NCBI GenBank assembly: GCA_030668875.1
Contig: DAOVER010000011.1
Coordinates: 1-32,000, forward strand
DNA from: Candidatus Heimdallarchaeota archaeon
GTDB taxonomy: Archaea; Asgardarchaeota; Heimdallarchaeia; Heimdallarchaeales; Heimdallarchaeaceae
Direction: 5' to 3'
Length of the DNA: 32,000 nt
The notes under the pieces are model-generated. The model did no database searches, was not told the origin of the DNA, and saw nothing but the letters and a program-made list of their open reading frames with translations. Within the stretch, counting starts at the first letter, position 1; each line of letters starts with the position of its first letter. The position numbers and the translations under genes are program-made. Positions 1 to 32,000 of the stretch are shown here, in pieces.

Positions 1-78
1 AATTTCAGTAAGCTTACTAGAAATATTTTCTGGACTCCCAGGCCAGTGAAACTTACCGATATGTAAACCTATTTTCAT
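1..78 (-). CDS. LLM-class F420-dependent oxidoreductase, N-terminal 26 aa (runs off the left edge)
   Basis: Not in the ORF track. Reverse complement of 1-78 reads MKIGLHIGKFHWPGSPENISSKLTEI from the ATG at 78. This matches the 'MxIGLxIxxFxWPGxPxxI...L.EI' start I recall for the Rv1855c-like F420-dependent luciferase-like monooxygenase subfamily. Confidence 0.7.
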   Translation of the reverse strand, partial: MKIGLHIGKFHWPGSPENISSKLTEI

Positions 79-271
79 CTTTTTCACTATTTACAATTTG
101 AAATTATACTGTTTTTAAAATATAAAAATGTTTTTTCAAAAATACATTCATCAAGATTTACAATGAAAAATTGATAAAAGATTTCTGTTATATATCACTT
201 TATTTGGAATGTACACCAGAATAAACAAAATTAAACATAATTTGCACAATATCAGAATGGTATATGCAACA

Positions 272-1774
272 TTATTTTTTCTTCAATTTCTTCAGAATTA
301 TCTGCCCAGCTTTAATCCCTGAGAAGAAACAAGTAGGCACGCCAGCTCCTTTTACATTACCTCCAGCCAGAAGTAGATGTTTGATAGGAGTCTGTTGTTT
401 TGGTTTCTTGTAACCTTTTTTAAACCCATACCATGACCCCTCAGTATTTAGTGTATAACTTTCGAATGTTAATGGTGTTGCTGTTTCTTTCACTACTATG
501 TGTTTTGATAAATCTGGAATAACTTCTTCTGCAAGTTGAATAAGCTGTTGGGAATACTTTTCCTTAATTTCTTTATACTTAGCTGTTCGTTTTCCATCTT
601 TACCCGATCCCCAATTCTTTTCAAAATCATAAGGTGCTACGGTAAGCAAAATAACCGATGATCCTTTATCGTTTCTTAATGAAGGATCAATTTTATCTGG
701 AATCCTGATTAAAACCTCTTCAGGGTCATATCTTCCACCTGCAACTCTCTCCAAATATTTTTCTGTTTTCAGATTATATGCTATATGTGAAGGAGTATCT
801 TTTAGATGTGTATTTAATCCAAGAAATACTGCGAATCCAGTGATTGATTTTTCCATTTTACTGATGAATTCTATATATTCACTAGGTAAGTGTTCTTTTC
901 CAACTAATTCTAAAGCTGTTTTACTAAGATCAGAGTTTGAGACAATCCATTTAGCTCTAAGTTCTGTTCCGTTTTCCAATTCTACTCCTGTTGCCTTCCC
1001 GTTCTCAATTATTATTTTCTTGACTTTTGTACGATATCTTAACTCTCCACCTTGTTTAGAATAAGCATTAACCATATTTTTCGCAAAAGCTAGCATACCC
1101 CCTTTTGGATAATAGTGTCCGTAGTAGTATGGTGAAAAGAATACTACTGCTGCTTGAATTGCCCTTATTTTGCTCGGTAGAACTCCCAACCAAAGACTGT
1201 AAATTGCTAAAACATCTCTCAGTTGGTTATTAGTAATATATTCATTAAGGAGATTATCAAATGATTTTGTTGCGTTTTTCCTCATATTAGGACAAGTAAA
1301 AACAATCCTTAGTAGTTCCTTAAATGAAGGTTCAAATTTTCCCTTTACAACTGAATGGAATTCATCCATTATTGATTTTACTACCTGAAAGAACCGAATA
1401 ATTCCATCTTTGTTGTCAGGAAAATGTTTTATCAACTCTGATTGATATTTTTTTTCATCTCCATACATTACTATTTTCTTATCAGGAAAATACAATGTTT
1501 CAACAGGATCAATTAATATGAACTCTTGTTTGACGCCAAGCTCATCTAGAGCTAACTTAAATAACTGTCCATCTCCACAGAAAACTAATCCTTCAGCTCC
1601 ACTATCAAAATAATACCCTTTTCTTCTAAAACCATTTACATAACCACCTGGAATAGAATGTTGTTCTAGAATGAGTGTCTTAAGTTTGGGATTGTGATTT
1701 TGAAGTGTTAAACCTGATCCTAAACCACCCATACCGGAACCTATGATAATAACATCGTAATTTTCAGAATCCAT
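272..1774 (-). CDS. Phytoene desaturase family (CrtI/retinol saturase-like, COG1233) FAD-dependent oxidoreductase
   Basis: 500 aa. N-terminal dinucleotide-binding motif DVIIIGSGMGGLG...ILEQHSIPGG, then GYYFDSG, YYPKGG, ETATPLTFESYT and C-terminal TPIKHLLLAGG...GAGVP, all typical of the family. Confidence 0.9.
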   Translation of the reverse strand: MDSENYDVIIIGSGMGGLGSGLTLQNHNPKLKTLILEQHSIPGGYVNGFRRKGYYFDSGAEGLVFCGDGQLFKLALDELGVKQEFILIDPVETLYFPDKKIVMYGDEKKYQSELIKHFPDNKDGIIRFFQVVKSIMDEFHSVVKGKFEPSFKELLRIVFTCPNMRKNATKSFDNLLNEYITNNQLRDVLAIYSLWLGVLPSKIRAIQAAVVFFSPYYYGHYYPKGGMLAFAKNMVNAYSKQGGELRYRTKVKKIIIENGKATGVELENGTELRAKWIVSNSDLSKTALELVGKEHLPSEYIEFISKMEKSITGFAVFLGLNTHLKDTPSHIAYNLKTEKYLERVAGGRYDPEEVLIRIPDKIDPSLRNDKGSSVILLTVAPYDFEKNWGSGKDGKRTAKYKEIKEKYSQQLIQLAEEVIPDLSKHIVVKETATPLTFESYTLNTEGSWYGFKKGYKKPKQQTPIKHLLLAGGNVKGAGVPTCFFSGIKAGQIILKKLKKK

Positions 1775-1817
1775 TACAGATTACATATGATTGCTCAATA
1801 AAAAAAGTTGTTATCTC

Positions 1818-2684
1818 CTATTCTTCAAGAGATGGAGAAATTGTTGCTGTGACTGCTCCTTTTCCAGCTGATAAGGCCATAACAGCTGACATTTCCCAGT
1901 AGAATGTTTGTTTGATTTTTCGAACTTTTTTGATCTCTTCAACATACCATGCCATTAGTTCAGGATTTAGAGCATCAGCCATGAATAGATCATATTCCTT
2001 GTCTGGATGGGTTCTAATTGCTATCTCTTTAATCATTTTCTTCATAGCACTCTTTTCTGAGAAAGCAGCACCTATTCCTATAAAACCTTCTTTCGTATTT
2101 ACTTCTGCTATTGGTTTCATCTTAAAAAGTGATACCATTATACCTTGAACTGAACCGCGTTTAACTTTACCTGTTCGGAACAAAGTAATTATATCACCTG
2201 TCATTCCAACTGTATAGATATCTTCTTTGATTTTATCAAGGTGACCAGTTATTTCTTTAACTGACTTGCCTGTTTTTAGGAGTTCTAAAGCACGATAAAC
2301 CATAGCTCCTTGAGAACCACATGTAAGATCAGTTGAATAGGGTGTAATCTTGATTTTTCCTTTCATTCTCTTTGCTGCTAATCTAGCAACATTCATATGG
2401 CTAGAAATTAGAGGAGTTAATCCCAAGTATAGTATCTCATCATAACCATCTTTTATTGCTTGTTCATAAACATCTATAGCATTTTGACTACTCATCTGAC
2501 TTGAAGTAGGATAAGGATCCGCTGTACTAAGACTGTTAATAAATTCCTCACGATTGATTTCAGTTAATTCTCTTTTAGGTTCTTCATTAATCAAAAGTAC
2601 AGACTCAAAGTATGCTATCTTTTCATCTTCCATGAATTTTTTAGGTAGAAGTGCAGATGCATCAGTGACTAGTTTAATCTTCAT
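1818..2684 (-). CDS. DegV family (fatty-acid/lipid-binding, FakB-like) protein
   Basis: 288 aa. KIKLVTDASALLP start, PTSSQ (TSQP-like motif), STDLTCGSQGAMV, LFKMKPI and a C-terminal GxG are hallmarks of DegV/EDD-domain proteins. Confidence 0.88.
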   Translation of the reverse strand: MKIKLVTDASALLPKKFMEDEKIAYFESVLLINEEPKRELTEINREEFINSLSTADPYPTSSQMSSQNAIDVYEQAIKDGYDEILYLGLTPLISSHMNVARLAAKRMKGKIKITPYSTDLTCGSQGAMVYRALELLKTGKSVKEITGHLDKIKEDIYTVGMTGDIITLFRTGKVKRGSVQGIMVSLFKMKPIAEVNTKEGFIGIGAAFSEKSAMKKMIKEIAIRTHPDKEYDLFMADALNPELMAWYVEEIKKVRKIKQTFYWEMSAVMALSAGKGAVTATISPSLEE

Positions 2685-2866
2685 ATTAGTAACTAAATTT
2701 CGCTAATATAAAAAATATTGCAAGCAAAACTCATTAAACCCTTAATTTTGACATATATTACTACTTTTCTCATAAATAAAACTTTTATTAATTTTTTACT
2801 TTTTAGGATAAAATATAAGTAATGATATGTTATATTAATTTTTATAGAACAAATTCTGTGATGTTA

Positions 2867-4528
2867 ATGTCTGAAGAAAGAGAACTTGATGAACTAGAGG
2901 AACTAGAAGAAGAATATGAAGATCTTAGCGATTTTGAGGAAGTTTCAATAGCCGTTGAAGAATATGATGATATGGCTGGTTTGGAAGATATACCTGAGGA
3001 AGCGATAGAACAAAGTTCCCAAAAGGATGTTATTATAACTTATGGAGATAAAATTGAAGTCGAGATAAAAAATCTTGAAGAAGAATTTAAGAGAAAACTC
3101 TCCGAATTAGAAAATGCTGATCCTTCTATAATGATTAGAGAGATAAATGAAATTTTGTCTAGAAGTAAAATGCTAGATGCACATTCATTAACAGCTGAAA
3201 TGGCTTCTTTTCTAGCTAGGCTTCTGGAATCATTAGATAGACATGATGAGGCAACAGAATTCTGTTTACTAGCTGTAAGTGAATCCAGAAAATCAGGAGA
3301 AGATGAATTACGTTTGCAAAGTTTAACTTCATTCGGTATTAATCTGACTAATTTCGATCTCAAGGATGCTTCTGTTGTATTTAGTCAAGCTATAGAATTA
3401 GCAGAAAACTTGGAAAATAAAGAATCCATTGCTGTAAATACTTTTTATTTTGCAAACTGTCAAATAGAAACAAACAAAGAACAAGCTCTTTCTTTGTACA
3501 TTAATGCAAGAAAGTTCTTCGAAGAAAAAGGAGAAAATGTTTGGTTAGGAAGGATTGATTACAAACTAGGTATGCTCCAACTAGAGAATTTCCAATACCA
3601 AGATGCTCTTAATATGTTAAATAGTTCAAAATTATATTTAAAAGATAACACAAATATCGGAGACGAGTTCAACTTAGATGAAATAATCGAGAGAACTACT
3701 TTGTTACTTTATTCTGGAAATACTCTGAAATATAGACTCAAAATACCTCCACCTCAAATCATTGAACAATCAGATCATACTAGAAAGATTTACGAGTTGC
3801 TTTCTGAGAGATCTTCTTTTGATGTCATTAAAGGCTTAAGAACTCTCAATAATGTCCAAGTTCTAACAGGAGATTATGTTTTTGACAGCTTAAAAGGGCT
3901 TTTAGAAGGTTCAGAATATGAGAAATTTAGTGACGATGAGCTGAAATATACTTCTGATTTATATGAGGAAATAGGTGATCTGTTCCAAAAAGATGATAAG
4001 CAAATAAATTCGTATTTCTACTACATTTCTGCTCAAATTCTATACATCTTAACACAGAATTCAAAGAAAGCAGACAGATTACAGAAGAAACTTCTGAAGC
4101 TCATAGAAGATATATCTGAAGGTGAGACTACTCCTCAATATTTTGATCAAAAGATTTACATGTACTATCAATTTGCATATTCCAATAAATCGATTAATCC
4201 AAAAGAGGCTCAAAAACACATAAATTCAGGATTAGAGCTTACAAGAAAAAGAGATAATCCTTTCTATGAAGGATTATTTAAAGAAATTCTAGGAGATATT
4301 AAAAAAGAGAAAGATTTGGAAAAAGCATTAGTTGAATACCAAGCTTCCATAACAATTTATGAAAGTCTTGAGGGGTATATTGACTTAATGAGGATCTATG
4401 AAAAGCAAGGTACAGAGATGCTTTCTACTCAAACAGATAAAGCTAAGGAAATATTACATAAAGCTCTAGAATATGCCAATAAATTGAAAAACGAAGATGT
4501 TAGAATTAGGATTGAAGGAAAGCTCTAA
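2867..4528 (+). CDS. TPR-like helical-repeat protein with a highly acidic N-terminus
   Basis: ORF track starts at 2822; ATG 2867 (MSEERE) or 2861 is more plausible because the upstream part is AT-rich promoter-like sequence. Repeated helix pairs such as A.EFCLLA....R, A...FSQA..LA..L, A...Y..A...FE and AL..YQAS..IYE resemble TPR/SNAP-type repeats. Confidence 0.7.
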   Translation: MSEERELDELEELEEEYEDLSDFEEVSIAVEEYDDMAGLEDIPEEAIEQSSQKDVIITYGDKIEVEIKNLEEEFKRKLSELENADPSIMIREINEILSRSKMLDAHSLTAEMASFLARLLESLDRHDEATEFCLLAVSESRKSGEDELRLQSLTSFGINLTNFDLKDASVVFSQAIELAENLENKESIAVNTFYFANCQIETNKEQALSLYINARKFFEEKGENVWLGRIDYKLGMLQLENFQYQDALNMLNSSKLYLKDNTNIGDEFNLDEIIERTTLLLYSGNTLKYRLKIPPPQIIEQSDHTRKIYELLSERSSFDVIKGLRTLNNVQVLTGDYVFDSLKGLLEGSEYEKFSDDELKYTSDLYEEIGDLFQKDDKQINSYFYYISAQILYILTQNSKKADRLQKKLLKLIEDISEGETTPQYFDQKIYMYYQFAYSNKSINPKEAQKHINSGLELTRKRDNPFYEGLFKEILGDIKKEKDLEKALVEYQASITIYESLEGYIDLMRIYEKQGTEMLSTQTDKAKEILHKALEYANKLKNEDVRIRIEGKL

Positions 4529-4533
4529 CTGGG

Positions 4534-4551
4534 TTTTTTAATTTTATTTTT
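4534..4551 (+). terminator. Possible archaeal oligo-T terminator
   Basis: TTTTTTAATTTTATTTTT directly after the stop at 4528. T-runs are common in this AT-rich DNA, so support is weak. Confidence 0.35.
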
Positions 4552-4673
4552 GCTTCCCATTCTCCTCTCTTTTTAATATTTAAGTGAAAATTAGTTGATT
4601 TATTTGTGAAATGTTAAAGAGGCAATATTTAAAAGAGTAGGAAAGTTTAATGATTTAGTTTATAATTGAATAG

Positions 4674-5366
4674 GTGACAACTTTGAAAAAAATATTAAAG
4701 ATTACTTTCGTTGTAGCATTTCTTATTTGTTTTGCTAACCTAACTACAGCAGTACCAGAGGATGGATTATATTATTCTGACAAAATGGTGAAAAATGGAT
4801 CATTCACATGGATTGTTACAAATAATACCAATACAAATGAAGCTGTTGACGTTTATAGTGTTCTAGATGTTGGTTCCAACTTCACTGTTCAGCTAAAAGA
4901 TAGCCTTTATCCTGGACCAATTACAGAAGACGAACTTAACTCCGTTTATGCTTCAATCGAAGTAGATGGAGAAAAATATACTGGTTCTGGATTCCCTCTT
5001 TTCTGGCACATTATGAAGGTAGAAAATGGTATTAATACTACAATACGAGAAGAATTTGAAGCAGAAACAGAATTATTTAATGTAAGTAGTGCAGGAGCTA
5101 ACTTCTTAGTAAACTTCACAATAAACGATATTTTTGAAGTTGATAATACCAATTACACACTCTTTGTAGAGTTAGAAATTGATCCTCTTGAAGGGTTAAC
5201 AGTTAGCTATTATGACGAACTACTTAATGGAACTGTTGTAGATAATATCTTCGAAATGGTATATGTAGATTATATAGTGTCAGCACCCATTAATACAGCA
5301 TGGGCAATTACAGGTTTAGTTTCAATCGCAGCAATAGTCTGGTTTGTTAAAAAGAAACGTAAGTAA
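4674..5366 (+). CDS. Secreted, C-terminally membrane-anchored surface glycoprotein of unknown function
   Basis: Signal peptide (KKILKITFVVAFLICFA), acidic beta-rich body with 8 N-x-S/T sequons, C-terminal TM helix followed by KKKRK. The true start may be TTG 4683, which has AGGTGA (4672-4677) just upstream. Confidence 0.75.
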   Translation: MTTLKKILKITFVVAFLICFANLTTAVPEDGLYYSDKMVKNGSFTWIVTNNTNTNEAVDVYSVLDVGSNFTVQLKDSLYPGPITEDELNSVYASIEVDGEKYTGSGFPLFWHIMKVENGINTTIREEFEAETELFNVSSAGANFLVNFTINDIFEVDNTNYTLFVELEIDPLEGLTVSYYDELLNGTVVDNIFEMVYVDYIVSAPINTAWAITGLVSIAAIVWFVKKKRK

Positions 5367-5448
5367 AATATTGATTTTTTTACATACTTTCTTCTTAATT
5401 TATTTTATTCAACAAATCTTATTATAATGAAATAAAATGGGTGTCCTA

Positions 5449-6381
5449 ATGAGTGAAAAGAAGAATCCATCAATTGATATGGAAGCAATAGATAACAAAA
5501 CAAGTACTTACTTCTCAATCAGCTGGTTAGAGTTAGAAGTTCTCAAGATTCTTACAAAATCTCAAAAACCTGTTTATAAAGGTGAAATGATAAATAGATT
5601 AAAATCTAAATACTTTGAAATCTCAAAGAAACCAGAGAGCTCTTTTTATGCCATCTTTGATAGACTTGAAGAAGACAAACTTGTTGCTTTATCTGAAATT
5701 AAAGGAGAAGGTTACAAAAAATTCCTGTCGATCACTCAAGAAGGCATGTTCGAATTCAAAAGAGCATTAAATTGGGGTATCAGCACTATTTTTGAAGGAA
5801 TGGTGGGATCACTGATATCTGTTCTAAATGAATTTTGTGTTGGTATAATGGGGTGTAAGAAAGAAAATGACTTCGGGATAATAAGTCCCAATAATCCAGA
5901 GTTTTTAGTACCTGAAAGCTGTAATGCTTGTGTAAAACCTGTGGAAGCAAATCTTTTTCACCGATTCAATATACTAATGCCTTACGCTAAAGATATGGTT
6001 ATACCTTTCTATCAGAATATTAAAGCTCAACCAAATAATATTCCATTAAAATCTGACTATCTTCAACGCATACTATCAATACTCTCTTTAGGTTTGTTAG
6101 AAGACAAACAAACAAATGAATTGATTGGTGAAGTACACAGAATTCTAGAGCCTGGAGGAAAAGTAGTTTTCGTTGAGATAGTTGAATTTGAGAGTTATTT
6201 ATTCGAATCTTTAAACAAACTAACTCATGGTTTTGATCTGTTTATACCAAAGAAAGGAACTTCAAGTCTTACACAATTCTCACCACAGTTACTTAAAGAG
6301 AAGATTGAACGTGTATTTGGTGAAGAAAACATAAAAATGATAGATATGAGAGAATTCATTTTTGTCATAGCAACAAAATAA
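5449..6381 (+). CDS. PadR-like winged-helix regulator fused to a degenerate class I SAM-methyltransferase-like domain
   Basis: N-terminal LELEVLKIL...SSFYAIFDRLEEDKLV...KKFLSITQEG is PadR-like. C-terminal PLKSDYLQRILSILSL...LIGEVHRILEPGGKVVFVE is the Methyltransf_11-like second half. ORF track starts at 5437; ATG 5449 lies 24 nt after the TATA-like CTTATTAT (5418-5425). Confidence 0.7.
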   Translation: MSEKKNPSIDMEAIDNKTSTYFSISWLELEVLKILTKSQKPVYKGEMINRLKSKYFEISKKPESSFYAIFDRLEEDKLVALSEIKGEGYKKFLSITQEGMFEFKRALNWGISTIFEGMVGSLISVLNEFCVGIMGCKKENDFGIISPNNPEFLVPESCNACVKPVEANLFHRFNILMPYAKDMVIPFYQNIKAQPNNIPLKSDYLQRILSILSLGLLEDKQTNELIGEVHRILEPGGKVVFVEIVEFESYLFESLNKLTHGFDLFIPKKGTSSLTQFSPQLLKEKIERVFGEENIKMIDMREFIFVIATK

Positions 6382-6459
6382 TTGCTTGATTTTCTCTTAT
6401 TAAGGAGAAAATATATAAACATCTTACATAGTTTTGTTTTAGATAACTAGGTGTTTGAT

Positions 6460-6822
6460 ATGAGTACTACATCTGAGCAAAGGTATGTTGATCTTAAAAA
6501 ACTGTGTGAAAGAGTTGATTCTGAATTGTTTGACTCTCTATCTTGGATTTTGTTATTAAATTTGGATCTTGTTCCAGAAGAAGATATAGAAGCTAACGCT
6601 AACTTAAAATTTTCTCGTGAGTTGATGACTGGAAATTTCAAAGCTGCTTTAAGCATAGCAAAAAGCATTGTAGACTCAGACAGACCTATTGCTTTTCACT
6701 ATAAGGCACTATTCAAAGTAGATCCAAATTTATCAAAAACTTTTGAAGTTGCAGAAACTTTCTTCGCACTTGCAAAGAGAAGAACAGAATTAATAGAAAA
6801 ATCTGGATTTAAACAATATTAA
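6460..6822 (+). CDS. Hypothetical protein (about 120 aa, helical)
   Basis: Fills the gap between two + strand genes with normal composition. ATG 6460 follows an AGGTG SD-like site at 6449-6453 (ORF track start is GTG 6451). A T-run follows the stop. Confidence 0.7.
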   Translation: MSTTSEQRYVDLKKLCERVDSELFDSLSWILLLNLDLVPEEDIEANANLKFSRELMTGNFKAALSIAKSIVDSDRPIAFHYKALFKVDPNLSKTFEVAETFFALAKRRTELIEKSGFKQY

Positions 6823-6902
6823 TCCCTCATTTTTTAGTTATTTTTATAGAAAAAATTAGTAACGAGTATACTTATTAAGATTTATCGTGTTTCAAAAACA
6901 GC

Positions 6903-8129
6903 ATGATAAAGCATCGTTCCCCCTTTTCAATCTTCGCTGGATTTACTCTTGCAGTGTTAGGGGGAATGATATTCAATATTGGAGGACTTTTCGCGGGTCG
7001 TTCCGCTGTTTTACTAAATGAGCTAGAAAGTTTTTTTCAATGGGTATTTCTCATTTATCCTTTACTTCTAACGGTGAGGGGAGATATTAATGGAATATTG
7101 TCAGGGAAGTTAGGTACAGCTTTGCATTTGGGTACTATTAAACCTAGTTGGAGAAAAAATACAAATAGGTTTTATGAATTGATGGGGTTAATTTTCTTTT
7201 TTTCAGTTTTTGATGCTATAGTGGTCTCAATAAGTGCATTTATTCTTAGTATAATCTTACATTTCTCTGTTAATTTCCTTGACATATTGGTTATTTCTGT
7301 TACTACATTTGCTCTAGGGGCAATAATTTCAATGGTTTTTACATTCACCCTTACATTTTGGATTTATAATCGTAAAGGAGATCCTGATGTTTATGTTTAC
7401 CCGATTATGTCTTCAATAAATGACATCTTGATTACTGTCATCTTCTTTGCTGCTTGTCAACTTTATCGTCCTCGGGGAACCAATTTATCTCTTTATCTAG
7501 GTTTGCCTATAATAGGCCTTGTCATTACGGGAATTGTTTTTTACTTTGTAAAGTTTGGAAAACAAGATTATGTAATAAGTTCAATAAAACAATCTTTGCC
7601 AACTTTAACTTTTACAAATATGATTGCTTCGGGAACAGGCACGGTGTTAGCTTCAGCAACAGCCATGTTAATAATTGAGCAGCATCCCATTTTCTTGATT
7701 GTTTATCCCGCGATGATTAGTACTGTTGGTAGTCAAGGATCCATATTAGCAAACACAACTTCAACTAAACTCCATTTAGGTACAATAAAACCATCTTTCT
7801 CTTTCTTCAAATCTACAACCTTTTTAACTTCATTTGGAGGTATTTTTACTGCTGGTTTGATTCTAATTCTTCTTTATAGTATACTAGGCCCTCTGTTATC
7901 TCCTAGTGAGATTTCATTTTCTTCGTATGGTATGTTGCTTTTAATTTTAATCTTATCCAATACTGTTGGATTTCTAGTAATAGGTATTCTCGCTACATCT
8001 TCAGCGTTCATAACGTATAGATTTGGTTTAGATCCAGACAACTTAGTAAATCCAATATTAAGTTCATGTGCAGATTTAGTAACAACTGGATTACTCGTCT
8101 TATCTTTTTATTTCCTAATCATTCTATAG
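6903..8129 (+). CDS. mgtE: MgtE/SLC41-type divalent cation (Mg2+) transporter, two integral-membrane repeats, no cytosolic CBS domain
   Basis: About 10-11 hydrophobic segments. Duplicated motifs: RGDINGILSGKLGTALHLG / VGSQGSILANTTSTKLHLG and DPDVYVYPIMSSINDI / DPDNLVNPILSSCADL. Confidence 0.85.
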   Translation: MIKHRSPFSIFAGFTLAVLGGMIFNIGGLFAGRSAVLLNELESFFQWVFLIYPLLLTVRGDINGILSGKLGTALHLGTIKPSWRKNTNRFYELMGLIFFFSVFDAIVVSISAFILSIILHFSVNFLDILVISVTTFALGAIISMVFTFTLTFWIYNRKGDPDVYVYPIMSSINDILITVIFFAACQLYRPRGTNLSLYLGLPIIGLVITGIVFYFVKFGKQDYVISSIKQSLPTLTFTNMIASGTGTVLASATAMLIIEQHPIFLIVYPAMISTVGSQGSILANTTSTKLHLGTIKPSFSFFKSTTFLTSFGGIFTAGLILILLYSILGPLLSPSEISFSSYGMLLLILILSNTVGFLVIGILATSSAFITYRFGLDPDNLVNPILSSCADLVTTGLLVLSFYFLIIL

Positions 8130-8138
8130 ATTAAGAAA

Positions 8139-8456
8139 CTACGATGTTTGAACATCAATCCAGAAACTGTATTCCTCTGTAACAAAATCTTTCTCTACGA
8201 TAACTATTTCAGGCAGTTCATAGGAATGTGTTTTCTTTAAAGTTTCTACGATTAACGCTTTTCTAGAATCGCTTGTTTTAATGATTAGAACATACTCTTC
8301 TAACTTCTCTATATTATCCTTCCACCGACAAATGCTCGTGATTGGAAAGAATTGCACACAAGCTGCTAGTTTGTTTTCAACTAGCATTTCTGCAAGTTTT
8401 TCAGCTTCTTCAAGTGAAGAAACAGATGTTTTAACTTGAATAATTCCACTACTCAT
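8139..8456 (-). CDS. cutA: Divalent-cation tolerance protein CutA
   Basis: 105 aa with EAEKLAEMLVENKLAACVQ, SICRWKDNIE..EE..LIIKT and HSYELPEI, the canonical CutA1 motifs. Confidence 0.95.
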   Translation of the reverse strand: MSSGIIQVKTSVSSLEEAEKLAEMLVENKLAACVQFFPITSICRWKDNIEKLEEYVLIIKTSDSRKALIVETLKKTHSYELPEIVIVEKDFVTEEYSFWIDVQTS

Positions 8457-8499
8457 AATTTATTCTTGCATAGAACAGTTATTAATTATTTGATGAAAA

Positions 8500-9309
8500 C
8501 TAATTTTTGCTTAACTTATTAAACAATTTTACTTTGTCATTTTTACTAATCAAAATAGTTTCTTCTAAAAATTCTATAAGTAACTCTTTCTCTGATTTAG
8601 ATAAAACTGTTTTTTTCATATTTTGTAAAAGGAAACTGATTTCCATAGCTTGTTCAGGAAAATGTTCAAAGAAATAGATGATTGTAGTATACGTTAGAAA
8701 ATGTTTTAGTAGATCCATAATGTGTTTAATCTCGTTTTCAGTTTCTTCTGAAATAGGTTTGAGAATAGAGTAGAATTCATTAAATATAAAACTTAGAAAA
8801 CTGTAAAACTCACTTCCATAAGGAAATCTTTTCTCTGACATAGATTGTGCAAAATAAAGCAATGAATTCACGTAGAATTCAATCTTTAAGGTAATTAACA
8901 TCTGATCATCAAACCTTGGAGAATATTGAGGTAGATTTTTTGTGAATTTACCCATAAAATTTGTAACTTCCTCTAAATCAGTTTGAGAGTAGAGATTTAA
9001 GTTGTCTTCAGTGAAATTTGGAAAGAGAAAATAAGGTATTCGGGATAAGGAAAAGAGTATATTTCTGTCATCAGTTTTTCGATTATCAGACATATTCTTA
9101 GCAGTTATTGATAAAACTAGTAATCTCTCAACAGGATCCTTTAATTTTGAAATGATTGTTCTCTGGTTACTTGAACTCGGTGATTCAAGAATATATTCCT
9201 CAAATACACCATCTTCAATCTGACTTTCTATCTCTGCACTTAGTAAGCTAGTAAATTTATGAATTGGTTCGAATGTTTGAACTCTTTCATCTGGATTATA
9301 TCTTCTCAT
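8500..9309 (-). CDS. Hypothetical protein (269 aa, helical)
   Basis: Long ORF with typical composition. Starts 10 nt after the upstream gene's stop, with GAGGT/AGGT SD-like sequence, so probably co-transcribed. No recognisable motif. Confidence 0.75.
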   Translation of the reverse strand: MRRYNPDERVQTFEPIHKFTSLLSAEIESQIEDGVFEEYILESPSSSNQRTIISKLKDPVERLLVLSITAKNMSDNRKTDDRNILFSLSRIPYFLFPNFTEDNLNLYSQTDLEEVTNFMGKFTKNLPQYSPRFDDQMLITLKIEFYVNSLLYFAQSMSEKRFPYGSEFYSFLSFIFNEFYSILKPISEETENEIKHIMDLLKHFLTYTTIIYFFEHFPEQAMEISFLLQNMKKTVLSKSEKELLIEFLEETILISKNDKVKLFNKLSKN

Positions 9310-9318
9310 TTACTTAAC

Positions 9319-10632
9319 CTACCTCATTTGCTTAATGAGCTCAAGAAATTGTCCTATCATCTCTGAATAATTAAGTTCCCCTCTATCTATCATCCAGTGA
9401 TAAATAGCATCAATTTCATTGATTGAAGTCTTGAAATCTTGCCCATGACCCATCACTGAAATCTTAAACGATAACTCAAAGAATTGTGCCATTTTTGCTC
9501 TTACTGGATCATCATATCTCTCAAAAATATCTTTGATGCGAGTAATTTCTTCTGTTAAATCCAAACTATCGAGAATTGCACTATCTTTCATACTTGTACC
9601 CCCAACCATTCCTAAAATGCCCAAGGTTTTTGCTGAATGGAGTTGAAGTAATGCAGGTAAATATATGAAAAATGTAACAGCTTCTTCATATTCCAGATTT
9701 TGTGAGAGAAAGAATTTTCTTGCTTTATCAAAAGAACTAAAAGATTTTTTTGTTTCTCCAGTTGATTGATAAAGACCAGCTAATAATCTTCTGACTTTTG
9801 CTGTTAATTCTTTGTTTTCCACACTGGAAGCAGTTGACAACAATCTTTCTCCTTTTTCAATTGCTTCAGAAATAGTTATTTTTTCTGATCTTAATTGTAG
9901 CTCGATTCTGTGAGCATTAAACATTAGAGGGTGAATATCTTCAGGCTGATATCTATTTAGATATTCATCGATAAGTCTAATAGTCTCTTCAGGTTCCTCA
10001 ACAAATTGTGATAATATTATTTTTTTCTCAAAAGCTGATCTTTCAAAAGGAGTAGATTCAAAGAATTTGTAAGCTTCCTCTATGTTTGAATAGGCTTCTA
10101 AGACCTTCCCTTCCTCAGCATCTATTTGAGCTTCTAGTACTTGTAATTCATAATAATAGGGATCATTTCCTATTTTCTTTGCCTTTTCACGTAGAAAATG
10201 AACCGTTTCTCGAGCATCTGATAACTTATGATATACTAACTGAAGATGGGCTTTTGTTTGCCAATATCGGAAGAATATTTCTGGACTTGATTCCATAACT
10301 ACATCTTGATCAAGCTTATCTAGACACTTTTCTCCTTCTATATAGTCACCATAAGCAAAATAAGCTGTTGCAAGTTCAAGTGTTATCTTATAGTATTCTT
10401 CTATGAGCAATCGCTCTTTGGTCTGTTCTGATAATTCTAAAAGAAGGTCGATTGCTTGATTTTTTAAACCTAAAATAGTGAAGCATCTAGCAATTTTAAT
10501 CTCTACACTCCGTAACTCTTCCTCCTTCCCAGCAAGATAAAAAATGTCTCTAGCTTTGAGATACCAATGAAAGGCTTTTTTGAAATTAAATTGAGTGTAA
10601 TATTCATCACCTTTATCTCTTTCAGAGCTCAT
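9319..10632 (-). CDS. TPR-like helical-repeat protein
   Basis: 437 aa. Repeats such as GDEYY...NFKKAFHWYLKARDIF, LATAYFAYGDYIEGEKCL and LAGLYQSTGETKKSFSSFDKARKFF fit a TPR consensus. Confidence 0.75.
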   Translation of the reverse strand: MSSERDKGDEYYTQFNFKKAFHWYLKARDIFYLAGKEEELRSVEIKIARCFTILGLKNQAIDLLLELSEQTKERLLIEEYYKITLELATAYFAYGDYIEGEKCLDKLDQDVVMESSPEIFFRYWQTKAHLQLVYHKLSDARETVHFLREKAKKIGNDPYYYELQVLEAQIDAEEGKVLEAYSNIEEAYKFFESTPFERSAFEKKIILSQFVEEPEETIRLIDEYLNRYQPEDIHPLMFNAHRIELQLRSEKITISEAIEKGERLLSTASSVENKELTAKVRRLLAGLYQSTGETKKSFSSFDKARKFFLSQNLEYEEAVTFFIYLPALLQLHSAKTLGILGMVGGTSMKDSAILDSLDLTEEITRIKDIFERYDDPVRAKMAQFFELSFKISVMGHGQDFKTSINEIDAIYHWMIDRGELNYSEMIGQFLELIKQMR

Positions 10633-10789
10633 TATTTCGCTTCCATTTATCTTATATAGATTCTTCTATTTAAACCCTTAAAAAGCTGTTTTTTTGTTCA
10701 AAATCAAAAATGTTCTGTTGATAGTAAATGAAATATCACTAGCGGCTATCAACTTGATTTTTGTACATTTTTGCATTCATAATTTCTTA

Positions 10790-10803
10790 ATTTTGTACAA
10801 AAT
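10790..10803. promoter_or_regulatory. Perfect 14-bp palindrome ATTTTGTACAAAAT, candidate transcription-factor operator
   Basis: Read directly from the sequence. It lies about 17 nt upstream of the TATA-like AATATAAA (10820-10827) of the nucleotidyltransferase gene. A partial copy, TTTTGTACA, is at 10759-10767. Confidence 0.45.
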
Positions 10804-10848
10804 AGCTTTCATGAAATAAAATATAAACTTAGAAAATAAATTCAAACA

Positions 10849-11673
10849 ATGAACGACTTTTCCCAATATCTGCTTCAAGCAAGAAAAGATGTTGAAAGTT
10901 GCATAGAAATATGGACAAATATTTTCGAAGAAAACTATAGTGATAAAATTGAATTTATGTATTCTAAAGGGTCAGCAACAAAAGAATGGGAAAGTCTAAT
11001 AGATTATGTTCCTATCATTAGTGATGTTGATATTCACATTAAAATCCATGAGGATACTACTATTTTCGAGAATTTAACTGATGCTTTTATCAGCTCAATA
11101 GGAATCTCACAGACCTATGAGGACATATTTGTTGAGAAGAACCCTGATCGTCTTCATATACCACGAACGCAGATAGTAAATATAAGTGACATAGAAAATT
11201 CAGAATCGTTTATTTTCCCAAAACCAGAAGATGTTAGAGTTTTAATAGGAAAATACCCTAAATTCGAGGATAAGCCCACAGATTTTATTAGAAGAATTGA
11301 TCGATTCAATTTAATAGAACAAGAAGATTTTCTTGCAACACTTCCTAAAACTGTCATTGATCGAACTGGTCTCGATCTCTGGAATTTGATTAGAAGGATG
11401 GTCTGGAGAGTATCTCCTACTCCAATAAGGCTACTCAGTCAAACACACGAAGAACCTTTAGACATCTGGAAATTAAATAGAACTTCCTTAGTGAAATTAT
11501 TAGAAGAAAAAGGATATGAGCAAATTGCTGAGAATTATCAAGATTATTATTATGAAGGTTGGATAGTTTTTCTAGAAGGTTTTAGTAGTTCCGATAACAT
11601 GCGCAGAATAATTTCTTTGGGTTTCGAAATCATAAAAGATTGTGTAGATGAAGTGAAAAAAATAGGAATTTAA
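10849..11673 (+). CDS. DNA polymerase beta superfamily nucleotidyltransferase (AadA/KNTase-like architecture), substrate unknown
   Basis: YSKGSA...ISDVDIHI gives the hG[GS]...DxD signature, followed by a helical C-terminal domain. Confidence 0.7.
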   Translation: MNDFSQYLLQARKDVESCIEIWTNIFEENYSDKIEFMYSKGSATKEWESLIDYVPIISDVDIHIKIHEDTTIFENLTDAFISSIGISQTYEDIFVEKNPDRLHIPRTQIVNISDIENSESFIFPKPEDVRVLIGKYPKFEDKPTDFIRRIDRFNLIEQEDFLATLPKTVIDRTGLDLWNLIRRMVWRVSPTPIRLLSQTHEEPLDIWKLNRTSLVKLLEEKGYEQIAENYQDYYYEGWIVFLEGFSSSDNMRRIISLGFEIIKDCVDEVKKIGI

Positions 11674-12194
11674 ACAATGTCGAACTGAATGAATTCAATC
11701 ATTTTTGCTAGATTATTGAATTCTTCTCTACCTATGATTCTTTGGTGTTTTGTTTGGTCATATCCAAAAATACTCTTCGCATCACGAAAATTGTTGAACC
11801 AATACTCTAGATGTTGTATTTTTACCGCTTCATCTTGGATAAGAGTTGCTTTTACATTAAATTTTCTAAAACCTTTTTGAATTTTGAACATGTGATTCTC
11901 GGTTGCTAAAATATTTTTTAACCAATCAGCTTCCATTCCTCTAGGGCTATAGAGAGTGAGTTTACCCGTGTATAATCGTCTACAAAGAACAGGTTTAATT
12001 CCTTTCTTACCTGTTTTTCTTCCAATGGTTTGTATTAAAATCATTATTCTTCCTAATCCAAAAAGAGGGAGTAAATATGTCCTATACAAGAAAATAAAAA
12101 CGCGATTTAGTCTCCTTTCAAATTTAGTAAAACCAGATTTTCTTTCTTGATGTCTATAAACAATAGATCCTTCTGCAGGAAGTGTATTAACCAT
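11670..12194 (-). CDS. Deazaflavin (F420H2)-dependent nitroreductase/quinone reductase family (DDN, split beta-barrel)
   Basis: ILIQTIGRKTGK...PV matches the LLLTTxGRKSG...TPL motif and ADWLKNILA matches the W..N motif. The 3' end overlaps the convergent gene by 4 nt. Confidence 0.8.
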   Translation of the reverse strand: MVNTLPAEGSIVYRHQERKSGFTKFERRLNRVFIFLYRTYLLPLFGLGRIMILIQTIGRKTGKKGIKPVLCRRLYTGKLTLYSPRGMEADWLKNILATENHMFKIQKGFRKFNVKATLIQDEAVKIQHLEYWFNNFRDAKSIFGYDQTKHQRIIGREEFNNLAKMIEFIQFDIV

Positions 12195-12246
12195 TAAGAA
12201 CTTCCAATTTTGCTGTTACTTATATTTTGTGAAGTTGGTAGTGAAA

Positions 12247-13149
12247 TTAGAATCTATGTACTTGAGCTTTAAGTCCTAATTCATCTACACGCTTTTTCAT
12301 TTCTTCATCAGTTAACTGTCTATTTAATCCAGAGTAAGCCGTTACAGCTGCTTCAAGAACATTGGTCCCAAATGATCTACCTTGAACTCTTGGAGTTGTT
12401 GTGATTACAGCTGCTACACCTCTATCTTTCAAACTGTCGATATCCTCAGCTGTTGTTGTATTTGTCAAGATTATCTTGTTATCCAAGTTATCTGGTGCAT
12501 ATTTTTTCGTGTATAAATAATCTCCAGCTATCACTGTAGCTCTCTCATAGAATTTTTTATATTTGGGTTTTCTTATATCTTGGCTTGAACCAGTCGGATA
12601 AATCCATCGCATAGGAAAACGTCTGACAAATGGTAAAACGATACTAGCAAGCAAAGGAACTTTATCTAATCCTTTTACTGCAATAGGTAAACCTAATCCG
12701 AACATGAAATCACCACAGGTAATTTCTAGTCCGACATCAGCTAATGAACAAGCCATTTCCCATCTATCTACTGCAGTAGACATGAAAGCGGTTTTTGGTT
12801 CATCTTCAAAAATGTCTTTTATCTGGTCATAAGATTCTTGCATTGAGATTCTTTCGATGGTTTTCTTGATACCAGTTCCATCAACAATGGGTGTTTTTTT
12901 GATACCTGAGATTAATCTATCAGCTTGTTTTACTCTATATACTTTATCACCTGTATGAAAAGCAAACATGAAACCACCTGCACCAAAACAATCAACTGTT
13001 CCATCTAATTCTTCAAATCGCTTCTTACACAGTTTTACATCACCATCAACACCCTCTCTACTCATCTCGATTTTTTCATTACCTAATTGTAGAATACCTT
13101 TGTGATCTCTTGAACTACTACCAAGAGATATTGAAATCACTTTCTTCAT
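12247..13149 (-). CDS. Uncharacterised conserved protein of the family often auto-annotated 'quinate 5-dehydrogenase' (paralog 1)
   Basis: Motifs KVISISLGSSSRD, DGTVDCFGAGG, PIVDGTGIKKTIE, AVDRW, IYPTG, IAGD, KIILTNTT and TPRVQGRSFGTNVLEA are shared with 26897-27823. ORF track start is GTG 13158; ATG 13149 is also possible. Confidence 0.75.
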   Translation of the reverse strand: MKKVISISLGSSSRDHKGILQLGNEKIEMSREGVDGDVKLCKKRFEELDGTVDCFGAGGFMFAFHTGDKVYRVKQADRLISGIKKTPIVDGTGIKKTIERISMQESYDQIKDIFEDEPKTAFMSTAVDRWEMACSLADVGLEITCGDFMFGLGLPIAVKGLDKVPLLASIVLPFVRRFPMRWIYPTGSSQDIRKPKYKKFYERATVIAGDYLYTKKYAPDNLDNKIILTNTTTAEDIDSLKDRGVAAVITTTPRVQGRSFGTNVLEAAVTAYSGLNRQLTDEEMKKRVDELGLKAQVHRF

Positions 13150-13256
13150 GATAACCACAAATTACAATTTAATTTTTGAATCAAGTAAAAAGGTTGTTAC
13201 TTGCTTATATAATATCAGCTGAGAACTAAGAAAATTAGATGAAATGGGGTCAATTG

Positions 13257-13907
13257 TCACTTAAATCTACTTATCAATTCTTTCGGATGTGTTTCAAAAA
13301 GTTGTTCAAAGTATTCTTCTGGAATACCTGCTCCTCTCGCAGTTTCTTTAGCTTTTTTCATTGTGAGGAAATCTCTCGGAGCATGAAAATCTGAATTTAC
13401 TATCAACTTAGCACCAGCTTCTAAAGTAAACCGAGCAACTCTCCCATTGCCTAAATCATGTCCTCCTCTTGTAGTTATTTCCAGAAAAACATCATTCTTT
13501 TTTGCAGCTTCAGCTTCCTCGAAGGATAGGTTTCCAGGATGAGCTAAAATATCTACATCTGGACATGAAACGGCTGCTAAATTGGTTCCTTCAGCTACTG
13601 GTTCAACAATAGTTTCTCCATGAACAACAACTAAACAGTTCCTTTCTTTAGCTTTCTTTGCTAAAATAGGTATTCTGTAAGGCGGAACATGTGTTATTTC
13701 AACTCCTGGAATGAAGATTATTTCATCTCGAAAATCTTCTTGTAAATTTATTAAGCTATTGAGAATAAAATCGATATTAGAAGAATCAACATGATCTGTT
13801 ATTGCCATAGCATAGAAACCGTTTACAATAAACCTACGAATCTGTTCTGCTGGGGGAAGAACACCATCAGATAAGAAAGTGTGTGTATGAAAATCAGTTA
13901 GTTTCAT
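13257..13907 (-). CDS. PHP-domain phosphoesterase (histidinol-phosphatase-like family)
   Basis: All PHP metal motifs are present: DFHTHTFLSDG, AITDH, GVEITH, ILAHPG, NSDFH. ATG 13907 is preferred over TTG 13916. Confidence 0.9.
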   Translation of the reverse strand: MKLTDFHTHTFLSDGVLPPAEQIRRFIVNGFYAMAITDHVDSSNIDFILNSLINLQEDFRDEIIFIPGVEITHVPPYRIPILAKKAKERNCLVVVHGETIVEPVAEGTNLAAVSCPDVDILAHPGNLSFEEAEAAKKNDVFLEITTRGGHDLGNGRVARFTLEAGAKLIVNSDFHAPRDFLTMKKAKETARGAGIPEEYFEQLFETHPKELISRFK

Positions 13908-14007
13908 GTGAAACAAGAAGTGTAAAGGTTTAAGAAATTTATGCTAATTGAAAATAGTTCTTACTAAAAAGGCATAATTTGTTTGGTTTGAAAAAAGTAG
14001 GTGGAGT

Positions 14008-15792
14008 TTAGCTAAGTAGCTCCTCCAATTTATCTATTTGACTTGTAAGATAATTTATGCCCTTTTTCCAGAAGGTTGGATCATTCAAGTCAACTCCAAT
14101 TTCAGAAAGCATCTGTTCAGGTGTTAAAGAAGTTCCAACAGAAAGTAGTTTGACAAATTTTGGTTTGAACTCATCTTTCTCTTCTAGATACATTTGGTAT
14201 AGTGCAATAACAAGCAAGTTTGCCATATTATATGCATAAACATAGAATGGAACATGGATGAAGTGCGATACTACAAAACAATAAATTTCATAATCTTCCT
14301 TAATATTGCTTACAGAATTACCAAACATTTTTTCCATTTCTTCTACATAGATTTCTTTGTAATCTTGTGTAGAAGGTAGTTTTGTTTTCGTTAATTCATG
14401 TACTCTTCTCTCAAATTGGTAGAAAGCATTCTGTCTATGAGAAGTAGAGAAGTTACCTTCAATATGATTACATAACAAAGCTATCCTTTCATCTTTAGAT
14501 AGATCTTGCTCCATCAGATAATCAAAAGCTAAAATTTCATTGAAAACTGAAGCTATTTCAGCCACAGCAAGAGATGAACCAATATTAGTGAAAGTTTGAT
14601 TTTGTTGTATATGATAGTGATGTAGAGCATGTCCAAGTTCATGAGCAAGAGTAAGTACAGATTCAATATCTCCTGTGAAATTGACGAAAACAAAAGGATA
14701 CTGTGTTTGTCTTCCATAACTACAGAAAGCTCCACCTGTCTTTCCTTTTCTTGGAGTTACATCAATATGTTTGAGATCGTACAGTTTCTGAATAATCTCT
14801 TTGAATTCAGGCAAAAATCTTTCATTTACTACCTTAACTAATTCTATAGCTTCCTCGTAAGTATACTTTTTACCAATTTCTCCTACAGGAGCATAGATAT
14901 CAGACATTCTTAATTCGTCTAAGCCTATTACTTTCTTTTTCAAATTATAGTATCGTTCAACTATTGAATTGCTATCTGAAGTTACATCTCCTAAGGTTTC
15001 AACTATTTTATCACTTATCTCATTATCAAAATTCCTTCTTGAGATTGATTTTTCATAGTTCTTTCTCTTTGTTTCAAGATCCCAATCTTTCAGAACATTA
15101 TTGTAAATATGAGTGAAAATTAGTTCATTTTCTTTGAATTTTGAAACAAAGGTTTGTAGAGCTCTATATCTCACATCTTTGTCCTTATGATACATGAAAG
15201 CAAAGAGTTCAGAACCAGTCATTTCTTTCTTTTCTCCATCTACTTCGAATTCATACATGAAACCGCTTTCTATTTCATCGTAAAGTTTTGTAAAACCACC
15301 ACTTCCTGTTAGATCTTTCATCATAATGATTTGCTCTTCTTTTTCAGAAAGCTGATGATCTTTCTTTAATCTATTAAATTCTAAAGCGTGACGAAAATTA
15401 GATAATTCTGTTGAGTTTAAGAATTCTTGATATTTCTCTTCGGAAATTAGATTAAGTTCAAGTTCAAAAAAGATAACCGTTTCTCTTATTTTAACAGAGA
15501 ACTCTTCTACTTTTGCTTTTAATTCTTTTACTTCATCATCTAATGAAGTAGTTGAGTAGATTAATCCTGCGAATAGGCTTAGATAGAACATTCTCTCAAA
15601 TATTTCTTCTAATGCTATATACCATTCTTTCAATTGTTCTGGTTTAAGGGATGCATCTACTAGATTACCCTTTGCTTCAGAATTAAACTTTCTAGCAAGT
15701 TTTTCGATATTCTTCATATCTTCTTCGATTTTTGGGTCATCTATTCCTTTGTATAAGTTTGATAGATCCCATTCTAAAATTTGCTTAGACAT
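14008..15792 (-). CDS. pepF: Oligoendopeptidase F (peptidase M3B)
   Basis: 594 aa. WDLSNLY start, GKTGGAFC, zinc motif TLAHELGHALH, AEIASVFNE, HFIHVPFYVYAY. Confidence 0.95.
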   Translation of the reverse strand: MSKQILEWDLSNLYKGIDDPKIEEDMKNIEKLARKFNSEAKGNLVDASLKPEQLKEWYIALEEIFERMFYLSLFAGLIYSTTSLDDEVKELKAKVEEFSVKIRETVIFFELELNLISEEKYQEFLNSTELSNFRHALEFNRLKKDHQLSEKEEQIIMMKDLTGSGGFTKLYDEIESGFMYEFEVDGEKKEMTGSELFAFMYHKDKDVRYRALQTFVSKFKENELIFTHIYNNVLKDWDLETKRKNYEKSISRRNFDNEISDKIVETLGDVTSDSNSIVERYYNLKKKVIGLDELRMSDIYAPVGEIGKKYTYEEAIELVKVVNERFLPEFKEIIQKLYDLKHIDVTPRKGKTGGAFCSYGRQTQYPFVFVNFTGDIESVLTLAHELGHALHHYHIQQNQTFTNIGSSLAVAEIASVFNEILAFDYLMEQDLSKDERIALLCNHIEGNFSTSHRQNAFYQFERRVHELTKTKLPSTQDYKEIYVEEMEKMFGNSVSNIKEDYEIYCFVVSHFIHVPFYVYAYNMANLLVIALYQMYLEEKDEFKPKFVKLLSVGTSLTPEQMLSEIGVDLNDPTFWKKGINYLTSQIDKLEELLS

Positions 15793-15989
15793 AAATCTAC
15801 AGAGAATAGTTGGATTTAAGAATTTTATGAGATAGTAGTGAAAAAAGTATCCATTAGATTGGAATGAATTAATAATATGTTATTAGGGGTTTAGAAAGGT
15901 TAAGAGATATAATTGTCCGTTTCTATTTTAATGCTTGAAATGCCCTAACAAGTCTTAAATACGTCTTTTAGTTAAAAGTAATTTGTAAC

Positions 15990-17825
15990 ATGGAAAGTAC
16001 AGTCACTAAAAACAGTTTCAAATTGTTACCCTTTCTAATACTAGTTATTATTAACACATCAATTATAACGACTGCATGTCTAGGTGAATCAATACCACTT
16101 GGTCCAGGTAATTTAGCATTCAGTATTGATATATTAGCTCTTAACCAACAAGAGCATGCAGGAATCCACAAAATATCTGAAGTATTAGCAGAAAATCTAC
16201 CGAAGATTGGAATAGGAATAAATATTATTGAATTAACTACTAAGGATAGAATTGCAGAAAGAACATGGAGCTATCCAATTGGATTTGAACATGGTTATTT
16301 ACCACCGTATAGTGAAGGTGGTTTTGATGTTGTTTTGAGGGAAATTAAGTGGAATCTTGATTATACTTATGAAGGACATTTTGACAGCGGTAGTATTCCA
16401 CCTAATGGATTAAATTACTATCAATATATTAACCCCAAGTATGATGATGATCTCAACTCCTTTCTAAACGAAAGTGACCCAACAACTAGAACTGCATATT
16501 TTCTTGCACTTGACCGTCTATTATATGACGAATTGCCATCAATTGCCATTTGCTATCCTCGAACTGTTTATAGTCTCAAAGATTCTGTATCTGGTTTTGA
16601 GTTGGAATTACTTAACACAAATCAACATCGATTAGAGAATTGGGAAAACTCTGATGGTTATACTTTGAACTATGGTTTTAGGGAGAAATTATCAGGAACC
16701 AGTATATTTAATGAGAATTCTATTGGTGATTCTTTTTGGACACAAGCAGTCTATGGTTCTTTATATACAAGAACTAAACATTATGAAGATTGGATACCAA
16801 TGATTGCAAATAATACAATTGTTAGTGCTAAAAACAATGGGAAAATGAATATAACAGTAGGTATGGATCGGTTGGCGAAATTTAGTGATGGTAGTCAAGT
16901 TCTATCTGAGGATGTGAAATATAGCTATGAATTACTGTTGAATACTTCACATAGTTCTAGTCAACAATTTAATTATGCAAAATGTTTCCAATTGATAGAG
17001 TCTATTTCTATTATAGATAATTATACGCTTCAATTTAATCTGAACAAAATATATTTTTCACCATGTAAGATTCTTAGTTTAGGGATATTAGATAAATCAA
17101 GAGTTGAACCCTTAGTCGATACTTTTGGTTATGAAATATTCGAGGAACTACCTGGAACCTTTGATGTACAATATGATCTGGTAACTTCTTGTGGTCCTTA
17201 TAAGCTTGATTTATTAGATTTAGATCAGAATTTATTTAATTTATCTCCTAATCCATACTGGAATAATTTATCATTCTCTAATGGAATACAACCTCATCTT
17301 TTGTCACTTAATAGTTCTTATATTTCGAGCGATCAAGAAGGTATTGAAAAACTAGAATTAGGTGTTATAGATTTTATAGAATTGAAAGACTACATCATTC
17401 CTGACTTAAAAACAGGTTATACAAATGAATTATCTATTGATCGTGTAACTATTGAATTAGGTCTCAATATGATGCATCCTGTTTTTGGTACTGGAGAGCT
17501 TACACCTGTTGGGACAGGTGAATCTGCAATAAATATTCGAAAAGGTATAAGCCATGCAATTCCTCGAGATGATATAATAACGGATATTCTATTGGGTTTA
17601 GGTGTACCAGGAGTTGCTCCTTATTCGATGTATCGATGGGATGAAATTATGCCATATGCATATGATCTTGATTTAGCTCGATCTTATCTGGAAATGGCTA
17701 GTTATGGACCACTTTGTATAATACCAGAAGAAATAGGGTCAAATTACATGTTACTTATAATGATTTTTGGATTAGTCACAACAGTAATTATTTGCAAAAG
17801 AAAGAAAAATAATGAGAAAAGATGA
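15990..17825 (+). CDS. Family-5 (OppA/DppA/NikA-like) extracellular solute-binding protein, circularly permuted, C-terminally membrane-anchored
   Basis: Signal peptide; AKFSDGSQVLSEDVKYSY, IESISIIDNYTLQFNL, SCGPYKL, PNPYWN, IRKGISHAIPRDDI, YDLDLARSYL and ELPSIAICY are family-5 motifs; C-terminal TM plus KRKK. Confidence 0.85.
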   Translation: MESTVTKNSFKLLPFLILVIINTSIITTACLGESIPLGPGNLAFSIDILALNQQEHAGIHKISEVLAENLPKIGIGINIIELTTKDRIAERTWSYPIGFEHGYLPPYSEGGFDVVLREIKWNLDYTYEGHFDSGSIPPNGLNYYQYINPKYDDDLNSFLNESDPTTRTAYFLALDRLLYDELPSIAICYPRTVYSLKDSVSGFELELLNTNQHRLENWENSDGYTLNYGFREKLSGTSIFNENSIGDSFWTQAVYGSLYTRTKHYEDWIPMIANNTIVSAKNNGKMNITVGMDRLAKFSDGSQVLSEDVKYSYELLLNTSHSSSQQFNYAKCFQLIESISIIDNYTLQFNLNKIYFSPCKILSLGILDKSRVEPLVDTFGYEIFEELPGTFDVQYDLVTSCGPYKLDLLDLDQNLFNLSPNPYWNNLSFSNGIQPHLLSLNSSYISSDQEGIEKLELGVIDFIELKDYIIPDLKTGYTNELSIDRVTIELGLNMMHPVFGTGELTPVGTGESAINIRKGISHAIPRDDIITDILLGLGVPGVAPYSMYRWDEIMPYAYDLDLARSYLEMASYGPLCIIPEEIGSNYMLLIMIFGLVTTVIICKRKKNNEKR

Positions 17826-18406
17826 ATGAAGAAGTTGCTGCAATAAATGAATAGAACAATCATAAAAAACAGTTTCAAATTATTACCCTTTCTAATATTG
17901 TTTATAGTAAACACTTCAATCATAAGTACTTCAAACACATCAAATCCAGTGCAAATAGCATTCAGTATTGATTTACTAACTCTTAATCTAAACGAGCATT
18001 CAGCAATTCCAAGAATAGCTGGATTATTATCAGAAAACCTTCCAAAGATTGGAGTAGGGATAAACATTGTTGAGCATACTACCAGCGATAATATAGCTGA
18101 AAGAACATGGAATTATCCGATTGGAAGGGATTACGATTATATACCTACTTATGCTGAAGGTGGATATGACATTGTTTTGAGGGAAGTTGCGTGGGATTTT
18201 GACCATGATCATGAAGGATATTTTGACAGTGAGAGCATTGTTCCAAATGGATTAAATTACTATCAATATAATAATATCATTTATGATAATTATCTTAACT
18301 TTTTTTTGAATCAAACTTATTATGAGGGATATGAATATCTATTTGAACTTGTTACTATTTTATATGACGAATTACCCTCAATTGCCATTTGCTATCCTCG
18401 AACTGT
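16539..18406 (+). repeat. Dispersed direct repeats from the tandem SBP duplication (example: a 29-nt exact match)
   Basis: TCAATTGCCATTTGCTATCCTCGAACTGT occurs at both 16539-16567 and 18378-18406. Also, 17525-17567 and 19361-19403 match at 42 of 43 nt. Confidence 0.9.
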
Positions 18407-19652
18407 ATTTAGTCTAAAAAATACAGTATCTGGTATTGATTGGGCATTACTTACTGTTAATCAACATCGCATAGAGAATTGGGGAAACTCTGATGGACAT
18501 ATTATCAACTTTGGTTTTAGGGAGAAGTTATCAGGAACTAATATCTTCAAACAGAATTCAAGGGGTGATTCTACTTGGACACAAGCAGTTTATGGTTCTC
18601 TCTATACAAGAAACCAATATGAAGAATGGGTACCAATGATTGCTAATAGTACCTTCATTAAATCAAAACTCGATGGAAAAATGAATATCACTGTAGGCAT
18701 TGACCAACTAGCCAAATTCAGTGATGGTAGTCAAGTTCTATCGGAGGACGTGAAATATAGTTATGATTTACATTTAAATTCATCATTAGTTTCGAATCAA
18801 CTAATCAACTTTGCGAAATGTTTCCAATCAATTGAGTCTATTTCAATTGTAGACAATTATACTATCCAATTTAATCTAGACAGAATCTATAATTCACCAC
18901 ATAAGGTTCTAAGTTTAGGAATAGTCGATAAATCAAGAATTGAGCCCTTGATAGATGCTTTTGGTTACGCAATATTCGATGAACTACCCGGAACATATGA
19001 TGTACAGTATGATCTGGTAACATCTTGTGGTCCCTACATACTTGATTCATTAGATTTAGATCTGAATTTATTCAATTTATCTCCTAATCCATATTGGAAT
19101 AATTTAACCTTCTCTAATGGGATTCAACCTCACCTTCTATCACTGAATGGCACTTATGTTTCGAACGACCAAGAAGGTATTGAAAAACTACAATCAGGTG
19201 TTATAGATGTTATAAAGCTAAAAGCCTACATTCTTCCTGACTTGATAACAGGTTATTCAAATATTGAATCTAAAGCCCCCATATCTATTGAACTAGGTGT
19301 CAATATGAAACATCCAGTAATAGGGACAGGAGAGCTTACACCACTTGGAACTAGAGAATATGCAATAAATATTCGAAAAGGTATAAGTCATGCAATTCCT
19401 CGAAATTATATTGTAGATGAGATTCTAATGGGCTTAGGAGTACCAGCAAGTATCCAATATCCTGACCCAGAAATTGTATTTAGTTATTTTGAACCTTATA
19501 CATATGATCTTGATTTAGCTCGTTCTTATGTGGGATCGGTAGGTAGAAAGCCAAATCCCCCAACACCTTCATCTTCAGGTTCCTATATAATTATCTTAAC
19601 TACGTTCTTTGCTATAGTAACAACTTCAATAATAATAAAGAAAAAAAGGTAG
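17847..19652 (+). CDS. Family-5 solute-binding protein, circularly permuted; tandem paralog of 15990-17825
   Basis: Same motif order as the upstream gene and long near-identical DNA blocks. Ends in a Pro/Ser linker (KPNPPTPSSSGS), a TM helix and KKKR. Confidence 0.85.
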   Translation: MNRTIIKNSFKLLPFLILFIVNTSIISTSNTSNPVQIAFSIDLLTLNLNEHSAIPRIAGLLSENLPKIGVGINIVEHTTSDNIAERTWNYPIGRDYDYIPTYAEGGYDIVLREVAWDFDHDHEGYFDSESIVPNGLNYYQYNNIIYDNYLNFFLNQTYYEGYEYLFELVTILYDELPSIAICYPRTVFSLKNTVSGIDWALLTVNQHRIENWGNSDGHIINFGFREKLSGTNIFKQNSRGDSTWTQAVYGSLYTRNQYEEWVPMIANSTFIKSKLDGKMNITVGIDQLAKFSDGSQVLSEDVKYSYDLHLNSSLVSNQLINFAKCFQSIESISIVDNYTIQFNLDRIYNSPHKVLSLGIVDKSRIEPLIDAFGYAIFDELPGTYDVQYDLVTSCGPYILDSLDLDLNLFNLSPNPYWNNLTFSNGIQPHLLSLNGTYVSNDQEGIEKLQSGVIDVIKLKAYILPDLITGYSNIESKAPISIELGVNMKHPVIGTGELTPLGTREYAINIRKGISHAIPRNYIVDEILMGLGVPASIQYPDPEIVFSYFEPYTYDLDLARSYVGSVGRKPNPPTPSSSGSYIIILTTFFAIVTTSIIIKKKR

Positions 19653-19662
19653 AAATCATGAA

Positions 19663-21015
19663 TTAAGAAGTAGCTGCAGTTATGTTAATATCTTCAAGCA
19701 AAACAGCAGGTATGAATGTTGGTGTATTTACTTCCCAGCTTTTTATTTGTTTTAGGTCCTTACCCAATGCTTTGATATTCCCAAAAATGTTAAACATAGT
19801 GTCACTTACTCTTAATTCTCTAACTGGTTTTGAGATTTCACCGTTCTCTATTATGAACATTCCATCTCTAGGAATAGTTGAGAATATCCCATCTGCATAA
19901 CTAGTAAATCTTGTATACCAGTTATTAGTAAGGTAAATTGTTGGTTTGCCTTTGGATATTTCCATTAATTCATCAAATGAATGATCACCAGGTTCAAAGA
20001 ATACATTGGTATTCTGTGGGAAAACAAGCCCAGCATTTCCTGTACTTACTGTTCCTGCTTTTTTAGCTGTTGATGTGTTGTGAATGAAACCTTTCAAAAT
20101 ACCATTCTCAACTAAAACATTCCTACCAGTTGGATGACCTTCATCATCAAACGATCTTGATCCTAGACCATTCGGAAGAAGAGCATCATCATAAACTGAA
20201 ACGAATTCGGGACCTATCTGTTCTCCAATTTTATCTTTTAACCAAGAAAATCCTATCTCTACAGAAAATGGATTAGCAGCTACAGGTGTTGCTGCAACAA
20301 TATCACCAGCTACCTTAGGAGCTAGAATGACATTATATTTCCCAGGTGAGCCATTTACTCCTCCAACTGACATTTTAGCTATTTTTCCTGCTTTTCTTCC
20401 TGCTTCTTCTAAATCAATCCTTGAAGATAATCGTCCAACATCTATTTCTGCTCCCGAACTAGTATCATCAATGAAGGAACGAATTGTATATTCATATTTG
20501 GTTGAATGCGCTTTTGCTCTAGCTCCTCTTGAGGAAACAAGCTGGACTTTTGTTGCATCCCAGTAAAGCACTCCTGCAGATCTTTTCGCTCCTTCTTCTT
20601 GAGCTGCATTGATCGAAGCTGTCACCTTATCGAGAGCTTGTTCGTGGAAATCTATTAGATCTGGATCGCTTAATTCATCAATAGATGGATAACTAAATGG
20701 ACCATCGGATATTCCCATGTAATTCTGATTTGGAGGTAATGAGGAGACAAGCTTATCGAGAGAATCAATAGATGATAAAATTGTTTCAGATGTTAAGTCT
20801 TGGAGATCAACAGCAACTGTTTTTTGATTTTTAACTGCAAAAACACCTAAATTCATAGAAGCCCAATTCTTGACAATTGTTATTTGATTATCAGCAAATC
20901 TAATTTGTGACTTATTGCTTTTTTCTGTCTGTAAAATATAATCTTCAAAACCTAACTCTTGGAGTTTCTTTATTGTTAAATCCATAACATTTTCAGTATC
21001 TAATTTATCTACCAT
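19663..21015 (-). CDS. pmbA: TldE/PmbA family protein (non-catalytic partner of TldD)
   Basis: QIRFADNQIT, GKYNVILAP, VYDDALLPNGLGSRSFDDEGHPT, LVENGILKGF, STGNAG and IENGEI..PV; lacks HExxxH. ATG 21015 has AGGTGA upstream; the ORF track start GTG 21024 overlaps the tldD stop. Confidence 0.9.
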   Translation of the reverse strand: MVDKLDTENVMDLTIKKLQELGFEDYILQTEKSNKSQIRFADNQITIVKNWASMNLGVFAVKNQKTVAVDLQDLTSETILSSIDSLDKLVSSLPPNQNYMGISDGPFSYPSIDELSDPDLIDFHEQALDKVTASINAAQEEGAKRSAGVLYWDATKVQLVSSRGARAKAHSTKYEYTIRSFIDDTSSGAEIDVGRLSSRIDLEEAGRKAGKIAKMSVGGVNGSPGKYNVILAPKVAGDIVAATPVAANPFSVEIGFSWLKDKIGEQIGPEFVSVYDDALLPNGLGSRSFDDEGHPTGRNVLVENGILKGFIHNTSTAKKAGTVSTGNAGLVFPQNTNVFFEPGDHSFDELMEISKGKPTIYLTNNWYTRFTSYADGIFSTIPRDGMFIIENGEISKPVRELRVSDTMFNIFGNIKALGKDLKQIKSWEVNTPTFIPAVLLEDINITAATS

Positions 21016-21020
21016 TACTC

Positions 21021-22469
21021 TCACCTAACCTCCACATTACGAATACGCATGAATGAACCACCATGATAAACAGGTGCGCCCTGCATTGGATCACCTTTGC
21101 CACAAGTAGCAGCGTCAAATTCTAGCAAACTCTTCTTAGCAACTGCATCAACTGAGCCCCATAGTTTGGGAGTTGTAGTTTCAACTACAGGTCTTCTCAC
21201 CATGTGTTTAACTTCACCATTCTCGATTAGATATGCTTCTAATCCTACATACTTGGATTGATATCGTCTGTCATCAATATTCCACTCTGTAAAGTTGTGC
21301 ATCAAGACACCAAGTTTAACGTCCTCTATCAATTCCTCTAATTCGAAATCACCTGGCAACAGATAGGTATTAGCCATTCTAGGGATTGGTTCACGGTTAT
21401 AACCTATTGCTCGAGCTGCTGCTGTACTCTTTGTTTGCATGAAAGCAGCTGATTCTCTATTATGAAGCATATCCTGAAAAATACCTTCCTTTAAGAGATA
21501 TCTTGGTCCGGCCTTTATTCCTTCATCGTCATATTGATAATAACCATAAGAACCTAATAATGAAGGATCATCTATTATTGTAACTTTATCAGAACCTATT
21601 TTTTCACCAATCATGTCTTGTTTAAGATAGCTTTCACCTGCTTGAGCACCTTCTCTTCCTAATATCCTATCTCCTTCAGATGGATGCCCTTGATTCTCAT
21701 GACACATTATACCAATAACATTCGGACCAACTACATAATCTATTGTTCCTTTTGGAGCTTCCTTTGCTTCAGTAACTATTTTTCCCAATGTTCTAACTTG
21801 TTTCTCTATATAATCTTCAATTTTCCAGAAATCTAATGCTTCATACCCACCAGCTTTTCCTTTTTGTATCATTAACTGCTCTTTTGAGCCCGTAGTGGGG
21901 TTTACTGCCACAATCAATCCAAAGAGTTGTAGAAGGTCAGTTTCGCTCTCTATCCTTGCTCCTTCATTAGTTATAATCAATTTCTTTTCTGTTTGATCTA
22001 ACATTTGAAAGAAACGGAACGGTATGATTGCACCAGTTTCTACTTCAGCTGCAATTTTATCTAGATTGATTAATCTGTTAATTTTCTCTTCAGGAGATAA
22101 TTCTAAAGGTCTTTTTCCACTTTGACCAATAGCTTGATAGGTTGCTATGTGAATTTCCTCTTCACTAAACGATATTTTCTTTGTTCGCATATTTCCGCTT
22201 GCTTCAGCCATTTTAGTTGCGAAAGTTACTGCTATATTCATCTCTTCTTTCGTCATCTCATTAAAACTAGCGAATCCTACTCCACCGTCTTTCAGTACTC
22301 TTATTCCAATACCCTTGCTTCTCATTATAGCTCCGAGTTCAGGAACTCCACTTTTCAGAATACTAGTGTTGCTTTTCAAATCAACTAAGCGTGCTTCAAT
22401 ATACTGAGCACCAAGTTTCTCTCCCTTCTCTATTGCTTTTTCAACCAGATCAATTGGTTCTGCAGTCAT
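21021..22469 (-). CDS. tldD: TldD metalloprotease
   Basis: GIGIRV..DGGVGFAS, intact metal motif CHENQGHPSEGDR, YDDEG, IPRMANT and C-terminal CGKGDP...PVYHGG. Confidence 0.93.
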   Translation of the reverse strand: MTAEPIDLVEKAIEKGEKLGAQYIEARLVDLKSNTSILKSGVPELGAIMRSKGIGIRVLKDGGVGFASFNEMTKEEMNIAVTFATKMAEASGNMRTKKISFSEEEIHIATYQAIGQSGKRPLELSPEEKINRLINLDKIAAEVETGAIIPFRFFQMLDQTEKKLIITNEGARIESETDLLQLFGLIVAVNPTTGSKEQLMIQKGKAGGYEALDFWKIEDYIEKQVRTLGKIVTEAKEAPKGTIDYVVGPNVIGIMCHENQGHPSEGDRILGREGAQAGESYLKQDMIGEKIGSDKVTIIDDPSLLGSYGYYQYDDEGIKAGPRYLLKEGIFQDMLHNRESAAFMQTKSTAAARAIGYNREPIPRMANTYLLPGDFELEELIEDVKLGVLMHNFTEWNIDDRRYQSKYVGLEAYLIENGEVKHMVRRPVVETTTPKLWGSVDAVAKKSLLEFDAATCGKGDPMQGAPVYHGGSFMRIRNVEVR

Positions 22470-22491
22470 ATTCAGAAGATATAATTATAAT

Positions 22492-22500
22492 TATTTAAAG
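22492..22500 (-). promoter_or_regulatory. TATA-like box of the tldD-pmbA operon (representative of many such boxes)
   Basis: CTTTAAATA on the minus strand, 23 nt upstream of the tldD ATG. The same spacing recurs for at least 10 other genes in the window (see findings). Confidence 0.55.
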
Positions 22501-22543
22501 ATATTCTCTCAACAATGAAAACATAATAAGATAGTGTAGGATA

Positions 22544-23449
22544 TTATCTTACAGATTCTAATTCAATTTGATATTCAACAAATTCCTTAACTAAATTCGC
22601 TACATCCCTTCCATTTTCGAACAATAAGTCATGTTTGGAATCAGGTAGTATTGCTAATCTCGAGTTAGGTAATAGTTCTCGCAGTTTCATTGAATCTTTA
22701 ACAGAAGTAAGATGATCTTTTTCCCCTACCATAAGTAAAATCGGAGTTTCTAACTTCTTAAGTTCTTCATCTTTATCCCAAGCATATACTGTATTCAGTA
22801 AACTTTGTCTAAAAACATGATATGGCATACTCTTACGTTGTTCTTTTATGATGTTGATATACTTTGGATTAACTGAATCTGATGTAATGATATTCATTAC
22901 TACATGCAAAAGAATATTTTTCACTCTTTCATCCATTCTGTAAAACATTAAAGGAAGCATTCTTGGAAATGGTTCTCTGAAATTAGGTGCACTTGAAAGC
23001 ACTACCGCTGCTTTTGCTCTTTCTGGTTTTAAGCATAGATAGTTTTGAACTATTGCTGACCCCATAGAATGCCCAATTAAGATTAGATTCTTTGGATTGA
23101 AATAATCCACAATTTGTGCTAATTCCTCTGTAAATAATCCTAGATCATAAGAATCTGAGTCAACATCTGAAAAACCATGACCTTTCATATCATAAGCTAT
23201 GATTCTAAAATGAGATCCTAACATTTTTAGTAGATAACTGTAAATTATGCTACTTGAACCCCACCCATGAGCACAAATTATTGTATAATCATATGTAGGA
23301 TTTTCGTTTATATCTACGTAACTAATAGTATAACTTGAACCATTTCTTTGTATCGTTAACTTAGCTCTTTTTTCTGAGAATGGATCGACCATTACCAAAT
23401 CCTCCATTTCCAGTTTAGATGATCTATTTAGTGATAGCATATGGCTCAA
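22544..23449 (-). CDS. Alpha/beta-fold hydrolase
   Basis: AHGWGSS oxyanion loop, YDMKGHGFS, nucleophile elbow GHSMG, GEKD acid and a C-terminal His (SKHDL). About 50-aa N-terminal extension. Start is TTG 23449 or ATG 23440. Confidence 0.9.
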   Translation of the reverse strand: MSHMLSLNRSSKLEMEDLVMVDPFSEKRAKLTIQRNGSSYTISYVDINENPTYDYTIICAHGWGSSSIIYSYLLKMLGSHFRIIAYDMKGHGFSDVDSDSYDLGLFTEELAQIVDYFNPKNLILIGHSMGSAIVQNYLCLKPERAKAAVVLSSAPNFREPFPRMLPLMFYRMDERVKNILLHVVMNIITSDSVNPKYINIIKEQRKSMPYHVFRQSLLNTVYAWDKDEELKKLETPILLMVGEKDHLTSVKDSMKLRELLPNSRLAILPDSKHDLLFENGRDVANLVKEFVEYQIELESVR

Positions 23450-23551
23450 TTATATACTAGTTATCGAACATTTATAAAACTAATCAAATGAAAAGTAAAG
23501 GGCTTAAAAACGTGATGTGTAGCTCTTTACACAAATATGAAAAAAGAGTGA

Positions 23552-25390
23552 TTAGAGTGATTTTTCAAAGAAATCTGACAGCATTTTGAATAAAGTTTTT
23601 TGATTCTTTACTTTCACAATTCCATGACCTTCATCTTCGAAAATATACTCCTCATAATCTATTTTGTGTTCTTCTAGATTCTTCCTAACTTCCTCTACAT
23701 TCTTTGGAGAAACATTGGGATCTCGTCTTCCTTGAATAATTAGTAATTTACCTTTAATATCCTGAACAAAGTTAATGGGTGAGCGTTCAAAATATATATC
23801 TGGCACTTCTGTTGGAGTGCCACCCATCATTTCAGCTGAAAGAGGTTTTAAATCAGGTCTTGTTGTATCGTAATCAATCTCCAGATCAGTCATACCACAA
23901 ATGGGTGCTGAAGCCGCGATGATATCAAATGGAGCTTTTGTTATCCCAAACCAAGCTGAGTACCCCCCATAGCTTGTTCCAGTTATGCCAACCTTACCAC
24001 TTACAGCTGTTCCTTGTGATATAAGTGCTCTAATACCTGAAAGAATATCCTCCTGTTCATCAGCTCCCCACCCTCTGTCTCGTATCGAATCTTCAAAGGT
24101 AATCCCATAGCCAGTTGAACCTCTATAATTTGGATCAAGAACTGTAAAACCTAATTTAGTATAATACTGGATTTGAGAATTAATAGCATCTTCAGAATGG
24201 GCAGTAGGGCCACCATGCACGTATATTATTGTTTTTTCATTCGATTTTTTAGGTTTGTACAACCAACCATGCACATTAACACCATCATGAGATTTCCAGT
24301 CAAAATCTTCAGCAGCAGTCAAATCACTTTTTTGTAATTTTGTTTGTTTCCAAACATAAGTAAGTGATTTGAAATTAACAGGGTTTATGGAATCAATATT
24401 GAATTTAATAATATCATCTGGTTGAGTTGAAGAATAATATTTGCCGATCCAATCCTTAGAATTTAAGGGGGCAATTGGATAATAATTTCCTGATATTCTA
24501 GGTAATTTCGTTTCTTGCAAGGTTTCCACGTTAATAATTGAAACTCTTTTTTTTGCTTTTTCATATTCTGATACAAAGAAATAATTACCAATTCGGGGAA
24601 CAGAAAAATCTTCAATACTTCGTAATGGATCATCGATTACCCATGTGATTTCTTCGGATTCGACATTGTAAATACCAAGGGAGTAATGTTTCTGTTCTAT
24701 GTTATCTTTTGTATCGGTAAGAAACACTATTCTCTTACTATCAGACAACCAAGATGCAAATACTCTTGCCTTCTCACCGAAATTTAATATCTCTCTGTCT
24801 TGATTACCATCTATATCCACAATCCACTTTTGTTCTCCTTTAGGATGGTACTCTTTTCTGCTATATAGTATGTTCTGCCCATTTTTTGATAAATCAGGGA
24901 ATAACCATGTTGGTTTACTAGGTTTTGCTAAACATATCATCTCATCAGTTTCTAAATTGTGTTTGTAAATGTAAGTAGGTTCAATTTCCTTTTTATCTGT
25001 TAAGGAATAATTAGCTCCATATATCAACCATTTCTCACTTGGATGAATTCTCCCTCCTCTCAAGAAGAATGGAGGGTTTTCCATGGTTAATGGAATCATC
25101 TCGAGCGGATTATCTAGATTAATTCTAAACAATCTAACTCTTTCATTTCTACTCTTATCTTCTCCAACCAAAACAGCCTTACTCTTTGGATAGAAATATC
25201 TAACTATTGACATTTCTGGGGTATTTGATAGAGCTATAGGGTTGGAACTACCATCTGTAGGAACATAGAATACATCAATGTTAGGATTGATATTTCTCCA
25301 TGAATAGGCTAAATACTTCCCATCAGGGGAAATTTGAGGTGAATAAATAAAAGGTATTGTAAGCAAATCATCTAAATAATCTTCCTTCAT
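23552..25390 (-). CDS. S9 family (prolyl oligopeptidase/acylaminoacyl-peptidase-like) serine peptidase
   Basis: N-terminal beta-propeller (PQISPDGKYLAY); catalytic domain with VHGGP, NYRGSTGYG, GTSYGG, QGRRDPNV and EDEGHG, so the Ser-Asp-His triad is intact. Confidence 0.93.
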   Translation of the reverse strand: MKEDYLDDLLTIPFIYSPQISPDGKYLAYSWRNINPNIDVFYVPTDGSSNPIALSNTPEMSIVRYFYPKSKAVLVGEDKSRNERVRLFRINLDNPLEMIPLTMENPPFFLRGGRIHPSEKWLIYGANYSLTDKKEIEPTYIYKHNLETDEMICLAKPSKPTWLFPDLSKNGQNILYSRKEYHPKGEQKWIVDIDGNQDREILNFGEKARVFASWLSDSKRIVFLTDTKDNIEQKHYSLGIYNVESEEITWVIDDPLRSIEDFSVPRIGNYFFVSEYEKAKKRVSIINVETLQETKLPRISGNYYPIAPLNSKDWIGKYYSSTQPDDIIKFNIDSINPVNFKSLTYVWKQTKLQKSDLTAAEDFDWKSHDGVNVHGWLYKPKKSNEKTIIYVHGGPTAHSEDAINSQIQYYTKLGFTVLDPNYRGSTGYGITFEDSIRDRGWGADEQEDILSGIRALISQGTAVSGKVGITGTSYGGYSAWFGITKAPFDIIAASAPICGMTDLEIDYDTTRPDLKPLSAEMMGGTPTEVPDIYFERSPINFVQDIKGKLLIIQGRRDPNVSPKNVEEVRKNLEEHKIDYEEYIFEDEGHGIVKVKNQKTLFKMLSDFFEKSL

Positions 25391-25449
25391 AAATGCAATT
25401 TGTTATGGAATATTAAAATATTTACTGATTGGTAGATGAGACAGAAAGA

Positions 25450-26025
25450 TCAAAAGATGTGTGGAAACCATTCAGCAAAAGGTACAAATAAAGCAAGAAT
25501 TGGACCCGAAAATATGAAGAAAACTGCTCCTACTATCAAACCAACAACCGTTCCACCTATAATATCTAATACATAGTGTAATCTTAATGATATCCTTGCT
25601 ATGTTCACGCCAATAGTCCATAGACCAAATAACAAACCTAACCACCATACTTCTTGAAAGAAGAGAATCATGAGTATTGATGAAGTTGCCATACGGCTTG
25701 CATGACCACTTGGAAAACTGTAGTAATCTCCTCTGGCTACATATTTTTTTAGCCTGTCATCACTTGGTCTTTTTCTTTTTACTATATATTTGATTAAGGC
25801 TGTAGTTAAGCCTGATATTATTAAAACGAGCAATTGTAAGATATTAATTGTTCTGTCCATGAAAATATCGAAAACAAAAAATATAACAGAGAGAATTATC
25901 CATGGCTGTGAATTACCTGAGAGTGCAAGTATACTAAAGAAAGTTTGATGTTTAGCTGTTCTATCAGCTATTTTTTGTGATACTTTCTTATCCCATTCAT
26001 CTAGGCTTGATTCTTCAATAGCCAT
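25450..26025 (-). CDS. PAP2 family membrane lipid phosphatase
   Basis: KYIVKRKRP (C1), SFPSGH (C2), ARISLRLHYVLD (C3) and several TM helices. ORF track start is TTG 26073; ATG 26025 lies about 21 nt after a TTTTAAAT-like box. Confidence 0.9.
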   Translation of the reverse strand: MAIEESSLDEWDKKVSQKIADRTAKHQTFFSILALSGNSQPWIILSVIFFVFDIFMDRTINILQLLVLIISGLTTALIKYIVKRKRPSDDRLKKYVARGDYYSFPSGHASRMATSSILMILFFQEVWWLGLLFGLWTIGVNIARISLRLHYVLDIIGGTVVGLIVGAVFFIFSGPILALFVPFAEWFPHIF

Positions 26026-26073
26026 ACAAGAGAAGAAGAGGTCTAATTTAAAAAAGTAACTGTCATTTCGCAA

Positions 26074-26886
26074 CTATTCGTACAAATTTCTATTCTCTTC
26101 ATAATATTTTCGAGCAACCAACAGATGTTCAGGTTTGTCGACATCCATTGCAATTTCTCCGTCAAACATTACAGGTGCATATATCCCCCTCTCAATCTTG
26201 AAGATTTTTTTATTAAAAAATTTTAGTAGCCTTTCAAGTGTTAATCGCTTGAAAACGTACCTTAATACAAGAATAGGGTTTAAAATAATTAACTGCCCAA
26301 TTACTGATTTTCTTTGTGAACCTAAATCATCAATCAGTTTTTTATGTTCTAAAAGCTTTCCTGGTTTCACAAGAAGAATGTCCCCACCACAGAATTCTAA
26401 ATCCATAAATTTCATCCAACTTCGTTGGACATTAGGAAATTTTTCCAACATAGTTTCCTTTTTAACTATTGGATAATAGAATATCCCATCAATCTCTCCT
26501 CCTGATTCTTCTTCACATTTGTCAACAAACCTTTGTATCATATCACTTTTAATTAGCGGAACATCTGCAGAGAGAGTGATCATATATTCAGAATGCCCTT
26601 CTTCCTTCCTTATATAATCTTTATAAACATTAACTCCTTTATCGAAAACTGTTCCTTCATCTTCAACAAAAACAACTGGGTAATTGGTGTCCCACTCTTC
26701 TTCAGTCATACCTACAATGTAGATTTTTTCAATGAAGTCACATTTGAGAAATTCCTCTACTTGACGTTCAAGAAATATTTTTGATCCTAACTTAATGAAA
26801 CCTTTCTTTGGAACATTTTCAAGTTCACAAATAATATCATCTTTACTTGAATGTCCAGCTAATATTATGGCGTTCATCTTAATCAT
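26074..26886 (-). CDS. MobA-like NTP-transferase (GT-A fold nucleotidyl/cytidylyltransferase)
   Basis: NAIILAG...PKKGFIKLGSKIFLERQV, LSADVPLI, RSWMKFMDLEFCGGDILL and MDVDKPEHL. Start is ATG 26886 or 26877; the ORF track start 26928 overlaps the upstream gene. Confidence 0.85.
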   Translation of the reverse strand: MIKMNAIILAGHSSKDDIICELENVPKKGFIKLGSKIFLERQVEEFLKCDFIEKIYIVGMTEEEWDTNYPVVFVEDEGTVFDKGVNVYKDYIRKEEGHSEYMITLSADVPLIKSDMIQRFVDKCEEESGGEIDGIFYYPIVKKETMLEKFPNVQRSWMKFMDLEFCGGDILLVKPGKLLEHKKLIDDLGSQRKSVIGQLIILNPILVLRYVFKRLTLERLLKFFNKKIFKIERGIYAPVMFDGEIAMDVDKPEHLLVARKYYEENRNLYE

Positions 26887-26896
26887 TGTAATCTGC

Positions 26897-27823
26897 CTAT
26901 TTTTGTAATTTCTGGATAGTTGGTTCAATTTTTAGTTTTTTCAGATAATCCTCATAGTCCTCTCTTGCCAACTCTCCTTTTTCTCCACTCAGTGCAACTA
27001 TACTTGCTTCAAGAACATTAGTACCAAATGAAACTCCACCTACTCTTGGGGTTGAGGTAATAATGTATTTGATGCCTATTTTCTTAAGTAATTCAACATC
27101 CTTTTCTCTTGTAGTATTTGTAATAATAATTTTTCCTTCCATATCTTCATGAGGCATGTTTCTATTGATAAATAGGAAGTCTCCAGCAATCCATTTTACT
27201 CTTTTGAAATATTTGATATATGTTGGTTTATGTACATCTTGTTTTTCTCCTGTTGGGTATACCCAACTGAAGGGTAATCTGCAAACTATTGGGAGGAGTA
27301 TTTTTGCTAAAGATTTTACTGAACTCATCCTGTGAAGAGCTACACCTAATTGGAATCCCCAAAGTAAATCACCAAATGTGATTAATTTTCTATCTTTACC
27401 AACAAATTCCCATGCACTTTCAGCCATATGCCATCTATCAACTGCACACATATTGAGAAGTGATCTATCCTCTTCTACTTCTTCAGGTAATTTATCCTCA
27501 ATATATTGCATAATCCTCCCTTCAAGAGTACTTTTCATTCCTCCTCCATCAACAATAGGCGATTTATGAACACCTTTAATGAGCTTTTTGAAGACATCAC
27601 GTATCTCATAGCGATTATTTTCTCTTCGAAGATACATATCTGTTCCACCAACACCAAAAGCATCCACTTTTCCATCATATTGAAGCATAAGTTCATTATA
27701 TTTTTTCATATCACCATTTGTACCTATTCTTTCAGCGATGATTGTCTCATTTCCCAGTTGATATTCTCGTTTGAAATCTCTTGTATCAGAACCCAAAGAT
27801 ATTGATATAACATGTTTAGTCAT
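26897..27823 (-). CDS. Uncharacterised conserved protein of the 'quinate 5-dehydrogenase'-annotated family (paralog 2)
   Basis: KHVISISLGSDTRD, GTNGD, DGKVDAFGVGG, PIVDGGGMKSTLE, AVDRW, VYPTG, IAGD, KIIITNTT and TPRVGGVSFGTNVLEA; collinear with 12247-13149 over its full length. Confidence 0.75.
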   Translation of the reverse strand: MTKHVISISLGSDTRDFKREYQLGNETIIAERIGTNGDMKKYNELMLQYDGKVDAFGVGGTDMYLRRENNRYEIRDVFKKLIKGVHKSPIVDGGGMKSTLEGRIMQYIEDKLPEEVEEDRSLLNMCAVDRWHMAESAWEFVGKDRKLITFGDLLWGFQLGVALHRMSSVKSLAKILLPIVCRLPFSWVYPTGEKQDVHKPTYIKYFKRVKWIAGDFLFINRNMPHEDMEGKIIITNTTREKDVELLKKIGIKYIITSTPRVGGVSFGTNVLEASIVALSGEKGELAREDYEDYLKKLKIEPTIQKLQK

Positions 27824-27959
27824 ATTGATTCACTAACATCTTACTAGAAAATTTACTTATTTATAAAACATTACGTGGAACCCTCTAAATTACTCTGTAA
27901 ATGATTACACTCAACTACCAAACAGAAATCTTATATTTGCTTATTTTTGATGATATAAT

Positions 27960-28439
27960 ATGGATAAAGATGCCGTCATAATGCAATTACGTCAAATGAT
28001 CGAAATCAAAGAAAAAATTAGCGAGCTATTGATGAACGTAAATTGTTGTCCAGATAATTCTCTGCTTGAAGCACTCTTTCATGGAATGGCTCTAGATGCT
28101 CAGAAACATTCTGAAATATTCAAAGGTTTATTAGATAGAGCACAGGGTATGAATGAAGCGATTGAAGACGAGAGGAAGACAGAAATTCTAGCGTCTGTTA
28201 ACAAAGTATTAGAATTAGAATGGAATGTTAAAAATCAAACAAAAACTATTATTGATAGAGTTACTGATGAAAAAACAAAAAAGATACTTACAACAGTCTT
28301 AGGAGATATTCAGAGACATGAGGTTACTCTCAAAGATTTACAACATTTTAGTGAGGATATGTCCATAGATCAAGAGAGAATAATAGATAAGATATGGAAA
28401 TATTCCATTAAGTTTGATGATGATGAAGAGGAAGACTAA
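27960..28439 (+). CDS. Ferritin-like (rubrerythrin-type) four-helix-bundle protein
   Basis: Two helix-pair repeats with MALDAQKHSEI and LGDIQRHEVTL at the ExxH positions, plus ELE in helix 3; acidic C-terminal tail. Confidence 0.65.
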   Translation: MDKDAVIMQLRQMIEIKEKISELLMNVNCCPDNSLLEALFHGMALDAQKHSEIFKGLLDRAQGMNEAIEDERKTEILASVNKVLELEWNVKNQTKTIIDRVTDEKTKKILTTVLGDIQRHEVTLKDLQHFSEDMSIDQERIIDKIWKYSIKFDDDEEED

Positions 28440-28540
28440 ACAAAACAACATTTTTCTTTGAATCAAACATATTATTCGGAAAATCACTCTGTTTGTTTAC
28501 TCATACAAATATCAGAAATAGTTAAAAAGAGAATAGATGA

Positions 28541-29575
28541 TTGTTCATTATATTCGGTGATTATTTGAATAAATCCCCCATTATAGAAGAGATAGCAAAA
28601 AGACTAAAATGCTCTGCAGATGATGTAAAACTCAGAAAAAATTTAACTGGGACATCTACGGCAAACGTATCCGAGATAACTTGGGGGAAGGAGAAACAGG
28701 TTGGGATTTTAAAGCAAAACACAACAAAAGTAGAGTGGTTATTTTATTCCAAAATAGCTTCAGAATTTGATGTACCGGCTCCAGCTCCTATAGCCTTTTC
28801 TGAATTAAGTGATATGCCCTGGATCTTGATTGAAAAGATCCCTCGTGGTGTTCATCCTAGAAAATGGGATAAGGAACACATAGAGAAAGCTATCAAAGTG
28901 TTAGCAGGTTTCCATGCTCAATTTCATAACAAAGAAAATGAGAAACTATTTGATAATTTTCGTAAGAAAACAACAAAGGAATGGGACACAACTAAAAAAA
29001 GACTGCTAGAAAACCTCAAACGAGCTTCAAAAATAGCTGAAAACTACAAGGGAAAGTATCCCATACTGAAATCTGAATTCGATTATGTCAAGAGGAAACT
29101 GAAATCAAAAAATTATCTTGATGATCTGCTTGCAGGTGGAACATCTTTATTACATGGTGATGTGTGGATTTACAATTTCATGAATGTGCCTAATTGTTCT
29201 TGTCTTCTAGATTGGCAAGAATGTTTCTTTGGTCCTCCCGCATGGGAGTTCCTCTACTTCTATGATCTTATCCCTCTTCTAATAGATGGTATCAAAGTAA
29301 GCACAAGAGTTAACCCATTTACATTTGATGAATTACTAAAAATTTATCATTCTGAGTTCAAGAAACAAGGAGGAAAGATAACTCTTACAAAATTCAAACA
29401 ATCACTTAAAGCTGCGGTATCCTTTCAAATAGCTTATTTCTGGGCAAAGATACTCAAACCAGATGTGATCCATTTGCATGGAGGAAGGTACTTCATTGTA
29501 AGAACATTACGTCTCTTACCTTCACGAAAAGTTATGCGTGAACATTTCAGGAAACTTCTGGAACTAAGTAAGTAA
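28541..29575 (+). CDS. APH/choline-kinase-like small-molecule phosphotransferase
   Basis: Brenner motif LLHGDVWIYNF, metal motif LLDWQE, WILIEKI hinge and LAGFHA. The TTG start is uncertain. Confidence 0.8.
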   Translation: MFIIFGDYLNKSPIIEEIAKRLKCSADDVKLRKNLTGTSTANVSEITWGKEKQVGILKQNTTKVEWLFYSKIASEFDVPAPAPIAFSELSDMPWILIEKIPRGVHPRKWDKEHIEKAIKVLAGFHAQFHNKENEKLFDNFRKKTTKEWDTTKKRLLENLKRASKIAENYKGKYPILKSEFDYVKRKLKSKNYLDDLLAGGTSLLHGDVWIYNFMNVPNCSCLLDWQECFFGPPAWEFLYFYDLIPLLIDGIKVSTRVNPFTFDELLKIYHSEFKKQGGKITLTKFKQSLKAAVSFQIAYFWAKILKPDVIHLHGGRYFIVRTLRLLPSRKVMREHFRKLLELSK

Positions 29576-29581
29576 ACATTC

Positions 29582-29611
29582 TAATAGATACGATAATAAT
29601 AGATACGATAA
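29582..29611 (+). repeat. Perfect 15-bp tandem direct repeat (TAATAGATACGATAA x2)
   Basis: 29582-29596 and 29597-29611 are identical. The repeat ends 2 nt before the TATA-like CTTTTATG (29614-29621) of ilvE. Confidence 0.95.
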
Positions 29612-29646
29612 CACTTTTATGCTATTCTTTTTTCTTTCTCGCAATC

Positions 29647-30726
29647 ATGAGTGAATATATGGATATAGAAATACAGTTAGCTACTGAAGAACAAAAGAAA
29701 CAGAAACCCGCAGATTCAGAACTAGTTTTTGGAAAAACATTTACAGATTATCTGTTTGAAGTAGAGTATGAGAACGAAAAATGGGGAACTCCTAAAATTG
29801 TCCCATATCATCCTTTTACTCTAGATCCTGCAACAACTGTCTTGCACTATGCACAAGAAATTTTTGAGGGAATGAAAGCCTTCCGCCATCCAGATGGCTC
29901 TGTTCATCTTTTCAAACCTTATAAAAATGCAGAGAGGTTTAATAAATCTGCAGAACGAATGAGTATGCCAACAGTAAACAAAGATTTATTCGTAAAAGCT
30001 ATTATTGAACTGGTTAGACTAGAAAATGAATGGGTTCCAAAATCACCTGGAACGACATTATACGTTAGACCAACAATGATTGCAACTGAAGTAGCATTGG
30101 GAGTTCATCCTAGTGACAAATATCTTTTTTACATCATTTTATCGCCAGTAGGTCCTTACTTCACAACAGGATTCAAACCTACAAAGGTTTATGTTGCAAG
30201 CACACATATCAGAGCTGCACCAGGTGGTACTGGAGAAGCTAAAACTGGTGGAAACTACTCTCCTACTCTCTTGTCACAACAAAAAGCTAAATCACTAGGT
30301 TATCCTCAAGTCTTATGGTTAGACGCCATTGAAAGAAGATATATCGAAGAAGCAGGAGCTATGAACATAATGTTCGTAATCGACGGAGAAATTTACACAC
30401 CTCCTCTTGATGGTACTATTCTTCGTGGAATTACAAGAGCATCAGTACTCGAATTAGCTCAAGATTTGGGATATACTATACATGAAGAACCTATTGAAAT
30501 ATTTAATCTTATTGAGAAAATACAAAATGGCTCTTGTAGTGAAATATTTTGTGTTGGAACAGCTGCTTCTATAACTCCTTTAGGAGAAATATTTTACAAA
30601 GGTGAATCTCACATAGTTAATGGTTATGAGGTTGGGAAAATCACAAAACATCTCTATGATGAGTTAGTAGGCATTCAATTTGGTAAAATTCCTGATAGGT
30701 TCAATTGGATGTATAAAGTATATTGA
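29647..30726 (+). CDS. ilvE: Branched-chain amino acid aminotransferase (fold type IV PLP)
   Basis: LHYAQEIFEGMKAF, LYVRP, PVGPYF, catalytic Lys in AKTGGNY, EEAGAMNI, ILRGITR and GTAA. Confidence 0.96.
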   Translation: MSEYMDIEIQLATEEQKKQKPADSELVFGKTFTDYLFEVEYENEKWGTPKIVPYHPFTLDPATTVLHYAQEIFEGMKAFRHPDGSVHLFKPYKNAERFNKSAERMSMPTVNKDLFVKAIIELVRLENEWVPKSPGTTLYVRPTMIATEVALGVHPSDKYLFYIILSPVGPYFTTGFKPTKVYVASTHIRAAPGGTGEAKTGGNYSPTLLSQQKAKSLGYPQVLWLDAIERRYIEEAGAMNIMFVIDGEIYTPPLDGTILRGITRASVLELAQDLGYTIHEEPIEIFNLIEKIQNGSCSEIFCVGTAASITPLGEIFYKGESHIVNGYEVGKITKHLYDELVGIQFGKIPDRFNWMYKVY

Positions 30727-30769
30727 ATTAAGGAAAAAGTTCTTAATTCTCCCCTTTTCTTACTTTTTA

Positions 30770-31105
30770 ATGAGTTCTATAGATTCCTTAACCACAAAGA
30801 TAATCGAATTTAGAGATGCTAGAAAATGGAAAAAGTTTCACACACCAAGAAATCTAGCTCTTTCATTAGTAATTGAGACAGGAGAGCTTTTCGAAATTAT
30901 GCAATGGAAAGAAGATCACGAGATTCTATCTGATCTCAATCGATTAAAACCACAGCTCGAAGATGAAATAGCAGATATAGCAATTTATCTTTTCTTACTA
31001 GCACATGAATTTGGTATAAATTTAGCTGATGCAATACCACAGAAGATAGTAAAAAACTGTAAGAAATATCCTCTAGAAGAAAAAGCTAAATTTGAAGAAG
31101 ATTAA
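30770..31105 (+). CDS. MazG-like (dCTP pyrophosphatase/RS21-C6-type) nucleotide pyrophosphohydrolase
   Basis: FRDARKWKKFHTPRNLALSLVIETGELFEIMQW and LEDEIADIAIYL..LA. True start is ATG 30770; the ORF track start 30680 overlaps ilvE. Confidence 0.9.
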   Translation: MSSIDSLTTKIIEFRDARKWKKFHTPRNLALSLVIETGELFEIMQWKEDHEILSDLNRLKPQLEDEIADIAIYLFLLAHEFGINLADAIPQKIVKNCKKYPLEEKAKFEED

Positions 31106-31109
31106 TATC

Positions 31110-31826
31110 CTAGCGGATTAAGGCACCCCATCTTTTTGTGAGAACGTATGTTCTTATTCTTCCATTGGCATCATATTTCACATCAAAAAACTTTAACTCA
31201 GTTTTGTTTGCAAGTTTCTCAAAGTTCCTTAAAGGTTTTTTAGTTCTACGTTTGAAGACTTTTGCATTAATTAGATTAATAAATCCTCTAATCAAGGAAA
31301 TAGGGTACAATAAAAGTGACTTTGGAAAATATTCTCCGACTATTATAAGTTGTCCTTCTTTAGCCATTAGTCTTTTACATTCATTTAACAACTCTAGTTT
31401 TTGACTTTTTGTAAGTTTTTCAAGAGCAAATATTAAAATTATATTGAGGTTATATCTTGAAAGTGCACTCATTTTACTTAACGAAAATGGCTTCAGGTCC
31501 ATCTTTTCGAGAATTTTCTCATCATTAACTTCAGATTTTGGGCTTACATAAGATGAAGTCATTTCCCTCGCAATTACAGAGATATCTTGGTTTGCTATTT
31601 CCTCACTGAATTTCCCTATTTTTTCTCCTATTACAATTGTTGGACCATTTTTGAGCTTTTCAAATATCCATTCATGGATTTCAGGAAGAAAAAGCTCCAA
31701 ATTTACAGTTTTTTTCAATTTTGTTGTAACAGATTTGATTGCAGAAATGCTTTCATCTGGTTGGTCTTCTTCTTTCTTCTCTACTTGTGGAATATCTGGA
31801 ACTTCAACATCGGACATTGTTATCAC
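31110..31826 (-). CDS. Class I SAM-methyltransferase-like fold protein with degenerate motif I
   Basis: TIVIGEKIGKFSEEIA...VIAREMT sits where motifs I/II would be; FALEKLTKSQKLELLNECKRLMAKEGQLIIVG is a typical MTase C-terminal half. Start is GTG 31826 (overlapping the upstream stop) or ATG 31817. Confidence 0.55.
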   Translation of the reverse strand: MITMSDVEVPDIPQVEKKEEDQPDESISAIKSVTTKLKKTVNLELFLPEIHEWIFEKLKNGPTIVIGEKIGKFSEEIANQDISVIAREMTSSYVSPKSEVNDEKILEKMDLKPFSLSKMSALSRYNLNIILIFALEKLTKSQKLELLNECKRLMAKEGQLIIVGEYFPKSLLLYPISLIRGFINLINAKVFKRRTKKPLRNFEKLANKTELKFFDVKYDANGRIRTYVLTKRWGALIR

Positions 31827-32000
31827 TTTTGGATCTTTAATTGCCAGTCATAAATAGCTTCGACAATATCAGCTTTGTTCGGTAAATCTTCTTGATTTGT
31901 TTTCTTAAGCAACTTGCAGAATTTGTCTATTTCATAGAAAACCGAGCCTGATATGCCTATATTCATAAGATTATCCTTAGTTTTTTGCAAAACATCTATT
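31823..32000 (-). CDS. Hypothetical protein, C-terminal 58 aa (runs off the right edge)
   Basis: Not in the ORF track. Open frame IDVLQKTKDNLMNIGISGSVFYEIDKFCKLLKKTNQEDLPNKADIVEAIYDWQLKIQK* whose TGA (31823-31825) overlaps the next GTG in a GTGA junction. Confidence 0.7.
   Translation of the reverse strand, partial: IDVLQKTKDNLMNIGISGSVFYEIDKFCKLLKKTNQEDLPNKADIVEAIYDWQLKIQK

Follow-up and report, generated by a model that had tools for sequence, protein, structure and literature searches.

Two adjacent genes within the window analysed here (32,000 nt of a Candidatus Heimdallarchaeota contig) raise the question of how a family-5 solute-binding protein (SBP) comes to carry its canonical C-terminal third ahead of its N-terminal two-thirds. 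The first-pass annotation of this locus had proposed that both products are circularly permuted relatives of OppA/DppA. Both ORFs are present as described there, the motifs quoted occur in the claimed order in both proteins, and the nucleotide positions assigned to residues 44 and 224 of SBP1 (16119 and 16659) are arithmetically correct. The two proteins are 66 % identical, and the start of SBP2 lies 21 nt past the SBP1 stop (Table 1).

Table 1. Coordinates of the SBP1–SBP2 gene pair and of the features mapped within it (positions are those of the window)
Feature	Position	Strand	Residues	Description
SBP1 gene (P0001)	15990..17825	+	611 aa	Circularly permuted family-5 solute-binding protein; from ORF list
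SBP1 N-terminal signal sequence/hydrophobic segment	15990..16094	+	1–35	Predicted; hydrophobic 8–34 (hydropathy)
SBP1 N-block	16101..16652	+	38–221	Canonical C-terminal third (DppA mature 336–507, ~170 residues)
SBP1 permutation joint	16644..16661	+	219–224	N-S-D-G-Y-T; old C-terminus (after invariant W218) to old N-terminus
SBP1 C-block	16659..17711	+	224–574	Canonical N-terminal two-thirds (DppA mature 1–342)
SBP1 C-terminal TM anchor	17733..17807	+	582–606	Followed by basic tail KRKKNNEKR; hydropathy scan
SBP2 gene (P0002)	17847..19652	+	601 aa	Tandem paralogue, permuted order as in SBP1
SBP2 N-block	17952..18473	+	36–209	Canonical C-terminal third; N-block HMM 2–173, 214 bits
SBP2 C-block	18501..19550	+	219–568	Canonical N-terminal two-thirds; C-block HMM 1–350, 458 bits
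SBP2 C-terminal TM anchor	19578..19646	+	578–600	Tail KKKR; P/S-rich linker before anchor; hydropathy scan

Chain order and fold of the two binding proteins

The SBP_bac_5 profile (PF00496) scores 93.5 bits for SBP1 and 83.8 bits for SBP2, against a cut-off of 32.4, and covers only residues 296–573 and 262–570, respectively (profile positions 3/27–281 of 368). The match is partial because the rest of the region that the profile describes sits upstream in the chain, and in at least five paralogues from the same genome profile positions ~290–356 are found ahead of ~28–281 within one ORF. Comparison with PDB sequences gives the same picture, in that residues 55–203 of SBP1 correspond to GsiB/YliB 353–493, whilst 252–572 match chains at 32–341. 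A junction-spanning family profile likewise divides into two PDB pieces of swapped order, each independently significant, with profile positions 101–192 falling on 6i3g 383–471 (i-E 2e-8) and 235–316 on 8efz 32–112 (i-E 3e-7). Using HMMs of the separate blocks, the C-block aligns to residues 44–368 of Escherichia coli DppA (E 8e-31) and the N-block to 417–519 (E 3e-9; both in precursor numbering). The blocks of SBP1 do not overlap on DppA and leave a gap of at most ~6 residues; two homologous segments are therefore present in reversed order, with the fold covered once, and the canonical N-to-C order of SBP_bac_5 is found in neither SBP1 nor SBP2. None of the solved SBPs aligned collinearly over the full length, the best PDB rows spanning model residues 217–576 only.

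This swapped order is far beyond chance, and both ORFs are confirmed as circularly permuted cluster C (OppA/DppA-type) solute-binding proteins. The permutation initially claimed is thus borne out by profile searches and by two AF2 models, and the two swapped-order HSPs that it predicted were recovered with significance against both PDB chains and DppA. With regard to annotation, Pfam and NCBIfam models span only ~60 % of the permuted proteins, so that annotation by domain, and filtering by length, misinterpret them; amongst NCBIfam models, only sub-threshold split matches were seen, and no C-terminal sorting-signal model was matched.

The AF2 model of SBP1 (pLDDT 86.6, pTM 0.81) displays a bilobed fold with an extra N-lobe sub-domain that is superposable on DppA/OppA, and the two AF2 models agree with the DppA mapping of both blocks. 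Helices were modelled at residues 9–30, with low confidence, and at 583–610, in the TM anchor region. A Heimdall cluster modelled in the ESM Atlas matches with TM scores of 0.81/0.85 across 526 residues, and AFDB entries are collinear with the SBP model across 40–572 (TM 0.57–0.71); canonical PDB chains reach a TM (by query) of ≤0.41, as measured by sequential aligners. All solved cluster C structures retrieved have the canonical chain order, and none is permuted.

From its N-terminus, the permuted chain comprises the signal sequence, the canonical last third (the bulk of the C-lobe, together with the strand that leads back to the N-lobe), a joint of 3–5 residues, the N-lobe, the C-lobe up to the ‘...AGY’ helix, ~8 further residues, and finally the TM helix and basic tail. 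Joint boundaries in SBP1 are placed by block HMM ends at 214 and 226 and by VIA ranges that end at 221 and start at 217–224, with junctions tabulated across the family. The cut, hereafter site A, follows the ‘...AGY’ helix in a surface loop of the C-lobe (~DppA mature residue 340) and, because it falls there, both hinge crossings would be kept. On the basis of the models, the three-dimensional fold, and hence the Venus-flytrap cleft, would be canonical.

Distribution amongst Asgard archaea and possible movement of the termini

The host genome harbours ~16 permuted paralogues, and the related proteins retrieved comprise ~157 permuted versus 31 canonical-order examples. Junction-spanning matches occur in Asgard families f1, f5, f6, f10, f16 and f17, and a loci search with junction alignment A1 returned 78 named loci, all of them in Asgard MAGs. 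It is apparent that the permuted form is the common, standard one across these archaea. Could the order nonetheless be an artefact, produced by mis-assembly or by two incomplete SBP genes having fused? The genome is a draft (99 contigs) assembled from a metagenome, but nothing was found in favour of this explanation, and it can practically be dismissed: the same order, with an intact frame, is present in the two adjacent genes, in the ~16 paralogues and in closed genomes (CP084166 and CP084167), as well as in more than 100 independent assemblies, and the two blocks together make up the fold precisely once, without overlap or missing parts.

A supposed ‘Zixibacteria’ homologue, P0060, was rejected as evidence of a bacterial host, as its contig also encodes an Arf/Ras-type GTPase and a protein with a Sec23/24 trunk and most likely represents Asgard DNA that was mis-binned. 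Hints of occurrence beyond the Asgard archaea come from annotation in one instance (the P0061 cluster is labelled Bathyarchaeota) and from fold matches in two others (an Atlas Bathyarchaeota cluster and an Atlas Bacillota cluster, TM 0.64). Some accessions amongst the AFDB fold matches are, judging by their prefixes, presumably haloarchaeal or from Thermococcus. In a sequencing-run listing, the DNA appears in four marine-sediment runs of one study, from which it may have originated, with no RNA run listed.

The first-pass annotation had further regarded these proteins as a distinct permuted clade. That they are a large conserved group, and no isolated case, holds; distinctness as a clade holds only with reservations, given that the canonical-order relatives form a single clade (support 99) which the best tree places within the permuted lineages, and that a second cut site exists. 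This second site, B, lies inside the GTG..TP loop and is used by P0193, P0147 and P0153. Sites A and B are both C-lobe surface loops, and both leave the two hinge crossings intact. The fold tolerates new termini at two loops of the C-lobe, and these sites could serve for insertion or tether engineering in a class of protein that is amongst the best-studied transport receptors and is widely used as a biosensor scaffold.

Tandem doubles, arranged [C-third][N-part][C-third][N-part], are found in P0147, P0153, P0156 and a 1536-aa ORF of a further genome (G062). The permutation may have arisen when tandemly duplicated copies fused and the ends were subsequently trimmed, and these extant doubles, together with the second cut site, offer a naturally occurring case on which to test the permutation-by-duplication model. 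It is quite possible, although held tentatively, that the termini of this family moved repeatedly through such tandem-fusion intermediates, to A, then to B, and with a return to canonical order. Under this repeated-shift scheme, an ancient permutation at site A, after the ‘...AGY’ helix, would have been followed by a shift to site B in the three proteins named above, whilst sister families f2–f4 would have reverted. If true, nature would here have preserved several successive steps of permutation by duplication, linked to the membrane tethering of a receptor. The canonical-order clade has a narrower phyletic range than the permuted form. A tree constrained to keep all canonical-order proteins (outgroup plus canonical clade) on the same side of a branch is worse by 16.2 lnL (AU test, p-AU 0.15); a single permutation event is therefore not rejected. 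One candidate sign of reversion was discarded: the D.DGDG loop at site A of canonical-order relatives resembles the first Asp-rich stalk repeat of P0096, P0117 and P0156 and could be read as a ‘scar’, but ordinary family-5 SBPs often have a similar ‘AGW..D.DGDG’ loop.

Membrane tether, probable transport role and ligand

All of the permuted proteins have a predicted N-terminal signal sequence and C-terminal membrane anchor. As had been suggested from the sequence of this locus, the anchor leaves the fold at a different point, namely the C-lobe loop after the ‘...AGY’ helix rather than the canonical C-terminus. The tether is also much shorter, with a median length of 8 residues versus 19 in the canonical-order relatives. 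Were the N-terminal segment to stay uncleaved, the protein would be anchored at each end; as both new termini stem from a single loop, they would be expected near one another in space. How a surface-pinned receptor on so short a C-lobe tether reaches its translocator, in archaea that have no periplasm, is the functional question that follows.

No permease gene lies near SBP1, SBP2 or any of the ~16 paralogues of the host genome, which does encode two complete oppBCDF operons (on C38 and C52), neither of them flanked by a family-5 SBP. These operons consequently need a binding protein from elsewhere, and SBP1 and SBP2 would pass their ligand to Opp-type ABC translocators encoded at a distance. 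G012 and G023, both closed Asgard genomes, each have a permuted SBP gene that adjoins, in divergent orientation, an ordinary-looking oppB-oppC-oppD-oppF operon; permuted copies therefore most likely still feed ordinary ABC importers. Since ordinary opp operons adjoin, the cuts lie in C-lobe loops and the hinge crossings are intact, conventional docking to the permease is a simpler reading than altered docking. In all, it is rather probable that SBP1 and SBP2 are extracytoplasmic, membrane-tethered binding proteins of the OppA/DppA class, with a permuted chain, that probably act in peptide ABC import.

One might instead suppose that the permuted proteins have left transport and become stand-alone surface receptors, for instance for sensing, adhesion or the capture of peptides for surface proteolysis, with the SBP fold a mere binding module held tight on the membrane. 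Every one of the host paralogues is an orphan, as are the scanned subfamily I copies in closed family-f1 genomes, and their very high copy number is set against just two Opp translocators; some relatives, moreover, bear long extensions of non-transport character, namely thrombospondin-type-3-like Asp-rich repeats in P0096, P0117 and P0156 and a parallel beta-helix domain in P0193. Nevertheless, the adjoining oppBCDF operons of G012 and G023, and the want of an SBP at those of the host, make this decidedly improbable, and in Opp systems it is common for orphan SBPs to share a single translocator.

Import of peptides, the reading preferred here, is also to be weighed against import of other ligands, such as oligosaccharides, nickel or other metal chelates, or opine-like compounds. 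Family-5 SBPs of nickel, sugar and opine type all occur amongst the nearest PDB sequences, NikZ and NikA being amongst the best matches, and archaeal and Thermotoga members are often sugar-binding (PDB matches 4pft, 1vr5 and 2o7i); in addition, alignment to DppA reveals no evident equivalent of R383, the Arg that contacts the dipeptide carboxylate. The genes flanking the pair, however, encode peptidases (M3 PepF, PmbA/TldD, S33-like and S9), and a conserved W121-x-x-D124, with D/E in 54/56 proteins, aligns with W433-x-x-D436 of DppA, in which the amino group of the peptide is bound by D436 (PMC12136057). Neither of these two points is strong. A non-peptide ligand nonetheless seems rather unlikely, and these sequence features weakly suggest that the ligands are probably peptides.

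Relationship to described binding proteins

The closest known canonical cluster C proteins are DppA (1dpp/1dpe/8z1z), OppA (1ola/3tcf), GsiB (1uqw), NikZ (4oet/8efz) and Bacillus subtilis AppA (1xoc). Unlike these, the Asgard proteins are permuted, have their termini in a C-lobe loop rather than in the N-lobe, and carry a C-terminal TM anchor on a ~8-residue tether; they also possess a conserved 12-residue insertion (GTGELTPVGT) that is absent from DppA. The canonical-order relatives of families f2–f4 (P0119, P0120, P0133 and others) belong to the same subfamily (C-block 250–275 bits, N-block 166–179 bits) and share the signal sequence, C-terminal TM anchor and GTG..TP loop, but have the normal order and a tether that is often S/T-rich and up to 101 residues long. 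A Sec signal combined with a C-terminal TM segment is a known design of archaeal Opp-class SBPs, and the oligopeptide-class proteins of Sulfolobus solfataricus and Aeropyrum pernix are similarly surface-tethered ABC receptors, whose anchor, in contrast to the very short Asgard tether and its different exit point, follows a Ser/Thr-rich glycosylated stalk (PMC3387779).

The literature searched yielded no account of a cluster C SBP with a permuted chain, and the closest described natural case is Tp0684/TpMglB-2 of Treponema pallidum (‘Cluster Bc’), likewise a naturally permuted, tethered ABC-transporter binding protein, which still binds ligand and closes, and for which a link between permuted topology and tethering was proposed (PMC4990184). 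TpMglB-2 is a sugar-binding cluster B protein in which three N-lobe strands have moved and a fourth hinge crossing has been added (PMC4990184), whereas the Asgard cut lies inside the C-lobe and neither adds nor removes a hinge crossing. The two are unrelated in sequence, and the sequence and fold matches of the Asgard proteins are all to cluster C family-5 members, not to the cluster B fold; TpMglB-2 is thus an analogue of the Asgard permutants and not a relative.

Chain order of SBP1 and SBP2

The two neighbouring OppA/DppA-type solute-binding proteins of the window, SBP1 (P0001) and SBP2 (P0002), are encoded by co-oriented genes with 21 nt between them, and share 66 % identity. The first-pass annotation had located both genes correctly, and the motifs on which it based its claim of a circular permutation were all found, in the order it gave. 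The run of peptidase genes around the pair suggests a peptide-scavenging neighbourhood. On the opposite strand, an ORF of 107 aa (17744-18067) overlaps both SBP genes and is without support.

SBP1, SBP2 and the genes that flank them
Feature	Position	Strand	Remark
M3 PepF (oligoendopeptidase F)	14008-15792	-	flanks SBP1/SBP2
SBP1 (P0001), 611 aa	15990-17825	+	ORF
SBP2 (P0002), 601 aa	17847-19652	+	ORF
PmbA/TldD pair	19663-21024 and 21021-22469	-	flanks SBP1/SBP2
S33-like alpha/beta hydrolase	22544-23449	-	flanks SBP1/SBP2
S9 peptidase, prolyl-oligopeptidase-family	23552-25390	-	flanks SBP1/SBP2

By profile and fold, both proteins belong to SBP_bac_5, or cluster C, and depart from its canonical chain order. 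The Pfam SBP_bac_5 profile matches them well above threshold, but only between residues ~262/296 and ~573 (SBP2/SBP1), where positions 3/27-281 of the 368 in the profile are covered; a Pfam search with the first 220 residues alone gave no match. Across the whole genome 17 loci match this profile, at least 5 of which (on contigs C17, C19, C22, C26 and C53) carry profile positions ~290-356 upstream of the main match in the same ORF, with a single locus, on contig C3, being collinear (profile 2-343). When P0001 alone was compared with PDB sequences, residues 55-203 aligned with GsiB/YliB 353-493, and residues 252-572 with several chains over their residues 32-341. A family profile built on residues 1-340, and so crossing the permutation junction, matched 92 PDB sequences, typically in two pieces of swapped order that are each significant alone (e.g. 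profile 101-192 to 6i3g 383-471, i-E 2e-8; profile 235-316 to 8efz 32-112, i-E 3e-7). The same arrangement, two HSPs in swapped order, had been predicted for E. coli DppA, and was obtained when the dppA product was scored with separate HMMs: that of the second block (the canonical N-terminal two-thirds) aligns with precursor residues 44-368 (E 8e-31), and that of the first block (the canonical C-terminal third, moved to the front) with 417-519 (E 3e-9). With no solved SBP was a single collinear full-length alignment obtained.

Structural predictions place the blocks in the same way. The AF2 model of P0001, from a 56-sequence alignment, is confident (pLDDT 86.6, pTM 0.81), with low confidence confined to the signal region, tether and tail. 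Modelled alone (P0001 38-224; pLDDT 86, pTM 0.69), the first block matches the last ~170 residues of canonical proteins, to the final residue, in 50/50 of the matches listed, including 1dpp 336-507 of 507, 1ola 354-517 of 517 and 1uqw 310-489. These matches are modest (Z 6.2-7.2). In the predicted structure the N-terminal block appears to correspond to the canonical C-terminal segment, as the first-pass annotation had anticipated. The fold mappings of the two blocks abut without overlap, and the chain therefore makes up the fold once, with the cut close to DppA mature residue ~340, in the C-lobe loop after the 'YD..A..LL..AGY' helix (cut site A), with the old termini joined by 3-5 residues after an invariant W218. 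No chain collinear with the whole model was present among the best 1,000 PDB chains. Canonical PDB chains reach TM values by query of ≤0.41; collinear AFDB entries reach 0.57-0.71 by query over residues ~40-572, and an ESM-Atlas representative of a Heimdall cluster 0.81/0.85 over 526 residues. Independent predictors agree on the overall modelled arrangement. The circular permutation of SBP1 and SBP2 is confirmed: it is real, and both ancient and conserved.

Among described natural analogues, TpMglB-2 of T. pallidum comes closest, a circularly permuted sugar-binding lipoprotein of cluster B; the authors of that work introduced the name 'Cluster Bc' and proposed a connection with tethering (PMC4990184). 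In the full-text literature searched, no permuted cluster C protein was found to be described.

Membrane anchor, and predicted ligand site and transporters

Nearly all permuted copies begin with a hydrophobic signal segment and end in a TM helix that carries a basic tail, a design known for archaeal oligopeptide-class SBPs (PMC3387779), from which the permuted proteins differ in the exit point and length of the tether. The proposal that the anchor leaves the fold at a different point was borne out, the exit being the C-lobe loop of cut site A (~DppA mature 340). Between the fold and the TM helix, the tether of permuted proteins has a median of 8 residues (IQR 6-10, n = 118), compared to 19 in canonical-order relatives (IQR 12-25, maximum 101, n = 23). 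As cut site A and a second site, B, both lie in C-lobe loops, the modelled chain would still cross between the lobes twice, leaving the hinge untouched. In P0096, P0117, P0200 and P0156, Asp-rich DxDxDG repeats that resemble thrombospondin type 3 calcium-binding repeats form a stalk ahead of the TM anchor, in place of the short tether.

In DppA, R383 and D436 hold the dipeptide and contact the DppB scoop loop (PMC12136057); both fall within the segment that became the N-terminal block. A conserved W121-x-x-D124 (Asp/Glu in 54/56) registers with DppA W433-x-x-D436, and an equivalent of R383 was not evident in the permuted family when the block HMM was compared with DppA. The ligands are most likely peptides, and the permuted proteins most likely keep the same kind of function, that of a predicted ABC-importer receptor.

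No permease gene is found near any family-5 SBP gene in the genome of the window, which harbours two complete Opp-type operons (C38, C52), both without an SBP gene. Two closed genomes of family f17, G012 and G023, each encode a permuted SBP (675/677 aa) in divergent orientation beside oppB-oppC-oppD-oppF, the permeases of which are ordinary-looking. The permuted SBPs are best described as putative functional receptors of Opp-type ABC importers, with many paralogs that would share few translocators. An effect of the new tether point on docking to the permease, as proposed in the first-pass annotation, is a hypothesis that gained no support from these data. Directly 3′ of oppF in G012 (L015:8853-9851, + strand) lies a gene whose product combines HEAT repeats with a RING-finger domain. 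The OppB-type permease of C38 (G000:C38:12445-14241, - strand) is contained in an 872-aa ORF, far above the usual length, and so carries a large extra domain.

Distribution of the permuted form

The nearest relatives of SBP1 and SBP2 are Heimdallarchaeota MAG proteins, including those encoded by the closed Ca. Heimdallarchaeum aukensis and Ca. H. endolithica genomes. Permuted copies in the window's genome (92 % complete) form two subfamilies: I, with 4-5 genes, SBP1 and SBP2 among them, and the more divergent II, which comprises at least 10 genes and has 309 relatives in the database; of these, the best 120 are nearly all full-length and, where named, from Heimdallarchaeota. An exhaustive profile search with a junction-spanning alignment returned 214 cluster representatives at E ≤ 1e-30; among retrieved proteins, 157 are permuted and 31 canonical in order. 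The survey of taxonomic range, which the first-pass annotation had called for, identified junction-spanning matches in genome families f1 (11/12), f5, f6, f10, f16 and f17 of a 150-genome sample of the phylum, and two pieces in canonical order in f2-f4, families that belong to the same taxonomic order as the window's genome. Source names include Thorarchaeota, 'Promethearchaeota', Hodarchaeales and Bathyarchaeota, and fold searches hint at possible permuted relatives in other archaea and Bacillota. A permuted SBP labelled 'Zixibacteria' (L013/L014, GCA_035528535.1, contig DATKYH010000043.1) adjoins genes for a small GTPase of Arf/Ras type and a Sec23/24-trunk protein, which makes it most likely that the contig is of Asgard origin and was mis-binned.

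Cut-site variants, tandem doubles and origin

Cut site B lies ~65 residues earlier than A, within a 'GTGELTPVGT'-type loop specific to the family, immediately ahead of the 'IRKA..AIPR' helix. In P0193 (Hodarchaeales, 1555 aa) one such unit is followed by a long region of right-handed parallel beta-helix and by a C-terminal anchor, and in P0147 and P0153 the unit is present twice in tandem. P0156 (Thorarchaeota) is a tandem double whose end is that of cut site A, followed by its Asp-rich repeats, and a 1536-aa ORF (G062:C170:37456-40077) is another. These doubles, of 1,200-1,700 aa and from Loki- and Thor-type Asgard MAGs, are arranged [C-third][N-part][C-third][N-part], and look like the intermediates expected under permutation by duplication.

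Trees were built from units re-ordered in silico to a common order, with the Chloroflexota-like paralog of canonical order (C3 and its relatives) as root. In these trees subfamily II is basal, and the proteins of canonical order group in a single clade (support 99) that falls among permuted lineages, such that at least two changes of order are needed. A constrained tree keeping all canonical-order proteins together was not rejected (delta lnL 16.2, p-AU 0.15), and a secondary return to canonical order is weakly favoured by the narrower range of the canonical form (f2-f4 only).

The C3 protein (G000:C3:31375-33471, - strand), the sole canonical-order family-5 SBP of the window's genome, is anchored at its N-terminus alone. 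Most of its relatives are Chloroflexota proteins (42-46 % identity), which suggests acquisition by transfer between domains. A 341-aa paralog (G000:C22:51578-52603, - strand) with hydrophobic segments at both ends matches the second-block HMM at 188-350 only, and appears to be a relative of the permuted SBPs that is truncated to a single lobe.

Follow-up and report, generated by a model that had tools for sequence, protein, structure and literature searches.

A conserved three-gene operon of a Heimdall-group archaeon pairs a putative TTHA0179-family nucleotidyltransferase with a predicted PAP2 membrane phosphatase

What is known of the systems that most closely resemble this locus? CpgD of Caulobacter (CCNA_01210) is a CTP:phosphoglycerate cytidylyltransferase with several structures (PDB 10WG-10WK), and it makes the CDP-glycerate for ceramide diphosphoglycerate (PMC12275187, PMC13228409). 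R16, K26 and D112 were identified as its active-site residues (PMC12275187, PMC13228409). Its authors placed it in COG1213 and named the T. maritima IMPCT (4JD0) as its closest solved relative (PMC12275187). Another solved protein, TTHA0179 of Thermus thermophilus HB8 (PDB 2dpw), carries the description 'hypothetical transferase', and the literature that we searched gave no report of its function or of a ligand. The literature on TTHA0179/2DPW, COG5322, CDP-glycerate and PAP2 proteins of Heimdallarchaeia also contained no prior description of the module reported here, in which a protein that we call X, a putative TTHA0179-type nucleotidyltransferase (NTPT) and a PAP2-family protein are encoded side by side.

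The module lies in a window of 32,000 nucleotides on contig C23 of the genome of a Heimdall-group (Asgard) archaeon. In the list of open reading frames, the X, NTPT and PAP2 genes share one orientation on the minus strand, from 27823 to 25450, and the first two are separated by 10 nt, exactly as an earlier sequence-only reading of this DNA had described. Gene X (26897..27823, minus strand) encodes 308 amino acids that match no Pfam or NCBIfam model; its TAG stop codon (26899-26897) is followed by 10 bases and then by the NTPT ATG at 26886. The NTPT gene (26074..26886, minus strand) encodes 270 amino acids from this ATG (MIKMNAI) and matches PF12804, and its open reading frame extends upstream as far as a TTG at 26928. 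Directly after the NTPT stop codon (26076-26074) comes the PAP2 open frame, which reaches 26073 and would encode 207 amino acids if started at TTG. The first ATG in this frame lies 48 nt beyond the junction and gives a PF01569-matching protein of 191 amino acids (25450..26025, minus strand); orthologues at the same position are 188-190 amino acids long. A TATA-like box, TTTTATAAAT (27859..27868, minus strand), precedes the X start codon by 36-45 nt, within a 136-nt divergent intergenic region, and may act as a promoter element. Complex prediction for X with NTPT scored 0.00 in both runs, which is uninformative on binding either way.

X, NTPT and PAP2 constitute a tightly packed three-gene operon that is widely conserved. 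Among 80 species-level Chloroflexota loci around NTPT, 76 have X upstream and 79 have PAP2 downstream; the conservation extends to no fourth gene, and the trio has no glycosyltransferase, flippase or polymerase as a conserved neighbour. Within 150 sampled Asgard genomes, NTPT was found in 16 and X in 14, all belonging to the order of the host; neither gene was found in the sampled Asgard genomes outside this order, to which the module is therefore confined in this sample. X and NTPT are adjacent, as judged by coordinates, in at least 11 of the 14 X-bearing genomes, and PAP2 follows NTPT in seven of nine related Heimdall loci examined. This recurrence of one gene order, in the Chloroflexota loci as well as in most genomes of the order to which the host belongs, lies far beyond chance, and the earlier proposal of a conserved unit of three genes holds. 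Members of the NTPT family were found in Thermus, Chloroflexota and Bacillota, where they had been expected.

Outside these operons, X and NTPT also occur together. In 201 genomes of one Bacillota phylum, each was present in 155, as single-copy and unlinked genes: 151 genomes carry both, four only X, four only NTPT and 42 neither. Co-occurrence, whose absence the sequence-only reading had named as a sign against its model, is thus conserved both as gene order in Chloroflexota and as shared presence in these Bacillota. The Bacillota neighbourhoods are ispE-gntR-NTPT and dus-HTH-X-AAR-like-greA-lysS, with further housekeeping neighbours (glmU and prs with ispE; coaX with dus, greA and lysS) and no PAP2 alongside; ispE is beside NTPT in 29 of 30 loci. 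The 186-aa HTH-like protein upstream of X in Bacillota proved on comparison to be unrelated to the 159-aa neighbour in the window, and we rejected their equivalence. Overlapping NTPT-PAP2 pairs that lack X were found on another archaeal-type contig and in the Heimdall genomes G111 and G015. The G015 pair is located immediately after a homologue of geranylgeranyl reductase, an archaeal lipid enzyme; two metagenome scans returned no further relatives of this arrangement. An NTPT-PAP2 locus labelled 'euryarchaeal' (L141) does not represent an independent archaeal lineage, because it lies in G015, a genome of the host's own order. In the phylogenetic tree, archaeal NTPT and Chloroflexota NTPT form separate clades. 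X is overwhelmingly bacterial, and at least this gene therefore came from bacteria; the trio looks bacterial-type and its host is an Asgard archaeon, in line with the earlier reading.

To which family does NTPT belong? Profile searches and a structure model identify it as a probable GT-A-fold nucleotidyltransferase of the uncharacterised TTHA0179 family. Its match to Pfam NTP_transf_3 (PF12804) is above the cut-off (E 1.2e-7). The single sequence matched 2dpw at E 6e-6, and a family profile made from the window protein and 40 relatives matched the whole length of 2dpw at E 8e-56. The NTPT model (pLDDT 95.4) aligned with 231 of 231 residues of 2dpw (Z 24.8, rmsd 2.5 A), and the next-best folds were those of CMP-sialic acid synthetase, IspD and GlmU (Z 17.7-18.4). 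The family invariants are G11, D108, P110, R192, K193 and D250, with E244, D248 and K251 each conserved in at least 90% of members; the putative catalytic Lys, K28, is kept in 45 of 52 members, and the putative Mg-binding D108 in all 52. The family has a 7-residue helix inserted after the Gly loop and before the catalytic Lys, and a family-specific C-terminal helical extension of ~90 residues carries invariant residues. TTHA0179-type nucleotidyltransferases make up ~900 clusters at 50% identity, and Heimdall genomes contain up to six NTPT paralogues each.

The three NTPT motifs quoted in the sequence-only reading are all present in the translation; the pattern that they form marks not the CpgD subfamily, as had been proposed, but the TTHA0179/2dpw family. 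We made the comparison with CpgD through 4JD0, its published closest solved relative, which matched the NTPT model at only Z 14.9 (rank 34), against Z 24.8 for 2dpw. LicC (1jyk) ranked 47th (Z 13.2) and matched only positions 3-79 of the NTPT profile (E 7e-6). The 60 best profile matches included neither IMPCT nor CpgD, and the matches listed in PDB sequence, profile and structure searches with NTPT contained no chain of the name CpgD. The position equivalent to CpgD R16, which follows the Gly of LAGG by four residues, is K15 in the window NTPT and varies across the 52 family members (K in 12, a gap in 10, N in 5, E in 5). Equivalents of K26 and D112 are both present in the family, but a catalytic Lys and an Mg-binding Asp are common to GT-A nucleotidyltransferases in general and so say nothing on CpgD membership. 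We therefore rejected NTPT as a CpgD relative on the rank of 4JD0 and the variable R16 position. As the link to CpgD is not upheld, CTP use by NTPT, a glycerate or polyol substrate and a role in lipid head groups are conjecture, although it is conceivable by analogy that NTPT activates a head-group precursor as CpgD does. Assignment to MobA or CofC, the other outcome that had been held to contradict the sequence-only reading, was also rejected: NTPT scores far below the NCBIfam cut-offs (21 bits vs 164 for MobA; 20.4 vs 105 for CofC). Among guanylyltransferase folds, CobY matched at Z 17.6, the CofC-like 7p97 at Z 15.3 and MobA at Z 14.0-14.3; the family profile matched 7p97, a CofC-type phosphoglycerate guanylyltransferase, at E 5.7e-7, on par with other nucleotidyltransferases.

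The third gene product is predicted to be an integral-membrane acid phosphatase with intact catalytic motifs. It matches PF01569 at E 4.9e-18 (65.6 bits vs a cut-off of 27.2), and of the motif set tested (KX6RP, PSGH and SRX5HX3D) all are present, as KYIVKRKRP, PSGH and ARISLRLHYVLD (ARX5HX3D); the three catalytic motifs are kept in five lineages. Of the named families, undecaprenyl-diphosphatases match best (SepP, E 1.8e-11; YbjG-type, E 4.6e-9), and the protein falls far below every NCBIfam equivalog cut-off (SepP 44.3 of 250 bits, YbjG-type 36.5 of 229, PgpB 27.2 of 261, LpxE 26.6 of 177). By the positive-inside rule, its Lys/Arg-rich N-terminal tail would orient the active site towards the cytoplasm.

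Gene X belongs to a widespread family without demonstrated function, as had been supposed from the sequence: it has more than 7600 relatives, counted as sequence clusters, with ~45% identity in Chloroflexota and Bacillota. An alignment of 30 sequences contains 47 invariant positions, none of them cysteine, and a mean column identity of 59%. A permissive Pfam/NCBIfam scan of X and 29 relatives gave nothing consistent and no match to a Pfam Rossmann domain, and a feature search of the ESM Atlas with X returned no usable match. Relatives carry the label 'quinate 5-dehydrogenase', which we consider unfounded, X having no PF01488 or PF08501 match. PF01488 matches solely an extra C-terminal domain of fused X forms (e.g., P0290), and the label likely stems from this domain. 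The best fold matches of the AlphaFold model (pLDDT 92.6) were AAR 6jzq (Z 14.1, 257 residues) and the carmabin TAD 9e4s (Z 12.8, 254 residues), above those of periplasmic-binding-protein folds (Z <=9.5). Solved AAR-like acyl-thioester reductases act on fatty acyl-ACP. Of 12 Bacillota loci, 11 have a true AAR-like protein encoded next to X, and some metagenomic proteins fuse X to an AAR-like reductase. We considered X as a degenerate AAR paralogue and dropped this idea (hhalign probability of 0.3% against the AAR-like domain); because X has neither an invariant Cys nor profile similarity, it is better regarded as a partner of AAR-like reductases than as one of them. Single-protein and alignment searches found no AAR-like gene in Heimdall genomes or in one Anaerolineales genome. 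The window also contains a second X gene (12247..13158, minus strand), 41% identical to the operon X in pairwise comparison, with no NTPT or PAP2 beside it; in the tree, this copy groups within a bacterial clade (support 0.956) and is separate from the clade of Heimdall X.

Two further genes are syntenic with the trio. An APH/EcKL-type small-molecule kinase (28541..29575, plus strand; Pfam APH, E 8.8e-12) is divergent from X, and its synteny extends within the host's family, to six of nine related Heimdall loci. A class IV (branched-chain-type) aminotransferase (Aminotran_4; 29647..30726, plus strand) has an orthologue transcribed divergently from the trio in Heimdall loci and also in 25 of the 80 Chloroflexota loci, with 28% identity between the window protein and an Anaerolineales copy. 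Whether the kinase takes part in the pathway of the trio is uncertain, and the same is true of the aminotransferase. The sequence-only reading had noted that no CDP-alcohol phosphotransferase lies in the window, and a PF01066 search of the whole genome agreed with this, giving matches on contigs C52 and C99 only and none on C23.

How might the three proteins act together? We tentatively favour, at slightly less than even confidence, the reading that they form one bacterial-type pathway in which a small molecule is nucleotide-activated and a phosphate step at the membrane follows. X, as a soluble two-lobed enzyme, would supply or modify a small phosphorylated or acidic substrate. NTPT would couple this substrate to a nucleotide, consuming an NTP and releasing pyrophosphate, with the use of Asp108 (Mg), Lys28, Arg192-Lys193 and the C-terminal cluster E244/D248/D250/K251. 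PAP2 would then remove or transfer a phosphate on a lipid-linked or polyprenyl-linked intermediate. We infer both the order of these steps and a membrane or envelope component as the end product. The link to lipids draws on the membrane nature of PAP2, the single adjacency to geranylgeranyl reductase and the association of X with AAR-like proteins. Points against this reading are the lack of an AAR-like gene in the Heimdall genomes and the Anaerolineales genome searched, the separate NTPT clades of archaea and Chloroflexota, and the lack of any gene in the operon for a transferase able to act on an activated head group. The transfer might be made by PAP2 itself, since PAP2-type sphingomyelin synthases, IPC synthases and LpxT act as phosphotransferases. 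NTPT and PAP2 would then be a self-contained head-group transferase, NTPT making an NDP- or NMP-activated compound from which the cytoplasm-facing PAP2 transfers the phospho-head group to a lipid. We regard this version as quite unlikely; if it were true, the pair would replace a CDP-alcohol phosphotransferase and would place a bacterial-type head group on the archaeal isoprenoid lipids of Heimdall archaea.

In Bacillota, X and NTPT are located among housekeeping genes and lack an adjacent PAP2, which would suit a soluble core metabolite no less than a lipid. X and NTPT might accordingly make a soluble housekeeping metabolite or cofactor, with X preparing an activated acid or phosphate that an AAR-like partner reduces in some lineages and NTPT nucleotidylates in others, and PAP2 would be a lineage-specific accessory phosphatase that does not modify lipids. 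The near-universal, single-copy presence of both genes in the Bacillota phylum speaks for this explanation, as does the very strong conservation of X, which is typical of core metabolism. However, the overlap or abutment of a membrane PAP2 with NTPT in several lineages (79 of 80 Chloroflexota loci, Heimdall genomes and the further archaeal-type contig) makes a soluble product hard to explain, and the multiple NTPT paralogues of Heimdall genomes suggest varied substrates rather than one cofactor; we consider it a real but rather unlikely alternative. The same paralogues resemble the gene diversity of surface glycans, and the pathway could instead be one of envelope synthesis on polyprenyl phosphate, X and NTPT activating a sugar, alditol or acid for a surface polymer and PAP2 recycling the carrier-lipid pyrophosphate. 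The undecaprenyl-diphosphatases among the PAP2 matches, the three folds that rank next after 2dpw for NTPT, and the isoprenoid-related neighbours (ispE in Bacillota, geranylgeranyl reductase in G015) all point in this direction. Yet PAP2 is far under the equivalog cut-offs (44 vs 250 bits), the genes for glycosyl transfer, flipping and polymerisation are missing from the conserved surroundings of the trio, and the ispE synteny may merely reflect the origin-proximal gene order of Bacillota, so that we judge this pathway improbable.

A narrower form of lipid chemistry, in which NTPT is a CpgD-type CTP:phosphoglycerate or polyol-phosphate cytidylyltransferase that provides CDP-glycerate for an anionic lipid head group trimmed by PAP2, has a precedent in CpgD itself (PMC12275187, PMC13228409). 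The generic catalytic Lys and Asp of NTPT and its match to the phosphoglycerate guanylyltransferase 7p97 would suit it, but the low ranks of 4JD0 and LicC, the place of IMPCT and CpgD outside the best profile matches, the variable R16 position and the helix inserted before the catalytic Lys leave it very unlikely. Lastly, the three genes might be neighbours by inheritance only, with no joint action, given that each family can be found alone (the second X copy, the NTPT paralogues, and X and NTPT unlinked in Bacillota). The fact that both the gene order and the overlap of reading frames recur across two domains of life, and the almost complete agreement of the X and NTPT phyletic profiles where the genes are unlinked, argue so strongly against this that we give it hardly any credence.

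The favoured reading, a nucleotide-activation pathway ending at the membrane, concerns families of considerable size. Both X and the TTHA0179-type proteins are large families with no known function, and the 2dpw structure has been unexplained since 2007. The coupling of X with NTPT spans two domains of life and is near-universal in a major Bacillota phylum; the function of a single X or NTPT member would annotate thousands of genes and would remove a widespread wrong label. One Heimdall order, close relatives of eukaryotes, took up the module and multiplied it, and should the product belong to the membrane or envelope, this would bear on how bacterial-type membrane chemistry entered an archaeal lineage.

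How, then, does the trio compare with known systems? X is like AAR and TAD (COG5322) in fold, and differs from them in having no invariant cysteine and no profile similarity. PAP2 resembles BcrC/YbjG/SepP, PgpB and LpxE in its domain, its three motifs, its similar size and its predicted multi-pass membrane layout, whereas a Lys/Arg-rich tail of ~38 residues replaces their first membrane helix. NTPT belongs to the same Pfam NTP_transf_3 (MobA-like) family as MobA but, unlike MobA, CofC (FbiD) and CobY, has no molybdopterin, F420 or cobamide genes beside its trio. With CpgD, IMPCT and LicC, it shares the broad GT-A fold, the catalytic Lys and the Mg-binding Asp, and it is set apart from them by the Gly-loop helix and the C-terminal extension, both of which are features of the TTHA0179 family. 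Although TTHA0179 itself is only 21% identical to the window NTPT and represents a 'TGGN' rather than a 'CGGD' motif branch, the two have in common the RK motif and the C-terminal motif E..(M/V)DVD(K/R).

The window comes from a Heimdall-group Asgard archaeon, as shown by the names of near-identical proteins. Its minus strand carries three genes in tandem: X (27823-26897; 308 aa), which has no family match in Pfam or NCBIfam; a nucleotidyltransferase gene, NTPT (26886-26074; 270 aa), with a Pfam NTP_transf_3 match; and a membrane phosphatase gene, PAP2 (191 aa, 26025-25450, counting from the first ATG), with a Pfam PAP2 match. The gap between the X stop codon and the NTPT start is 10 nt, and the PAP2 open frame opens at 26073, directly after the NTPT stop codon. 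The divergent intergenic region contains a TATA-like TTTTATAAAT, positioned 36-45 nt upstream of X. An Anaerolineales genome and the Heimdall genome AB_125 have the same X-NTPT-PAP2 operon, with overlapping reading frames. A scan of species-representative Chloroflexota genomes yielded 80 loci, with X immediately upstream and co-oriented in 76 and PAP2 immediately downstream in 79; clustering of all flanking ORFs in these loci revealed no fourth conserved gene, and a class IV aminotransferase is divergent and upstream in 25. Among 150 sampled Asgard genomes, NTPT is present in 16 and X in 14, all within the host's order (15/18 and 13/18 of its other genomes, respectively); neither turned up in the eight other genomes of the host's class or among the remaining sampled genomes. 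By their coordinates, NTPT adjoins X in at least 11 of the 14 X-bearing Asgard genomes. The trio is a genuine, strongly conserved module without any characterised member, and we found no prior description of it in the searchable literature.

In the host's family the syntenic order is methyltransferase-like, MazG-like, aminotransferase and APH kinase genes (and a 159-aa gene), after which X, NTPT, PAP2 and an alpha/beta hydrolase gene follow divergently. The MazG-like pyrophosphohydrolase (window 30680-31105, plus strand) and a 238-aa protein that faintly matches nicotianamine synthase (31110-31826, minus strand) are both syntenic with the trio across that family. Directly downstream of PAP2 (19663-25390, minus strand) come genes for an S9 prolyl-oligopeptidase-type peptidase, an alpha/beta hydrolase and PmbA/TldD proteins, the last as a pair; related genomes also have the hydrolase and PmbA/TldD genes close to the trio. 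In a complete Heimdall genome, G074, the X-adjacent NTPT (L106; C1:934631-935425) contains a single in-frame TAG; there, as in G026, X and NTPT are about 700 nt apart, and the NTPT at the G026 locus is only 31% identical to that of the window.

Both genes also occur in Bacteria where they are not neighbours. In one Bacillota phylum, X and NTPT are single-copy and near-universal (155/201 genomes each): 151 of the 201 sampled genomes carry both, 4 X alone, 4 NTPT alone and 42 neither, an overlap counted from two separate lists and given without a statistic because related genomes are not independent. Because the two genes are unlinked in this phylum, such striking phyletic agreement provides the strongest evidence for X and NTPT acting together. 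Each has a fixed housekeeping neighbourhood. In 29 of 30 NTPT loci (L146-L175), the gene is downstream of ispE, and a GntR/FCD regulator frequently intervenes. The X neighbourhood (L176-L187) reads, in order, dus, a 186-aa HTH-like gene, X, a gene resembling acyl-ACP reductase (AAR), greA and lysS; the HTH-like gene, present in 12/12 loci, always precedes and overlaps X, and the AAR-like gene, present in 11/12, is separate from X.

As a single sequence, the window NTPT matched one solved structure, the Thermus thermophilus nucleotidyltransferase TTHA0179 (2dpw). An exhaustive HMMER search recovered relatives in 904 representative clusters, nearly all of 250-280 aa, and a profile built from 41 of these matched 2dpw at E 8e-56 and all other solved structures at E 7e-10 or worse, over the N-terminal core only. 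The AlphaFold model (pLDDT 95.4) likewise matched 2dpw with Z 24.8 and all 231 residues aligned; other matches were CMP-sialic acid synthetase (Z 18.4), IspD (17.9), GlmU (17.7), CobY (17.6), the CofC-like 7p97 (15.3) and MobA (about 14). Assignment to MobA or CofC was rejected, the NCBIfam scores being about one-fifth of the cut-off or less. G11, D108, P110, R192, K193 and D250 are invariant in the family, and K28, R155, E244, D248 and K251 nearly so; several of these residues fall in a C-terminal helical extension absent from canonical nucleotidyltransferases. Outside the host's family, the closest NTPT relatives (L124 and L143, 38% identical) have, in place of PAP2, downstream genes for a 5'-nucleotidase/metallophosphoesterase and an APH/fructosamine-type kinase, a further grouping of nucleotidyltransferase, phosphoesterase and kinase; in the window, the APH kinase gene is divergent to X.

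Among 90%-identity clusters, X has over 7600 relatives; those from bacteria (Anaerolineae, Thermoflexia, Bacillota) share about 45% identity with the archaeal protein. Across 30 diverse members, 47 positions, rich in Gly, Asp, Thr, Ser and Arg, are invariant, none of them cysteine. The model (pLDDT 92.6) has two alpha/beta lobes, for which Foldseek returned only periplasmic-binding-protein-like folds (TM about 0.4). An exhaustive structural scan gave cyanobacterial AAR (6jzq, Z 14.1) as the best match, followed by the carmabin terminal amidation domain (9e4s, Z 12.8), with periplasmic-binding-protein-like folds clearly below (Z <=9.5); profile comparison detected no sequence relationship between X and AAR-like domains. 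In some bacterial-type metagenomic proteins, X is followed by a C-terminal PF01488-matching domain homologous to the PigE N-terminal domain (E 2e-34) and AAR (E 9e-24), and such fusions are probably the origin of the "quinate 5-dehydrogenase" label on X relatives. An AAR-like partner was not found in the three Heimdall genomes or the Anaerolineales genome tested.

The PAP2 motifs KX6RP, PSGH and (S/A/G)RX5HX3D are kept in the proteins of the window, Anaerolineales, AB_125 and another archaeal-type contig, and scores against all named equivalogs are far below threshold. The compared proteins open with a tail of about 38 residues, rich in Lys and Arg, and a membrane hairpin follows; by the positive-inside rule, the active-site loops would face the cytoplasm. 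NTPT-PAP2 pairs without X occur on a contig with HerA-NurA neighbours and in the Heimdall genomes G111 and G015. In G015 (L141/L145, C1:69000-83000), a geranylgeranyl reductase homologue directly precedes the pair, forming three genes in a row, and PAP2 departs only at the first position of the third motif; GenBank labels this contig Methanobacteriota/Euryarchaeota, yet the genome belongs to the host's own order.

What might the three proteins do together? The most economical mechanism is a short three-step pathway in which X would prepare a substrate, NTPT would activate it with a nucleotide, and PAP2 would remove or transfer a phosphate at the membrane. A lipid or envelope destination for the product is plausible, given the membrane-bound PAP2, the association of X with AAR, and the geranylgeranyl reductase and ispE neighbours. 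Two CDP-alcohol phosphotransferase genes elsewhere in the host genome mean that a conventional head-group transferase is available if needed. In view of the Bacillota data, a serious alternative to the lipid or envelope product is a soluble housekeeping metabolite.

The host carries a second X paralogue (12247-13158, minus strand; 41% identical to X) without NTPT or PAP2 alongside; it stands beside a weakly F420H2_quin_red-like (split-barrel) gene (11670-12194, minus strand) and a PHP-domain gene. Heimdall X sequences are monophyletic (support 0.999), and the second copy nests outside them in a bacterial clade; this tree position points to two separate acquisitions. One NTPT clade of 39 representatives, separate from that of Chloroflexota, comprises sequences from Heimdall genomes and other archaeal-type contigs, and includes three tandem paralogues on contig C30 of the window's genome. 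These (L014; 378-3866) adjoin proteins of 239, 319 and 725 aa that have no Pfam match; a further NTPT fragment ends contig C53, and related Heimdall genomes hold up to six copies. This multiplication is a lineage-specific expansion.

The sequence-only reading had proposed a CpgD-like lipid head-group module, and the motifs it quoted are all present in the window. CpgD, assigned to COG1213 by its authors, produces CDP-glycerate; its reported top structural match is T. maritima IMPCT (4JD0, 24% identity), and its reported active-site residues are R16, K26 and D112 (PMC12275187, PMC13228409). The R16 position is variable across the NTPT family, the model shows a short helix inserted after the Gly loop and before the catalytic Lys, and IMPCT (Z 14.9, rank 34) and LicC (Z 13.2, rank 47) are among the weaker nucleotidyltransferase matches by both profile and structure. 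The motif pattern taken to mark the CpgD subfamily is therefore the signature of the TTHA0179 family instead, as judged by an indirect comparison via the published relatives and residues of CpgD, the parts of which are mutually consistent. The specific CDP-glycerate proposal is not supported.
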